Assembly (NCBI GenBank): GCA_965222115.1
Contig: CBDCTJ010000007.1
Location: 2,592,001 to 2,656,000 of the forward strand
Length of the DNA stretch: 64,000 nt
Reading direction: 5' to 3'
Source of the DNA: Planctomycetota bacterium
Lineage (GTDB): Bacteria > Planctomycetota > PLA2 > JAEUHO01
Part shown: positions 1 through 64,000 of the stretch, one piece after another
Layout of the letters: the number at the start of each line of letters is the position of its first letter
Numbering within the stretch: the stretch's first letter is position 1
The notes under the pieces: model-generated
Seen by the model: only the letters and a program-made list of their open reading frames with translations
Database searches by the model: none
Told to the model about the DNA's origin: nothing
Made by a program: the position numbers and the translations under genes

Positions 1-654
1 AAGGATGGAACCATTCGTGCGGTGCTGAGCGGTGTAAATCCGGCCGGTTGCCAAGTGTTTTCGTTCAAACAGCCATCCAAGCGGGAATTGGATCACGATT
101 TCCTATGGCGCACGACGCGGTCTTTGCCTGAGCGAGGGCGCATTGGCGTATTCAATCGCAGTTATTACGAAGAGACACTGGTGGTCCGCGTGCATCCGGA
201 ATTCCTTGAGGGGCAGCAGTTGCCTCCGCGCTACAACGTCGATGAGTTGTGGAATCAGCGATTTCAATCCATCCGAGACCACGAGCAGCACCTGGCGCGT
301 AGTGGGACGGTCATCTTGAAATTTTGGCTAAACGTTTCCAAAGACGAGCAGCGCAATCGATTTCTTTCGCGTCTGGATGAACCCGAGAAGAATTGGAAGT
401 TTTCTGCGGGCGACGTGCGCGAGAGGGGGCATTGGGATGCGTACATGCATGCCTACGAACAGGTCATGCGGGAGACGTCGCGGCCGTGGGCGCCGTGGTA
501 CGCGATTCCCGCCGACGACAAGCCCTACATGCGCCAAACCGTCGCCTCGATTGTGGTGCAGACGCTGAAGGGGCTCGATATGTACTATCCCGAGGTGGCC
601 GAGGGCGATCGGGCACGATTTGGTGAGCTGCGACATCAACTCGAGGCCGAATAG
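1..654 (+). CDS. ppk2: Polyphosphate kinase 2 family protein (5' truncated by window edge)
   Basis: Frame open from base 1 (KDGTIRAVLSGVNPAG); PPK2 motifs SFKQPS..ELDHDFLW, IGVFNRSYYE, KFWLNVSKDEQ, KNWKFS, APWYAIPADDK. Confidence 0.93.
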   Translation, partial: KDGTIRAVLSGVNPAGCQVFSFKQPSKRELDHDFLWRTTRSLPERGRIGVFNRSYYEETLVVRVHPEFLEGQQLPPRYNVDELWNQRFQSIRDHEQHLARSGTVILKFWLNVSKDEQRNRFLSRLDEPEKNWKFSAGDVRERGHWDAYMHAYEQVMRETSRPWAPWYAIPADDKPYMRQTVASIVVQTLKGLDMYYPEVAEGDRARFGELRHQLEAE

Positions 655-716
655 CGACGAAATAGCCCGGGTGAGAGCCTCGGGGTTGTCACCCGCCTCG
701 TGTCCACTGGAACGCC

Positions 717-1835
717 GTGAACTCACGCCCCGTCAATGCCGTTCTTGATCTCACTGCCTCGTCGCGAGCAGCGGGGGCGGGCGTTGGGCGCTACGGCGTT
801 TCATTGGCATGCGCCTTGGCGGCATTGCGCGACGATGTGAATCTCTCGTTATCGATTCGTTATGGCCCCCGCGGACGGCGCAAGTCGCTTCGCGCGCAGA
901 TGGCATCTACGGGGTGGCCTGGAACCGAACTGCCGTCGATTGCCCGATGGGGCTGGTGGACGTCGCCGCCGAAGGGTGACGTATTCCACGCCGTGGGCAC
1001 GCGGATTCCGCGCCGCAAGCCGGGCAAGCGCATCGCTACAATTCACGACCTCAGCGCGTTGGACCTACCCGAATTTCTGGGTCCTCGCGAAACCGAACAA
1101 CAGATTCGACGATTGGCGCGCGCCACGGCAAAGGCCGATGCCATCATTGTGCCGTCAACGTTTACACGCGACCGCCTGCGGGCCCACTTCGGTAGCGTTC
1201 CCGCGGAGCGCGTTCATGTGATTCCGCACGGCAATTCCTTGGTGACATCCGATGACGAAGCGGTGCGCGCGTTTCGTACGCGCCATGGACTGCGACAGCA
1301 GTATGTCCTCCACGTCGGGCTCCACTTGCGACGCAAGAATCTCTCGTTTCTCTTTCAGGCCTTCGCGGCGGCCAAACACATGCGCGACTTCGACCTTGTG
1401 TTGGTGGGAGCCACCACGGCACACACGCGCGACTTGCTTGAACTCGCCGATCGATTGCGGATCTCCGAACGGGTGCGCATCTTGGGTCGCCTAAGCGACA
1501 CGGCGCTGGCCGCCGCGTATCGCGGTGCGGCGATCTGTGTCAATCCGTCGCTCTACGAAGGATTTGGACTCTCGCTGCTCGAAGGATTGGCGTCGGGTAC
1601 ACCGTGTGTCGCATCGGCCGAAGGAGCCCACGCCGATGTCCACGGGGGTACGGCAATCATTCCCGACGGGTTTAGCGTCTCGCGATGGGCATCGGCACTC
1701 GATGAATTGGCCACCGATTTGGATGCTTGGGAGCCCAAACGAGAAGCAGCGCAAGCGCACGCAGCCACATTCACTTGGGCCGCCACGGCAAAAGTCACGA
1801 CGGCGCTCTATCGACAGCTTGCGGGGCTCGACTAA
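717..1835 (+). CDS. Glycosyltransferase family 4 (GT-B, MtfB-like)
   Basis: TIHDL, IIVPS, RKN, PSLYEGFGLSLLEGLASGTP motifs. Confidence 0.9.
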   Translation: MNSRPVNAVLDLTASSRAAGAGVGRYGVSLACALAALRDDVNLSLSIRYGPRGRRKSLRAQMASTGWPGTELPSIARWGWWTSPPKGDVFHAVGTRIPRRKPGKRIATIHDLSALDLPEFLGPRETEQQIRRLARATAKADAIIVPSTFTRDRLRAHFGSVPAERVHVIPHGNSLVTSDDEAVRAFRTRHGLRQQYVLHVGLHLRRKNLSFLFQAFAAAKHMRDFDLVLVGATTAHTRDLLELADRLRISERVRILGRLSDTALAAAYRGAAICVNPSLYEGFGLSLLEGLASGTPCVASAEGAHADVHGGTAIIPDGFSVSRWASALDELATDLDAWEPKREAAQAHAATFTWAATAKVTTALYRQLAGLD

Positions 1836-1925
1836 ACACTCGAATCTCATGCGATCCGCTCGCGCGATCAAAGGGATCCAACCCGCTCTCTCCGTACACT
1901 GCCGTCACTCAGCGGAGAGTTCTCG

Positions 1926-4406
1926 ATGGCGAAGAAAAAGGCGTCCGGCGCGACTCCGGCCTATGAAAAGGCCTCGACGTTTTACTTGGGCAAGGGCATC
2001 GATCCGGGAGCGGATGCACCCCGCGACGATCTCTTGCTCTATGACGCCAAGGACCTGACGACGCACGGGATGTGTGTGGGCATGACGGGTTCTGGTAAGA
2101 CGGGTCTTTGCCTCTCCTTGCTGGAAGAGGCAGCGATTGACGGCATCCCCGCGATTGCCATTGATCCGAAGGGCGATCTGGGCAATCTCATGCTCACATT
2201 CCCCAAGCTCTCGCCGAGTGATTTTGAGCCGTGGGTGGATGAAGGTGAAGCGCTGCGCAAGGGCATGGATAAACAGGCTTACGCCAAGCGCATGGCCGAC
2301 CTATGGAAGAATGGATTGGCCGATTGGGGCCAAGACGGCGCTCGCATTCAGCGCTTTCGCGATGCGGTTGATTTGAGCATCTACACCCCGGGGAGTTCGG
2401 CGGGACGGCAACTGACGGTCTTGCGTTCGTTCAGTGCGCCCGCGGAAGCCGTGCGAGGTGACAACGAGGCGATGCGCGAACGTGTTAGCTCGTCGGTTTC
2501 CAGTTTGCTTTGTTTGCTGGGCGTGGATGCCGATCCGATTCAGAGTCGTGAACACATTTTGTTGTCAACCATCTTGCATAACGCCTGGACGGAGGGGACG
2601 GATCTAAGCCTTGCCGCCGTGATTCAAAAGATCCAGAAGCCGGGTGTGGACCGCATTGGCGTGTTTGATCTCGAGTCGTTCTTTCCCGAGAAAGATCGAT
2701 TCGCGCTGGCCATGACCATCAACAACCTGTTGGCGGCGCCAGCATTTGGTGCCTGGCTTGAAGGTGAACCCCTCGACATTCAGCGGTTGCTCTGGACGGA
2801 CGAAGGCAAGCCGCGGCTATCGATCATTTCCATCGCCCATCTCAACGAGTCGGAGCGCATGTTCTTTGTGACCTTGCTGCTTAGTGAAGTCGTGGCGTGG
2901 ATGCGCGGGCAGTCGGGCAGCACCAGTTTGCGTGCGATCGTATATATGGATGAAGTGTTTGGCTTCTTGCCTCCCACGGCGAACCCGCCCTCCAAACTGC
3001 CCATGTTGACAATGCTCAAGCAGGCGCGTGCCTACGGCGTGGGCATGATGCTCGCTACGCAAAACCCCGTGGATCTTGACTACAAGGCGCTCAGCAATAT
3101 GGGCACGTGGTTTCTCGGTCGCCTCCAGACGGAGCGCGACAAAATGCGCATTTTGGATGGTCTTGAGGGCGCGTCCCGTGCAAGCGGTGCATTCAACCGC
3201 GCGGAAGTCGAGGCCACCTTGTCGGGCCTCAAGAGTCGTGTGTTTCTCATGAACAACGTACACGACGATGGGCCGATGCTCTTTCACACGCGCTGGGCGC
3301 TTTCCTACCTTCGTGGCCCGCTTACACGCCAACAGATTAAAGTGCTTTCCGGGCAAAGTCCAGCGCCCGCCAAGCCGGTCGCAAAGCCCGCAACGAAGGC
3401 CGCCAAAGCGGCAACCAAGAGAGAAGTCGCCAAGGCTGATGGGGCGGTTCCTGTTTTGCCGCCTGGCATTGAAGCGCGTTACGTCGTACGTGAAAAGGCC
3501 ATGCGCGACGGTCAATCCTTGCTCTATCGTCCTGCATTGATGGCGCAGGGTCGGCTGCACTTTGTGAATGCGCGGCGCGATATCGATCAATGGGATGAAG
3601 AGGCACTCTTCGTTGCGTTGGAGGGCAAGGCCACGCGCCCCGACCTATGGGCCGATGCCACACCGCTCGGTACGTCGCTCTTGGAGGTCGAGGACGAACC
3701 CGAGGAGGGCGCGCGATTTGGCGAGTTGCCCGGCGCCGCCACCAAGAAGACCAGCTATACGTCGTGGAAGAAGAGACTGAAAGATCACTTCTATCGTGAG
3801 CGTACATTGATGCTCTTTCGTTGTCCCGCGCTCAAGCTTTATTCCGAAGCTGGCGAGAGTGAAGGCGACTTCCGCGCGCGCATGCAACTTGCCATTCGTG
3901 AGAAGCGCGACGAGGCGATTGAGAAACTCAAGAACAAGTATCGACCGAAACTCGAGCGTCTCGACGAGCGTATTCGCAAGAGCGAGCAAAAGGTCGACAA
4001 GGAACAAGAGCAGTACGAGGCGGCGAAGTCGTCATCCGTCATGTCCTGGGGCAAAACGATTTTGGGCGCCGTGCTCGGTCGAAAACTCGGAAGCATAGGC
4101 AATGTGTCTCGCGCGGGTACGGCCATGAGCCGCTCGGCAAAGATCGCCAAAGAAAAGGAAGATGTTCGTCGCGCGTCGGAGGACCTGGACACCGCAGTCG
4201 AAAACCTGGAGGAGATGGAGAAGGCCTTTGAAGCCGATCTTGATGAACTCAAAGCCAAGTATGCCGATGACGCCTTAGAAATCGAAGACAAGCCGATTCG
4301 TCCCCGTAAATCCGACATTGATGTGACTACGTGTGACCTCGTGTGGTTGCCATGGATCGTGGATGGTGATGGCGTGGCCACGCCCGGATTTGAGATCGAG
4401 AGCTAG
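1926..4406 (+). CDS. HerA/FtsK-superfamily P-loop ATPase (DUF87/DUF853-like) with C-terminal coiled coil
   Basis: Walker A GMTGSGKT, IDPKGD, Walker B VYMDE, RAYG..LATQNP sensor; long E/K-rich helical C-terminus. Confidence 0.82.
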   Translation: MAKKKASGATPAYEKASTFYLGKGIDPGADAPRDDLLLYDAKDLTTHGMCVGMTGSGKTGLCLSLLEEAAIDGIPAIAIDPKGDLGNLMLTFPKLSPSDFEPWVDEGEALRKGMDKQAYAKRMADLWKNGLADWGQDGARIQRFRDAVDLSIYTPGSSAGRQLTVLRSFSAPAEAVRGDNEAMRERVSSSVSSLLCLLGVDADPIQSREHILLSTILHNAWTEGTDLSLAAVIQKIQKPGVDRIGVFDLESFFPEKDRFALAMTINNLLAAPAFGAWLEGEPLDIQRLLWTDEGKPRLSIISIAHLNESERMFFVTLLLSEVVAWMRGQSGSTSLRAIVYMDEVFGFLPPTANPPSKLPMLTMLKQARAYGVGMMLATQNPVDLDYKALSNMGTWFLGRLQTERDKMRILDGLEGASRASGAFNRAEVEATLSGLKSRVFLMNNVHDDGPMLFHTRWALSYLRGPLTRQQIKVLSGQSPAPAKPVAKPATKAAKAATKREVAKADGAVPVLPPGIEARYVVREKAMRDGQSLLYRPALMAQGRLHFVNARRDIDQWDEEALFVALEGKATRPDLWADATPLGTSLLEVEDEPEEGARFGELPGAATKKTSYTSWKKRLKDHFYRERTLMLFRCPALKLYSEAGESEGDFRARMQLAIREKRDEAIEKLKNKYRPKLERLDERIRKSEQKVDKEQEQYEAAKSSSVMSWGKTILGAVLGRKLGSIGNVSRAGTAMSRSAKIAKEKEDVRRASEDLDTAVENLEEMEKAFEADLDELKAKYADDALEIEDKPIRPRKSDIDVTTCDLVWLPWIVDGDGVATPGFEIES

Positions 4407-4411
4407 CATTG

Positions 4412-5563
4412 ATGGCCGATGCACCCGACCCAAATGCGCAAGAGACGGTTCCATCTGGCCCCACGTGGGTTGTACCGGCTTTGCTTTGGTTGGTGTTGCT
4501 TGCTGGGGTTGCCGTGTTCGCGTTCGCGCATCCTCGCGCCGAGCAGCACGTTGGGCAACGGGTCATTCATCAAGTTGAGGCGGGCGGGCGCGATGTGCTT
4601 ACAGGTCGCCTTGCGGGCACTGACGGTACGCCCGTTATGCCCAAGATGGGTCCAGGATCTGCAGATCGTCCCTTGAAGCTGGCGTTTATTCCGCCCAGCG
4701 ATGCGGGCAAGGCGGGCGGCGCGATCGACAAAATGATGGCGTGGCTACGCCTGCGCACGGGCTACAACATCGAAGGTGCAATCCTCAAGAACTACGGGTT
4801 GGTGATTGAACAGATCGTTGTTGGCGAGTGTGACATTGCATTCTTGACCGCGACGAGCTACGCCCGTGCGCGCTACGCTACAGAGAATAACGACAGCGCT
4901 GAAGATGACATTGAAGCGTTCCTATCCGCCGTGCGGCAGGGCAATCCAAAGTATCCAGGCAGTGATCTTGCCTACCGGGCGGCCATCATTGTTCATAAGG
5001 ACTCGCCGCTAGAGAACGTCGCCGATCTGACGGACGAGCACAAGGTAGCCGTGGGGCCGCCGACCTCAGGTGCCAGCTATTTACTTCCTACAGCGCTGTT
5101 CAATGAGCTCGGCAAGTCGCCACGCTATGTGCCGTCCGGTGGCTACATGGTGATCATTACGTCCGTATTGCAGCAGTCGGTGGATGCCGGATGCATTTGG
5201 TGGTCGCCACCCAATCCCGATAATCCCATCAACGATGCGCGCATTACTGTCAAGAAAGCATCGCCGAACGTATTCGACGACACGCGAATCATTGGTTACT
5301 CGCGATGGATTCCCAATGAACCCGTGGTCATTCGCAAAGTCATTTCGCCTGAGATTCGACAGGCCATGGCGCGCGCACTCGCGCTGTACGTAAACACAAA
5401 GGGGCGCACGGAAGAAGGGCGACGCGAACTCGAGTTGGTTGGGAACATCGTCGGCTACATTCCCGCCACCAACAAGGACTACGACGTTCTAATGGAGACC
5501 ATTGAACGATCCTTTGCAAATGACCCCGAGGGCCGACGCGACTTCATGCGAGGTCGCAAGTGA
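4412..5563 (+). CDS. phnD: Phosphate/phosphite/phosphonate ABC transporter substrate-binding protein
   Basis: N-terminal hydrophobic helix; Y.AAIIV..DS, TSGASY..P, IPNEPVV motifs; overlaps phnC start (GTGA). Confidence 0.82.
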   Translation: MADAPDPNAQETVPSGPTWVVPALLWLVLLAGVAVFAFAHPRAEQHVGQRVIHQVEAGGRDVLTGRLAGTDGTPVMPKMGPGSADRPLKLAFIPPSDAGKAGGAIDKMMAWLRLRTGYNIEGAILKNYGLVIEQIVVGECDIAFLTATSYARARYATENNDSAEDDIEAFLSAVRQGNPKYPGSDLAYRAAIIVHKDSPLENVADLTDEHKVAVGPPTSGASYLLPTALFNELGKSPRYVPSGGYMVIITSVLQQSVDAGCIWWSPPNPDNPINDARITVKKASPNVFDDTRIIGYSRWIPNEPVVIRKVISPEIRQAMARALALYVNTKGRTEEGRRELELVGNIVGYIPATNKDYDVLMETIERSFANDPEGRRDFMRGRK

Positions 5564-6345
5564 ACGTGTCGAGGCCCATAGAACCCCTGCTCTCGATTTC
5601 AGACTTGAGACTGGTCTATCCCAATGGCTACGAGGCGCTGCGGGGTATCGACGTAGACATTGGCGCTGGTGAGTTTGTAGTCATTGTGGGGTTGTCGGGT
5701 GCCGGGAAGTCCACGTTTATTCGATGCCTCAATCGCCTCGTGCAGCCCACTGCGGGAACGATCCTCTTTGAGGGCGAAGACATTACGCACGTGGAGGGCG
5801 CCGAACTTCGGAGAGTTCGACAACGCCTTGCCATGATCTTTCAACGCTTCAATCTCATCAAGCGCACGTCGGTTCTGACAAACGTGCTCACCGGCTCGCT
5901 CAATCGACAGGGGACACTGGCCAGCTTATTCGGCATGTGGCCACGGGAAGATCGCGAGCGTGCTCAGCGATGCATGAAGCTCGTCGGTTTGGAGGGCTAC
6001 GAACGGCGCCGAGCCGATGCCCTCTCGGGCGGTCAGCAACAGCGTGTAGCGATTGCGCGCGCGCTCATGCAAGATCCGAAAGTGATCCTGGCCGATGAAC
6101 CGGTGGCGTCCTTGGATCCGGCAACGTCGCATAGCGTCATGCGGCATCTCAAAGCCTTGCAGGAGGAGCAGAGACTCACCATCATTGCGAATCTCCATTT
6201 CTTAAGTTTGGCGCGCGAATACGGAACGCGCGTTCTGGCACTTAAGGCCGGCGAACTGGTGTTTGATGGTCTTCCAAAGGACATTGACGAAGACCGTTTT
6301 CACAAGATCTACGGCGAGGACACCGCCGATGTGGAGCTTCACTAG
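5560..6345 (+). CDS. phnC: Phosphonate ABC transporter ATP-binding protein
   Basis: GLSGAGKST, MIFQRFNL, LSGGQQQRVAIARAL, LADEPVASLDP. Confidence 0.93.
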   Translation: MNVSRPIEPLLSISDLRLVYPNGYEALRGIDVDIGAGEFVVIVGLSGAGKSTFIRCLNRLVQPTAGTILFEGEDITHVEGAELRRVRQRLAMIFQRFNLIKRTSVLTNVLTGSLNRQGTLASLFGMWPREDRERAQRCMKLVGLEGYERRRADALSGGQQQRVAIARALMQDPKVILADEPVASLDPATSHSVMRHLKALQEEQRLTIIANLHFLSLAREYGTRVLALKAGELVFDGLPKDIDEDRFHKIYGEDTADVELH

Positions 6346-7634
6346 TGAGTGGCGCGCGCTTCGATGCCCCATGGTCGCGCTTGCGAGCGCGTTCAAGTGC
6401 ACTCGTCTTCGACATCGTGCTCGTCGCGTATGCACTCTGGTGCGTGCAGTACATCGCGACGCACTACAATCCCGATTGGGACTTTTTACGGCGCTACCCT
6501 GGCTTGTTGATGCTCACTTCTGTTGTTGCGGTGTTGTGGCATGCAAGCGGCGCGAGCCTTGGCATCGCGGGCCACCGCCTTCGTTTTGTTCACGCCGATT
6601 CGTCGAGTCGCACAGCGGCCAATCTCTCTCAGCGACTCACGTGGGGCGTTGCAACAGCGGTTTGGATCATGCTCTTCGCGTTGGCGATTTGGTTTGTTGG
6701 TGTGACCTGGGGCTCCGCGGCAATATGGCTCGCCTTGGCCGTTGCCGCCTGTTGGTTTGCTCTGTCGCAAGGTCCCCACGATAGCGTCGCTGAGCGAATC
6801 GCCGGTGTGCGCATCATGCGCGCCCGCGAACGGGATGTGCCCAAGGAGTTGATCCCTTGGACACGGCGCCCGGCCATGTGGGCGCTGTTGATCTTGTTGC
6901 TATTGACGTTCTGGGTGGGAGTCATTGTCACTCAGTTTGCGCTCGGCGATTTGAAGGACGGATTCAATAAGACGAAACCCATGTTTCGGGAACTGGTGAA
7001 TCCCGATACGACGATTGTGTCCGACGTCGTGGCGCGCATGATCGACACCGTGTTCATGGCGCTTATGGCGTCTGTGGTCGCCTTGCCATTCGCCTTTGGC
7101 TTGAGCTTTCTCGGGGCGCGAAACCTGACTCGAGACAGCGCATGGGGGCGCGTGTTCTACGCCATCGCGCGCGTGTTTATGAACGTGACGCGGTCGATTG
7201 AGCCACTCATCTGGGCCATCATCTTTGTGTTGTGGGTGGGGGCCGGGCCCTTTGCCGGCATGTTGGCGCTTACGGTGCATTCGATTGCCGCGCTCGGAAA
7301 ACTCTACAGCGAGGCGATCGAATCGATTGACGACGGACCATTGGAAGCGATGCGCGCAACAGGTGCCGACACGCTCCAGACCATTCGCTACGGCGTGGTT
7401 CCGCAAGTCATCCCGCCGTTTCTTTCGTTCACTGTGTATCGTTGGGACATCAATGTACGCATGGCTACCATCCTCGGCATCATTGGCGGTGGGGGCATTG
7501 GCGATCTGTTGGTGAACTACAGCCAGATTGGATCGTGGTCGAAAGTGGGCACGATTATCTTCTTTATCACAATTGTTGTGTGGGCGATGGACATGGCCTC
7601 GGGGAAGGCTCGCGAACTATTGATGAAAGATTGA
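6345..7634 (+). CDS. phnE: Phosphonate ABC transporter permease with extra N-terminal (RDD-like) membrane domain
   Basis: GPFAGMLAL, KLYSEAIE, EAMRATGA (EAA loop), YRWDINVR.ATILG..GGGGIG; ~170 aa N-terminal extension. Confidence 0.9.
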   Translation: MSGARFDAPWSRLRARSSALVFDIVLVAYALWCVQYIATHYNPDWDFLRRYPGLLMLTSVVAVLWHASGASLGIAGHRLRFVHADSSSRTAANLSQRLTWGVATAVWIMLFALAIWFVGVTWGSAAIWLALAVAACWFALSQGPHDSVAERIAGVRIMRARERDVPKELIPWTRRPAMWALLILLLLTFWVGVIVTQFALGDLKDGFNKTKPMFRELVNPDTTIVSDVVARMIDTVFMALMASVVALPFAFGLSFLGARNLTRDSAWGRVFYAIARVFMNVTRSIEPLIWAIIFVLWVGAGPFAGMLALTVHSIAALGKLYSEAIESIDDGPLEAMRATGADTLQTIRYGVVPQVIPPFLSFTVYRWDINVRMATILGIIGGGGIGDLLVNYSQIGSWSKVGTIIFFITIVVWAMDMASGKARELLMKD

Positions 7635-7826
7635 TTCCTCAATCCCTCGCCGAATCCATCTCCGAATTTGAATCCTTTGCCTGGCCCTTTCCTGTATCCG
7701 CACTCGGGTCGTCGCAATTGCGCTCAACGAATTTGGGAATTTCACCTGAGTGGCGCAACGCGAGCCGCCTGCGGTTGCCCGCCCCGCAGGCTCTGCGTCT
7801 CTGCGCGAGGCGTTCTTCTTAAACGC

Positions 7827-9242
7827 CTAGTTCTTTTTCTGCCGATACAGCCACACATGCCCCGTCGCGACAGTGTCGACGTGCTTGCTACGGGTGCGGT
7901 AGAACGCTGAATACTCAGTGCGAAGCTTCTTTACGTAGCCCTGAAGCGCCTTTACGCGGGCCTCGATTTTGGCATCGTCGAACTCGGACAAATCCTCGGG
8001 AGGATTATCACTTCCTTTGTCTCCTGGATCTTCACTAGCTGCATGCTCGCCGTCCTCGGCACTCAGTGCGTTGGCCGCAGCGGCTTTTTGGAGCAATTGG
8101 CGAGCGGATTCGACCGTAGATTTGTAGCCGTTGGCCACACGCGACGCGGCATTCAATTCATCGCGCTTGACTTTGAGGGCCGCTTGGAACTTGGCCTCGA
8201 GCTTCTTGGTTTCTTCCAGGCTTACGTCCACCTTAGGGGTGCTAAAGCGCACAAGATCGCCGAGCAAGATATCGAGTGCCCCATCGCCGTCGTAGTCGGT
8301 TACCCAGAGGCGTGTACATGTTGACGGAGGCACCTCCGTATCACGCGGCAATATGCCCGATAAGCGCTTTGCTGGTCCGGGAATCAGTTCTTCGAAATCT
8401 CCAAAGGAGGGCACGCCATCGTCACCAGGATTGTTCTTTGAAATCTGGACACCGCCCGTGGTGCTTCCACTCAACAAATCGAAGTCCCCGTCGCCATCAA
8501 AGTCAACGAGATGGGGGGCCGAGTGCATGCCTTCAATCTTTAGGGGCTCCCCCTTGGCACTCTTCAGCAGGATGGGCTCGCCGGTGAATTTTGGCTCCTT
8601 CTTGGTGCCCACGTTCGTAGCAAGCAAGAACGTGCCCTCGAAGTTGCCAATGACAAAGTCAAGATCGCCGTCCTGATCCCAGTCGATGGCGAACGGTTCG
8701 GTACAGATGTGGCGTGTGCGGGGTGCATTGGGCGTATCGGTGAGGACCAGGTGCCGATCCTCGGCGGTCTTAAGCGCAACGGGTTTTGCATAGTCGCCTT
8801 CGCCTTTGCCGTACAGCACATAGACGGGTGCGTGCATGACCTTGAGCCCCTTGCCTGTGTAGCAGCCGGATACGATATCGAGGTGACCGTCGTCGTTGAG
8901 ATCCACAAACTGTGGGGTTGAACTGGCGCATCACCACACGCCCGGCACTTCGGCGATTTTGTCGCCTACACGAATCCAATCGCCCTGGGCGAATGCCGGG
9001 GCCTCGTTGGACCCGGTGTTTTTGAAGGCGTGCATCTTGCCGGATTTGAATTGTCCGACGACAAGATCCTTCAGATCGTCGCCATCGATGTCCACAAAGG
9101 TGGGGCAGGCGTATCCGGGCGACTCCACCGCGATCGGTTGATCGCCCGCTTTTAGCAGCTCGGGCTCATGAAACTCGGTGGCCCAGGCCGTGCTGCTCAG
9201 AAGGCCGAGCGACGCGGCGACAACGATCGTCTTGATACTCAT
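7827..9242 (-). CDS. Secreted FG-GAP/VCBS-repeat beta-propeller protein with in-frame UGA (candidate selenoprotein)
   Basis: ORFs 8931..9242 and 7827..8906 are in one frame, separated only by TGA (8931-8933): ...EVPGVW*CASSTPQFVDLNDDG...; signal peptide at N-terminus; DxDGDGxxD repeats on both sides of the TGA. Confidence 0.75.
8903..8930 (-). promoter_or_regulatory. Putative bacterial SECIS-like hairpin immediately 3' of in-frame UGA
   Basis: Minus-strand CCACA-GUU-UGUGG stem-loop; loop starts with G about 20 nt after the UGA. Confidence 0.4.
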
Positions 9243-9252
9243 GCGCGAGAGT

Positions 9253-10929
9253 CTACTTCACGGCGTCGTGTGTGTTCAAGCTGCCGATGCTCGCGGGGGA
9301 GAGCCCCAAGAAGTTCGCGTCGAGCGCGCCACTTACGACGGCGAACACTTCATCCTGCATGGGACCGGTTGCGTAAATAAGGGGAGACGAGAGATTGCGA
9401 CCGTTCGCTGCCGCGAATTCATTGGCTTCCGGCACGAATTGGGTGCCAAAGCCGGAGCCAGTTACGACGTTGTGCGGGAGGGAGAGCGCATACAGCGTGC
9501 CGCCCTTCGGCGTGGGTGATGCGAACAGGTCGCCAAAAGTCGTGGCAATCAATGTGCGTCCATCGCCTGAAAGTGCAACGCCAGAGATGTTTCGACCGGG
9601 CACCGATGCGCCGGATGGTTGAACGATGGGAATGCCATTGCCTACGCCGCGTAGGATGGCAAGTTGGTTGGGTGCAATGACCGGCGAGTACAACCCCTTT
9701 AGATTGAGAAGGTAGATTTCGCCCGTGATCTGGGATGGAAAGAAGCCAACATAGTTGCCCGCACCATCTTGGCCAATGGCCGGTGGTTTGGCCGCAAGCG
9801 CCGCCATGCCCATAGCGAACCACCCTTCGCGATAGCCGGATACGGCGTCATAGGCTTCTACGGCGGCAGGCGTGGCGGGAATCAGATTGAAGTTGGCGTC
9901 GGCACCAAGCGCGCCGGCCACGGTCACCAAGAGGCGGGGGGTGGGCGGATTGCCGGGCGGCGATTGTGGGTAGATGACGGAAAGCTCTACCGGATTGTAG
10001 TGAAGGGTTTGAAGGGTGCGCGTGCTACGACCCGCTTCTGGAAATTGCGATACGGGTAGCGGTGCGCCTTGCGTGACGCGAAAACACTGCAAGGTCCCCG
10101 GGTTCCAGATGGCCGGGTAGGTGTTCGTTGCATTTGCCATCGCGACGTAAAGCAAATCCTGTCCGTTTATGCCGGGCACATACGCAATGCCCTCCGCACT
10201 GCTCTGCATGAACGTGCTCGAATTGACGTACGCGCCATTGCTATCCACAAGTTGCGTCGTGGAATCGCTGTAGGGAATCGCCAGGTTGACGACCTGAACG
10301 ATGGCGCCCGTGGACGGATTGAAGACAATGAGATTGGAGAGATTGGGGCGGGTATCGGAGCCGCCGGCATTTACGAGTGCGAATCCCAGCGTGGGGGACG
10401 CCACCGCCAAGTCATTGACGAAGAACCCGAATCCAATTGGACTGGCCAGCGACGCCGGTTGCCCGAGCGCATCCACGAGATCCATATCGCGAATCATGGT
10501 GGGTAGAAAGAGCGCACTGGGTACAAGGCCGGAAGCCGTCATGTCCACAGGGACAATGCGCGCATTTGACGAGTCGATCTCATCCGCGTCAACGGTAAAG
10601 AGTGTGTCGCCGTATCGCTCCAAGTCGCTGGGGTAGGCGCCAAAGTAGGGTACGCGTCCGTGTTGATACGCGTTCTCGTTCCAAACGGGCTGTACCGTGG
10701 GTGCAGGTGGTGGAACCACGCCACCACTTCCATTGCCACCGTTTCCGTTCCCGCCGCCTCCGATGTATGGGCCATCTACGAATGGCGAACCGCCGATCAC
10801 AAACGGCGTTGATCCACCTCCGCCGCCTCCACAAGCGCTCATGAGGCATAAGGCAAGCGCTGCGAAAGCAAATCGTGAAACGGCACGGACCCGACTGCGC
10901 GGTTGTGAGATCGAATAACGTAAAGACAT
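9253..10929 (-). CDS. Lipoprotein, predicted beta-propeller, under cobalamin riboswitch control
   Basis: Lipobox LMSAC followed by Gly-rich linker; beta-rich body with IVFNPSTG, ALSGDGRTL blade-like segments; AAGGA RBS; start may be 10935. Confidence 0.75.
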   Translation of the reverse strand: MSLRYSISQPRSRVRAVSRFAFAALALCLMSACGGGGGGSTPFVIGGSPFVDGPYIGGGGNGNGGNGSGGVVPPPAPTVQPVWNENAYQHGRVPYFGAYPSDLERYGDTLFTVDADEIDSSNARIVPVDMTASGLVPSALFLPTMIRDMDLVDALGQPASLASPIGFGFFVNDLAVASPTLGFALVNAGGSDTRPNLSNLIVFNPSTGAIVQVVNLAIPYSDSTTQLVDSNGAYVNSSTFMQSSAEGIAYVPGINGQDLLYVAMANATNTYPAIWNPGTLQCFRVTQGAPLPVSQFPEAGRSTRTLQTLHYNPVELSVIYPQSPPGNPPTPRLLVTVAGALGADANFNLIPATPAAVEAYDAVSGYREGWFAMGMAALAAKPPAIGQDGAGNYVGFFPSQITGEIYLLNLKGLYSPVIAPNQLAILRGVGNGIPIVQPSGASVPGRNISGVALSGDGRTLIATTFGDLFASPTPKGGTLYALSLPHNVVTGSGFGTQFVPEANEFAAANGRNLSSPLIYATGPMQDEVFAVVSGALDANFLGLSPASIGSLNTHDAVK

Positions 10930-11071
10930 AGCCATCCTTTCGCCGGCATCGAAGTGCGGATGCGCGCAGGATGGAGGGTTCGAAAGCAAGGCCGTGCGCG
11001 TGTCACTGCCAGCCTTGCCGTCGGCCTTCCATTCCTTCGAGCCGGAAGAAAAAGAAACCAAGGAACAGGTG

Positions 11072-11300
11072 ACGAGGTCCGTCTTCTGGCTTCCGATTCA
11101 TCCTTCCACCGCGCCTTCCCATGCCGGTGAATCCTCGCGCTTCAACGAGCGCGAAAATCTACGCGGCACAGTGGCTGCACGCCCATTGGGCATGCGTTGC
11201 GGTGGTCGTCCTCGGTTACAGCGGCGGTCCCGCGGGGGAATTGCACCCCACTTCCGTTCGAACCAAGCGGCCCGAACAATCGACTTCGACACCCAGCATT
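11072..11300 (-). ncRNA. Cobalamin (B12) riboswitch
   Basis: Minus strand reads ACGGAAGTGGGGTGCAATTCCCCCGCGGGACCGCCGCTGTAA ... GCCACTG ... TGGGAAGGC ... AAGCCAGAAGAC (B12 box), the conserved B12-element motifs in the correct order; boundaries approximate. Confidence 0.9.
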
Positions 11301-11451
11301 CCGCGGCGTACGTCCCATGGAGCGCTTCGTCGCGAAATGTTCCGAATTGAAAAGAGCGGCCCGGAGAATACGGCCCCGAGACACCACTTTCCATTGTTGA
11401 CCTGGGCTTCGAGGCACGCGAAATTGCCGGCGCCTTTCAGATTCACAGCGT

Positions 11452-11527
11452 GGGGCTGTAGCTCAATTGGTAGAGCGCTTGAATGGCATTCAAGAGGTAA
11501 GGGGTTCGATCCCCCTCAGCTCCACCA
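11452..11527 (+). tRNA. tRNA-Ala (GGC)
   Basis: 76 nt cloverleaf GGGGCTGTAGCTCAATTGGTAGAGCG..CTTGA-ATGGCAT-TCAAG..GGTTCGATCC..CAGCTCCACCA; G3:U70 Ala determinant; encoded CCA. Confidence 0.97.
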
Positions 11528-11551
11528 CCACGCTGACCGACGCTACTTCCA

Positions 11552-11741
11552 AGACGTCCACCCTTCGTGCGCGTCAATCTTTCGATGCGCACTGGGCGAA
11601 TCAACGATCCGTTGGTGCTTACTCAGGGTCTCGCGCAAATGGCTAAGCCATTTACTCTTGACGTCCACGTCGCTGGGCGAATTGTTCATCGGGCGCTTAT
11701 GCCTGAGTCCGGGTTTCGGGTTTTGGGTTTCGGGTAACGGG
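11552..11741 (-). repeat. Dispersed composite repeat family A, copy 1 (inverted; single GTGGAC unit in tract)
   Basis: Reverse complement of the core seen at 42650-42740 and 62700-62766 (GTAAATGGCTTAGCCATTTGC..GACCCTGAGTAAGCACCA.CGGATC..GAAGGGTGGAC) plus CCCG heptamers. Confidence 0.85.
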
Positions 11742-11805
11742 AAGCTCAGAGAGTTGAGGAGTGGGTCTTTGAAGTTGGGGGGCCGCTTGTTGCGGGACGT
11801 GTCCT

Positions 11806-11957
11806 GAAGAAGAGGCTCACACAAAGGGCGCTAAGGAACGAAGCGCAAAGCGTTGGGGGTGCATCCAGAGAATGTGAAGAAGTTCCTTATGGCGAAACAG
11901 TTTTGGAGAGGAAGAAGGGTCTCACCAAGGGCGCCAAGATCACCAAGCGCAGCCGTA
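11806..11957 (+). repeat. Dispersed repeat family B, uninterrupted copy (empty allele of the group II intron site)
   Basis: GGCTCACACAAAGGGCGCTAAGG|AACGAAGCGCAAAGCGTTG...GGTCTCACCAAGG..CACCAAGCGCAGCCGTA aligns with the joined intron flanks 38935-38967 + 40987-41100. Confidence 0.82.
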
Positions 11958-12250
11958 CACGTGGAATGCGCGTCCTCGCCTCCGGATTAAGAGCGCGGGC
12001 GGTCATTCACATGACGATTTGCAATCAGCAAATGATTGAGTGCCAATCAGTTCGTAATCGACTGCGAATCCATGCTGTAGGCATGGCGTGTCAAGCCCAA
12101 GGGCTTTAACCCCAGGAAAAGCACATCTCCCATCCATCGCGTCCTGTAGGTACGCCGCACGACTGCGGTATTTCGTAGCTAGACACACCCCCAGGACAAC
12201 GGCTGACGGTTGTTCCATTCGTCTCACCATCGCGCTTCCCCAATGCTTCG

Positions 12251-13123
12251 TTACGTCAACAAAAACGCTGCCACCACACCCGCCGCCAACACCGCGCAAG
12301 CGATGCCCAGCCAGAAGATTCTTGTTTGGGCGGAATGCACACGATCCACAAGCATCTCGACTTGTTTGTTGAGCACCTTTTGTGTTTCGCGATGCTGGGT
12401 CATGACTTGTTGTTGGGAGCGGTGGAACACGTTGAGTGCGCGGTTCTGAGTGTTTTGAAACGTAGCGAAGATGTCTTCCTGCGTGGTCGCCATGCTGCGA
12501 ATCATCTGGAGCTGTGTTTCGGAGTTCTTGCGTGACTGGTCAAGCCCTTCGCGAATGGCGCCTGCTTGGATCTCAAGCGTTTCGGCGAGGCGGCCCTGCA
12601 AACCATCGAGGAACTGTTGTTGTTCCTTCTGTCCCAGTGCGAGTGTGCGAAGGAGATCGGGGAGGCCGTCGAGGCGCGCGAGGACGTCGCGTGTACCACC
12701 GCCCATGTGTTCGAGTTGCTTGCTGATCTGCGCGAGGCACTCGATTTCGGCACGATGAATGCGGGGGACTTGTGCCAAGAACTCGGGTAGCGCCGAAAGC
12801 GTTTGTTGCACTTGGCCGTCGCGGCTCTGGAGCGTTTCCTTGATCGCACCCAGCAGGCGCGACATGTCTTTCATGCTCGATTGCACGCCCGTCGATGAAA
12901 GCTCCGAAGTTGAGTGGCGGCCTTCGTCCGTGCTTGTAACCACCTTGGGAATCGAAACGCCTTTCTGGGTATCAGTGCGGTGGGTATCACTGCGGTGGGT
13001 ATCATCGCGATGGGTGTCACCAGGCCCTGAGTTGGCAGGTTTCGAGTTGGCACGACCATCCCCCGCCGCCGAGGCAGCCGGCGGGCGTCGTTGTTCCGTC
13101 TTTGGCTTGCTCTCGCCTTGCAC
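12251..13123 (-). CDS. Hypothetical coiled-coil protein with C-terminal transmembrane anchor
   Basis: Q/L-rich helical body, C-terminal hydrophobic helix, disordered N-terminus with THRxD x3 repeat; start uncertain. Confidence 0.65.
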   Translation of the reverse strand: MQGESKPKTEQRRPPAASAAGDGRANSKPANSGPGDTHRDDTHRSDTHRTDTQKGVSIPKVVTSTDEGRHSTSELSSTGVQSSMKDMSRLLGAIKETLQSRDGQVQQTLSALPEFLAQVPRIHRAEIECLAQISKQLEHMGGGTRDVLARLDGLPDLLRTLALGQKEQQQFLDGLQGRLAETLEIQAGAIREGLDQSRKNSETQLQMIRSMATTQEDIFATFQNTQNRALNVFHRSQQQVMTQHRETQKVLNKQVEMLVDRVHSAQTRIFWLGIACAVLAAGVVAAFLLT

Positions 13124-13265
13124 GCGAATGTCCTAGGGTCGCTCTTTGGCCACGAGGTTGTCGTCCCCGCGCTTGCGTAGGGACGGTGCCAGCATAGCAA
13201 CGCAACCAACCGTCGCCGTCGATCGAATCGCTTCGAGCGACCTTGATACGTTGTTCGGCGTAGCG

Positions 13266-13310
13266 CCCAAGTTCTTCACCCCCAAGTTCTTCACCCCCAA
13301 GTTCTTCACC
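13266..13310 (+). repeat. Perfect 3 x 15 nt tandem repeat (CCCAAGTTCTTCACC)
   Basis: Direct reading; abuts the stop codon of the minus-strand lipoprotein gene. Confidence 0.9.
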
Positions 13311-14843
13311 CTACGGCGGGTAGATGCCGTGTGCGCTGCCGATGGTTGTGATGCCGGGCACGGTGGCCGACAAGTCGACCCCTTGTATGTCATCGGTCAC
13401 GGCGTCCAGATCTTCCTGGAGAAATTCACTTTCCGTGAGCGTCCAGGTCGTTGCGTAGCCGTTGTCGAAGAGGAACAAAAAGCGTCGGGGGAACGCGAGG
13501 CGTCCCATAGCCGTCACGCTCGCGATGCCGGTGGGGCCGCCCGCCGTGTCATCGATCACAATGACAGGGGCCACTGTGCTGTAGCCGTCGGCTAGCGTGC
13601 GAACGTCGAGCGCTTCATCGGAGGCGAATCCGGCGAGACCCACGAACGCGATTTCGGCGCCTTCTGTGCTGGTGAGGGCCGGGACGGCCGAGGCGGTCGT
13701 GGTCGTTGTACTCACGCTGGCAGAGGGCACTTGGAGATCCACGAGCGTTACGCCGCCATGCGCATTGTGGCCAATGATTGCCCGCGTTCCCTGCGCAACA
13801 ATTGGACCCGCGCCTTCGGGCAACACAAACGCCTGTACGTCGGGAAGGGCATCGTCTTGATCCACTTCCGTAAACGTCTCGAGTTCAACGAAGGCGAGCT
13901 GCCCGGTGGCGCCGTCTTCACACGAAACCAACAGATGTTCACCGTTGGCATCCAGGACCATGCCGAGTGGTTCCGACGCGCCGTCCATGGGTATCGACAG
14001 CAAGATGGCCGCAACTTCGTCGCCGACTTCCACGTCGATCTTGAACACGCGCACCATGCCTTCATCATCGTCGCGATACGCTGCATAGAGATACACGCCG
14101 TCCGGGCCAAGCACAATGGCGTCTGCACTTGCAGAGAGATCGCCGAGTCCGCCTTCGGTGGAGAGTGTGACGGGGGTCATCGCTGCGTCGCCTGGTGCGA
14201 AGTAGGCAAGTGCCGTCCCGGTTCCGTCGCCATCATTTAGTTGGACCCAAATGCGACGCATGGTCCCTGCATACGCGTCCACGATGCCAACCGGATCGCG
14301 TCCAGCCGGCGTCGCGATGCTGCCCTCCAGCGTGAGGGTATCTGCGTTTAGAAACGAAACTGTGCCCGGCGAACCCACCATGATGTCGGGCGCGGTACCG
14401 GACGTGAAGTTGTATGCAAATCGATCGAGTGCGTAGCTGCCATCTTGGGCGACGACGGCGCCCTCGCCAACAGCAACGGTTAAGAACTCATTGGGCGGAA
14501 AACCTTCACCGGGCAGCGGTCGAATCAAAATGCATGAGGGGTCATCGGGGCACATGCGCATGAACACAGGAACGCCAACGCCGTTGGCCGCAACACCCAC
14601 GAGGTCACCTCGAAGAATCTCCACGGGTCGGTCGTAATGCACGCGGATTTCTGAAAGCGCGCCATCGAGAATCTCAGCACGAGCCGGATAGGTGGCGATC
14701 ACTTCAGGTCGATCGGGTCCATCGCCACCACAGGCAGCGAAGAACGATGCTAGCGCCATGACTCCGATGGAGAGGGCGCATCGAAGGCACCTAGCGTGCC
14801 TACGGATACCGGGGAAGATGAGAGGGTTTTGTTCGCTGTCCAT
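13311..14843 (-). CDS. Acidic lipoprotein with Ig-like (Big_5/CopC-like) N-domain and beta-propeller
   Basis: Lipobox FAAC-GG; PEVIATYPA..I.V.YDRPV..Y.F.SG Ig-like pattern; YVTN-like blades; start could be later (14760). Confidence 0.7.
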   Translation of the reverse strand: MDSEQNPLIFPGIRRHARCLRCALSIGVMALASFFAACGGDGPDRPEVIATYPARAEILDGALSEIRVHYDRPVEILRGDLVGVAANGVGVPVFMRMCPDDPSCILIRPLPGEGFPPNEFLTVAVGEGAVVAQDGSYALDRFAYNFTSGTAPDIMVGSPGTVSFLNADTLTLEGSIATPAGRDPVGIVDAYAGTMRRIWVQLNDGDGTGTALAYFAPGDAAMTPVTLSTEGGLGDLSASADAIVLGPDGVYLYAAYRDDDEGMVRVFKIDVEVGDEVAAILLSIPMDGASEPLGMVLDANGEHLLVSCEDGATGQLAFVELETFTEVDQDDALPDVQAFVLPEGAGPIVAQGTRAIIGHNAHGGVTLVDLQVPSASVSTTTTTASAVPALTSTEGAEIAFVGLAGFASDEALDVRTLADGYSTVAPVIVIDDTAGGPTGIASVTAMGRLAFPRRFLFLFDNGYATTWTLTESEFLQEDLDAVTDDIQGVDLSATVPGITTIGSAHGIYPP

Positions 14844-15040
14844 GGCGACAGGGTAGCGAGGCACGCCGAAACTCCGTTGGCATTCCTTTTGGGAACTCCG
14901 GGCGATTTTGGCGGGCTCGTACGGCTCCGCGGCGGGCATCGATTGGATGCGAATCGGTGGTCGTGCCCTACTAAATCCCCATTTGTTGGGGTTCGGAGAC
15001 CCTTGACGTGGGCAAAGGGGCCGACGCTTGCTTTCGTCAA

Positions 15041-15065
15041 AGTGTATGGTATGAACTAATACAGT
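15041..15065 (+). promoter_or_regulatory. YtrA-type GntR operator
   Basis: AGTGTA-N13-TACAGT, matching the YtrA consensus AGTGTA-N13-TACACT, about 60 nt upstream of the GntR gene. Confidence 0.8.
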
Positions 15066-15127
15066 TGGGTCAGTGAACCCGTTCGTGAGTCACAGACCCG
15101 GTCCGAAATCACAGCACCGTGAGCGCC

Positions 15128-15568
15128 ATGATCATCCGCATCAATCCCCAGGGACCCGATCCCATCTTCGAGCAGATCGTCTACCAGATCAAAGGGGCGG
15201 TCGCGCGAGGGGAGCTCGAAGACGGCGACAAGCTGCCTTCAGTTCGTGCATTGGCGCGTGAGGTCTCAATCAATCCCAACACGGTGTCGCGTGCATACGA
15301 GTTGTTGCATCGCGAAGGCGTCATTGTGAAGCGGCAAGGGGCGGGGTGCTTTGTGCATGTGGATCGCGCCTCGTCGATGCGCGCCGCCGAACGGTTGCAG
15401 CGGCTGCAAGACATTGCAACTCGTGCCGTGACCGACGCGTTCCATCTCGGCTGCCAACCGCCGGAAATATTGCGCGCTGTGAATGACGCATTGGGCGGCC
15501 TGTCGTTTGGTGATGAGGTGCATGGTGACGCCTCGGAACAGCCTAAGAAGCGAAGGAAAGCAAAGTGA
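15128..15568 (+). CDS. ytrA: GntR family regulator, YtrA subfamily
   Basis: PIFEQI..G.L..GDKLPSVRALA...INPNTVSRAY..L...G; short C-domain; followed by ABC ATPase. Confidence 0.88.
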   Translation: MIIRINPQGPDPIFEQIVYQIKGAVARGELEDGDKLPSVRALAREVSINPNTVSRAYELLHREGVIVKRQGAGCFVHVDRASSMRAAERLQRLQDIATRAVTDAFHLGCQPPEILRAVNDALGGLSFGDEVHGDASEQPKKRRKAK

Positions 15569-16491
15569 ACACAACATCCTCAGCCATTGTGTTTGATGAC
15601 GTCTATCGTCGCTTCAACAAGCAAGAGGTACTGCGCGGTCTCACGTTTCGCGTGGAACCCGGTACGGTCTACGCCCTGTTGGGACGCAACGGGTGTGGTA
15701 AATCCACCGCAATACGCATTCTGCTTGGATTCCTACGACCCCATCACGGTACGGCATCGATTTTAGATTGCGATAGTACACAGCTCACACCGGCGCATCG
15801 CGCGCGCATTGCCTATGTCACCGAGGGGCACAAGCTCTATGGAAGCATGAAGGTGGATCATGTGTTGCGCTTCGAAGCGGGCACGCGCAAGACGTTTGAA
15901 CTTGCCGAAGCACGAAAGCATGTGAGTGAGCTGGGACTTGATAGCAAGAAACGTGTTCGCCGGCTCTCGCGTGGACAACGCGCGCAACTTGCTTTGGCCA
16001 TCGCTGCCGCTTCAAGGCCCGAAGTGCTTGTCTTTGACGACCCCGCGCTGGGGCTTGACGCAGTGATGCGCCGCGAACTTCTCGACGCCATGATTTCTCT
16101 GTTGAGTGATCGCGGATGCGCGGTGCTGATGACCAGTCATATTCTCACCGACGTCGAACGCATGGCCGATCGCGTGGGCATCTTGCGCGACGGACAATTG
16201 ATCGTGGACGCCACCGTGGACGACATGAAGCGCCGTGTAACGCAACGTCATTGGATTCCGCAGGTGTCGTGCGAACCACCTGTGGATGCGCGCATTGTGA
16301 GTTCGCGGCCCACGCGCACCGGACACGAGCTCACGCTGGTGGATTGCAACCGTGAACTTGAGTCGCTGTTGACAAGGTCCGGTGAGACGTTGACGCGTCC
16401 TAAAACACCGACGTTGGAAGAGTTCTTTGTGAATCTCGTGGGTGGCAGTCCTGCCGTGGCAGCCGGTGATAGAAAGGAGGCCGTGGCATGA
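15565..16491 (+). CDS. ABC-2 type transporter ATP-binding protein (YtrB-like)
   Basis: GRNGCGKST, LSRGQ, FDDPALGLD, TSHILTDVE, C-terminal TLEEFF. Confidence 0.9.
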   Translation: MNTTSSAIVFDDVYRRFNKQEVLRGLTFRVEPGTVYALLGRNGCGKSTAIRILLGFLRPHHGTASILDCDSTQLTPAHRARIAYVTEGHKLYGSMKVDHVLRFEAGTRKTFELAEARKHVSELGLDSKKRVRRLSRGQRAQLALAIAAASRPEVLVFDDPALGLDAVMRRELLDAMISLLSDRGCAVLMTSHILTDVERMADRVGILRDGQLIVDATVDDMKRRVTQRHWIPQVSCEPPVDARIVSSRPTRTGHELTLVDCNRELESLLTRSGETLTRPKTPTLEEFFVNLVGGSPAVAAGDRKEAVA

Positions 16492-18656
16492 GAGCGCTAC
16501 TTCGCAAAGACTTCGTTTGGTATGCCCTGTTGTTGGTGGGGGCGACCGGAATCTTCGGCGCGGCGATTCTCTCCAATCGTGCAGACCGACTGTGGATTCA
16601 CGGCATTGAGCTTCGATTCGATGTTGTGTTCGCCGTTTGGATCATCGCCGGAGTTGTAGTGGGTTTTGTCGCGTGCTTTGCGGATCGAGCGCTGGGCACT
16701 CGCGAGTATCTATTGCATCGTCCCCAGTCTTGGTCGCGCGTGTTCTGGGTACGCACGGCGATGTGCCTTGGCATTCTCCTGCTCGCCAACGTGCTTCCCT
16801 ACGTGTATTCATGGATCAGTCCGACGGAAGACACTGGCAATCGGACGGTGTGGGACGCGAGCCGTGCATGGCTTCATCTGTCCATGGCTTCGTGCATCGT
16901 GCCTGCATTTGCTCTCGGAGCATTTGCCGCGTTGTCCCATGGGTCGTTCGTGGCTATTCTCTTCAAGCTCGGTGTCCTGGGCATGCCCACGATCTTCTTG
17001 ATGCAACGCCTCCTGCGTCCTTTGGATTCTGGATACCTCGCCTCGCCTTGGCTCTACGCGGCCGTTCAGTTGATGGTCGGTCTGTTCATCCTGCATCTTT
17101 CCGCACGCGGCTTCATCCGTGGATTCGATCGCGATGTAGATGACGCCCTGAGCGAACGAATGCCTTTACTCGGGGGCGTTGCACTTACGGCATCCCTATT
17201 GGCGGGTCTTTTCGCTGGAGGCGCACAACAGAGTTGGCAAAGGAACGTTCGACGCGCGTATCCAGAGATCATTGCTCAGCCCGATGGTGTACCCCACCTC
17301 GCCAAAGTTCGCCACATGATGCTTGAGCGCGAGAATGAAGGCGAGTTGAGGAATTCTTGGCCCAACTGGATCACGGTGCGATTCGCGGAGTTTAGAAACG
17401 AACAACACAGGCGCCGCGCGAAGCCGACGATCATGCTTGATGACAACGACCGACTCTTCCGAACGAACACGGAGGGCTGGCGTCCGTACAGCGATCAATA
17501 CTGGCATATGCAGTTGTGGCCGCGGAACCACGTTCGAAACGATTGGTCGCCCATGTTTGAAGAATCGGCGGACACGCTGCTCAATCAAATGCAACGTAGT
17601 TGGACCATTCACTCCACCATGCATCGCATCGTTCGCATTCTGCGACCGAGTGGGCGCCTCCGTGTCATGGCCCTTCGCAATCGAGGCGTTCCGTCGCTTC
17701 GGCGCAATGACCTGGAAACACTACCCAAGCCTTGGACGCGGGACTTTCAACGCGCAGACAAAAAACCGTTTGGGCATCGCGTATCGATCGTAACGGTCTC
17801 CGACGGGTCATTTCTGTTTGATGGATCCGATTTGACGCTGTGGCGGCTCACCGCCGATGTGACTCGAGGACCCCATGAGGCCTCCTTAGAGTCGATTCCC
17901 TTGCCAAAGCCCTTCCGTCCAACGGCGTTGTCGCATGCTCCGGGAAACCCACACCTTGCCAATAACCGCGTGGGAATACAGCGAGACATCCGAGACAACG
18001 TCGCGTATCTGCTCCTTGTGCAAGATGGGGACTGCTATCACTGGAAGAACGATCAACTCGTCCCCGTCGAACCGACACCAAAATTGCGGGAATTGTTGGA
18101 ACAGCAGCGTCGCATCGAAGCCGCATTGCCCATCCAACGGCGCTTGGTTTCGCGGGTTACTGCGGCAGGCATTCGGGATTCGCTCAAGCATCGCGCTGAG
18201 ATTCTGGACGAAAAGGGCCGCACGATTTTTTCGCATGACTATGAGCCCAGGACGAAATTCGAGCACGCGCTTGTCTTGGTCGGTTGTGCCTACTCCGCGT
18301 TGCGAGCCCCTCTCTTCGAACTCGGGAGTTACGCGCTTGACAGCAACCAAGCGTGGCTCTTTGATCCCTTCGTCATGGGGAACAAACGCATCGCGCCCCT
18401 GCTCTTTTGCCTCGTCGCGATGGTCATTCTCTTGCTCATCGCAATCTGGCGCATGAAACGCCTCCACATGCAGCGCTCGACGCGATTGTTGTGGCTGGTG
18501 CTAATCGCGTTGTTTGGGGTGGGCGCGTTCGTGGCGTTTTTCTTCCTCGAACGCGCCCGGGCCCATCGGCCGGTGCCACTGCGGAATTCAGGACAACGTC
18601 CCGCGCTGCTCCTTGCGTCACCGGCACGAGCCGATCACCGCGCGGTTGCTACGTAG
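16488..18656 (+). CDS. Multi-pass ABC permease-like membrane protein with large extracytoplasmic domain
   Basis: ~7 N-terminal hydrophobic helices, YLLHRP motif typical of ABC-2 permeases, soluble insert, C-terminal TM pair; overlaps ATPase stop. Confidence 0.72.
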   Translation: MRALLRKDFVWYALLLVGATGIFGAAILSNRADRLWIHGIELRFDVVFAVWIIAGVVVGFVACFADRALGTREYLLHRPQSWSRVFWVRTAMCLGILLLANVLPYVYSWISPTEDTGNRTVWDASRAWLHLSMASCIVPAFALGAFAALSHGSFVAILFKLGVLGMPTIFLMQRLLRPLDSGYLASPWLYAAVQLMVGLFILHLSARGFIRGFDRDVDDALSERMPLLGGVALTASLLAGLFAGGAQQSWQRNVRRAYPEIIAQPDGVPHLAKVRHMMLERENEGELRNSWPNWITVRFAEFRNEQHRRRAKPTIMLDDNDRLFRTNTEGWRPYSDQYWHMQLWPRNHVRNDWSPMFEESADTLLNQMQRSWTIHSTMHRIVRILRPSGRLRVMALRNRGVPSLRRNDLETLPKPWTRDFQRADKKPFGHRVSIVTVSDGSFLFDGSDLTLWRLTADVTRGPHEASLESIPLPKPFRPTALSHAPGNPHLANNRVGIQRDIRDNVAYLLLVQDGDCYHWKNDQLVPVEPTPKLRELLEQQRRIEAALPIQRRLVSRVTAAGIRDSLKHRAEILDEKGRTIFSHDYEPRTKFEHALVLVGCAYSALRAPLFELGSYALDSNQAWLFDPFVMGNKRIAPLLFCLVAMVILLLIAIWRMKRLHMQRSTRLLWLVLIALFGVGAFVAFFFLERARAHRPVPLRNSGQRPALLLASPARADHRAVAT

Positions 18657-18833
18657 GAGCCGTCGCCTGCAAGCTGGATATCTATTCGAAACACGGTGTG
18701 CGCGTCTATCAAGGGCGTTCCCGTACTGAGCAAGCGAGAGACGGAAGCGGTGTACTACACCCCGTAGGCATTTTTCCGGTGTGACCCGCGAACTTCTGGG
18801 TGTTGTCCTGCCAAGACGCGCGATACTCGGGTC

Positions 18834-19892
18834 ATGGACGTCGATCTACCGAAACGCGAGGGGCAGGCGACACGACTCGACGTTGACTTGCCGTCGGTGT
18901 TGGAACCGGTGCAAGCCGATTTGGTGCGCGTGCGTGACGCATTCGTTGGCATCGTGGCCGATGTATCGGAAGAGGCCGCAACGATGGTCAAGAGCGCGGC
19001 GGCGTTTTCGGGAAAGCAATTGCGTCCCGCACTCACTTGTTTGGCGGCGCGGGTTGCGGGCGGTGGGGTGGACGACGATGTGGCAACCGTGGCGGCGATT
19101 GTGGAGTTGATTCACACCGCAACGCTCGTCCACGACGACATCTTGGATTCCGCCGACTTGCGCCGCGAACGAAAGACGCTCAACGCCAAGTGGGGCGAGC
19201 AAGCCGCTGTGTTGGTGGGGGACGTGCTCTTTTCGAAGGCCTATCGCACGGCGTCTTATCTCGATGATCGTTTTGCGTCGCAACACCTAGCCGATGCCGT
19301 GGGTGAGGTTCTCGAAGGCGAGATTCTTCAAGATGTGCTCGCGGTGGATGTAGACGATCAAGATCACAGTGATCTTGACGCTGCCGAACATCAGTATCGA
19401 CGCATCATTCGCGGTAAGACGGCGGCGCTCTACGACGCAGCACTGCAGGTGGGCGCGCATTACGGTGGGGCTACTGAGACCGTTCGTGAAACGTTGGGAC
19501 GCTACGGCCATCACGTGGGCATGGCATTTCAGATCGTGGATGATCGTTTGGATTTGAGCGGTGACGAGGCGCGTGTCGGCAAGTCTCTAGGTCGCGACAT
19601 CAGCGAGGGCAAGCTTACGTTGCCCATGATTTGTTGGTTACGTGAACAGACGGATGCAAGTCGGGCCAAGGCCGAGGCGCTTCTTTCTCGAGCGCGAACC
19701 GATGAGGCCGCAGCCGCAGAGTTGCTTGCGGCGATAAAAGACAGCAAGGCACTCTCTGCAACCGATGACGCTGCACGACATGAATGTGAACAAGCCCGTG
19801 CGGTGCTTGCTGAATTCTCTGGCGCAGCGGATCAAGAGGCGGTTGTATGTCTGGATGCGATCGCTGCGTTCGTGTTGCGGCGGACGTACTAG
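18834..19892 (+). CDS. Long-chain polyprenyl diphosphate synthase (IspB/HepT-like)
   Basis: GKQLRP, ELIHTATLVHDDILD..RR, GEILQ, KTA, FQIVDDRLD, GK.LG.DI.EGKLTLP. Confidence 0.93.
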   Translation: MDVDLPKREGQATRLDVDLPSVLEPVQADLVRVRDAFVGIVADVSEEAATMVKSAAAFSGKQLRPALTCLAARVAGGGVDDDVATVAAIVELIHTATLVHDDILDSADLRRERKTLNAKWGEQAAVLVGDVLFSKAYRTASYLDDRFASQHLADAVGEVLEGEILQDVLAVDVDDQDHSDLDAAEHQYRRIIRGKTAALYDAALQVGAHYGGATETVRETLGRYGHHVGMAFQIVDDRLDLSGDEARVGKSLGRDISEGKLTLPMICWLREQTDASRAKAEALLSRARTDEAAAAELLAAIKDSKALSATDDAARHECEQARAVLAEFSGAADQEAVVCLDAIAAFVLRRTY

Positions 19893-19922
19893 AGCCCGGA
19901 CTATTCATGAATAGTCCGGGCT
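19893..19922. repeat. Perfect 30 bp loop-less palindrome AGCCCGGACTATTCA|TGAATAGTCCGGGCT
   Basis: Direct reading, immediately after the polyprenyl synthase stop. Confidence 0.85.
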
Positions 19923-19948
19923 AGCTTCGGTATTTGGTGGAGCGATTC

Positions 19949-20000
19949 TTGGAAGAAGAGGGGCTCACCAAGGAAAGGCGAAGGGCACCAAGCGCAGCCC
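19949..20000 (+). repeat. Dispersed repeat family B, partial copy
   Basis: TTGGAAGAAGAGGGGCTCACCAAGG..GGGCACCAAGCGCAGCC matches 11903-11955 and 41057-41098. Confidence 0.65.
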
Positions 20001-20271
20001 GATGTTCGGTTACGGCGATCAATGGGAAAGGTTCGGGAGAAAGGGCTCCGAAGGAGCCAAAGCTGATAGCTAAGGGTGAGCGAAGCGAACCCTGTGATAG
20101 CAAAGGGTGTACGACGAGCGAAGCGAGGAGAAACCCTGGATGCAATCGAATTCTTGATTTCGCCTCTTGGCGCGAAGGAAGATTCACGCCACGCGCATCG
20201 AAGGGCCGAATCAAGAGTCGCGTAGATTGGGAAATGGCGGAGCCATCGCGGTTTCCCCTCGTGACCTCGAC

Positions 20272-22092
20272 CTACCGAATCACATAGGCCGCACCGGCAT
20301 CAAAGGCAGTGTTGTTGGTTTGATCTCCGCCGATGAGCGTCGCGTTGCTGCTCTCAAGTTCTGCGCCGATTGCGTACGAGTCGGAATTCAGCGAAACGCT
20401 GGTGCCAAAGCGGTCGTCGGCATCGGTATTGGAAGCCTTCAGGTAGAGCGATTGAGCCCATGCGCTCCCGTCGAACTCAAAGACGAACGCTGCACCAGCA
20501 CCCATGCTGTCGTTATTGGATGCGTCACCGCCAATACCCTCGGCGTTGCCGTCTTCGCGTGGTGCACCAATAATCAGCCGATTTTCGAAGAGCTGTAGCG
20601 ATACACCAAACTCTTCGGTCACGCCAACGTCAGACGGTTTGATGTAGGACGTCTGACTCCATGCACCCCCGACGCGATCAAATACATAGGCCGCACCGGT
20701 GTCGGCAAGGCTGTTGTCGGTTTCATCACCGCCAATGGACGTCGCCGCGCTGTCTTCTCCGGGTGCACCGATAACCATTGTCTCCGTCCAACAGGTAACG
20801 CTTGCGCCAAAGCGGTCAAACGGATCGGCGTTGGATGCCTTGATGTATGCCTCTTGGATCCAAGAAGGACCGTTTCGAAAAAACACGTAGACGGCGCCGG
20901 CTTCTTCCTGCGAGTTGTCTGCTTGTCCTGATGGATTGACACCCGTTGCATTGCTGTCCTCGCCGGGTGCGCCCACAACGATGATGGTGTCGGATACGGC
21001 AACCGCACTTCCGAATGCGTCCAAGTCGTCGGTGTTGGATGCCTTGAGGTAGATCGGGGCCGACCATGACGTGCCGTCAAATTGGAAAGCGTAGGCAGCA
21101 CCGGCAGCGAATGCGTTATTGTCGGCTTCGTTCCCCCCAACGCCCGTTGCGTTGCTGTCTTCACCGGGTGCTCCAACAACCAAGGTGTCCACCTGCAGCG
21201 CAACGGCATTGCCGAAGAAGTCCTCGTTGCCTGGATTCATTGCTTTGAGATAGGTCTGGAATGACCAGGTTGTGCCCGAGCGCGTGAATACATAGACCGC
21301 GCCCGATCGCGACACGGAGTTATCGGCTTGGTTTGCCGCGCTACCGCTGGATTCGTGCGGCGCACCGACCGCAATCGTGTCTCCCGACACCGCTACGGCG
21401 CGTCCGAATTCATCAAGCATGTCGGCATTGGGTGCTTTGAGAAGTGCTTGAAAAGTCCACGTTGTGCCACTACGCACATACACGTAAGCGGCGCCCGCCC
21501 AGACATGCGTATTCACGTTTGGGTCTGAACCGTCACTGCTTTCAAAGTTCGCACCCACGACGAGCGTATCGCCATCGATAGCCACGCTGGTGCCAAAGTG
21601 ATCGCCATCGCTGGTGTTGGCTGCCTTGATGTATGCCTCAAGTGCAATGCTCGGGCGATTGATAACAATGGTGTAGGTCTGTTGCGATCCATCTTCCGCC
21701 GTAACGACGACGGTGATGGGGTTGAGCCCGGTCGCTAGCGGGATGGATTGCGAAGGGGAGCCACTCGGCACGGCCATGCCGTCAACGAGAATCGTCGCCG
21801 TCGCATCATCCGCGGTCGGTTGAATCGTTATCGATGTGTCGCCGGTAGCCACACGGGCGGTATAGGCTGCAACGGCGGGATCAAATGCGGGCGTGAGAGC
21901 ACCTAGGGATAGGACCAGCCCACTTAGGTCGGCCTTATCGCTCAATGGTCCGTCACCTCCGGAACCGTTTCCACCCCCGCCGCCTCCGCCACCACCGCAA
22001 CCGATCAGGAGGGCGGCAATCAGTGCCAAGCTCCCAGTCGTGAACGACATTCGTTGAGGGGCATCACGTCGGACGCGGGTTAACCATGGCAT
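20272..22092 (-). CDS. Lipoprotein with cadherin-like beta-sandwich and seven integrin-alpha/FG-GAP repeats
   Basis: Lipobox LIGC + poly-Gly; LTPAFDP..Y..V..ITVVVTAEDGSQQTYTI; repeated YIKASN..D.FG.SVA.....VGA..E...GA.YVF; start uncertain. Confidence 0.88.
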   Translation of the reverse strand: MPWLTRVRRDAPQRMSFTTGSLALIAALLIGCGGGGGGGGGNGSGGDGPLSDKADLSGLVLSLGALTPAFDPAVAAYTARVATGDTSITIQPTADDATATILVDGMAVPSGSPSQSIPLATGLNPITVVVTAEDGSQQTYTIVINRPSIALEAYIKAANTSDGDHFGTSVAIDGDTLVVGANFESSDGSDPNVNTHVWAGAAYVYVRSGTTWTFQALLKAPNADMLDEFGRAVAVSGDTIAVGAPHESSGSAANQADNSVSRSGAVYVFTRSGTTWSFQTYLKAMNPGNEDFFGNAVALQVDTLVVGAPGEDSNATGVGGNEADNNAFAAGAAYAFQFDGTSWSAPIYLKASNTDDLDAFGSAVAVSDTIIVVGAPGEDSNATGVNPSGQADNSQEEAGAVYVFFRNGPSWIQEAYIKASNADPFDRFGASVTCWTETMVIGAPGEDSAATSIGGDETDNSLADTGAAYVFDRVGGAWSQTSYIKPSDVGVTEEFGVSLQLFENRLIIGAPREDGNAEGIGGDASNNDSMGAGAAFVFEFDGSAWAQSLYLKASNTDADDRFGTSVSLNSDSYAIGAELESSNATLIGGDQTNNTAFDAGAAYVIR

Positions 22093-22341
22093 GGAGCGCT
22101 CCTCGATGGCAGATGCACGCGTGTTAGGCACTGGGAACTGAATCCCAACGCGGATGAATGGCAGCCAATCCGCGCCTGAGCTGGCGCCCTACGCATTTAC
22201 CTCTGATTTTGAGATCAACCCGCGGTTTTCCGTGCCGCTGCATCCGCAAGGTAGCACGAAGTGAGATTCTGAATTCTCAGGTGTGAATGGTCTCGGACAA
22301 GAATCTCCCCGAGGTCGTAGGTCTCGCGCTACGCTGTGCCT

Positions 22342-23214
22342 ATGCGATGTCTCCTCTCGCGCTGGTACGTCCTCCTGATTCTGGCCTTTGCTCTGTGCAT
22401 TGAAGCACCGCGGCTGGCGGGCGCGGCCGGGTACCAACTCGACGGTCAAATGGCGCGTGAGATTACGTTTTCAAGTGGCCTCTATGGGGCTGACGCCTCC
22501 ACGCCGTTGTCGTCGTTTCGCGGGCACGTGGTGTGGATCAAGTTTTGGCTGCGTGACTGTCCCGTGTGTCAGGCGCAGATGCCCGAGGCGCAACGCATGC
22601 ACGAGCGGTACAACCGCGCGGGGTTGGTCGTGCTCACGGTCATGAATCATTGGCAACCCAATCAAGTAGAACCGCTAATGCGTCGCAACGGGTGGAACTT
22701 TCGCGTGGGCATTGATCGCCATGGCCGCATGGGTCGTCGGTATGGTGTGGGACGTCGCCCCACGGACTATTTGGTTGATATTGATGGGCGCATCGTGGCG
22801 AGCAATCGGGTGAGCGCGTCTCAGGTGGAGCGCGAGTTACGGAAGTATCGGGCACGCGAATATGACGGTCGTGTTCCGCGCGTTGCCAACTGGAGCCACG
22901 TACGTGACGCGGCCATCCGCGACGACTATGGCGCGGCACTCCGCTTGGCCGAGTCGATGAAAGACGCCACCAATCCCGCGACGGCTGCGCGCCAACAGTT
23001 GAAGATCCTTGCTACGGAAAAGGTCAACCATCAGGCGGAGTTGGCTCGGCGAGGGGCAGCTCGAGGACGCCGGGCGCGGGCGGTGACAGACCTTCGCAGC
23101 TTGTATACGGCGTACCGTGGCACGAGTCTTGAGGCGTACACAAAGCAGATTTACGACAAGTTCTTGGCGTCGTTGTCTTCGGGCCACAAAACGCGCCAGC
23201 CGATTCGTCGCTGA
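22342..23214 (+). CDS. Secreted TlpA/ResA-like thioredoxin-fold redoxin with helical C-terminal extension
   Basis: Signal peptide; LSSFRGHVVWIKFW..CPVC; YGV..RPTDYLVDIDGRI. Confidence 0.82.
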   Translation: MRCLLSRWYVLLILAFALCIEAPRLAGAAGYQLDGQMAREITFSSGLYGADASTPLSSFRGHVVWIKFWLRDCPVCQAQMPEAQRMHERYNRAGLVVLTVMNHWQPNQVEPLMRRNGWNFRVGIDRHGRMGRRYGVGRRPTDYLVDIDGRIVASNRVSASQVERELRKYRAREYDGRVPRVANWSHVRDAAIRDDYGAALRLAESMKDATNPATAARQQLKILATEKVNHQAELARRGAARGRRARAVTDLRSLYTAYRGTSLEAYTKQIYDKFLASLSSGHKTRQPIRR

Positions 23215-23508
23215 CTACGAGGTCTCATTCCAATGCGTGATTGGCCGAGCGTGCCGCCGCGAGATAGGTCGCAAATACCAGATGCGATTCCCACAGGTCA
23301 CATCCCTCGTGACAATGCCATGACGCGCGAAGAAGCGCTCCAGGAGATAGGCGGCCTTGTCGGGTAGCTCGAAGGTGCCCTATTGCTGCTTTGCCTGGGA
23401 TTTGCAACCCGCGGGCGCTAGTCTGTGTGCGCGGTGGTCCGACACCGTAATTGCCGACGCGTCGGGAGGGGCGCGTCGGTGATTCACATCCCAAGGGAGG
23501 GAACCGGT

Positions 23509-25014
23509 ATGGAATCCGTGGGACGAATCAATTTGGATCAGGCCCATTCGAACCAGGGAGCCACGTCACCACGTGTCGCGCCTGTGCTACTGCGATTCGC
23601 GATGTTCACGCTTATCGCAGTTGGACTCATCACTGCCTCCACGGCCTGCCGTGGAACCCGCCTCACATCCAACGCCAACGGTGGCCTCGACGCGGTGTTG
23701 TTTCCGGTTCATTTGACACCTTCATCTGTCCCTCCGGCCTGCAACCAATGCATCTGCGCACGCAAGTGGGTGCCAGCCGTCACAAAGACCGTATGTAAGA
23801 CGGTGTGCGTAAAGCCCGCCAGCGTGAGCAAGCATTGGAACCCGCCCGAGTATGGGTACCGCATGAAGCTCAAGTGCGTTGAAGCTGCCGGAATCAAGCA
23901 CGAAGTCACTCCCGCCGAGTTCAAGATTCGCCGCAAGACCGTCATTGTTCGTCATGGCAGTGAAGTCGTGGTGCCCGTGGTGTGCGATACGTGCAACACG
24001 GGGACGTGTGGCGACCCGTGTGGCGATGCCTGCGGTACGTGCGGGCCGGTCGAAAAGACGTGTGGCTGCTGGAAGAAGGAAGTCATTCCACCCATCTTTG
24101 CCGAGAAGTGCGAGAAGGTCTGCATTGGCCCGTCCCGAACGAAACTCCACTACAAGCCCGCGCAGTATCGCGAAGTGCAAGAGCGCTATATCGTCAAGCC
24201 GGCGACGTGCGTTGAGATCCCCGTCCCCGCACAATACAAGACGATTCGCCGCAAAATCACCATCCGTCCCGGCTACTGGAAGAGCGTCCGCCGCGTGCTT
24301 TGTAGCGAATGTCGCAGCGCGGGGCACACGTGTGAACCGCTCGTCGCAACGGCGGCTGAGTACACACCTTCCTATATGGCACCACCAACATTCACGGTCG
24401 AGCCTGTGATTTCCCCCGATTGTTCCATTTGCGACACGCCATCGGAACTGCCGGAGCCCGCTCCCATCATTGAGCAGGAACCTGCGGTCGTAGCCGAAAT
24501 GCCAGCGCCCGCGCCGGTTGAAGCACCTGCTCCTCTTCCCGCTCCTTTTCCCGATGCGCCGGTTGCAAAGGCAAAGGTAGGCAAAGGCCTGCCATCGCTT
24601 CAGGTCGAGCTGGTGGACATGAATCCATCGGGTTCTGATGCCGGCGTGTTCTCGGTGGGCGACAGTGTCCGCTATCGCCTGATTGTGTCCCACGATGGTG
24701 GCACCGAGGGAATGACCGCCATGCGCGTCCAGTTCCGCTTGCCCCCGAGCCTGAGCTTCGTTTCCGGGTCTGGCGAAGGCATCGTGTCCATCACAGGAGC
24801 TGGACAATCGGCGACATCGAGCGACTTCACGTTACCCGTTGGCGAGTCACGCACACTGAATGTGCTTGCGCGAGTGGACGCTGCACCCCCGGGGCGCATG
24901 GTGAAAGTCACCGCCGATGTCAATACGGTAGACGGCACCATGCTGGCCACCGAGACGGAGAGCACCACCTTGGTAGGCTCATCCTCGTCTGGCGCTGAAT
25001 ACTCCGAACGGTAG
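23509..25014 (+). CDS. Cysteine-rich envelope protein (OmcB-like) with C-terminal DUF11-like domain
   Basis: STAC lipobox; V.VKPA/PAQY.T repeats with many Cys; Pro/Ala linker; VGDSVRYRLIV.H.G..LPPSLSFVS domain; GGAGG RBS. Confidence 0.7.
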   Translation: MESVGRINLDQAHSNQGATSPRVAPVLLRFAMFTLIAVGLITASTACRGTRLTSNANGGLDAVLFPVHLTPSSVPPACNQCICARKWVPAVTKTVCKTVCVKPASVSKHWNPPEYGYRMKLKCVEAAGIKHEVTPAEFKIRRKTVIVRHGSEVVVPVVCDTCNTGTCGDPCGDACGTCGPVEKTCGCWKKEVIPPIFAEKCEKVCIGPSRTKLHYKPAQYREVQERYIVKPATCVEIPVPAQYKTIRRKITIRPGYWKSVRRVLCSECRSAGHTCEPLVATAAEYTPSYMAPPTFTVEPVISPDCSICDTPSELPEPAPIIEQEPAVVAEMPAPAPVEAPAPLPAPFPDAPVAKAKVGKGLPSLQVELVDMNPSGSDAGVFSVGDSVRYRLIVSHDGGTEGMTAMRVQFRLPPSLSFVSGSGEGIVSITGAGQSATSSDFTLPVGESRTLNVLARVDAAPPGRMVKVTADVNTVDGTMLATETESTTLVGSSSSGAEYSER

Positions 25015-25276
25015 GCTTCCTTCGCCCCGTTGGCGTGAAATCGCATCGTTTTAGGTCGTGACCGAATTTCGCGATTGGGCGAAACGGGACGCTGGTTTCA
25101 AGCCCGACCCGGGGTAGAAGTCTCACTGTCGGTGCGAGGATCGAAGGATCCGAGGAGGCCTCACGGAACAGTCCGGATCAGGACCCGAAGACACGGCGCC
25201 AGGACCGAATAAAGAGAACGGTACGCAGCCGCCTTCTCCAGGCGATGCATTCGAACAAGCGCCATCCGAACATACA

Positions 25277-27124
25277 TTGCCTGATTCGTCCACCGCCGCA
25301 TCAAATGCAACGCAGTCCGATGATTCAGCCGCTACAGCGCCAAGTGGGCCAGCGCCTCACAAACATGAGATCCTGAAAGACAGCAAGCACGGCGGCTTGG
25401 GAGAGTTGGCTTCGACCGCCATCTGCGGGAACGACATTACGTCGTCGTGTCTCTATGTTTCGGGGTTGGCCGTCATTGCGGCGGGGCCATGGGCACCGGT
25501 GGCACTACTCCTCGTGGCCGTCTTGCTATGGATGTTCCGCAAGATTTACGCCGAAGTTGTTGGCGCTCTGCCACTCAATGGTGGCGCCTACAATGCCTTG
25601 CTCAACACCACGAGCAAGTCACGCGCATCGGTGGCCGCGTGCCTGACGATACTTTCGTATATGGCGACGGCCGTTATCTCTGGTATCGAGGCCGTCCACT
25701 ACATCGGCCACCTCGTGAATGGACTCGATCACACGGTCACGCTGTGGGCCACCGTTGGTGTGTTGGCATTCTTTATGATGCTGACCATCGTAGGCATCTC
25801 CGAATCGGCTGTGGCCGCGATTGCTATCTTTTTGTTTCATATCTTCTCATTGCTCTTGTTGCTTGGGGTTGGGATCGTCTTCCTCTCGTCAAATGGCCTG
25901 GGCAATCTCATGGAGAACTTGTCGGCGCCAGCACCGGGGGGCATCGGGAAGGCCCTGTTTTTCGGGTTTTGCGTTTCGCTACTGGGGATTTCGGGCTTTG
26001 AAAGCTCATCGAACTTTGTGGAAGAGCAGGCGGATGGGGTGTTTCCGAAGACGCTGCGCAATATGTGGATGGCGGTCTCATTCTTCAATCCGGTGATGGC
26101 ACTGCTTGTGCTTGCCGTAATTCCCATGGCGGCCGTGGAGCCAAACAAGGGCGCGCTGCTTGCGCACATTGGTCATGAAACCGGTGGCGCGTGGCTCTCA
26201 ACGCTCATCAGCATCGACGCCGCCCTCGTGCTCTGTGGTGCCGTGCTTACGAGCTTTGTCGGCGTGAGCGGGCTTGTCCGACGCATGACGCTGGATCGTT
26301 GCTTACCTCAATTCCTTCTCAAGACCAACCGCAAGGGCACCACCCATCGCATCTTGATCGGGTTCTTCCTGCTCACCGCATCGGTGTTGTTTATCACGCA
26401 GGGCAATCTGGATGCGTTGGCCGGCGTGTATACGATTTCATTCCTTTCCGTGATGGCACTCTTTGCGTTGGGCAACATTCTGCTCAAGGTCAAACGCGAT
26501 CGATTGCCGCGACCGGTTCGTGCCGGGTGGATCACGGTGTTGGTGGCCATGGCTGGCGTGATTGTGGGCATTATTGGCAATGCGACGCGCAACCCCGAGT
26601 ACTTTGGCATATTTCTTCAGTACTTCATTCCTGCCATGCTCGTGATCACCCTCATGTTGGCGCGCGTGCCCGTGCTGAAGGCCGCTTTGTTTGCTACCAA
26701 GGGCATGATGGAACGTGTTCGAACACCGCTCGCGAAGTTTGCCGGATCGCTCGAGCAGCACATCGAGCACATTAACTCACAGCAGTTCGTGTTCTTTACG
26801 CGCGGGGACAACCTCGCCAATCTCAATCGCGCCGTGCTGTATGTGCGCCGAAACGAACACACCAATCGCATGAAGATTGTGACGGTGCTTCGGCCCGGCG
26901 AGCATGTTCACGAACGATTGACGCAGAACATCGACTTCTTGGATGAGGCGTATCCCGACGTCGTCATCGAGTTTGTGACCCTGGAAGGTAAATTTGGGCC
27001 CGAACTCGTGCAGGATCTCTCGCGCAAGTGGAACGTGCCCACCAATTTCATGTTCATCGGCTCGCCGGGCGATGGCTTCATGTATGGCCTCGCCGAACTG
27101 GGCGGGGTGCGTCTGATCATCTGA
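25277..27124 (+). CDS. APC-family amino acid/cation permease with C-terminal soluble domain
   Basis: STAICGNDITSSCLYVSG (TM1), GGAYN, GISGFESS (TM6), ~12 TM helices, C-terminal alpha/beta domain. Confidence 0.88.
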   Translation: MPDSSTAASNATQSDDSAATAPSGPAPHKHEILKDSKHGGLGELASTAICGNDITSSCLYVSGLAVIAAGPWAPVALLLVAVLLWMFRKIYAEVVGALPLNGGAYNALLNTTSKSRASVAACLTILSYMATAVISGIEAVHYIGHLVNGLDHTVTLWATVGVLAFFMMLTIVGISESAVAAIAIFLFHIFSLLLLLGVGIVFLSSNGLGNLMENLSAPAPGGIGKALFFGFCVSLLGISGFESSSNFVEEQADGVFPKTLRNMWMAVSFFNPVMALLVLAVIPMAAVEPNKGALLAHIGHETGGAWLSTLISIDAALVLCGAVLTSFVGVSGLVRRMTLDRCLPQFLLKTNRKGTTHRILIGFFLLTASVLFITQGNLDALAGVYTISFLSVMALFALGNILLKVKRDRLPRPVRAGWITVLVAMAGVIVGIIGNATRNPEYFGIFLQYFIPAMLVITLMLARVPVLKAALFATKGMMERVRTPLAKFAGSLEQHIEHINSQQFVFFTRGDNLANLNRAVLYVRRNEHTNRMKIVTVLRPGEHVHERLTQNIDFLDEAYPDVVIEFVTLEGKFGPELVQDLSRKWNVPTNFMFIGSPGDGFMYGLAELGGVRLII

Positions 27125-27217
27125 CGACTGCGCCATCGATTCACCTCGATGCGGACCGCGAGTATCCTCATCCCTCGTCAAAGCGGTTGACGCGCGCAGG
27201 TTGCGCAGGAGGTATGT

Positions 27218-28372
27218 GTGTCCTATTCCTTCCAGAATGCCAAGACGTGGTTTCGAAAGAGCTTTTCTTGGCTCATGAATGAACTCGATGATGAGGCGCA
27301 GCAGCTACTCCTCATGTCGCTTGAGCCGATGTACCTCGACGCGGGGGAAGCTCTTTGCCGGTTTGGCGAATACCACGATGCCCTCATTTTTGCTCCGCTA
27401 GGAAAGTTGGACGTGAGCAAATCGGCGAGCCGCAAAGCGAAGGCTCCTACGATCATGCTTCAGCCTGGTACGGGTGTTCTGGTGGGAGACTTGGGTGCGG
27501 TTCGCCCCGGTAAGGCATCTGCCACGGTCAAGGTTGGCAAGTCCATGCCGCTGTTTCGCCTCCGCTACGACAAGCTGCGCTGGCTCGTGGACTCGGACCA
27601 TCCCGAAATCGCGGGACAGATCTACTTGCGCCTTGGCAAACAAATCGCGTTGCGGTTGGCGCGCGCTTCGGCGGTTCGCTTTGAGAGAAATGAAAATGAA
27701 GAGGGGGAACTCATGTTCCCCAGTGCTATGGCGATTCGTGACGGGATCGAAGACGCGTATCGAAACGTCCGGATACGAATTCCTCGGAGCCATTCGGGCG
27801 ATACGTTGTCTTCCATCGAGGCGAAGAACACGAGTGAGACCTTGCTAAAGCGCATGCTCGAAGAAAAGGAACTCTGGCCACTTGGGTACAAGCGTGGTGA
27901 TGTGCCGCATGACGTGGAAGAGCGCGGCGCGACCGATACGCCGGAAGACATGGGCAAACAGTCAATTGGATTCTTGTCGCGCGCGGCGGAGCTGTTGTCG
28001 TACCAAAACGCATCAATCGTTTCTCAGGGCGATCCAAGCGACGCGGTGTTCTACATCATTGAAGGCGAGTGCGGACTTTCGGTGGAAGGAGATAAGGACG
28101 CCGATTTCGAGATTCAGAAGCCCATGGGACCCGGGCGGCTGTTTGGTCAGGTGGGGTTCTTTCTCAATGACGAGCGCACCGCGACGGTGCGGGGATCCTG
28201 TCGGGTGGCCGTGTTTCACGTGGCGTTAATCAATATGGTCATGAGTGCGGGCATCACAGGTACTCGCGTCGGAAGCCACTTCCTTCGCTGGATGGCCGCG
28301 GAGATTGCCGACGATGCCCGCGAGTTGAATCGCCGCATCTGGGAGGCGTTTCAGCAGCACGAGCGAGGGTAG
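27218..28372 (+). CDS. Protein with two cyclic-nucleotide-binding (CAP_ED) domains
   Basis: L.AGEALC.FGE..G.L.V..GD; IVSQGDPSDAVFYIIEG..GRLFGQVG...RTATV. Confidence 0.75.
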   Translation: MSYSFQNAKTWFRKSFSWLMNELDDEAQQLLLMSLEPMYLDAGEALCRFGEYHDALIFAPLGKLDVSKSASRKAKAPTIMLQPGTGVLVGDLGAVRPGKASATVKVGKSMPLFRLRYDKLRWLVDSDHPEIAGQIYLRLGKQIALRLARASAVRFERNENEEGELMFPSAMAIRDGIEDAYRNVRIRIPRSHSGDTLSSIEAKNTSETLLKRMLEEKELWPLGYKRGDVPHDVEERGATDTPEDMGKQSIGFLSRAAELLSYQNASIVSQGDPSDAVFYIIEGECGLSVEGDKDADFEIQKPMGPGRLFGQVGFFLNDERTATVRGSCRVAVFHVALINMVMSAGITGTRVGSHFLRWMAAEIADDARELNRRIWEAFQQHERG

Positions 28373-28459
28373 GGCGCGCGTTCCAGTTGCAAGGAACTGT
28401 CGCTTGGTCGAATTGGTGGAATCCGTGAGGTACCCGAGGCAGGATTGGCGTACTAGCTA

Positions 28460-30100
28460 GTGGACGGAGATCGCAACGCTGGCATGAACGCGGCGAGCGG
28501 CGTCCCGAATGGAGAATGGATCATGATCCGCGCACGTTCACTCGGGAAAGGCGATTGGGCACTCGGGAAAGGCAATTGGGCACTCGGCCGAGTCAATTGG
28601 GTTGCGTTGCTGGTGTACACGATGCTTGTGTTTGCGCTCGCATCGTGCGGTGGCGATACGGATTCGTCGGTTCGTCACGGTGATCAGGCTGCTCGCTCCA
28701 ATCAGGAGCCGGTTGACCACGGAGACCCGGACAATACTGATCCATCCGATCCTGACGATAGCCAGCCGGCGGGATGGACACCTCGAGGCGGCGGCGAGGA
28801 TCCGTTTGGTGACGACCTATTGGATGACGACGTTGGCGTCGCCAGCCCCACGAGCGCCGCTGTACCGCCAAGTCTTGTGCCACCGGGGAAGAACCCCGAC
28901 GCGGTCGATGTCACCGTCTACTACGCCACGAGTCGTGCGCGCGGTGGGTTTTCCCTCAACGCCTACAAGCGACAGTTGTGGATCGGTGGAGCCTTACTCC
29001 TTTTCGCCGCTTTGATGTCCTTCTTTGGGCCCCGGTGGTTTCGCGGACGTTGGAAGTTTTCGCCCGCCTCGCTCAGAACCGTTACGTGGCTTTTGTTGCT
29101 CGCCGGCGCATTGTGGCAGGTCCATGAGATTTATGGCGACTACCAACGCGACAAACGGTGGGGCTTCATCTACACCGGTGACCGTCGCGTGGCGAATGCC
29201 GGGGAAGATCGCTATACATCTGACCTCGGCCAAGTCACGGTGTCGGTACCCTTACGTCGTGAACGTGGCACCATGCACACCGAGCGCTGGTGGAAGGGCG
29301 AGTTCATTCCCGATCCCGTAAAGCACTTCGTTCTCACCGACATCGATCCCCAGGCGGAAGGTGAGTACTTTCAACACGTGCGTGGTCGTGTGACGTCTGA
29401 TCCCGATAAGAGCGCATTCGTGTTTATTCACGGCTACAACACGACCTTTGAGCGTGCGGCGCTTCGAACCGCGCAGATTGCACATGATCTGCAATTCAAG
29501 GGCGCGCCAATTTTCTACAGTTGGCCCTCCGACGCGATCAAGACCGCCTATTTTGTAGACCGTGACGACGCGGAATGGGGCAGTGGCCACTTGCGCGAGT
29601 TCTTGAAGAATCTGAAAACGAAGTCGGGCGCGGAGATTATCCACCTCGTCGCACACAGCATGGGTACGCGGTGTCTCTGCAAAGCACTGCGGGATCTTGA
29701 GCCCATGGGTGATGGCCCCGACTTTCAGTCAATCATTCTCGCGGCACCCGACTTAGACGCCGACGCGTTTGAAAACGAAATCGCCCCACGCATCGGTAAG
29801 CGTGCTCACATGGTTACGCTCTACGCAAGTGCCAATGACGAAATGATCAAGCTCTCCTCCGAGTTCAATGGCAACCGACGGGTGGGGGATGCGACCTACC
29901 TCGCGCACTACAAGGGTTACTCCTCCGTCGATGCGATCGACGTATCGGGCATCTCTCAGGGTCACTCGTATATGGGCAATAACGGACGCGTCCTCTCGGA
30001 TGTCCGTGCGCAACTGATTCAGCGGCTCCCGGCGAAAATGCGCCCGGGCCTGCGCTGGGTCAACGAGCCACCTCATTGGATCCTTGAAGATCTTCGGTAA
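28460..30100 (+). CDS. Alpha/beta hydrolase (DUF900-like), membrane-associated
   Basis: VYYATSR, FVFIHGYN, YSWPS, nucleophile VAHSMG, ILAAPD, YASAND, HSY; LASC lipobox; start uncertain (possibly ~28523). Confidence 0.85.
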   Translation: MDGDRNAGMNAASGVPNGEWIMIRARSLGKGDWALGKGNWALGRVNWVALLVYTMLVFALASCGGDTDSSVRHGDQAARSNQEPVDHGDPDNTDPSDPDDSQPAGWTPRGGGEDPFGDDLLDDDVGVASPTSAAVPPSLVPPGKNPDAVDVTVYYATSRARGGFSLNAYKRQLWIGGALLLFAALMSFFGPRWFRGRWKFSPASLRTVTWLLLLAGALWQVHEIYGDYQRDKRWGFIYTGDRRVANAGEDRYTSDLGQVTVSVPLRRERGTMHTERWWKGEFIPDPVKHFVLTDIDPQAEGEYFQHVRGRVTSDPDKSAFVFIHGYNTTFERAALRTAQIAHDLQFKGAPIFYSWPSDAIKTAYFVDRDDAEWGSGHLREFLKNLKTKSGAEIIHLVAHSMGTRCLCKALRDLEPMGDGPDFQSIILAAPDLDADAFENEIAPRIGKRAHMVTLYASANDEMIKLSSEFNGNRRVGDATYLAHYKGYSSVDAIDVSGISQGHSYMGNNGRVLSDVRAQLIQRLPAKMRPGLRWVNEPPHWILEDLR

Positions 30101-30732
30101 TCGGAACTCAATTCACTTCTACGCTTGCGTCGAACTCATGCCCATTCATGTCCCATTGGTCGTGACCCTCACATTTCACGAATAGCACGCCAAGTAGCAG
30201 TGTCCGTTTGTTGGGGCATTCTCAATTCGTTCACACTCCTAATGGAGCGTGACTCACGCTCCTTTCTTCATAGTTATCTTCAATGAGGGGGTCAATTAGA
30301 CCGCTTCGTGTAGAATTCATGACTCGTGCATCGCAAATCGTCCCCAATTTGGGACCATCTCGACCACTATTGTCGCTTTTTTCATCATTTGCACTTAGGT
30401 AGGTCTTGATCCTGTTAGTCACTCAGCTAGTGTGTTCAATCCGTTGAACGCAGCCGGTCGCGAAGCGCAATTTCTCAAACATTTTGAGCGATGCCCACGG
30501 CCAGTAGGTTCATCGTAATTGCCTGTAAATAGGAGGTTTACGCCAAATTTATCGCGTCGTGGTGCAGTGGGCACTACGCGTGCGTATTGGCGGGCGAAGC
30601 CGGTTTTCTGCGTGCAATTTGCCAACGACCTAACGTTGAGAAATACGTGACGTTGAGGCACACGCGCGTAGGTGGAGGTAGGCAGAGGAGCCCCACCCGT
30701 CCGGCGTCGTGAATCAACTGGAGTTTTCACCC

Positions 30733-33700
30733 ATGTTCAAACGGTTCTTCATCCCCGCGCTATTGCTCATAGCGTTGGTGCCGTTTTGCGGTGTGATTCA
30801 GGATGCGTTGGCAACGCCACCGTCCTGGGATCCCGCAGGCGCAGGATTTCAGGGTCTTCCCGACAACGACGACGACAGCGCTCGTTTCATGGTCCTTTCA
30901 GGACCGGCCAACAATTCGTTGGTTGGTACCGAAAACGGGCCCGGCGAAACGTTCGTTCAGCTTGTCTTTACGCCAGCGTCCGATAGCGACCCCATTCGGG
31001 TTGGCATTTTCGACGCGAATGGTATTGGCGTATGGGATCAGCGTGCGTTCGGCATCTTCCTGAACAAGGCGCCCAATATTCGCTATCGTCTCTATGCCGA
31101 CCCGGCGGGCGATGCGCTATCGCTTCTTCAGGATGGCGTGGCCGCCAACGATCCTTCGGCATTGGTCACGACGAACTCCGAGACCGACTACGACCCCGAT
31201 GCCACAACGGACAATGCGTGGGTTTCGTTTTTCGATCAGCCCGCGTCGGCCGTGCCCGCCGCACAGTCTGCCAATGGCTCGTACCGCTTCTTGATGCGGA
31301 TCTCCATGACGCCTGCTGCAGGATCATTCGCCTTGCAGGGGCCCGAGCGTGCCGGTCACAAGATTGCGTTTAACGGTACATACATCCTTCCCGGTGGAAC
31401 CGTGTTTGGCTTTGCCGGTGGTGCAGTGGATGAGCGCACCATTGTGGGTACCGAGAATCAGGCGATTCACGACACGCGTGATCCCAACACCTATCTCACC
31501 AAGTCGAGTGCGCCGGTTCCGGTTCAGAACGCAGGTACGCCCTACTTGTTCAACGGTGTGTTTGACTTCCACTTCCGCTCGTCCAACGCGTGCGAAGACG
31601 ACCTCGTCTTCAGCGAGGCCGATGCGGACTATCAGACGCCCACCACCGCGGGCCAGACCAAGGCCAACCCGCTTGTCGAGCCGGCCCTCGTCGGTATTCC
31701 TCCCGACAACGTGCCCTATTACTTGCGACCCGGCGACACGTTCAACTTCCGTGACGTTAGTGCCTTCCTGATTACGGATGACATTGGGAATGGCCCCCGC
31801 CCCGTACGTTGGTCGATTTACCCCGTTGCCGACATCACCACGCCCCCCGATGGTGCCAATACACCGGCTGCGCCGCAGTTCACCGACGTGGCCAACGCGC
31901 CCAGCAATCACGCGTCGATTACAGCAGCCAAGCAGGCTGGAACCTTCCAAGCCAGCACCATGCCCAAGGAGGATATCCTTGCGAACCCGGGCTTTTACCG
32001 CGTGCGTTGGGAAAGCGTGGACATCTCCAACTTTGTGTTCATGAAGTTCAATGTGGACGTTGGTACCACACCCGTCGCACCGAGGGCTAGCGGACGCATC
32101 TTCTGTGACGCCAATGACAATGGTGTTTATGACGACGGTACCGATATGCCTTGGAGCGGTGGCGCGGTCAACTTGAGCGTGCAACGCATCGACTGCCAGT
32201 CCAAGGCGCCCGTCGGTGCACCCATTCCGGTCGTTACCAATGCCGCTGGCGAGTGGACCCTTCAGGGTTTGCTTGAGGGTTGCTACACGCTTGACGTAAC
32301 CGACACCATTAGCTTCTCGCTGTCCACGGGCGTGACGCTCCCCATCGAATTCGAACTCGACGGTGATGACTGTGATAAGCAAGTCGATATCGGGTATCAG
32401 TGCACGCAGTCCATCTGTGGTGAGCTGTTCTGTGACGACAACGGTGACTGCATCTTCAATGGCAACGACGGCGTCTTGCCAGCGGGTGCTAGCGCAACGA
32501 TCGTCGTAACGCCTATCGATCCCGTGTCCAAGGACGCCATCGGCCCGGCGATCACCAAGGTTCTCGACGGAACGGACTCCCATGAGTGGTGTGTTGACGG
32601 ACTCGCCTTCGGCACCTACCTCATTACCGTGGATTCCACGCTTAATATTGTGGATAGCCCATGTGCGGTGGAGAGCTACGAACGTACGCTATCGGCCGAT
32701 ACAACAGGACAGATCGATGACGTGATCTTCCCGCTCGTTTGCCTTGAGCAGATTTGCGGTCGCATCTACTGTGATGATGACCTATCTGAGGATTACACGG
32801 CAGGCGATGACCGCGAGCTTGAAGGTGTTCAGGTAGAAGCCCGCCCCAAGGGGGAACCCACCGCCGATCCCATCACCGCGACCACCGATGAAGACGGCAA
32901 TTACTGCTTGCCCGTGCCTCCCGGTGAGTGGGTGGTCATGGTGCCCATGCCACAGGTGCCTGCGCTTGATGGCGTTTCGCCGGCCACCGGGCAGTTGCTA
33001 AGCATCGAGGTGGATGCCCGTAATGGCTCCATTGATGACATCGACTTCCGCTTTGACTGCAGCTCGACCATCTCCGGTCGTGTCTTCTGCGAAGGGCCCA
33101 ATGAGGACTGCGACGGCGAGTACGACCTAAACGTTGACGACGCGCTCGAGGGCATTGTGCTTGAGCTTGTACGCAATGGAAGTGTAGTCGCCGAAACCAC
33201 CACGATTGCCGACGGCACCTACATCTTCTCGGGTGTAGCGCCCTCAAAGGCATTTCCTTACACCGTTCGTGTCAAGGCGGGTCAGGCAGCGCTTGCTGGC
33301 AAGATCGGCCCCGCACCAGAGAACTACACCGACATCGAGGTGCCTAATGCTGGCGAGTTGACCAGCACCATTACCGGCCTCGACTTTGCCTATTGCCTAC
33401 TTGAGGTGTCGGGACGCGTCTTCTGTGAAGGTGGCCCCGGCGGCGATTGTGACGGCGACTATGACGCCGGCACCGACCAGCCGCTTGCTGGCATCGATGT
33501 CATCCTCAAGAAGGACGGCGTTCAAGTCGGTCAGCCTGCGCAGACCAACTCAGAAGGCATGTACACCTTCAATATTCTTGAGGTGGCCGACTACACGGTT
33601 GAAGTGGTGCCCGGTCAACCCGAACTTGAAGGGAAGCTTGGCCCCACGCCCACGTTCTGGGATGCGAAGTTCACCGAGCAAACCGGTGGCAATCGCTCCA

Positions 33701-36700
33701 TTCGCGACTTGGACTTTGCCTACTGCCGAACAACGGTGGCCATCTCCGGCAAGATCTGGTGCGAACGTCCCACGATTGGCAATGGCGCTGGCGCCGTGAG
33801 CCCGTGCAACAACACCTACGACCCAACCGCCACGGTGGGCGAGGCCGGTGGCGACACCGACTCGTTGCTCGCTGGCATCGAGGTCGAACTGATATCGAAC
33901 AACGTGGTTGTGGACACCGCCACCACAGCAGGCAACGGTCGTTACATCTTTGATGATCTGGCTACAGGTACCGACTACACCGTGCGTGTGAAGGCGGGCC
34001 AGGCAGCGCTGGCCTCCAAGGTCGGCCCCGCACCCGAAGACATCGATGTCAGCGTACCGCTTGACGTTTCCGACTTCAGTTCCGACGACAACGACTTCGT
34101 TGTGTGTCAGCTCTGGATTTGCCCGCTCGCCTGGTGCGACGTGGACGGAAGCGGCCTGCGTGAAGCCACGGCGACCTACACCGAGCCGGTCCTGAACCTC
34201 GCTTGGGAGATTCGTCCCCAGGGTCAGCCAAACGCTGATCCGGTGTTGAGGGGTACCTCCTGCGATTGGATTGACGCGCCGTTTACCGCGCCGAATCCGG
34301 CAGAGGGTGTGGACGTGCCTCCGGGCGCGTGGACGCTCACCATCATTTCGCCCACCGGCGAGAATGCACCCACGCCCGCCGCGGGCACCACGTTCGATTT
34401 CGTCGTCGACGAGAGTTCCACGTTCCCGTACCTGCCACACTTCCCGTATGACTGTGTCCTCACGGTCAAGGGTCGTTTCTGGTGCGATGGTGGTTCACCC
34501 GGTTGTGATGGCGTATTCCAGCCTGAGAACGACACACCGCTGGCCGGCATGCAAGTTCGTCTTGAGCAGATTGATGGCACGAATGTCGTCAATGGCCAGA
34601 CCAACGGCGCCGGTGAGTACACGCTCTCGACCAAGATTCCCGGTACGTATCGGGTGCGCTTGATTGATGCGGATCTCCCGGGCAAGACGGGGGCCTACCA
34701 CAACGGTGTGCTTGTGACCGGACCGATCGGCTCGTTTAGCGCCAACGGTGGTAGCCGCACCTACGAAGACATCGACTTCTATTACTGCCCCGAGCCGGGT
34801 CGTTTGACAGGTCTCGTCTTTGAAGAGAGCCACGAGCGTCCTTGCGACGGTGAGTTGCAGCAGGACGAAGAAGCCAATGGCCTTGCAGGCGTGACAGTGA
34901 CCATTACCGGTCCGCTTAACGCGTCAATCAACACGAACCAAAACGGCATCTACGTGTTCAACAATCTGCCTGCCGGTGACTACAACGTCACGGTGGACGG
35001 GCAGGACATGGGCACCTTTGGGGTGTCGCCGTCTTCCGCCACGTCGGTCCCAGCGCTCATCACGCCCGGTGGCACGACGACCGTCAACTTCGCGGGCTGC
35101 CGCCCAGCGAAGATTGAGGGTTACGTGTTCAAGGATCCCGTAGGCGATTGCGACGGTGAGTACGCCAACGGTGAAGGCCTTGAAAACTGGCAGGTCGACT
35201 TGATCCAAAACGGTGCGGTTGTCGCTTCAGAAACGACCGATGCGTTTGGCAAGTATGAGTTTGGCGACTTGGACGCTGGCGATTACACCGTCGAGCTCCA
35301 AATCACCGAACCTACCGCCGGTGACAACTGCTACCTCGTGAGCCCCGCCGACAAGCAAGTCGACGTATCGCTCCTGCCCGGTGAAACCGAGCGCGTGGAC
35401 TACGGTCTTTGCGCACAGGCACTTGCCGGTCGCGTGTGGAGCGAGGTCTTCGAGCAGCTCAATGGCGTTTGGGAGCCCACCGAAGACACGCCGCTCGCCG
35501 GTGTTTCGGTAAGCATCGAAGGTGTTTCGGGTGATGCCCTTGGCTACACCGACGAAACCACCACCGACGCGCAGGGTAAGTATCGTTTCGACAACTTGCC
35601 CACGGGTCAGTACGAGATTGTTGTTACGGATAATGCCGGTAACCAAACGATCCTATCGGGCCTCGAGGCACAGGACCCCACGCTTCGCGATCCGTCGCTG
35701 GCACCGGGTGACTTTGTTGACGATCAGGACTTCTACTACACGAGCACGATGCAAGCTGTATCGGGCCGCGTGTGGAAGGAGACCTTCGGCGGCACCAACG
35801 GTGTGTGGGAGCCCACAGAGGACACGCCCCTGGCCAACGTTGAAGTTGAAATCACCGGTGTAACGGGTGATGCCGTTGGATACAACGACACCACCACCAC
35901 CGACAATCAAGGCTTCTACTCGTTTGACGACATTCCGGCCGGTTCGTACTTGATCAAGATCACCGACAGCGCTGGCAATGTGACCATCGTGGAAGGCCTC
36001 ACCGGCCCGACGCCCGATGAGCGCACGCCGAGCGTGGGTGTGAATGAGACGGTGCCCAACCAGGACTTCTATTACGTCGATCCCACGCAGTCGCTAAGCG
36101 GCCGCGTGTGGCAAGAGGTCTTCGAGGATCTCAACGGCATTTGGGAGCCCACGGAAGACACGCCGCTGGCGGGTGTCAACGTGACCATCGAGGGCACATC
36201 GGGCGACGCGCTCGGCCAGACGTTTGATACCAACACGAATGCGGACGGGTTCTACCAATTCGACAACATTCCCACCGGTACCTATGACGTCTACGTCACC
36301 GACAACGCAGGCAATCAGGCGATTCTTGGCGAGCTCATCGCTCAGGATCCCACGTTGCGCCAGCCCACGGTGAATCCCGGCGACAACATCGTCGAGCAGG
36401 ACTTCTACTACACCGGCACGATGCAGACGCTCTGCGGTCGTGTGTGGCAAGAAGACTACGCCGAGCTCAACAGCATTTGGGATCCCGACAATGAGAACGA
36501 CACGCCGCTCGCCGGTGTGGAAGTGAGCATTACGGGTATTGCCGGCGACGCGGATGGTTACAGCGACACGATGCTTACGGGCGACGATGGCCGCTACTGC
36601 TTCCAGGGCATTCCGGCCGGAACCTATCGGGTTGTGGTCACGGACAGCGCTGGCAACGAGACCATTCTCGGTACGCTCGACGCGGTGCCGCCGACCGAGC

Positions 36701-38775
36701 GCACGCCCGACGTACCGCTCAATGGCAACGTGGATGACCAGGACTTCGTCTACACAACTACGGACCAAAAGCTCTGTGGCCGTGTGTGGCAGGAGGACTA
36801 CACCAACACCGATGGTGTGTGGAACCCTGCGGACGACACGGGGCTTGTGGGCGTGGAAGTGTCTATCGAGGGCGTCGATGGTCCGGCGACGGGCTACACG
36901 GACACCACGTTCACATATGGCGAGGGCACCCCCGACGTTGGCATGTACAACTTCGAAGGCATCCCGGCCGGCACCTACATCGTCAAGATCACCGACAGCG
37001 CAGGCAATGTGACGATCACGGAAGGCCTTGTTGGCCCCACGCCCGATCAGCGCACGCCCGACGTACCGGTGAACGGCGCTGCGCACGATCAGGACTTCTA
37101 CTATGTCAATCAGCCTGTTGGTTGCGACGATACCCAGGACATCTGTCTGAAGATCTTCGGCGAGCCCATGGACGCCTGTGATGGCGTCTTTGATGACGGC
37201 GTTGATATGCCACTTGGTGGCGTTGAAGTCTTCGTACGTGCTCAGGGTCAGACCGACGGCTACATCGCTTCGGGCTTCACCGACGCGAACGGCGAGTACT
37301 GCTTCATGGGCTTGGAGCCCGGTATGTACGAGGTCTACCCGGGTGGCAACCAGGAGATCCTGGCGGGCTACGAAGTGTTCAGCGACGGACGCGATTGCCG
37401 TCCTGTGGAGCTCAAGTGTGGCGAGGACGTCTATGAGGCGTTTGGCTTCTGCCCCACATGCAGCGAGCCTTCTTGCTGTGAGGGTTACCTCCAGCAGCTC
37501 TGCTTCGAGTCCGAGCACTGTGCATGGGACCTAGAGCCCGGTGATCTCATCACCGTTCGGGCCACGCTCTATGATGGCGATGCCGTGATTGACACGGTGG
37601 AACTTGCCTACGAAGATGCGTTCCCGGGTGCTGCGACGGGTCTCGATGGCGTGCTTCGCATCGACCACGTGACGGTACACCCCTGGGGTTCGGCCATCGT
37701 CAAGGTCTGTGCCATGGCCGACGCCGACAGCTTCCCAATGGGTCACTTCGGCGGTACGAACTATCGCGTTGAGGTGAGCTTCAACAAGGACACCGCCGCG
37801 GGTCACACACGCTTCATGTGCGAAGACGTGCGTCCCGGCAGCCTGTTCACCTACTCGGAAGCCTGTGGCGACATGCCGCCCTGCGACATCGTCGTTGAGG
37901 ATCCCTACCAGTGGCTTGCCCAGTGCCTGCCCGAGTGCGAAGCGCGCTTCTTGGTGTTGAAGACGCTCAGCTACGACGGTTGGAAGAAGTGCAACGGAGA
38001 AGATCCCGAGCAGTCGCTAAGCGGACGCGTCTGGTGGGAGCTTGAAGCCGACGAAAACGGTGTATGGGAGTCGGACGCCGACAATCCGTTCGAGGGTCTA
38101 GCGGTTGAGCTTGTGGGTACCAGCGGCGACGCTGCCGGTTACTCCGAGACCACCACCACGAGCACCGACGGCACCTACGCGTTCATGGACATCCCGACCG
38201 GCGCCTACACGGTGATGGTCAAGGATTCGGATGGCAACGACATCATTCTCTCGGGCTACGACGCGCGTGATCCCACGAGCTACGGCCCCACAGTGAATGA
38301 CGGCGACAACGTCACCGACCGCGACTTCTACTATGTAGAGCCCGCGTGCAAGATCGACTTTGGCCCTGAAGTGTTCACGTACACCTACCGTGTGCCCTGT
38401 GAATACAGCCAGGGCGATGTCCACCACGTTGAGTTGAAGTTGCTGTTGGGTGAAACCGACAACATCATCGACCGCGTCGCAACCGAGTGGGAAGGTGAGT
38501 GCTTCAAGGGCGAGCTCGACAGCCGCTTTGGAAACCTCACACTCCTTGAGGCGTGCAAAGTGGGTGTGGACGGTGACGACTGCCTCTACGAAGTGACCTT
38601 CCGCGTCAATCGCGACTGCGACTGCGATTCGGTAGACACCGATGGTGACGGTGAAATCGATCGCTGGACCGACGCCCGACTCTGCACGACGGTGGATTGG
38701 GTCTTCAGCGATGACGACGAGATGGTTCGTCTTTGCCCGGATATCAACATGGAGCACGTGCCGAACGACGTATAA
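30733..38775 (+). CDS. Giant (~2680 aa) secreted SdrD-B/Cna-B repeat surface protein, Cys- and Asp-rich
   Basis: GGAG RBS, signal peptide; many modules SGRV(F/W).E/D....NG..D.PL.GV.V...TT.A.G.Y.F..L..G.Y.V...DF.Y; near-identical ~113 aa units 35420-37110 and 38010-38340. Confidence 0.88.
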   Translation: MFKRFFIPALLLIALVPFCGVIQDALATPPSWDPAGAGFQGLPDNDDDSARFMVLSGPANNSLVGTENGPGETFVQLVFTPASDSDPIRVGIFDANGIGVWDQRAFGIFLNKAPNIRYRLYADPAGDALSLLQDGVAANDPSALVTTNSETDYDPDATTDNAWVSFFDQPASAVPAAQSANGSYRFLMRISMTPAAGSFALQGPERAGHKIAFNGTYILPGGTVFGFAGGAVDERTIVGTENQAIHDTRDPNTYLTKSSAPVPVQNAGTPYLFNGVFDFHFRSSNACEDDLVFSEADADYQTPTTAGQTKANPLVEPALVGIPPDNVPYYLRPGDTFNFRDVSAFLITDDIGNGPRPVRWSIYPVADITTPPDGANTPAAPQFTDVANAPSNHASITAAKQAGTFQASTMPKEDILANPGFYRVRWESVDISNFVFMKFNVDVGTTPVAPRASGRIFCDANDNGVYDDGTDMPWSGGAVNLSVQRIDCQSKAPVGAPIPVVTNAAGEWTLQGLLEGCYTLDVTDTISFSLSTGVTLPIEFELDGDDCDKQVDIGYQCTQSICGELFCDDNGDCIFNGNDGVLPAGASATIVVTPIDPVSKDAIGPAITKVLDGTDSHEWCVDGLAFGTYLITVDSTLNIVDSPCAVESYERTLSADTTGQIDDVIFPLVCLEQICGRIYCDDDLSEDYTAGDDRELEGVQVEARPKGEPTADPITATTDEDGNYCLPVPPGEWVVMVPMPQVPALDGVSPATGQLLSIEVDARNGSIDDIDFRFDCSSTISGRVFCEGPNEDCDGEYDLNVDDALEGIVLELVRNGSVVAETTTIADGTYIFSGVAPSKAFPYTVRVKAGQAALAGKIGPAPENYTDIEVPNAGELTSTITGLDFAYCLLEVSGRVFCEGGPGGDCDGDYDAGTDQPLAGIDVILKKDGVQVGQPAQTNSEGMYTFNILEVADYTVEVVPGQPELEGKLGPTPTFWDAKFTEQTGGNRSIRDLDFAYCRTTVAISGKIWCERPTIGNGAGAVSPCNNTYDPTATVGEAGGDTDSLLAGIEVELISNNVVVDTATTAGNGRYIFDDLATGTDYTVRVKAGQAALASKVGPAPEDIDVSVPLDVSDFSSDDNDFVVCQLWICPLAWCDVDGSGLREATATYTEPVLNLAWEIRPQGQPNADPVLRGTSCDWIDAPFTAPNPAEGVDVPPGAWTLTIISPTGENAPTPAAGTTFDFVVDESSTFPYLPHFPYDCVLTVKGRFWCDGGSPGCDGVFQPENDTPLAGMQVRLEQIDGTNVVNGQTNGAGEYTLSTKIPGTYRVRLIDADLPGKTGAYHNGVLVTGPIGSFSANGGSRTYEDIDFYYCPEPGRLTGLVFEESHERPCDGELQQDEEANGLAGVTVTITGPLNASINTNQNGIYVFNNLPAGDYNVTVDGQDMGTFGVSPSSATSVPALITPGGTTTVNFAGCRPAKIEGYVFKDPVGDCDGEYANGEGLENWQVDLIQNGAVVASETTDAFGKYEFGDLDAGDYTVELQITEPTAGDNCYLVSPADKQVDVSLLPGETERVDYGLCAQALAGRVWSEVFEQLNGVWEPTEDTPLAGVSVSIEGVSGDALGYTDETTTDAQGKYRFDNLPTGQYEIVVTDNAGNQTILSGLEAQDPTLRDPSLAPGDFVDDQDFYYTSTMQAVSGRVWKETFGGTNGVWEPTEDTPLANVEVEITGVTGDAVGYNDTTTTDNQGFYSFDDIPAGSYLIKITDSAGNVTIVEGLTGPTPDERTPSVGVNETVPNQDFYYVDPTQSLSGRVWQEVFEDLNGIWEPTEDTPLAGVNVTIEGTSGDALGQTFDTNTNADGFYQFDNIPTGTYDVYVTDNAGNQAILGELIAQDPTLRQPTVNPGDNIVEQDFYYTGTMQTLCGRVWQEDYAELNSIWDPDNENDTPLAGVEVSITGIAGDADGYSDTMLTGDDGRYCFQGIPAGTYRVVVTDSAGNETILGTLDAVPPTERTPDVPLNGNVDDQDFVYTTTDQKLCGRVWQEDYTNTDGVWNPADDTGLVGVEVSIEGVDGPATGYTDTTFTYGEGTPDVGMYNFEGIPAGTYIVKITDSAGNVTITEGLVGPTPDQRTPDVPVNGAAHDQDFYYVNQPVGCDDTQDICLKIFGEPMDACDGVFDDGVDMPLGGVEVFVRAQGQTDGYIASGFTDANGEYCFMGLEPGMYEVYPGGNQEILAGYEVFSDGRDCRPVELKCGEDVYEAFGFCPTCSEPSCCEGYLQQLCFESEHCAWDLEPGDLITVRATLYDGDAVIDTVELAYEDAFPGAATGLDGVLRIDHVTVHPWGSAIVKVCAMADADSFPMGHFGGTNYRVEVSFNKDTAAGHTRFMCEDVRPGSLFTYSEACGDMPPCDIVVEDPYQWLAQCLPECEARFLVLKTLSYDGWKKCNGEDPEQSLSGRVWWELEADENGVWESDADNPFEGLAVELVGTSGDAAGYSETTTTSTDGTYAFMDIPTGAYTVMVKDSDGNDIILSGYDARDPTSYGPTVNDGDNVTDRDFYYVEPACKIDFGPEVFTYTYRVPCEYSQGDVHHVELKLLLGETDNIIDRVATEWEGECFKGELDSRFGNLTLLEACKVGVDGDDCLYEVTFRVNRDCDCDSVDTDGDGEIDRWTDARLCTTVDWVFSDDDEMVRLCPDINMEHVPNDV

Positions 38776-38796
38776 CGTCAGACGCAAGTGAACCCG

Positions 38797-38873
38797 CCGC
38801 GCCTAGGGACTTGGGCGCGGTGACTTCAGTGATTCACATTCGTGGGACGCCTTCCGATAGGGAGGCGTCCCAC
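38797..38873 (+). terminator. Two GC-rich hairpins after the giant gene (probable terminator)
   Basis: CCGCGCCTAG-GGAC-TTGGGCGCGG and GTGGGACGCCTTCC-GATA-GGGAGGCGTCCCAC followed by AGTTCGTTTT. Confidence 0.6.
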
Positions 38874-38967
38874 AGTTCGTTTTGGGGCGGGACGCCTTGG
38901 GAGTACGGGCGCTTGCTGGCCGCACGGCGCATCGGGGGAAAGAAGGCTCACACGAAGGGCGCAAAGA

Positions 38968-40986
38968 GTGCGACAGGCCAAGCCTGGACAAGGAGGAACT
39001 CATGACGTGACGAAACCTTGTGATGGAGCCCAACGGGTAACCAATCCCGTCCGGCCAAGCTGACCGAGCAGCCGGAAGCAAACCTAGCGCGCTCTGTGGG
39101 TAACTGCGGGGTGTGAAGCACTAGGCAAGCGTGTGTGCGGGCTGTGTGATTGAGCCTCGAAATTCTTATGACTGCGGTGGCCGACGATGTTCTTTGATCG
39201 GAAGGCACCATCGGAGACGAGCGTGTAGGTCTGCTCCCTCCGGCCCGCCGGGGTCTATGAGCAGGGCACGTACACAAAGGGGCTTCCCCAGGAACCTGTG
39301 AGATCCCATGCTGTCCTTCGAGAACTCGGCGCGGAAGGGCCGTAGACACTTCCAGCAATACGCAGCACGAGGCACACGCTTGTGTTGGGTGCGAAACAAG
39401 CGTGTGAAACGAAGGTACGGCGTCGCGAAGTCACCCGAGCGGCGCTGGACGCAGGTGGGAAGTCGGAGCGCTCCGTAGTACCGATGAACGGGGGGAACCT
39501 TTCACCAAGGGACCCTCGGGAGGGATGGGAGCGCCGCTATGTGTACTCCGTAGGAGGGAACCATGACAGAGATCCCAAGCTTTGATCCCGTGTTACCGAA
39601 ACTCCGACGGATCGCAATGCTTGCGAAGCAATCCCCGGAGATGGCGTTCACGTCGTTGAACTCCGCTCTGGACATGACGTTACTGCGTGAAGCGCATCGG
39701 CGAACGCGCAAAGGAGGCGCAACGGGCATAGATCGCCAGACGGCGCAGGATTACGCGAAGGACCTGGAGAGCAATCTCCAGAGCCTGCTAAACCGTGCCA
39801 AGTCCGGCGACCGTTACCGCGCACCTCCTGTGCGACGTGTGCATATTCCCAAGGACAAGCCCGGGGAGACTCGGCCCCTGGGGATACCGACGTTTGAGGA
39901 CAAGATCCTCCAACGCGCGGTGGCCATGATTCTGGAATCCATCTACGAACAGGACTTTGACTCCTGCTCGTACGGTTTCCGGCCTGGCCGCTCGGCACAC
40001 GATCTGTTGGCTGCACTTCGTAACTCGATGATGAACATGAACGGCGGGTGGGTGCTTGAAGCCGATATCCGCAAGTTCTTCGACAGCGTCGATCACGCGC
40101 AGCTAATGGACGTGCTTCGCAAGCGGGTGCGAGATGGTGTGATTTTGCGATTGATTGGCAAGTGGCTAAATGCAGGTGTCATGGAGGATGGCCGCGTGAG
40201 CTATCCCAAAGGAACTGGTACGCCGCAAGGCGGAGTGATCTCCCCCGTGTTGGCCAACATCTTCCTCCATGAAGTGTTGGACACCTGGTGGAAAGAAGAT
40301 GTCGCCCCTCGCATGAAGGGGGAGGCGCATCTCTTTCGTTACGCAGATGACTTCGTGATTGTATTCGCTCGTGAAGCGGATGCACGGCGTGTGATGGACG
40401 TCGTTCCAAAGCGCTTCGACAAGTACGGCCTTGCCATCCACCCAGATAAGACTCGCTTGGTGCGATTCAAACGCCCGCGGCACTACGACTCCGATCATGA
40501 TTCGGAAACGTTCGACCTGTTGGGCTTTACGCATCTATGGAGTCGATCCCGTAAGGGATACTGGGTGATTCGGCAGTTGACCGCACGAAGTCGGTATCGC
40601 CGCGGTCTGACGCGGATGTCCAAGTGGCTCCGCTCCGTCCGCCACCAACCTGTGCATTGGCAGCGTACAAAACTGGCACAAAAACTCCAGGGGCATTACG
40701 CCTACTACGGGGTGACTGGCAATACGCGTCGGCTGCACAACTTCCGGCGGGAAGCCATACGGCTTTGGAGGTACTGGCTGTGCCGCCGTTCACAGCGCGC
40801 CAAGATGCCATGGGATCGTTTCAACCGACTCCTACAGCATCACCCCATTCCACCATCACGTGTCACGCGCTCGATCTATCGCGCCACCTAATCGGCGACC
40901 CACATAGCGAGGAGCCGGATGCGGTAATCCCGCACGTCCGGATCTGTAGGGGGGCTGGGGAGGGAAACCTCCCCGGCCTACCCGAC
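38968..40986 (+). mobile_element. Complete group II intron (~2.0 kb)
   Basis: 5' GTGCGACAGG; domain V GAGCCGGATGCGGTAATCCCGCACGTCCGGATC (~40912-40945); domain VI with bulged A ending CTACCCGAC; EBS1 TCTTTG (39191-39196) complementary to exon CAAAGA (38962-38967); both ends supported by the empty allele at 11836/11837. Confidence 0.93.
39563..40891 (+). CDS. ltrA: Group II intron reverse transcriptase/maturase, no HNH endonuclease domain
   Basis: RRVHIPK..RPLGIP..DKILQ, SYGFRPGRS, DIRKFFD, GTPQGG.ISP.LANI.L, YADD, FDLLGF, domain X GHYAYY. Confidence 0.96.
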   Translation: MTEIPSFDPVLPKLRRIAMLAKQSPEMAFTSLNSALDMTLLREAHRRTRKGGATGIDRQTAQDYAKDLESNLQSLLNRAKSGDRYRAPPVRRVHIPKDKPGETRPLGIPTFEDKILQRAVAMILESIYEQDFDSCSYGFRPGRSAHDLLAALRNSMMNMNGGWVLEADIRKFFDSVDHAQLMDVLRKRVRDGVILRLIGKWLNAGVMEDGRVSYPKGTGTPQGGVISPVLANIFLHEVLDTWWKEDVAPRMKGEAHLFRYADDFVIVFAREADARRVMDVVPKRFDKYGLAIHPDKTRLVRFKRPRHYDSDHDSETFDLLGFTHLWSRSRKGYWVIRQLTARSRYRRGLTRMSKWLRSVRHQPVHWQRTKLAQKLQGHYAYYGVTGNTRRLHNFRREAIRLWRYWLCRRSQRAKMPWDRFNRLLQHHPIPPSRVTRSIYRAT

Positions 40987-41140
40987 AACGAAGCGCAATG
41001 CGTTGCGGGGAGATGTTTGAGAATGCGTGGAGATATTCGGAGGCGGAACTGGGCTTGGAGCGGGAGAAAGGTCTCACCAAGGACACCAAGCGCAGCCGTA
41101 GCTGAGAAATTCTCCTCCGAATGGAGATGAATGTTCCTGA

Positions 41141-41611
41141 TCACAAGGTGAGTTTCAGTCCTTCATGACTGGGCACGAATCCCAAGGATTGATAGAACGA
41201 GTGGGCTTCGGTGCGTTGCTTGTCGGTTGTGAGTTGGGCCAGCGCGCATCCTCGTTCGCGCGCCCTATGGAGCACGGTTGAAATCAACTGCCTCCCGTAA
41301 CCCGAACCGCGGTAGGCACGTGCCACACGAACGCCTTCGAACTGGAGTCGCTCCGAGGCGTATCGCGAGAGCCCAGGAATGTACGTGACTTGGGCCATTG
41401 CCACAATGTCGTCGCCGAGCACGCCCACAACGATTTCGTTTCGAGGATCTGCGCAAATCGCATGCATCGCTGCGATGTACTTGGGTCGATGCTCTGCCTC
41501 GACTCGCTCGCGGTGCGCCCCTAGCTCATCGTCTGCCAAAAGCCCTACGAGTGTGGGAACGTCTTCGACGGTACCTGACCGAAATCGAAGAATCGGGTCG
41601 CCGCTACTCAT
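41141..41611 (-). CDS. GNAT family N-acetyltransferase
   Basis: LLADD.LG..RE; EGVRV...RG.G.G; QLTTDKQR..AH.FY..LGF..SHEG. Confidence 0.9.
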   Translation of the reverse strand: MSSGDPILRFRSGTVEDVPTLVGLLADDELGAHRERVEAEHRPKYIAAMHAICADPRNEIVVGVLGDDIVAMAQVTYIPGLSRYASERLQFEGVRVARAYRGSGYGRQLISTVLHRARERGCALAQLTTDKQRTEAHSFYQSLGFVPSHEGLKLTL

Positions 41612-41752
41612 CGGATGCTCCTGGATACACATTTGACGATGCCTAGTCTATTTGTAGAAATTCCAGGCGAATATCGGGCGCCTATTCACGAAATTCGGCG
41701 TCGTGAAACTCGCATTTGGTGCCAGGCCTAGAGTCGCAGAATTCGTGTTCTA

Positions 41753-41933
41753 TTCGTTACCCGTTACCCGAATCCCGTCACCCGGACTCAAGTGTGATCG
41801 CTCAATGATCGATTCGCGCCGGTTCGTGGACGTGGACGTGGACGTGGACGTGGACGTGGACGTGGACGTGGACGTGGACGTGGACGTGGACGTGGACGTG
41901 GACGTGGACGTGGACGTGGACGTGGACGTGGAC
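41753..41933 (+). repeat. Family A copy 2: CCCG heptamers + linker + perfect (GTGGAC)18, ending 2 nt from the four-helix-bundle stop codon
   Basis: CCCGTTA CCCGAAT CCCGTCA CCCGGACTCA; tract 41826-41933. Confidence 0.92.
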
Positions 41934-41935
41934 GA

Positions 41936-42310
41936 TCAAGGCTCGTCGAACCTTCGTTGAAGCACGAACAACATAGCGGCGGATCGCTCTAGTATGTTCA
42001 TGACACCTGAGATTGCGGCCTCGCTGGAGAGTCCGAGTAGTAGAGCCTGATGTAGAGCGGCAATGGCCTCGGTGCGTTCGGCGTGTGCGATGTCGTACGC
42101 TTTGCGTTTCTCGGCTGGCCGTCGTTTCGAGAGTCCTTCGGCGACGTTTAGGGCAACGCTGACACTTGCGCGCCTGAGCTGATCTGCGAGCTTTGCGTGG
42201 CCCCGAGGCCATGCCGCGCAGGTTGCTACGCACTCGACTGCCGCGGCCTGCGAAGCACGGTAGACATCGAAGCGTTTGAGGTACTCGAGCGTGGAAGTCG
42301 CGCTTGTCAT
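41936..42310 (-). CDS. Four helix bundle protein (23S rRNA intervening-sequence protein / Avd-like fold)
   Basis: 124 aa; FDVY..S, LADQLRRASVSVALNVAEG..R, IA..E..E..AAL signature; GGAG RBS before ATG 42310. Confidence 0.88.
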   Translation of the reverse strand: MTSATSTLEYLKRFDVYRASQAAAVECVATCAAWPRGHAKLADQLRRASVSVALNVAEGLSKRRPAEKRKAYDIAHAERTEAIAALHQALLLGLSSEAAISGVMNILERSAAMLFVLQRRFDEP

Positions 42311-42510
42311 GATGGAACTCCGGCGTGAAAGGAGCGCAAGCCGTTTGCTCGCGTGTGCCCTTCGCAAAAGAGCCGAAGGCGAAGGAGGGCGCACGCGAGC
42401 GGACCGTACGAACAAGGTCCCGCGTGGACTCGGCAACCCGTTCCATGCTGGAGTTCCATCACAAGCGGCGCCCGCGCGTACCGGTCGCGCATGAGTTACC
42501 GATGGCCTGC

Positions 42511-42740
42511 CCCGAATCCGTCACCCGTTACCCGAATCCCGTCACCCGGACTCAAGAGTGAGCGTCCGATAATCGATTCACGCAGGCTCGTGGACGTGGA
42601 CGTGGACGTGGACGTGGACGTGGACGTGGACGTGGACGTGGACGTGGACGTCAAGAGCAAATGGCCTTGCCATTTGCGCAAAGACCCTGAGTAAGCACCA
42701 GCGGATCTTTGATCCGCGCGGTGCGCATCGAAGGGTGGTC
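42511..42740 (+). repeat. Family A copy 3 (full): heptamers + (GTGGAC)10 + hairpin core
   Basis: Tract 42590-42649; core GCAAATGGC-CTT-GCCATTTGC..GACCCTGAGTAAGCACCAGCGGATC-TTT-GATCCGC..GAAGGGTGGTC. Confidence 0.92.
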
Positions 42741-42795
42741 GTCGTAGGCCAAGGGCGCGAATCGGTGCCAGGAGCGAACGTGTGGAAGGGGTGAG

Positions 42796-43218
42796 CTACT
42801 CGCGCCGTACGTACTTCTGCAGCTCTTCCACATGCTCCTGCTCTTCGCGCACCATGCCGCGTGCGTACTCTTCAAGGGCGACTTCGTTCTCGGGAATGAG
42901 TTTGAGGAGCGCAAGGTAGCCATCAACGGCGGCCTTCTCTGCTTCGAGGTTGGACTCAAGCATTTCCTGGACATTGAGGCTCTTTGTTTCCCAGGCCTTT
43001 TGGGCCTCAATATTGGGCTGACTGCCAAGCGAAACGATCTTCTCGCCAAGTTGAATGGCGTGCTGCAGGCTCTCTTGCGCATTCGCCCGCAGGTAGTTGA
43101 CGATGGGTTCACGGCCCCAACCGAAGACCATGAAGCTGTGGTGGAGGTAGCGATTGACGCCTTCCATTTCCATGGCGAGCAGACGATTGAGCTGATCGAT
43201 GAGCGCTTGATTTTGCAC
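42796..43218 (-). CDS. bfr: Bacterioferritin / ferritin-like protein
   Basis: GTG start after GGAGG; LN.LLA.E...RY..H, ES..HA..L.EKI..LG..P, E..AV..Y, EEQEH ferroxidase pattern. Confidence 0.85.
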   Translation of the reverse strand: MQNQALIDQLNRLLAMEMEGVNRYLHHSFMVFGWGREPIVNYLRANAQESLQHAIQLGEKIVSLGSQPNIEAQKAWETKSLNVQEMLESNLEAEKAAVDGYLALLKLIPENEVALEEYARGMVREEQEHVEELQKYVRRE

Positions 43219-43286
43219 GGGGCCTCCGAAGGTCAGGGTCAGCCGCAGAGGGTAGCCCGAGTCGTGGCTGAGGCTACGATCCTCCC

Positions 43287-43847
43287 GTGGGAACATTTCG
43301 CCGCTACACCACCGAGGAATTGATCGCGAGCCGACCCACGATGGGGGAACGGGAACGTACGCGTCTGCCCACCATTTTGCTGCTCGACGACATTCGATCG
43401 GCCAGCAACGTGGGCTTGATTTTCCGCCTCTGCGATTGCCTGAACATCGCCGAATTGTGGTTGGGGGGCATCTCGCCGTATCCCGGCGTATCGGACCGTG
43501 CCATGGCCCGCATGGAGAAAACGGGTGTGGGGGGGAGTCTCGAATCGGTTCCTTGGCGCCATGTGCCCGATGCATTCGAAGCCGTTCGCGCCAGAAGGGC
43601 AGATGGCTGGCGCGTGATTGCCGTCGAGCAGGGAGTGCCGTCAATCAGCTTGAAGGAATGCGACTTCGGCGAGCGCGCCATAATCGTCTTGGGCCACGAA
43701 CGTGCGGGCATTCGCGACAGCATTCTGGGTATCGCAGACCAGGTCGTGTCGCTACCGATCTATGGCGTCACCAACAGCCTAAACGTCGCTACCTGCGCCG
43801 CCGTCGTGCTCTACCACGCCGACACCAAGCTCACCCGCCCCTCCTGA
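43287..43847 (+). CDS. TrmH/SpoU family RNA 2'-O-methyltransferase
   Basis: LDDIRSASNVG.IFR, IVLGHE..GI, LPIYG..NSLNVAT. Confidence 0.9.
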   Translation: MGTFRRYTTEELIASRPTMGERERTRLPTILLLDDIRSASNVGLIFRLCDCLNIAELWLGGISPYPGVSDRAMARMEKTGVGGSLESVPWRHVPDAFEAVRARRADGWRVIAVEQGVPSISLKECDFGERAIIVLGHERAGIRDSILGIADQVVSLPIYGVTNSLNVATCAAVVLYHADTKLTRPS

Positions 43848-43898
43848 TGTCTGGCGCGCCACAAAAGCCTGGCTTTTGCGGCGCACACGATCTCGCCG

Positions 43899-45698
43899 TT
43901 AGCGTCTGGGCGGGCGGATGACTAGAGGTGTGTTCTTACCAGCCCGTACCGTCGCCGAGGCGGTCCCAAGGCTCGTTCCGCCCAGTTCGACATTGAATGT
44001 GTACTTGCCTGGCGGAAAGGGTCCCAACAGGGTGCCAGTAGCGACGTGAACCCTAGGGCTGACATCAGAGACGGAGATAGGTGCCATTGTGTCGCCGTCA
44101 TTCTCTTGTTCGGCCCAGGGGATGAGTCCTCGGTCGCTTGCGGTGAGCCACAGTGTGCCGATTGACTGCGGCACGACCGCTTCAGGTACGACGATCAAGA
44201 ATCCAGCCGGTGCGAGCGTGAGTCGCGTCGTTTCGTCTTTTGCTACGGTAGATGTTCGGACGGCTTGAAATTCATTCGTCGGGTATTTGCGACCGCCTTT
44301 TGTGAGATACGCATACAGGTGTCGAATCGTGTTGTCGCTTGTCTTGATGCGCCAGGCGCTAGCACTCATCGGTTTGACGTCGAACGAATCGACCCACGAG
44401 TTTCGCTCGCCATCCACGATCTGTGCGTACACGTCCAACGACGTTTCGCGTGCATCGACGTTTTTCGCAGCGAATTCAACCGTGGTGGTGGGGGGGCTGG
44501 GTTTGTTGTTGCGCTTGTGTCTAGTACCGCGCGCGGCCTTCTTCCATGGCGGGGTCCCCTCTATGCGCACGGCGACCTCGGTTGATTCACCGGGGCGCAC
44601 CTCAAGCTTCGATTCGCCGTGAATCGTCCAGTACTTGCCGCATCGCAACGTCCATGTACCCGGTCGCACGACTGCGCGACGTAGCGAATTGGAGCGAGTC
44701 AGATTCTTGCGACCCTTCAAGGCGGGGTTGGTAATCCAAAGTGTGGGCACATGCGGCGATTCGTTGGTGACGTTTACTACGATGCGTCCAAGTCGAACGA
44801 TGGGTACCGTGATCGTCTCGCCTGCGTGTACATGATGAGTGTGTCGCATCGGCTTGAATAGCGCTGGAAACGTGTCGGATGTTTCTGCGCGATGTAGTAG
44901 ATGGCTAGGCGATGTTACGGCGAGTCGATACGTACGATCGACGGCCAAATTTGAAATGGTGCCTATAGGTCCACGGATCTTCGTACCACTACTGGCATTG
45001 TGGAGAAGTTTGTTGCTCAACGAGTTAGCATTCTTCTTGCGCTGCTCGTATGCGTTGGCCTGCAGAATCGAATCCGAAAGGTCGATCGGTCCTCCTTGTG
45101 CGTTCTTCAACTCGATGCGGATCTCGCCGGTCTTCGGCAGATGAAGATCAACGGTGGGCGTCGATCCCGAAGTCACATGCACGCTCTCGGCGAGGTCGCC
45201 GCCCGACGATTGGCGGATCCCTATGTGCCACCACCCGGCTTTGGGCAGCGCCAAGACAGTGTCATGTTCACCTCGCCACGACTTTCGAACTCCACGAGGG
45301 TCATCATCGGCCAACGCGCGCTCGTCAGCGGGCACCGCGAAGAGGGATCCGACCGGCTTCCTCTTGGTTGCTCTCGGAACTCCGTGCACACGAACACGAA
45401 CGCGAGCAGCTATCCAGGGAGATGCTTCAGCGCCACGAAGTTCTTGATTCGCCGGATTTTCGCCCTGGACGTCGGCTCGATCTAGATCCGTAGATGAAGG
45501 TGCGTCGACTAACGGTGTGCGACCTGAAAGTGTCCCCGTCGACAATGTGTTTACAGGCGACAACGTGTTTACAGGCGACAACGACTGAGCGGCGTCCTCT
45601 TTAGAGTCACCAACATCCGGCTGTGGTGTGCCCACGAGAATCCACGTCACCAGCATGGCAGCGAGCGCCACAAGCATCGTAATCAGCCACGATCGCAT
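43899..45698 (-). CDS. Hypothetical membrane-anchored protein with beta-sandwich (carboxypeptidase-regulatory-like) modules
   Basis: N-terminal TM helix; PG.W/Y..V..GE.T.V repeats; LSPVNT x2 duplication. Confidence 0.6.
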   Translation of the reverse strand: MRSWLITMLVALAAMLVTWILVGTPQPDVGDSKEDAAQSLSPVNTLSPVNTLSTGTLSGRTPLVDAPSSTDLDRADVQGENPANQELRGAEASPWIAARVRVRVHGVPRATKRKPVGSLFAVPADERALADDDPRGVRKSWRGEHDTVLALPKAGWWHIGIRQSSGGDLAESVHVTSGSTPTVDLHLPKTGEIRIELKNAQGGPIDLSDSILQANAYEQRKKNANSLSNKLLHNASSGTKIRGPIGTISNLAVDRTYRLAVTSPSHLLHRAETSDTFPALFKPMRHTHHVHAGETITVPIVRLGRIVVNVTNESPHVPTLWITNPALKGRKNLTRSNSLRRAVVRPGTWTLRCGKYWTIHGESKLEVRPGESTEVAVRIEGTPPWKKAARGTRHKRNNKPSPPTTTVEFAAKNVDARETSLDVYAQIVDGERNSWVDSFDVKPMSASAWRIKTSDNTIRHLYAYLTKGGRKYPTNEFQAVRTSTVAKDETTRLTLAPAGFLIVVPEAVVPQSIGTLWLTASDRGLIPWAEQENDGDTMAPISVSDVSPRVHVATGTLLGPFPPGKYTFNVELGGTSLGTASATVRAGKNTPLVIRPPRR

Positions 45699-45737
45699 GC
45701 ACCCAGCATACGCCACCTGTAGAGATACGTTCCAGTG

Positions 45738-47030
45738 CTATCTGAGAAGCCACTCGGTGGCTTCCGCGGCGGTCCCCACCTTCGCCGTTTCACCGTCATG
45801 CATACGCTTGATGTGTGCGCCGTCGTCTTCGTTTAGCGTAATGACATAGGCGACACTCTTGCGATCGGCGTGACGCATCTGTTGGCCGTGCTTCTTGCGG
45901 GTGGGGAACACTTCCGTGGCGAATCCCGCGTCGCGGAGATTCTCCGCCCACGTAAAGGCCGCGCCAATCCCCTGGTGTTCGGGAAATGCGATCATGACAT
46001 CGACAACGCCTTGCGTGTCCTCGCCCTCTTCGATGGCTTCCAACGCGTCGAGCAAACGCGTTACACCGATGGAGCAACCCACGCCGGGGAAGTCGGTCTT
46101 CGTATAGAGCCGCGCGAGATTGTCGTAGCGACCGCCGGATCCCACACTGCCAATGTCGGGCAACGACTGGTGTTGCGCTTCCAGGACGATGCCTGTGTAG
46201 TAATCGAGCCCTCGTGCAATCATTGGATCGATGCGAATCGACGACTCAGGCTTGCCGGTTGAACGCACCAAGGCACGCACCTCGCGAAGTGCGTCTACGG
46301 CCTTCTTACCGTCGTCGTCTACCGCCGCCTCGAGTGCCGCCAATGTGGATTCATCGTTGTCTTCAGGCGTACTCGCTTCGAGCAGTTCGGATGCCTGTGC
46401 GGCGGAAAGTCCCGCTTCCTCGAGTTCGCCCAGCACGACATCGCGGCCGCGTTTTTCAAACTTATCAATGGCCCGTAGCACGCTCGGCCCACTGTCGGAC
46501 ACGCCGAATCGCGCCAGCATGGCGTTGAGAATGCGCCGATCGTTCACACGAATGGTGATGGGGCCTGCATCGATGCGTTCATACGCGGTGAGCATAAGGA
46601 TCAAGATTTCGGCGTCGGGCAATACACCGGTGGCACCCACAATGTCGGCATCGCACTGCAGAAACTCGCGCGCGCGCCCTCGTTGGGGACGTTCGCCACG
46701 CCAGCACAAGCCCACATGCGACCGGCGAAACGGCACGGGCAACTCACCCTGGTGTTGGGCGATGAATCGTGCGAGCGGAACCGTTAAATCAAAGCGCATG
46801 GCCACTTGGCGTCCGCCCTTGTTGGTGAACTCAAACAGTTCGCGATCGCTGTCTTCGCCCCCCTTGCCTTTGAGGATCTCGGCCAACTCCAGCACGGGTG
46901 TTTCGATGGGTGCGTAGCCGTATGCGATGAACACGTCTTGAAGTGTTCGCACCATTTTCAGTTGACGATGCGCACGGTTTGGCAATAAATCGCGAAAGCC
47001 TTTGAGTGTGCGCGGTTGAATGATGGACAT
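45738..47030 (-). CDS. hisS: Histidine--tRNA ligase
   Basis: KGFRDLLP, RFDLTVPLAR, WRGERPQRGR.REF.QCDADI, RGLDYYTG, GGRYDNL. Confidence 0.96.
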   Translation of the reverse strand: MSIIQPRTLKGFRDLLPNRAHRQLKMVRTLQDVFIAYGYAPIETPVLELAEILKGKGGEDSDRELFEFTNKGGRQVAMRFDLTVPLARFIAQHQGELPVPFRRSHVGLCWRGERPQRGRAREFLQCDADIVGATGVLPDAEILILMLTAYERIDAGPITIRVNDRRILNAMLARFGVSDSGPSVLRAIDKFEKRGRDVVLGELEEAGLSAAQASELLEASTPEDNDESTLAALEAAVDDDGKKAVDALREVRALVRSTGKPESSIRIDPMIARGLDYYTGIVLEAQHQSLPDIGSVGSGGRYDNLARLYTKTDFPGVGCSIGVTRLLDALEAIEEGEDTQGVVDVMIAFPEHQGIGAAFTWAENLRDAGFATEVFPTRKKHGQQMRHADRKSVAYVITLNEDDGAHIKRMHDGETAKVGTAAEATEWLLR

Positions 47031-47114
47031 GGCGAATTCCTAGACGCTTCATGCGTACTCCACAGAGATTACGAGACGCTAGGATTCGAGCGCAGGTTTC
47101 CTTGCGGCCTGAAT

Positions 47115-48674
47115 TTACGCCTTCGGAGCACTCAGTGGCTTTAGGCCAGCGGCGGCCAGAAACGTTCCATCCGCAATGGCGGCTTTCACCTTCGCGAGCG
47201 AATCCTTCCAGAGTCGGTCCTTTGCACGGAAGGGGATAAGCGTGCGAACGGCATCCACCACGGCTTGGACACGCTTGGAAGGAGACTGCGCACGCAGTTC
47301 GATCGCTTGCGCGGCTGCCATGATTTCGATGGCGAGGATCCCACGCACGAGTTCCGCCACATCGAGGCAGCGCCGCGCCGCGATGGGCGCCATGCTCACG
47401 TGATCCTCGATGTTGGCGCCGGTCGGGATCGAGTCGGCCGTCGCCGGCACACAGAGTCCTTTGCTTTCGGAGGCAAGTGCGGCGGCAACATACTGCGGAA
47501 TCATGTAGCCGGAGTGCAGACCCTTTTCCGGAGTGAGGTACGGAGGCAATCCCTCGTTCATATGCGCGTCAACCAGCGTAGCCGTACGTCGCTCGCTTAT
47601 GCTGCCCAACTCATGCGTGCACAAGCGTAGGTGATCGGCGGCGAGGCCAAGCGCTTCACCATGAAAGTTGCCACCCGAGAGTATGTCTTCGCCGAACACG
47701 AGTGGGTTGTCGGTTGTGGCATTGATTTCACGCGCGAATACGCCGGCTGCAAAGGTGAGCCCCTCGGCTGCGGCGCCATGCACCTGCGGCGCACATCGAA
47801 TGCCATAAGCATCTTGCGGCGAAATGCGTTTACCGGGAATGGCATCCGACGGAGCGTCGATGAGTTTGCTGCCGCGCAGCAGCTTACGGATGCGCGCCGC
47901 ACTTGCTTGTTGACCGACGTGGTGGCGTGCTGCGTGCAAGCGGTCGTCAAACGCTTCCGAACGGCCTGCGAGTGCTTCGGCTGTCATTGCGGCCGCAACA
48001 TCCGCCATTGTTGACAGCGTCGCGGCTTCACGCCAAGCGCGCAACGCAATCGAAAGCGTGATCTGCATGCCGTTGACGAGTGCCAGACCTTCTTTCGCCG
48101 CCAACCGAACGGGTGAAATTCCGGCCTTTCGTAGCGCGGCTGTGGCCGTCATGCGCCTTCTACGCACATGCACATGGCCCCTGCCAATCATGGGCAACGC
48201 GAGATAGGAAAGTGGCGCCAAGTCGCCACTCGCGCCAACGCTCCCACGCGAGGGGACCTCCGCAAGGATGTCGTTCTCGTAGATTGCGATCATCGTGTCG
48301 AGCGTTGAACGGCGAATACCGGAATGGCCCTGCGCGAGGGCGTGAATGCGTAGGAAAAGCGCGAGTCGCACCGTCTCATCGGAGAGCAACGGCCCATCGC
48401 CCATGGCGTGACTCTGAATAAGATTGTGCTGCAACGTCGTGACTTCGTCCGCCGAGATCGCCATGTCCGCGTTGCTGCCAAAGCCCGTGGTGACCCCGTA
48501 GACCCATTCCTTGTCTTTCACGGCCCGTGCAATGCGAGCCGCAGACGCGCGGATGCGAGCGGCGGCCCCCGATGCCAGTTTCAGAGTAACGCCGTGTTGC
48601 GCCGCATCCATCACTGCGTCGATGTCGAGCCTGCCGCCCACGGCTCGGATCGACGAAGTTTTCGAGTTGCTCAT
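47115..48674 (-). CDS. hutH: Histidine ammonia-lyase
   Basis: YGVTTGFG, LIQSHA, MIO motif GASGDLAPL, KEGLALVNG, QDAYGIRC.PQVHG, TDNP, GGNFHG, EDHVSM. Confidence 0.93.
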   Translation of the reverse strand: MSNSKTSSIRAVGGRLDIDAVMDAAQHGVTLKLASGAAARIRASAARIARAVKDKEWVYGVTTGFGSNADMAISADEVTTLQHNLIQSHAMGDGPLLSDETVRLALFLRIHALAQGHSGIRRSTLDTMIAIYENDILAEVPSRGSVGASGDLAPLSYLALPMIGRGHVHVRRRRMTATAALRKAGISPVRLAAKEGLALVNGMQITLSIALRAWREAATLSTMADVAAAMTAEALAGRSEAFDDRLHAARHHVGQQASAARIRKLLRGSKLIDAPSDAIPGKRISPQDAYGIRCAPQVHGAAAEGLTFAAGVFAREINATTDNPLVFGEDILSGGNFHGEALGLAADHLRLCTHELGSISERRTATLVDAHMNEGLPPYLTPEKGLHSGYMIPQYVAAALASESKGLCVPATADSIPTGANIEDHVSMAPIAARRCLDVAELVRGILAIEIMAAAQAIELRAQSPSKRVQAVVDAVRTLIPFRAKDRLWKDSLAKVKAAIADGTFLAAAGLKPLSAPKA

Positions 48675-48714
48675 GGGGACCTGATCTCCGAGTCCAAGAT
48701 GGTCGCCCTACACG

Positions 48715-50805
48715 CTACTCGTCGGGACCTGGATCACCATCAATGAGCCGCACCAGTTCGTTCTCGAACCACTCACTGTTTACACGGCCTCGTACGCGTA
48801 CCGATTCAACAGTAATGTCGCCGCCGCTGGTAAAGAATCCAATGCGCGCGGGACCCATCGTGCTGTCGTTGTCGCCTTTCACGGTGCCCTTCACCGAGGC
48901 TTTGTCGGTCTTGCCCTGAAAACTCGCCGTGCATTGGTGCTTCTTGCGCGCAAAGCGAATGGTTACGCGGTCACCGTGCTTGATGGATACTTTGGATGCC
49001 GCGTCGAGTTTGATGAATCCGTGTGCGTCGGCGTCGGCATCGGCCCACACGCCTTGGCCGATGTACCAAAGAACATGGCCGGGCTCCTTGCGGGACGCCG
49101 CGCCCTTCTTCAGTTGAAAGTCCTTATTGTTAATATTGAACAACACGGCGCGATAGCTTGTGCTGTTCTCTAGCGCCATGGCGCCGAAGTCTGTCGCCGT
49201 TTCGGCCCGAATCGTTGCTTCCACAATGACGTCGGGATCAAACACGACGTTTAAGAAGAGTCCGGTCGCACCGCGCAATCGCATGCCGTTCTTTACGTGA
49301 CCGCCTTTGAGAGCGAGGTGGCTTGCAAACGGCTGCTCTAGACGCCAGTCCGATTCGGCCAACGCCTTGTCGGCCATGTTGTACGTGACGTCGATGGTGG
49401 GATCTTTTGCCTTGGACGGGGCCCGAAGCAACCCGGTTGAACCCATGAGTCCGGCACGTGCGGCCTTTTCCCCATTTCGAATTTGGAAGCCGTGCATTTT
49501 TACAGTTTCCGACTGAGCATATTTCTTGAGTAGTGATGTGTAACTTTCCAACGCGATGTCGTAGTGGCCTGCCAATAGTTGGAGGCGTGCTCTGCGCCAC
49601 GCGGCCCGAACTTGATCTTCGCGACTCGTACCGGGATTGGCCGCGTTGGGCGTCGGCTTATCGGGATCGGTCGTGCCGGGCGAAGGCTCCTTCGGCGGTC
49701 GTGGTCGATCTGGCGTGCGCGTCGGCGGTGTGTCTTTGGGCGGCACACGTGGGGACTCGGCCTCTTTGGTCACCACGCGCAACGAGGCGCGTTCCAGCAG
49801 GGGTAGAAGTGTTGCATGCAGATCCGGCGGCAACTGCAGCCCAGCGGCAAGCAGCAGTTGATAGGCCTGTCGCGGCGAGCGCACAATCATGGATGCTGCC
49901 CGTGAGCGCACGTCGTCGGCATAGCGTTTCGCTTCTTGCTCCACTTCGGAGAGCAGATCATCAACGCCGACAGCGGCTTCGCTTGCGCCATGGGCCTCTT
50001 GAAAACGGTGAATGGCCTCCAAGCTCTCTCGATATTGTCGAAGTGCGCGCAACGACTCGACTTGCTGATTCAATTCGCGACGGGTCGCCTTCGCGAGCGC
50101 CGAATTTGCGGTGCGCATACGGTCAATTACGGCATCTGCGTATCGACTTTCTGGGTGTAGCTCCAGATACGAGGTCGCGGCTCGAAGTATCTGCCCTGGA
50201 TCGTTCCGTTGGCGATCGGCAAGTTGCACGAAGCGTTTGTATTCCCGGTACGCTGATGTTTCCTTGGGTGCGGCACTCGCGTGCTCGTCGAGCGCAATGT
50301 CGTAGGACTTGGTCTTCTTGGCATCACCTAGTGTGAGTGCAAAGTTGAGTGCCTTGACCGTCGCAAACAAAATCAGTCCTGCGCCCACGAGTTTGAGTGC
50401 AGTAGCAATTCCTCGACTGGGTGCGGGCGCGTTGCGTTCTTCCGTCGGGCGCGTGAGCCGCTGCGCCGCTTCGCGAGGTGGTGGGGGCGGCGCAGATTTC
50501 TTCGTTGTTGCGTCGGACTGCGTGCGAAAAAGTGCCGTCTTTCCAGCTAGCCGAATGCGATCACCATCCTCGAGACGTTTGCCGTCTGTTGTCTCCCCAT
50601 TCACCTCGGGCTGCGGCGCATCGGGTAGAGGTCGAACCCAGAATCCGTCGGGCTTGCGCGTGAGTGCGACAAGCGCTTCGGGGAACGGCGTGTCCTGCGC
50701 GCGAAGTCCGTCCCGGGCGCCGGGGCCCACAAAAACGCTGTCCTCGAGCACGTCGTACTCAAGAAGCCCGAGGGGGGACGGCAACAGCAGTTGCGCGTGG
50801 CGCAA
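48715..50805 (-). CDS. Membrane protein with degenerate FHA-like N-domain, helical region and beta-rich C-domain
   Basis: VNG.....L.DGDRI.L FHA tail, one TM helix, Pro-rich linkers; AAGGAG RBS before TTG. Confidence 0.6.
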   Translation of the reverse strand: MRHAQLLLPSPLGLLEYDVLEDSVFVGPGARDGLRAQDTPFPEALVALTRKPDGFWVRPLPDAPQPEVNGETTDGKRLEDGDRIRLAGKTALFRTQSDATTKKSAPPPPPREAAQRLTRPTEERNAPAPSRGIATALKLVGAGLILFATVKALNFALTLGDAKKTKSYDIALDEHASAAPKETSAYREYKRFVQLADRQRNDPGQILRAATSYLELHPESRYADAVIDRMRTANSALAKATRRELNQQVESLRALRQYRESLEAIHRFQEAHGASEAAVGVDDLLSEVEQEAKRYADDVRSRAASMIVRSPRQAYQLLLAAGLQLPPDLHATLLPLLERASLRVVTKEAESPRVPPKDTPPTRTPDRPRPPKEPSPGTTDPDKPTPNAANPGTSREDQVRAAWRRARLQLLAGHYDIALESYTSLLKKYAQSETVKMHGFQIRNGEKAARAGLMGSTGLLRAPSKAKDPTIDVTYNMADKALAESDWRLEQPFASHLALKGGHVKNGMRLRGATGLFLNVVFDPDVIVEATIRAETATDFGAMALENSTSYRAVLFNINNKDFQLKKGAASRKEPGHVLWYIGQGVWADADADAHGFIKLDAASKVSIKHGDRVTIRFARKKHQCTASFQGKTDKASVKGTVKGDNDSTMGPARIGFFTSGGDITVESVRVRGRVNSEWFENELVRLIDGDPGPDE

Positions 50806-50909
50806 AGTTGGTCTCCTTGGTTGGTGTTGGGGGCACGAGCGTCGCGGCTCGCGGTATCCTGCGACGGGTGCAGGCTGCGTAGTCTAGTGCGCGAACTCGG
50901 TAGTTTAGA

Positions 50910-51119
50910 ATGACGAACACGAACCAAAGCGAACCGGCCTCAGCGACCGACCTCGAAGGCGTCGAAAGGCCCCATTCTTCGCTTGCGACCTGGCTCCTGT
51001 GGGGCTGGGCGTTGCTCGTTCTCGCTTGCTTGGCCGCCGTACTCATCCCCTGGGACGACCTCGCTCTGGCGCTCAATCTACGTTCGCTCATGCGATTGGA
51101 CGTGGGTGGCGTCCGATAG
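50910..51119 (+). CDS. Small membrane protein
   Basis: 69 aa, single hydrophobic helix, 10 nt upstream of dut. Confidence 0.45.
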
Positions 51120-51129
51120 GCTTTTCAGC

Positions 51130-51600
51130 ATGACCCAGCAGCTCTCTCTCGACGTTGTTGTCCTGCCGCACGGCGAGGACTTGCCGCTACCGCAATACGA
51201 GACGGGCGGAGCGGCGGGTATGGACCTCATGGCGGCGATCGATGGACCCATCACGCTGTCGCCGGGCGAGCGCACGCTTGTGCCGACCGGTTTGTGCGTT
51301 GACATTCCACCGGGATTTGAGGGACAGGTTCGGTCGCGCAGTGGCCTGTCACTCAAGCACGGCATTGTCTGTCCAAATAGCCCGGGTACCGTGGATTCGG
51401 ACTATCGCGGAGAATTGCGAGCCATTGTGGCCAACCTGGGGAGCGAGCCGTTCGTCATTGAACGAGGTATGCGCATCGCACAGTTCGTGTTGAGCCCAGT
51501 GGTTCAGGCGGCCTGGCATCGCGTGGACGTGCTCGAGGAAACGGCGCGCGGTAGTGGCGGATTTGGCTCCACAGGCGTGGAAGCGAGCGCGCGCGTTTGA
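51130..51600 (+). CDS. dut: dUTP diphosphatase
   Basis: [43 protein letters not shown]. Confidence 0.96.
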
Positions 51601-51633
51601 CTTCTCCCTCGAGGGGCCTGAGAATCTGCCTCA

Positions 51634-53442
51634 ATGAGTGAACCCATTCTGCATATCAAGGGTCTTCGGACCTATTTTCACACCGAAGACAAGGTCGTCC
51701 GTGCCGTCGATCTCAAGCCCGAGAACGAGATTCTCATTCGTCCGGGCCAGACGCTCGGCGTGGTGGGGGAAAGTGGCTCGGGAAAGTCGGTGACCGCCCT
51801 CTCCGTGATGCAGTTGCTGCCGCCCGAGACGGCGGTCATTGAAGGCGGCGACATCTCCTTCCTTGGCAAGGACATCGTTCGCTTACCGCGCGACGAAATG
51901 CGCCGGCATCGCGGCAAAGACATCGGCATGATCTTCCAGGAGCCCATGACGTCATTGAACCCGGTCTTCCGGGTAGGGGATCAAGTCATGGAGCCCATCA
52001 TGCTCCATGAAAAGGTTGGGCGCGAAGAGGCCCGCGAGCGCGTGCTGCAGCTCTTCCGCGAGGTGGACATTCCCGATCCTGAACGGCGTATTGATAGCTA
52101 TCCCCACGAAATGTCGGGTGGCCAGAAGCAGCGCGTCATGATCGCCATGGCACTTTCCTGCAATCCCAAACTGTTGATCGCCGACGAGCCCACCACCGCG
52201 CTCGATGTGACCATTCAAAAGCAGATCTTGGATCTCTTACGCCAGCTTCGCGACGAGCGCGGCATGGCGATTCTCTTCATTACGCACGACTTGGGTGTGA
52301 TTGCGGAAATCGCTGACGACGTGGCCGTCATGTTCCAGGGACATTTGGTCGAGTTTGGCGACGTGCTTGAGATCTTTGAGAATCCCAAGCATCCCTACAC
52401 GCGCAGCCTGCTTGCCTGTCGCCCCACGCTCGACACGAAGTATCGTCGGCTGCCCACAACGTCCACGTTCATGGATTGGCACATCAACGACGAACATCAA
52501 CTGGTCATCAACGAGAAACCCGTATCGGCCGAAGCGCTCAAGCGCCTTGAGACCACAGGTCGCGATCGATTGACCGATCCGGAGGGAGATCCACTTCTGG
52601 AAGTGGACGACCTCAAAGTCCACTTCCCCATTCGCAAAGGTGTTCTTGGGCGCGTAGCCGATTACGTCAAAGCCGTGGATGGCATCTCGTTCAATGTATG
52701 GCCGGGGCAAACGTTGGGCCTCGTCGGCGAGTCCGGCTGCGGAAAGACCACAGCAGGACGTGCGATTCTTCGTTTGATTGAAAACAAGGGCGGTGTGAAG
52801 GTCGAGGGCACGGTCAAATATGAGGGACGCAATCTCGACGACATTCCTCGCAGCGAGTTTCGCGCCCTGCGTCGCAAGATGCAGATCATCTTCCAGGACC
52901 CCTATTCCTCGCTCAACCCGCGCATGACCGTGGCCGACATGATCGCCGAGCCCATGGAAGTACATAAGCTCTACGCCACCAAACGCGAGCGCACCGATCG
53001 TGTGGTTCAGCTACTGGAAGAAGTGAGCCTCAAGGCCGAGCACATGAACCGTTACCCGCACGAGTTCTCAGGCGGTCAGCGACAACGCATCTCGATTGCC
53101 CGCGCGCTCGCGCTCGAACCATCCTTTATTGTGTGCGACGAATCGGTGTCGGCACTCGACGTTTCGGTACAGGCACAGGTACTGAACATCTTGAAGGACT
53201 TGCAGGAGAAGCTGGGCCTTACCTACATCTTCATTAGCCACGACCTATCCGTGGTGAAGTTCATGTCCGACATCATGGCCGTCATGAAGGCGGGCAAGAT
53301 CGTGGAAATGGGTGACGCCGAAGACATCTACGCCAACCCGCGTGAAGACTATACACGACGTCTGATCGACGCGATTCCTCGCGATGACCTCGACTTCTTA
53401 CGCAAGCGTCGTGAAATGCGGCGAGCTGCAGGCGTTACTTAG
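51634..53442 (+). CDS. Peptide/nickel ABC transporter ATP-binding protein, fused duplicated NBDs (DppD/F-like)
   Basis: Two GESG.GK(S/T), IFQ(E/D)P..SLNP, YPHE.SGGQ.QR, DE..ALDV. Confidence 0.93.
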
Positions 53443-53447
53443 GCCGG

Positions 53448-53708
53448 CTAGTCTTTTCCGCCCAAGAACTGAACGACGGCAAGCAAGACCACGGCACCGC
53501 CAGTTGCTGTAATGAGCGAGTTGAGCGTTTCATTGTCCGTGAGCGTGAGCCCGAGCTTGGGAACCAGAATGCCGCCAATCACGCCGCCAATCAATCCAAG
53601 GATCGCGTAGCGAATCAGGCCGCCCTTGCCACCCAAGAGCACGGAGGCCGCCCAGCCTGCGACGATTCCCATGAGAACCGGGACGACGTATGGGCCCAAA
53701 TCTTCCAT
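53448..53708 (-). CDS. GlsB/YeaQ/YmgE (transglycosylase-associated) small membrane protein
   Basis: G.VAGW.A...GG...ILG.IGG.IGG...A..GA.VLL. Confidence 0.85.
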   Translation of the reverse strand: MEDLGPYVVPVLMGIVAGWAASVLLGGKGGLIRYAILGLIGGVIGGILVPKLGLTLTDNETLNSLITATGGAVVLLAVVQFLGGKD

Positions 53709-53850
53709 GGCACTATCTCCGATTGGCGCTGCGCGTCTCGCCCGCCGTGACAGCGGGCATCGTGATTCGAACTGCTGGCGGCGTCAATGGAATAGTCGTG
53801 CCTTTACCGCGAACTGGGCATTGTCTGCCATTGATCGGTACGCTGGTCCC

Positions 53851-54831
53851 ATGACCGAATCCAAGATGAGTGACATTTTAAGTGTCGATCTGCTCCGCTA
53901 CGAGACGGGCAACGCCGCCCAGCGACGGGATGTGGTCGACGCCGTTACGAAGAGCCTGGAGACCGGGTTTGTCTACTGCGCCCACGACATGCCCGCCGAG
54001 GTCATCGATCGTGCCTACGAGTTGCTTGCCACTTTCTTTCATCTCGATCGCGACGTGAAACTCGGCTTCATGGTGCCGGGCTCTATGGGGCAGACTGGCT
54101 ACACGGGCCTACTCGTTGAGACGGCCGCCATCTCGGACACGCCGGATTGGAAGGAAATGTTGAACTGGGGCATCGAGCTGCCTGATGGGCATCCACTGGT
54201 GCGCAAGTTTCCGCATCGTTACATGAAACGCGGCTTTCCCGACGATGTGGTTCCTGGCATTGGCGATGCCCTTTCGTCACTTTACGACACGCTGCTCGAT
54301 CTACAGCGTCGCGTATTGCGCATCGTCGCTGAAGGTCTGGGTGTTCATGCGCACTACTTTGACGGCTGCCTTAAGGATGGCCCCACGCTTTGCCGCGCAC
54401 TTCGTTATCCGCCCATGGACGAGGCACCGGAGGGCGATCATGTGTGGTCGGAAGAGCACGCCGACATCAATCTCATTACGGCATTGCCCCGTGCAACGAC
54501 GAAGGGATTGCAAGTAAAGATTGGGGAAACGTGGGTAGACGCCGTACCGCCCGACGGACACGCCATCATCAACACGGGCATGATGTTGGAGCGCGTGAGT
54601 AACGGTCGCATTCCGTCCGGCATCCACCGCGTCGTTGCCGATCCAAGCCTGCGCGGCGAGCGCTATTCCGTTGTGCAATTCTGTCATCCAACGCCGTGGA
54701 CCATTCTTTCGCCCGTTCCTAGTTGCATTGATGCCAATCACCTGCAACAGCACCCGCCCATCCAGGCCGGGGACTGGCTCGATCAAGTGCTCTATGACAT
54801 TAATCTGCTCGAAGGCGCGCGACGCGCATGA
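53851..54831 (+). CDS. Isopenicillin N synthase-like 2OG-Fe(II) oxygenase
   Basis: GF.Y..H, GY, DWKE, LRYPP, HAD..LIT, GLQV, INTG.ML, HRV, RYS. Confidence 0.88.
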   Translation: MTESKMSDILSVDLLRYETGNAAQRRDVVDAVTKSLETGFVYCAHDMPAEVIDRAYELLATFFHLDRDVKLGFMVPGSMGQTGYTGLLVETAAISDTPDWKEMLNWGIELPDGHPLVRKFPHRYMKRGFPDDVVPGIGDALSSLYDTLLDLQRRVLRIVAEGLGVHAHYFDGCLKDGPTLCRALRYPPMDEAPEGDHVWSEEHADINLITALPRATTKGLQVKIGETWVDAVPPDGHAIINTGMMLERVSNGRIPSGIHRVVADPSLRGERYSVVQFCHPTPWTILSPVPSCIDANHLQQHPPIQAGDWLDQVLYDINLLEGARRA

Positions 54832-55826
54832 CGAAGGAGTATCGACAACTCACGTATCGCGGCCAAGTGCAACGCTTACGGGAACTAGGACAATCTGCAC
54901 TTTCGCGATTCGGCCTACCGCCGTCTGCACCGCTCAAACTCTGCAGTCACGGCGAGAACACCGTGTTTCAGACCCGTGACCGAAGGGGCAAACGATATGC
55001 CCTGCGCATTCACCGCGCCGACTATCAAACACCGAAAATGATCTCTTCAGAAATGCAATGGCTCGCCGCCCTAAGGCGCGACACGGATATCGTGGTGCCC
55101 AAACCGAGGAAGGGTCGTGACGGGCACTTCGTTCAGCGTGTAGATCACAATGGCGTTCCCGGAACTCGAAGTGTAGTACTTTTGGCGTGGGTACACGGTC
55201 GATTCCGAAGGCTCAGCAGGAATGCGAACTACTACCGCATGCTCGGCGAACTGGCCGGTCGCCTGCATTCGCATGCGCGCGTATGGAAGCGACCGCGCAC
55301 CTTCTCTCGCCGGTCGTGGACCACGGCTGTCTTGTTTGGCGAAGCGCCCGGCTTTGGCGACCCCATGCTCGCGCCACGCCTAAGCAATCGAGATCGAGAT
55401 CTCTTTCTCGTCGCCAAGAAACGAATGCGAGCAGATCTACGTCGATTGGGCAAGAACAGGGCTGTATGGGGCTTGATTCATGCCGACCTACACAGCGGCA
55501 ACGTCGTCATCGCGGACGATCGCGCACGACCTATTGACTTCGATGACTGCGGCGCAGGGTGGTATGGCTATGAGATCGCTGTAGCCCTCAGATCCGTTTT
55601 GGATGCCGGGTTCTGGGATCGCGTCGACTGGTTTCGTGAAGGGTATGAGCCACAAGCCGCGCTCGATGAGCGAACGATTGAAGCGTTGCCGTGCTTTTGT
55701 GCGCTGCGCATGCTGAGCATGGTGGGGTGGTTGACTGATCGCTCGGACAACCCGCGCTTGGCGACGCGACTGCCGAGTTGGATTGCGCTTACTCGTAAAC
55801 AGATTCGGATTTATCTGAATAGGTGA
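54828..55826 (+). CDS. Aminoglycoside-phosphotransferase/type II homoserine kinase family kinase
   Basis: GENTVF, LRIHR, LIHADLHSGN, IDFDDCG; overlaps the oxygenase stop (ATGA). Confidence 0.85.
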   Translation: MTKEYRQLTYRGQVQRLRELGQSALSRFGLPPSAPLKLCSHGENTVFQTRDRRGKRYALRIHRADYQTPKMISSEMQWLAALRRDTDIVVPKPRKGRDGHFVQRVDHNGVPGTRSVVLLAWVHGRFRRLSRNANYYRMLGELAGRLHSHARVWKRPRTFSRRSWTTAVLFGEAPGFGDPMLAPRLSNRDRDLFLVAKKRMRADLRRLGKNRAVWGLIHADLHSGNVVIADDRARPIDFDDCGAGWYGYEIAVALRSVLDAGFWDRVDWFREGYEPQAALDERTIEALPCFCALRMLSMVGWLTDRSDNPRLATRLPSWIALTRKQIRIYLNR

Positions 55827-55860
55827 GTTGGGCGTCTAGGCTCGTTGGACGTGGGTCTAT

Positions 55861-56066
55861 CTCACGCAGAGCCTCAGAGGTGCGAAGGCGCAGTGGGAAG
55901 TCCGCCCGATTCATCAATTGCCTAATATTGAGGCGGACCATTCCGTGCGCGCAGTTTTAGAATTCCAAGTATGAGCTTTTTCTTCAAGAACCGTTTCGCT
56001 ACCAGCGTCCCTCACTCGCAAGGCCGCGCCCCATAACGCGCCGCTCTCTGCGCCTCTGCGCGAAAT
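55861..56066. repeat. Imperfect inverted pair of CGCAGAG-type repeats
   Basis: CTCACGCAGAGCCTCAGAG at 55861 and CTCTGCGCCTCTGCGCGA at ~56046; the right arm also occurs at 7791-7808. Confidence 0.5.
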
Positions 56067-56124
56067 GAGGCGCGTGCGCCGACTAAGCAGGTGATCACAC
56101 TCCACGAAGATCGTGAATTCGATG

Positions 56125-56230
56125 CCGTGGCCGTGGACGTCGAGAGCAAATGGCTTTGCCATTTGCACGAGACCCTGAGTAAGCGCCAGCGGATCTTTGA
56201 TCCGCGCAGTGCGCATCGAAGGGTGGACGT
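56125..56230 (+). repeat. Family A copy 4 (core with ~2 hexamer units, no heptamer arm)
   Basis: GTGGCCGTGGACGTCGAGAGCAAATGGCTTTGCCATTTGCACGAGACCCTGAGTAAGCGCCAGCGGATCTTTGATCCGCGCAGTGCGCATCGAAGGGTGGACGT. Confidence 0.9.
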
Positions 56231-56308
56231 TTAGGAACCGCTGACACCGTCGATTGAAAGAACCGTCGCGAAGGGAATGCGAGATTGGCGGATGGCGCTC
56301 GTCCGGAA

Positions 56309-56346
56309 CCCTCACCCCCAACCCCTCTCCCAGAGCGAGAGGAGAG
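56309..56346 (+). repeat. CCCTCACCCC..CCCCTCTCCC..GAGAGG palindromic intergenic repeat
   Basis: Resembles a widespread REP-like intergenic motif recalled from other bacterial genomes; single copy here. Confidence 0.5.
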
Positions 56347-56444
56347 TTGGGACTTGCGGTGGGTGTGACCTGGATTTGCGCAGCAACCTGAGCAGTTACG
56401 GCCAAGGCTCTAACGAGACCTGTTTGGCGCGGTATGCTGGCCCC

Positions 56445-58499
56445 GTGAAGCGGGTACTCATACTTGTCGGAATCGCAGCTCTTGTTGCCGCGCTCTACGT
56501 TGGATGTCCGAGCGCAGGTAACGATGTCGAATCGAACGACGTTGTTTCCGCCAATGAGCCCCTGCAGCAACCGGAGAGCGACGCTCCGCTGTTGGTGGGG
56601 CATGGTGCCGAAGTCGATTCGGTAGACAAGAAGCCTCAAGACAAAGTCGGCCAGTCGACAATGCGGCACACGCTCCGTTTGCGTTTGGTGGGCGTTGAAG
56701 AAGGTGAGTCGGCACCGTTCTCAATTGCGCTCATCCACCCCCATGCGGGGAAGAACGAGGTCTTTCGCGTTATGGGCATGCAATTAAAGCCCTCGCTCGA
56801 GACGACGTCACGTCTTGTAGAGCCCGAGATTGACATTGCGGCAGTTGTGAGCGAGGGACCCGGGCGCATTCGCGTGGTCGTTAAGCATCCGAGGTACAGC
56901 ATCGGTGAGGCTGAGTTTGACCTAGCCGACCTGCGTTCATCAAAGCGCGTTGAGTCAATCGACCTTGATGTCCACCTTGCGAAGAGCTATTCAATCAACG
57001 TTCTGGTCCGCTCACCCGTGAATGACGAATCACAGCATGGTGGCGTCGTCGTCCATCGTGTCAATGAGCAAGGCGCAATCATTCAGAAGTTGGACGACTA
57101 CCGTAGCCCCGTAGGTGTCGATCGGAAGGTCGGCAGAATCTCAAAGGAAAAGACGTTTACGCTCCGCGTACCAAGCCCCGGTCGCTACGCGGTGTCCGCT
57201 GTCGTGGGTGCGTTTCCAATTCAAACGCGAGTGATCGACGTTGTTGATCGCGAAATTACGCTCGACCCCTTCGTTATTGCGCAAGGTCTGACGATACGAG
57301 GTCGTGTGATGGTCAAGGGGAAGCGCGCGGCATCCGCGGGTATATCTGCCACGTGCAAGGACTTCACGACGGCGGAATGGCCCCCGTCGTTCACTTTCGC
57401 GCATTCGCAATGGACGATTAGGGAGGGAAGGCCCGTACGCGCTTCTCACAGTACCGATACGAATGAGCATGGAGAATACGAGCTAATAGGACTTTCTGAC
57501 ACAGCGTATCTGGTGCGACTTTCGCTTGTTCAAGAGTGGGCCATCGACGAACGAATTCTCAATGAGCAGTGCATTGAAACCCCCCCGCGCGACGGCGTAG
57601 ATTTCTCGATTGAAGGCGCAACCGTCACTTTGAAGCTTCAACACGATGGAGAACCACCAAACAATGTACGCGTTGTATTTGTGCGGGCGCCGATTGACGA
57701 TTCCGAGTCCGGGCATCCGCAGTTCAGTAGGTATGCAGATGATGCGGGGACGGGAATCTTCCTTGTGTGCCCCGGCGTGGATTACACAGTAGTCGTTGTT
57801 GGCGATACGAGCGATGAGTTGATGCGGTTCAAGTTGGCACCTGTGGGAGTCGGCGAACATTTCGAGCGCGAAGTAGCGTTACCCAGCATTGAAGCCCGTG
57901 GCACCATTGTCGTTCGACCCACTACGGCGGATGGGGGCGCGCTCTCCTACGTCAGCGTTAGCGTCAATCCCGTGCGAAAAGACGGTCAACGATTCGGCGG
58001 AGTAGGGATTAGCACGAATCTTGAGAACGGCGCCGTAGCGATTGATGATCTAAAACCGACGGTATGGGACGTAAGCGTGTCAACCAAGCAGGGTGTCGAC
58101 TCGGGTGACGATAAGTTTTATCTAGCGGCTAGCAAACGCGTGAGACTCCCGCCTGGAAAGACTGTAGAGGTACCATTGACAATGGCGGTGGGCGGGCGGC
58201 TCGCGATGTCGGTAGTCAATGCCAAAGGAGCGCTCCTGCCGGCCAGCGTTGGTCTCATGCAGGAAGAGAGAAAGGGTCCGCCGCTCGTGTTTGTGAATCC
58301 TTCATCTGTGAATCGAATCTCTCGCGAGGAGCCACGTCACGGCCTTGCGCCCATCACGTCGGGCTTCCAATCCGAATCACTTCCGGTTGGCGAGTATTCG
58401 CTCGTCGTAGTTCACAAGGGATACAAGGAGAGGCGCGTTCCGATCGTCATCTCGCCGAAGAAGATCACACGAGTACGTGTTGTGCTCGAGGCGGAGTAA
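56445..58499 (+). CDS. Hypothetical exported protein with carboxypeptidase-regulatory-like beta-sandwich domains
   Basis: KR + hydrophobic helix + VGC; I.GRV...G...T...G.Y.L.GL, L..G.Y.L...H.GY modules; convergent with and abutting the iscS-like gene. Confidence 0.65.
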   Translation: MKRVLILVGIAALVAALYVGCPSAGNDVESNDVVSANEPLQQPESDAPLLVGHGAEVDSVDKKPQDKVGQSTMRHTLRLRLVGVEEGESAPFSIALIHPHAGKNEVFRVMGMQLKPSLETTSRLVEPEIDIAAVVSEGPGRIRVVVKHPRYSIGEAEFDLADLRSSKRVESIDLDVHLAKSYSINVLVRSPVNDESQHGGVVVHRVNEQGAIIQKLDDYRSPVGVDRKVGRISKEKTFTLRVPSPGRYAVSAVVGAFPIQTRVIDVVDREITLDPFVIAQGLTIRGRVMVKGKRAASAGISATCKDFTTAEWPPSFTFAHSQWTIREGRPVRASHSTDTNEHGEYELIGLSDTAYLVRLSLVQEWAIDERILNEQCIETPPRDGVDFSIEGATVTLKLQHDGEPPNNVRVVFVRAPIDDSESGHPQFSRYADDAGTGIFLVCPGVDYTVVVVGDTSDELMRFKLAPVGVGEHFEREVALPSIEARGTIVVRPTTADGGALSYVSVSVNPVRKDGQRFGGVGISTNLENGAVAIDDLKPTVWDVSVSTKQGVDSGDDKFYLAASKRVRLPPGKTVEVPLTMAVGGRLAMSVVNAKGALLPASVGLMQEERKGPPLVFVNPSSVNRISREEPRHGLAPITSGFQSESLPVGEYSLVVVHKGYKERRVPIVISPKKITRVRVVLEAE

Positions 58500-59654
58500 C
58501 TACGGCGCCATCGCTCGCAGTTTTTTAACGATGCCGGGCACATCTGCAAGCGCCTGATCAACATCGTCAACCGTTGAATAACGTCCCAACGCAAATCGGA
58601 TCGTGGACGTGATGGCCGCACGCAGCAGGCCCATGCTGCCGAGAACATAACTTGGGCGCATGTCGCTACTCGTACAAGCGGATCCGGTGGCCAAGGCGAT
58701 GTTGCGCGCGGCAACAAGGACGGCTTCGCCCTCCACGTCTCCGAAACTGATGTTTGAGACGCTGGGGATGCGTTCTGAGGTCGGGCCGATGGCGACGGCG
58801 CGCTCTACACGTTCGATCATTTTCTGTTCGAGTTTGTCTCGTAGTCCGGCGACTCGCTTGGCGTCATCGTCTCTATGCGCGTCACACAGTGTTGCCGCAA
58901 CGCCGAACCCAACGGCGCCCGGCACGTTGGGTGTGCCGCCGCGAAGTCCGCGCTCGTTGGACCCGCCGTGAATCAATGGCGCCAGGCGCACGCGGGGTCG
59001 CCTACGTCGAATGTAGAGCGCTCCAATACCCTTAGGGCCGTGCATGCGGTGGGCGCAGAGCGTAATCAGATGTGCAGGCAGCGTCTTCGTGTCGATCGCC
59101 GTCCACAAGGGACCGACCCGCGCATCGACGTGAAGCCATGCTCCCCTTTCGTCACAGGCCTTCGCGATCTCATGGATGGGCTGTAGCGTGCCCACCTCTT
59201 GATTGGCGAGTTGAATCGAAACGAGGATCGTGTCATCGCGAAGCCGGCCTGCGACGCCAACGGCATCCACGCGGCCATCTGCATCACAGGGAACGACATC
59301 TACCTCATAGCCCTGCGACTTTAGCCACAGGCAGCAGTCGAGCACCGGTCGGCTCTCGACTTCTGAGGTGATGATGTGTTTGCCATGCGAAACGCGAGCG
59401 AGGGCGGCGCCCTTGATGGCGAGGTTGTCCGATTCGGTGGCGCCGCTGGTGAAGATCACTTCGGCGGGGTGGGCGCCAATGAGTTCGGCGACTTGTTCGC
59501 GCGCGGTGTCCATGGCGCGTTCGGCGGCCCAGCCGTAGGCGTGTGCGCGGCTGCCAGGATGACCGAATCGCTCGCCGAGGAACGGCAGCATGGCCTCGAC
59601 GACTTCGGGCGCGGGTTGGGTCGTTGTGTGATTGTCCAGGTAGTGCACGTCCAC
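58500..59654 (-). CDS. IscS/NifS-like cysteine desulfurase homolog lacking the PLP lysine
   Basis: YLDN.TTT, FG.P.S..H.YG, IFTSGATESDN, ANQEVGT.QP, GPKG.GALY, R.GT.NV, TGSAC; but CAHR replaces SAHK. Confidence 0.85.
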   Translation of the reverse strand: MDVHYLDNHTTTQPAPEVVEAMLPFLGERFGHPGSRAHAYGWAAERAMDTAREQVAELIGAHPAEVIFTSGATESDNLAIKGAALARVSHGKHIITSEVESRPVLDCCLWLKSQGYEVDVVPCDADGRVDAVGVAGRLRDDTILVSIQLANQEVGTLQPIHEIAKACDERGAWLHVDARVGPLWTAIDTKTLPAHLITLCAHRMHGPKGIGALYIRRRRPRVRLAPLIHGGSNERGLRGGTPNVPGAVGFGVAATLCDAHRDDDAKRVAGLRDKLEQKMIERVERAVAIGPTSERIPSVSNISFGDVEGEAVLVAARNIALATGSACTSSDMRPSYVLGSMGLLRAAITSTIRFALGRYSTVDDVDQALADVPGIVKKLRAMAP

Positions 59655-59774
59655 GAATATGCACGGGCGAATCCATTCTCGCGCGAGATTCGCGAGCCCC
59701 GACGGCCGTCTGTTGGCTACGATGGAGGTCGTGTGCCGCTCACGGATGCACGGTTCAGATCTAAGGAACGTCCC

Positions 59775-60104
59775 ATGTCGATCACTCTCACCGAAACGGC
59801 CGCCAACAAGGTTCGCGATTTGATGGCGCAACCCGACCAGTCCGAGGCCACGGGCCTGCGCGTAAAGGTTGTCGGGGGCGGATGCTCAGGACTCAGCTAC
59901 GAGATCGCGCTTGAACGTGAGCCCAGCGAGAACGACCAAGTCATTGAGTCCGAAGGCATCAAGATCTACCTCGACCCCAAGTCGGCGCTCTTCATCTCCG
60001 GCACGCAGATTGATTACCACCAATCGCTCATGGGTCAGGGCTTTGCGTTCAAGAACCCCAACGCTACCGGCACGTGTGGTTGCGGCACGTCGTTCACCGC
60101 GTAA
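59775..60104 (+). CDS. iscA: A-type Fe-S cluster carrier (IscA/ErpA)
   Basis: ITLTETA, LRV.V.GGGCSG.SY, F.NPNA..TCGCG.SF; AAGGA RBS. Confidence 0.93.
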   Translation: MSITLTETAANKVRDLMAQPDQSEATGLRVKVVGGGCSGLSYEIALEREPSENDQVIESEGIKIYLDPKSALFISGTQIDYHQSLMGQGFAFKNPNATGTCGCGTSFTA

Positions 60105-60128
60105 CGAAGCGAATCCAAGGACACACTC

Positions 60129-60710
60129 ATGACTTCCGTTCCCCTGCGCCACTTTGTGGAAGAGGCGTTTGGGCGCTACGGTCCGCAATTCGGTGGACAC
60201 TTTCCCGCAGGATTTGATTGGTTGGCGCTATGCGCGTCGGCACCACACCTCGCAGAACGCATCGACGTGGACGCGGTGGATTCAAGCGACGAAACGCAGG
60301 CGGCACCTGTACGCAAACGCGCATTTCTCTATTTTCAATTTGGATACATTGTGGCGTTGTCGGCGCTTGCCCTGCGCGCGCCCTATCCGTGGGCGCCTGA
60401 AGACGCACTTGAGTTGTTGATGGGCCCACTGTCGGGCGAACAAGAGTCGGCCTTTGTGGCGCTATGCGAATCGGTACTCGGTCCCGTCGAACACGCCTTG
60501 GCGACCGACGACGACGGATCCGCCGAACTCGTTGAGGGTCTCGTTGATCTGGCCGAAGTCGCTTGGTCGGCCACGCTGGATCTCATGGCCGAGACCATCC
60601 CAGATGCCAGCGACGCGCCTGCCGTGCGTGCCGTGTGTGTGGGCCTCGCTCGCACATCGTCGGTCTTGGCCGCGTTTCGTTGGGTTGTGGGTGCGCCTAC
60701 AGCCAAGTAA
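60129..60710 (+). CDS. Hypothetical alpha-helical protein
   Basis: AAGGA RBS; operon position between iscA and the TPR gene. Confidence 0.55.
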   Translation: MTSVPLRHFVEEAFGRYGPQFGGHFPAGFDWLALCASAPHLAERIDVDAVDSSDETQAAPVRKRAFLYFQFGYIVALSALALRAPYPWAPEDALELLMGPLSGEQESAFVALCESVLGPVEHALATDDDGSAELVEGLVDLAEVAWSATLDLMAETIPDASDAPAVRAVCVGLARTSSVLAAFRWVVGAPTAK

Positions 60711-60733
60711 GCATTGGTGTATTCTTTGACGCT

Positions 60734-61408
60734 ATGAGTACGCCATCCGAACTAGCTGAGGCACTCGACACGATTCGTGAGCTTCGACGTGCGAAGAAGG
60801 CCGACGAAGCGCGCAAACACATCGAGACGCTATGCGCGGCGATCCCAAAGGACGCAGATCCATTGGAGCGCGCAAAGGCCCTCTTGGTTCGTGCGGACAT
60901 GCGCTCACACGCCGATGAACACGATGCGGCGATTGAGGCCTACCTCGCCGTGATTGCCGAATTGGACAACGTGGGCGAAGGTACTCAGGCGGCGATATCC
61001 GTAAACAATCTCGCGTATCACTACGCCATGCTCGACCGCCGCGACGAGGCGATCGACGCGCTCCGCGAATCGGTGGAGCGCCGTCGCGTCCTTGCCAAGC
61101 AGCCCTACCTCTTGCGCGCCTACTTTAATCTCGGCTATTGGTATCTCGAGTGGGATCGGCTGGCCGAAGCCGAGAGTGCATTTCGCGTTGCGATTCAAAT
61201 GGGACGGGTGTGGCAGGAGCCAGGTGAGCTGGGGAAGTCACTGCTTTACCTCGCGCGATGCGTGGCACGTGCCGACCAAGCTGACCGTGCAATACTGGCC
61301 TACACGGAAGCGATTCCGAATCTTCGTGCTGCCGACCAAGACGCCCTTGTGACCGAGGCTACGAATGAACTGGCGTCGCTGTCGTCTGTGCCTGGTGGTG
61401 CGCGCTAA
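60734..61408 (+). CDS. Tetratricopeptide repeat protein
   Basis: NNLA..Y......EA, FNLG..Y......AE..F..A, LA......A...Y..A repeats. Confidence 0.78.
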   Translation: MSTPSELAEALDTIRELRRAKKADEARKHIETLCAAIPKDADPLERAKALLVRADMRSHADEHDAAIEAYLAVIAELDNVGEGTQAAISVNNLAYHYAMLDRRDEAIDALRESVERRRVLAKQPYLLRAYFNLGYWYLEWDRLAEAESAFRVAIQMGRVWQEPGELGKSLLYLARCVARADQADRAILAYTEAIPNLRAADQDALVTEATNELASLSSVPGGAR

Positions 61409-61515
61409 CCAACGATTTTGGGCGCGACTTCGCCCGTTGCATTTGCTCGTCGCGGAGTACTATCACGCGCGCGATCCCTACGCATCCCGAGTCCGCGAGA
61501 GGAGTACGAACCGCC

Positions 61516-62496
61516 ATGACGAAGGTCGAGAAGAAGGACATTGAACGCGTCGTCATTATCGGATCCGGCCCTGCGGGCTGGACCGCCGCAATCTACGCCG
61601 CGCGCGCCAATCTCGAACCGCTCGTCTACGAAGGTTCACCGTCGCAAGAGATGATTCCCGGCGGGCAGTTGATGTTCACGACCGACGTCGAGAACTACCC
61701 CGGCTATCCTGAAGGCGTGCAGGGCCAAGACATGATGGCCGACTTCAAAAAGCAAGCCGTGCGATTCGATACGCGCGTGATCACCGAAGACATCGTGAAG
61801 TGTGAGTTCGACAAGACGCCGTTCGTGTTGCACGACGAATCGGGAAATACCATCAAAGCCCATTCCGTAATCATCGCCACCGGCGCGAAGGCCAAATGGC
61901 TGTGGCTCGACAATGAGCAGCGCCTTGCGACGAGCGGTGGCGGTGTATCCGCTTGCGCGGTTTGCGACGGGGCGTTGCCGGTGTTTCGCGACGAGCACTT
62001 GATGGTTGTGGGTGGGGGTGATACGGCCATTGAAGAAGCGTCCTACCTCACCAAATACGCAGGCAAAGTGACCATCATTCACCGCCGCGACGAACTTCGC
62101 GCCAGCAAGATCATGCAGCAGCGCGCGTTTGATAATCCGAAGATTGAGTTTGCGTGGAACAAGCAAGTCGTTGATGTGCACGGCGACGAATTCATCACGG
62201 GTGTCAAAATGAAGGACACCAAGACGGGCGACGAAAGCGACGTGGATTGCAAGGGACTCTTCATTGCAATCGGTCATCAGCCCAATACGAAGTTTCTCGA
62301 AGGTCAGATCACGACTGACGAGTCCGACTACATCATTCATGCCGAACCCGGCACCACGCGAACCAATATTGAAGGCGTTTTCGCCGTTGGGGACGTTGCC
62401 GACAAGATGTATCGCCAAGCCGTAACCGCCGCAGGCTCGGGCTGTATGGGTGCTTTGGATGCCGAGCGTTGGTTGGCGGCGAAAGGGATTCACTAG
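61516..62496 (+). CDS. trxB: Thioredoxin-disulfide reductase
   Basis: IIGSGPAG.TAAIY.AR, GGQL..TT.VENYPG, SACAVCDG, GGGDTA.EEA, HRRD, GVFA.GDV.D..YRQA.TAAG.GC. Confidence 0.96.
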   Translation: MTKVEKKDIERVVIIGSGPAGWTAAIYAARANLEPLVYEGSPSQEMIPGGQLMFTTDVENYPGYPEGVQGQDMMADFKKQAVRFDTRVITEDIVKCEFDKTPFVLHDESGNTIKAHSVIIATGAKAKWLWLDNEQRLATSGGGVSACAVCDGALPVFRDEHLMVVGGGDTAIEEASYLTKYAGKVTIIHRRDELRASKIMQQRAFDNPKIEFAWNKQVVDVHGDEFITGVKMKDTKTGDESDVDCKGLFIAIGHQPNTKFLEGQITTDESDYIIHAEPGTTRTNIEGVFAVGDVADKMYRQAVTAAGSGCMGALDAERWLAAKGIH

Positions 62497-62525
62497 CCAG
62501 AATCCTACGGAGTGGAGATGGGTGT

Positions 62526-62766
62526 CCGTTTCCGGTACCCCGATACCCGATACCCGAATCCCGTCACCCGTTTCCCGTATCCCGTCACCCGGACTCATAA
62601 GTGGACATCCGATGATCGTTCGCGCCGTTCGTGGACGTGGACGTGGACGTGGACGTGGACGTGGACATGGACGTGGACGTGGACGTGGACGCGGACGTGG
62701 AGAGCAAATGGCCTTGCCATTTGCGCGAAGACCCTGAGTAAGCACCAGCGGATCGAAGGGTGGACC
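62526..62766 (+). repeat. Family A copy 5: ~8 CCCG heptamers + 11-unit GTGGAC tract (2 variant units) + core with internal deletion
   Basis: Tract 62631-62696; GCAAATGGCCTTGCCATTTGC..GACCCTGAGTAAGCACCAGCGGATC|GAAGGGTGGAC. Confidence 0.92.
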
Positions 62767-63116
62767 TCAAGTAGCGCAAAACGATTTCGTACCGGTCGCG
62801 AACTGTTGGATTTGGGTCCGCTCGACCGCAATCCGGCGCCCACGCAGTCTCCGACGCCTGCTCCCCCCCCACTTCGGCGTCTCCGCGTGAAACAAATCGC
62901 ACAATTCGTACCGGGAGCAAATTGTGAAATTAACAATTCGTGCCGGGAGCGAAATGTGCGAATGCACCGCCAAGCCCACGCACAGGATTTCTCCTGACAA
63001 CTTTCGCAGTGTGGCTTCGTCACCTTGGTGAGCCCCGACCTCGCTGGTGTCGAGCCGAGCTGGCCCTGGGTATCGAGTTTGCTGGCGAGGTCGTGGGCTT
63101 TGTTGGCGGGAGCGAG

Positions 63117-64000
63117 CTACTTTTCGGTAGTCAACGTCATGATGGTGCCGATGTCATTGGCACAGAAGTAGAGTTCACCCTGGGCATCCTGGCAGATACT
63201 GGCGAGTTCCGGCACGTCGCCAATCTTCTGCCAGTTCGAGGCGCGCGTATTCGTACCGTTGCCGGTGACCGTGAGGGCGTAGACCTCGCCGCGCATGTAG
63301 TCGCCGATGATGAACTTGCCTTTCAGAGCCCGCACGCGCGAGCCGGTATACGTGGCACCGCCCACACCGGCAGAACCGGTTGCCTTGCCTCGGGTCCACG
63401 AGAACGTACTGCGTACGATGCCTCGCGGAGGTTGTTGCGTCGTTTTGACGCGGCGAGGACCCGCGAAGTACGGCCATCCGTGATTTCCGCCACGCACGAC
63501 CTGCGTGAGCCACTCGTTGCTCTGTGGACCGGTGGTGCCGGGTTCTACCGTCCACATGCGACCCTGCGTATCCCACCAAAAGCGCCATGGGTTGCGAAAG
63601 CCGTAGGCCCAGATTTCACCACGGACTCGGCCCGAGCGCGCATGCGTGGCCCATGGATTGCTCTCGGGCACTTTGTAATTTAGGCCCGGTGACCGTCCAT
63701 CAACATCGATACGTAAGATCTTGCCCATGAGACGTGCGGGACTTTGGGCATTGCCGTCGGCGTCATTCTTGGCACCGCCGTCACCAATGCTGATGTAGAG
63801 GTAGTTGACACCCTTTTCGGGTCGAAAGCCAAGACAGCCCGCTTGATGCATCGGAAAGCGCTTGGGAACACGAATCATGTCGCGGCGACTGGCCACTGAC
63901 ACGCGCCCGTTTGTCACTTGGAACTCGGCCAATACAAATGCGAGCTTCTTGGATGGCATGGCGGGGTTGTCGTGCGGCGTAACGAAGCTTACGTAGATTT
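63117..64000 (-). CDS. PQQ-dependent glucose/sorbosone dehydrogenase family protein (5' part beyond window)
   Basis: H.AG.L.F, LYISIGDGG, GKILRIDVD, P..NP, EIWAYGFRNPWR, GGNHGWP; frame open to window end. Confidence 0.88.
   Translation of the reverse strand, partial: IYVSFVTPHDNPAMPSKKLAFVLAEFQVTNGRVSVASRRDMIRVPKRFPMHQAGCLGFRPEKGVNYLYISIGDGGAKNDADGNAQSPARLMGKILRIDVDGRSPGLNYKVPESNPWATHARSGRVRGEIWAYGFRNPWRFWWDTQGRMWTVEPGTTGPQSNEWLTQVVRGGNHGWPYFAGPRRVKTTQQPPRGIVRSTFSWTRGKATGSAGVGGATYTGSRVRALKGKFIIGDYMRGEVYALTVTGNGTNTRASNWQKIGDVPELASICQDAQGELYFCANDIGTIMTLTTEK

Follow-up and report, generated by a model that had tools for sequence, protein, structure and literature searches.

At the locus described here, a gene for a 124-aa protein of the PF05635/TIGR02436 family lies between two direct copies of a composite repeat module. 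The locus is situated in the window, by which we mean the whole 64-kb stretch of DNA that was analysed, with a GNAT gene and then a group II intron to its left and a ferritin-like gene to its right (Table 1). On the 5' side of each of the two tandem GTGGAC tracts is an arm in which CCCG-type heptamers and CCCGTCACCCGGACTCA are followed by a roughly 35-nt spacer; the left and right arms are 85-86% identical to each other. A preliminary description of this DNA had reported an IVP-fold gene between two direct module copies, with a left tract of 18 units ending 2 nt from the stop codon and a right tract of 10 units continuing into a hairpin core, and re-analysis confirmed the tracts, the arms and the ORF in all these respects. 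An 18-mer pattern of the tract gave 33 matches, against none in 100 shuffles. The group II intron ends about 0.6 kb from the locus and is recognized by matches to RF02005 and RF00029 and by an RVT_1 ORF at 39563-40891. No rRNA was found by an Rfam search of the 64-kb window, and the locus lies between protein-coding genes.

Table 1. Parts of the locus, followed by the gene-less copies of the element in the window
Feature	Position	Strand	Description
Left arm	41753..41825	+	C-rich heptamers CGTTACC CGTTACC CGAATCC CGTCACC, linker CGGACTCAAG, ~35-nt spacer with GGTTC end
Left tract (GTGGAC)18	41826..41933	+	100% perfect
IVP / four-helix-bundle gene, subtype B, 124 aa	41936..42310	-	PF05635 and TIGR02436 profile matches
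Structured leader of gene B	42301..42467	-	Consensus fold of 10 copies
Right arm	42505..42589	+	Heptamers, linker CCCGGACTCAAG, spacer
Right tract (GTGGAC)10	42590..42649	+	100% perfect
Core, first part	42650..42740	+	GTCAAGAG, then hairpin GCAAATGGC-CTT-GCCATTTGC, then CCCTGAGTAAGCACCA
Core, second part	42650..42740	+	Hairpin GCGGATC-TTT-GATCCGC, end CATCGAAGGGTGG
Gene-less copy	11581..11740	-	Arm, spacer, 1-2 hexamer units, core; tRNA gene ~55 nt away
Gene-less copy, degenerate arm	56139..56230	+	Core and one hexamer unit
Gene-less copy	62541..62763	+	Heptamer arm, linker, spacer, 12-unit tract (3 variant units), shortened core

The core at the window locus ends in CATCGAAGGGTGG, in place of which most other copies have GGGTGGAC, and the 5' part of the core shares homology with the beginning of the gene-A leader. 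The three gene-less copies counted in the preliminary description were all recovered, the one at 56139..56230 in degenerate form; that at 62541..62763 stands immediately 3' of a gene. A loose end of a read contig at 42519, carrying the left flank, was considered as a deletion allele and rejected, the simplest account being that the left arm was placed on the 97%-similar right arm; the read alignment beside the left tract is made up of short contigs from one sample and is confounded by paralogs.

Module grammar and the IVP genes

The basic non-coding element is about 220 nt long and runs from a heptamer array through the linker CCCGGACTCAAG, a spacer (about 35 nt) and the (GTGGAC)n tract to a two-hairpin core that ends in GTGGAC again. 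The C-rich heptamer array constitutes a G-quadruplex motif on the opposite strand. The hexamer itself is quasi-palindromic (an ACGT core plus GG), tracts are self-complementary at four of every six positions, and in the predicted minimum free energy fold each tract pairs with itself and not with its partner tract. Among loci the perfect tracts range from 3 to 33 units (up to 198 bp). The spacer is invariably found 5' of the tract; the 3' side is variable and may be occupied by the core, the stop codon of gene B, the leader of gene A or unique DNA. Gene modules are placed between successive arm-spacer-tract units, those of subtype B on the opposite strand and those of subtype A on the same strand, such that in subtype A a tract lies directly 5' of the leader, and in subtype B the adjoining tract lies past the stop codon and the upstream tract is parted from the leader by an arm. 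The flanking modules are direct in 14/14 gene-bearing loci of the source genome. Gene-bearing and gene-less copies are built from common modules, and one gene-less copy (C7:2443839-2443954) retains a remnant of the gene-B leader. When the 10 B and 8 A loci were aligned, their similarity was bounded by the heptamer array on one side and by GTGGAC on the other, and neither terminal inverted repeats nor a target-site duplication was seen in these alignments.

The cassettes contain no ORFs besides the IVP genes, and PF05635 is their only match. The window ORF scores 55.7 bits against this profile (cut-off 33.8); with TIGR02436 (cut-off 24) the scores are 52.1 bits (B) and 72.6 bits (A). A profile built from the A/B alignment matches PDB 2GSC chain A over residues 7-120 (E=2.9e-9), a four-helix bundle that assembles into a homopentameric ring. 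No defence-system match was returned by PADLOC for the IVP genes. All 18 IVP ORFs of the genome (10 B, 8 A) are intact, with a dN/dS of 0.077 for A (28 pairs) and 0.112 for B (45 pairs) at a dS of 0.58-0.68. As judged from these substitution ratios, all 18 genes are under purifying selection, and the synonymous divergence (dS about 0.6) indicates that the copies are old and do not stem from a recent burst.

Each gene carries a conserved leader of about 165 nt that is predicted to fold back over the gene's ribosome-binding site and start codon, with consensus folds of -75 kcal/mol for B (10 copies) and -71 kcal/mol for A. The predicted B fold is closed by a 13 + 7 bp stem in which the GGAG ribosome-binding site and codons 2-3 are paired and the AUG falls in an internal loop of 4 nt; this stem encloses an inner hairpin of about 15 bp. 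The closing duplex of A comprises 12 and further bp. The modelled duplexes of both leaders are candidate substrates of RNase III. The mean pairwise identity of the B leaders is 0.88, compared with 0.84 for the CDS. In relatives, a long hairpin of different sequence stands just 5' of the Shine-Dalgarno sequence in 8/11 folded loci, as judged by eye.

Copies across the genome and in relatives

The element is present in about 30 copies near the replication terminus, 14 of them gene-bearing loci and about 16 gene-less. A profile search of the genome returned 18 PF05635 matches, every one over the cut-off and located at 2.27-2.85 Mb of contig C7, and all 27 perfect tracts lie either at 2.275-2.939 Mb of the same contig or on C3. 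The preliminary description had proposed looking for an enrichment of IVP genes near GTGGAC tracts. Such an enrichment is evident in this genome, in which a perfect tract lies no more than 400 nt from 16 of the 18 IVP ORFs, where random placement would lead us to expect 0.15 (whole contig) or 0.72 (inside the cluster); conversely, 19 of the 27 tracts have an IVP ORF within the same distance. Long tracts also occur in gene-less copies, for example of 12 and 10 units. The copies occupy unrelated intergenic spots, mainly at gene 3' ends, where the upstream gene points the same way in 13 of 15 close cases and the downstream gene converges on the element in 12 of 16 (crude ORF calls). Some loci hold divergent gene pairs, and the genome as a whole combines two subtypes with many copies.

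The association of gene and repeat postulated in the preliminary description holds within this genome and is rare for the hexamer in other species' genomes, in which an IVP ORF was found within 1.2 kb of only 3 of the 80 (GTGGAC)5 tracts retrieved; the GTGGAC repeat was found in 0/40 relatives. What recurs in other families and phyla is the gene-plus-array design, with different repeat units. In G026, a genome of another family in the same order, the same layout is seen with other repeat units, the arrays being direct at C39 and C68 and mixed at C36:86.8-87.8 kb. At IVP loci elsewhere, arrays cover 8.9% of the bases within 450 nt of the gene versus 1.0% beyond 1 kb, and they are present at 24 of the 48 loci examined. 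The G026 proteins share 38-44% identity with those of the source genome and are about equally distant from A and B, so that the two subtypes cannot be traced across genomes. The 14 metagenome matches to a 22-nt leader motif were rejected as chance hits: all of them lay in unrelated sequence, and tblastn gave no IVP homologue. In the limited literature covered, we found no publication tying PF05635/TIGR02436 genes to tandem arrays outside rRNA.

The absence of a transposase recorded in the preliminary description was borne out as far as the cassettes are concerned. Two Y1 transposase matches (PF01797) lie at C7:1.41 and 1.07 Mb, 0.9-1.2 Mb away, and a RAYT/IS200 link was rejected: these loci are accompanied by unrelated repeats and share just chance 9-11-mers with the arm, core or leader.

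Module exchange and alternative explanations

A comparison of the window locus with the one at C7:2730842, 97 kb apart, reveals a recent copy event bounded exactly by the tracts. The two CDSs are 96.3% identical; identity, about 70% in the left spacer, jumps to 97-100% directly after the left tract, and the high-identity block ends after the right tract and GTCAAG. This block fits an alternative that the preliminary description had offered, namely gain or loss of the gene by recombination at the repeats. No other recent transfer is visible; CDS identity among all remaining copies is 76-92%. The spacer, gene and leader show no correlation in their pairwise identities (Spearman 0.01-0.09; Mantel p 0.35-0.45), a pattern that fits mosaicism and, just as well, an old family of star-like descent. 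Of the relatives of the ferritin-like neighbour, the best is 57% identical and lies on a contig that stops about 150 nt past the gene, and the others are 35-43% identical.

We put at about an even chance the explanation that the window locus belongs to a lineage-specific family of rRNA-IVS-type cassettes lying between ordinary genes, the modules of which are copied at the tracts by recombination. The tracts, which are perfect, up to 198 bp long and self-folding, would serve as joints for module exchange, at which host recombination or break repair would place a copy of one element's gene module in the tract of a different element. The leader stems, with their predicted duplexes of 13-20 bp, would hold translation down and, by analogy with rRNA IVSs, would probably be cut by RNase III, and the IVP protein, a relative of the pentameric S23p/Avd bundle, would probably act on the structured RNA or DNA of its own element. 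The preliminary description had suggested that the locus may be the autonomous form of an element with non-autonomous short copies. The modules common to gene-bearing and gene-less copies agree with such a relationship; the label "autonomous" itself stays unproven, because nothing indicates that the protein drives mobility.

An unlikely, though by no means negligible, alternative is that the genes form an old paralogous family with an ordinary cellular role, that the arrays are incidental, slippage-prone microsatellites in its intergenic DNA, that there is no cassette behaviour, and that the likeness of the copies stems from occasional gene conversion. The age of the copies, the purifying selection on all of them, the lack of a linked mobility enzyme and the single visible recent exchange are what such a family would be expected to present, and clustering within 670 kb fits local duplication. 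Against this stand the roughly 16 gene-less copies with the same arms and core, one of them with its leader remnant, the scattering of copies over unrelated intergenic sites at mostly gene 3' ends, and the recurrence of the gene-plus-array design, with different repeat units, in other families and phyla.

Rather improbable, in our estimation, is a contingency (phase-variable) switch in which the length of the hexamer tract, co-transcribed with the leader, sets the amount of IVP protein. The model for such a switch is hmw1A of Haemophilus influenzae, where a heptamer repeat of variable number in the promoter/5'-UTR adjoins a long hairpin cut by RNase III (PMC12721329, available part). The position of the subtype A tract directly upstream of the leader, the spread of tract lengths among loci and the predicted closure of the leaders as long duplexes on the Shine-Dalgarno sequence and AUG are all in line with it. 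In subtype B, however, the adjacent tract comes after the stop codon, an arm stands between the leader and the upstream tract, and long tracts are also carried by gene-less copies. A switch would moreover account for regulation and not for cassette structure, and could coexist with the cassette reading.

The placement of the family raises the question of a function at the level of the chromosome. All 28 loci on C7 fall in the interval from -500 to +165 kb around the GC-skew maximum, which marks the terminus, and the remaining two loci are elsewhere. GTGGAC is on the leading strand in 25 of the 27 tracts; 16/19 loci to the left of the terminus are in plus and 5/6 to the right in minus orientation (Fisher p=0.0055), and all 14 tracts of at least 9 units conform to this polarity; the gene-strand bias is only 57-62%. 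Two opposed orientation groups thus meet at the terminus, a geometry shared by the Tus-Ter and RTP-Ter fork traps. We give only a slender chance to the idea that the arrays and the local ring-shaped IVP proteins form a terminus-centred, replication-polar system, a fork trap or Ter-domain organiser with about 30 polar sites in two opposed groups; if it were true, the widespread "IVS protein" family would be one of structure-specific DNA-array binders. It is very unlikely that a chromosome-level function, in which polar arrays bound by local ring-shaped proteins organise or protect the terminus, for example as a fork trap or Ter-domain marker, explains the family, even though all 18 genes have been kept intact. 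The polarity was not reproduced in the fragmented G026 assembly, where C-rich arrays are on the leading strand in 2/9 scorable loci, a single gene would suffice for such a function, and the PF05635 family also has members within rRNA genes and, in many phyla, at scattered sites (PMC4990558, available part). Selection against asymmetric inversions would, in addition, give polarity to any recombining repeat. On the cassette reading, the arrangement seen here, direct within a replichore and inverted across the terminus, would most simply be the one in which repeat recombination does least harm.

Barely credible is a non-autonomous retroelement served by an Avd-like protein and a reverse transcriptase (RT) in trans, such as that of a group II intron, with tracts arising by reiterative reverse transcription: Avd, which serves the DGR reverse transcriptase as a cofactor, is a homologue of PF05635 (PMC10053308, available part), the tract always forms the 3' end of an arm-spacer unit with variable sequence beyond, like a simple-repeat tail, and an RT gene lies about 1 kb from the window locus, but that RT belongs to a complete group II intron having two other identical copies, and the seven RT-like loci of the genome (C3:81 kb; C7: 0.26, 0.88, 1.00, 1.99, 2.63 and 3.04 Mb) do not cluster at the terminus. 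The link to this RT suggested in the preliminary description fails, because the window RT is the only one of the seven near an IVP gene at any of the 14 gene-bearing loci.

To our knowledge, no function has been assigned to the very common PF05635/TIGR02436 family in all the time since rRNA intervening sequences were first described, the DGR member Avd being the exception. This genome offers an unusually clean natural experiment, with 18 intact genes in two subtypes, about 16 gene-less copies, a simple module grammar, leaders that are conserved and predicted to close on the start codon, a single datable copy event ending at the tracts, and a striking placement about the replication terminus. 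The vague ideas attached to the family (selfish IVS, nucleic-acid binder, recombination at repeats) are hereby turned into specific tests.

Comparison with known systems

The closest counterpart of the cassette is the 23S rRNA IVS with its S23p/IVP ORF in Coxiella burnetii and Leptospira, which encodes a PF05635/TIGR02436 protein (PMC4990558, available part). In both, a small ORF lies within non-coding DNA rich in duplex-forming sequence and beside short tandem repeats of variable number; in Coxiella, GACAGAT heptamers precede the S23p ORF, and the IVS is cut by RNase III (PMC4990558, available part). They also have in common a mobility that is long suspected and unproven. Unlike an rRNA IVS, the window locus lies between a GNAT and a ferritin-like gene and not in a helix of 23S or 16S rRNA, and the family has many copies per genome, two subtypes and divergent pairs. 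Composite-module arms in direct orientation replace the single inverted arm pair that surrounds the ORF of an IVS, and because the arms are direct, the window locus does not have the gene-in-a-stem layout.

The likeness to Avd is one of fold: PF05635, represented by 2GSC, is homologous to Avd, and structures 4DWL and 2GSC share the four-helix bundle; Avd is a pentamer that binds nucleic acid and the RT as the accessory protein of DGRs (PMC10053308, available part). In contrast to a DGR, no DGR-type RT adjoins the window locus, the nearby RT being that of the group II intron, and in contrast to Avd, there are 18 IVP copies per genome, each within a repeat module. The copies resemble REP/BIME elements and MITEs in being short, hairpin-rich, intergenic, numerous, located mainly at gene 3' ends and assembled as modular mosaics. 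They differ from both in carrying their own non-enzymatic gene, and from REP/BIME-RAYT systems in that the Y1 transposase genes of the genome are far off and flanked by unrelated repeats. Whereas hmw1A is a single-locus adhesin switch, the family described here is dispersed and has repeats on both sides of the gene or no gene at all. The window locus adds a clear case to a widespread kind of gene-plus-repeat cassette and, as its direct-repeat case, shows that inverted arms are not obligatory for a cassette composed of an IVP gene and an array.

Organization of the locus and its leaders

The tracts, gene, arms, core and gene-less copies listed in the preliminary description were all recovered as described (see table), and the 18-mer hexamer pattern gave 33 matches against 0 in 100 shuffles. 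The window ORF scored 55.7 bits on PF05635 (curated cut-off 33.8) and 52.1 bits on TIGR02436 (cut-off 24), the four-helix-bundle family of 23S rRNA intervening-sequence proteins (IVP), and a profile of this protein and its paralogs matched the Xanthomonas S23p structure 2GSC (E=2.9e-9). Its stop codon lies 2 nt from the end of the left tract. Upstream of both tracts, CCCG-type heptamers (the arm) and the linker CCCGGACTCAAG are followed by a ~35-nt spacer, and the right tract continues directly into a two-hairpin core. The locus is flanked on the left by a GNAT gene, with a complete group II intron farther left, and on the right by a ferritin-like and then a SpoU methylase gene. The top matches of the HisRS encoded in the window were Planctomycetota MAGs (57%, then 43-45%), and a cobalamin riboswitch (64.5 bits; gathering score 31.5) occupies 11059-11303 on the minus strand.

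Coordinates of the locus and of the gene-less copies in the window
Feature	Position	Strand	Basis or context
Left tract, (GTGGAC)18, perfect	41826-41933	GTGGAC on +	pattern search
Right tract, (GTGGAC)10, perfect	42590-42649	GTGGAC on +	pattern search
IVP ORF, 124 aa	41936-42310	-	between both tracts
Gene-less copy	11581-11740		
Gene-less copy, degenerate	56139-56230		
Gene-less copy	62541-62763		

Read on the GTGGAC strand, the order of the modules is arm-linker-spacer-tract, gene B reversed with its leader, arm-linker-spacer-tract, leader A and gene A, arm-linker-spacer-tract, and core, the gene A and gene B modules each being optional. The spacer lies on the 5' side of every tract, and the 3' side is variable: core, B stop codon, A leader, tRNA gene 3' end (two cases) or unique DNA. 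Since the core terminus again reads GGGTGGAC and, at two loci, the core end instead of a tract adjoins the B stop codon, GTGGAC is the constant joint between modules. The core is homologous to the first part of the A leader. As read from the sequence, the heptamer arm contains at least four C3 runs 4 nt apart, a candidate G-quadruplex motif on the other strand; the hexamer is self-complementary at 4 of 6 positions (ACGT core), and every tract is predicted to fold, as RNA, back on itself into a long imperfect hairpin. Three element copies adjoin a tRNA gene at its 3' end (window 11452-11524, beside the copy at 11581-11740; from position 2316389 onward on C7, the contig carrying the window; and C7:2846500-2846572), and tRNA-like sequence begins less than 50 nt from the tract end at C7:2316389 and near C7:2846572.

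The ten B leaders share a single consensus fold of -75 kcal/mol, in whose closing helices of 13 and 7 bp the GGAG ribosome-binding site and codons 2-3 would be base-paired, with the AUG in a 4-nt internal loop; compensatory changes occur at 3 of 63 pairs, the majority of pairs being invariant. Consensus folding of the eight A leaders, unrelated to B in sequence, likewise predicts closure on the SD and start (-71 kcal/mol), with the AUG itself paired. Conservation is higher in the B leader (0.88) than in the B CDS (0.84). MFE folds of 11 loci from relatives in other genera, inspected by eye, placed a long and almost perfect hairpin immediately 5' of the SD in 8; these hairpins differ in sequence from both leaders described here.

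Distribution of genes and repeats

All 18 PF05635 matches in the seven-contig assembly fall on C7 (3.07 Mb), between 2,274,590 and 2,848,013, as do 25 of the 27 perfect tracts (counted from 3 units up, range 3-33 units; 2,275,218-2,939,246), the other two being on contig C3; the 42 arm-spacer modules detected by BLAST are distributed in the same way. Of the 18 IVP ORFs, 16 are no more than 400 nt from a perfect tract, against 0.15 ORFs expected from random placement on the whole contig and 0.72 inside the cluster, and the remaining two have imperfect 3-unit tracts; reciprocally, 19 of the 27 perfect tracts are that close to an IVP ORF. We counted 30 loci, 14 gene-bearing (four with a divergent B/A pair, four with A only, six with B only) and 16 gene-less, one of which retains 116 nt of the gene-B leader. 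By crude ORF calling, elements mostly begin 35-140 nt past a gene in the same orientation (true of 13 of 15 close upstream neighbors), and a convergent gene often faces them downstream (12/16).

Every one of the 18 ORFs is intact. Subtype A comprises eight copies of 128 aa and subtype B ten copies of 124 aa (one longer by five residues), A and B being 41-43% identical. Mean nucleotide identity within subtypes (A 0.86, B 0.84), dN/dS (A 0.077, 28 pairs; B 0.112, 45 pairs) and dS (A 0.58, B 0.68) describe an old family under purifying selection, with no recent burst. The B copy at C7:2274542-2274931 has lost its stop (TGA to TGG) and reads five extra codons into a hexamer-unit remnant, ending in ...WPSTS.

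None of 40 relatives carries the hexamer tract, and PF05635 genes are present in 14 of them. One relative of the same order and another family, G026, has 21 PF05635 matches, many at contig ends, including three divergent pairs laid out as here but built on (CCCGAM)n and (CCCGACC)n arrays, with another spacer module; identity comparison did not assign its proteins to A or B. Array content was compared at 48 outside loci: 22 of 26 from relatives, four weak matches below the Pfam cut-off having been dropped, and 26 from a GTDB search, predominantly Myxococcota. Arrays with periods of 5-24 occupy 8.9% of the bases up to 450 nt from the gene and 1.0% of those more than 1 kb away. An array is found near the IVP gene in 24 of the 48, in some with inverted sides, such as (TAGGAG)n and (CCTACT)n at loci L073 and L075. 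(GTGGAC)5 itself was matched in more than 111 GTDB-representative stretches, many of them from Myxococcales MAGs and some with inverted pairs, and an IVP ORF lies within 1.2 kb in just 3 of the 80 stretches examined. Arrays are enriched near IVP genes, but (GTGGAC)n does not predict an IVP gene elsewhere. In one Myxococcales MAG, loci L121, L127 and L166 consist of (GTGGAC)n, about 25 nt and (GTCCAC)n, that is, gene-less hairpins of that hexamer; several further Myxococcales MAGs hold 4-10 tracts of the (GTGGAC)n/(GTCCAC)n type each.

Other repeats were also noted in the genome. A short, partly palindromic motif of the AATTCGTGCCGGGAGCGAAATGTG type is dispersed (window 41700-41735, 42745-42785 and 62775-62960; C7:2681218-2681245; C3:440590-440625), often 3' of an element core and in tandem at window 62880-62960, and may be another module of the mosaic. 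About 20 copies of the core's second half (TCCTGAGTAAGCAC, hairpin, GAAGGGTGG) stand without arm or tract across the genome, some as inverted pairs, on C1, C3, C5 and C7 outside the cluster (e.g. C1:57140-57193, C3:313955-314008, C7:2420891-2421200); they look like a distinct family of REP-like hairpins shared by the cassette element. An intact Y1 transposase gene (IS200/RAYT-like; C7:1411691-1412035, locus L093) lies between direct copies of a 59-nt repeat with hairpin GGTCCCGAAGGGAC; this repeat is unrelated to the cassette element. The group II intron has three copies (window 38780-41140, equivalent to C7:2630780-2633140; C7:880578-882640; C7:3037452-3039505) with RT ORFs 100% and DNA 99.7-100% identical, its sense strand being the leading strand in all three; the genome holds four other, more diverged RT loci. 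Contig C6 (48,116 bases) has a GC content of 39.7% versus 55-59% in all other contigs and may be foreign or a separate replicon.

Copying of the gene module and placement around the terminus

Only one close copy pair was found: the CDS of the window locus is 96.3% identical to that of C7:2730842, at a distance of 97 kb. The two left flanks are unrelated, and the left linker-spacers share about 70% of their sequence; identity is 97-100% from just past the left tract across gene, leader and right arm, and stops after the right tract plus GTCAAG, beyond which one locus has the core and the other an A leader. Because identity rises right after the left tract and ends at this point, the two tracts bound the last-copied unit of this single event. 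The event is compatible with a mechanism that we infer for the cassette family, in which a gene module would be copied into another element through recombination or break repair, hexamer tracts supplying both of the homology arms. Correlation across modules gave no signal in either direction. No transposase, recombinase or RT was found linked to the element loci, in agreement with the earlier remark that no transposase is present; the RT noted nearby belongs to the group II intron, and a link to it is not supported.

On C7 the cumulative GC skew is lowest at 0.60-0.62 Mb and highest at 2.765-2.785 Mb, and all C7 loci lie from -500 to +165 kb of this maximum. Arm modules define 25 of the C7 loci; among these, GTGGAC is on the plus strand at 16 of 19 left of the maximum and on the minus strand at 5 of 6 right of it (Fisher p=0.0055), hence on the leading strand at 21 of 25 (binomial p=0.0009 vs 0.5); adding three degenerate-arm loci gives 18/22 and 5/6. 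The two C3 copies are on the minus strand, and the skew of C3 is negative. Leading-strand polarity is followed by 25 of 27 perfect tracts, including all 14 of at least 9 units, the two exceptions having 5 and 7 units; the leading-strand bias of coding-like ORFs is just 57-62%. Such placement might reflect a terminus-specific function of the elements, which would be exciting if true and to which we assign a low probability. A generic cause is favored because the polarity is not reproduced in G026, where local skew places C-rich arrays on the leading strand in 2 of 9 scorable loci. One such cause could be the selective removal of harmful inversions and deletions at highly recombinogenic repeats, which would leave copies direct within a replichore and inverted across the terminus.

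Comparison with known systems

The closest published system is the rRNA intervening sequence (IVS) with an S23p ORF. The Coxiella IVS, as presented in PMC4990558, is excised by RNase III, and its S23p ORF is preceded by heptamer repeats whose number varies; the same source describes IVS mobility as proposed and never shown. PF05635 is given in PMC10053308 as homologous to Avd, the accessory protein of diversity-generating retroelements. The predicted leader duplexes, candidate RNase III substrates, are the most IVS-like feature of the cassettes. In the account of PMC12721329, hmw1A offers an analogue for a repeat combined with an RNase III-cut leader. Our literature search returned no description of IVP genes within array-bounded cassettes outside rRNA. 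To the known systems the locus adds a direct-repeat, composite-arm variant of the IVP cassette, leaders predicted to close on the start codon, a dated, tract-bounded copy event and placement around the terminus. Its real interest is that it makes the IVP family experimentally tractable.
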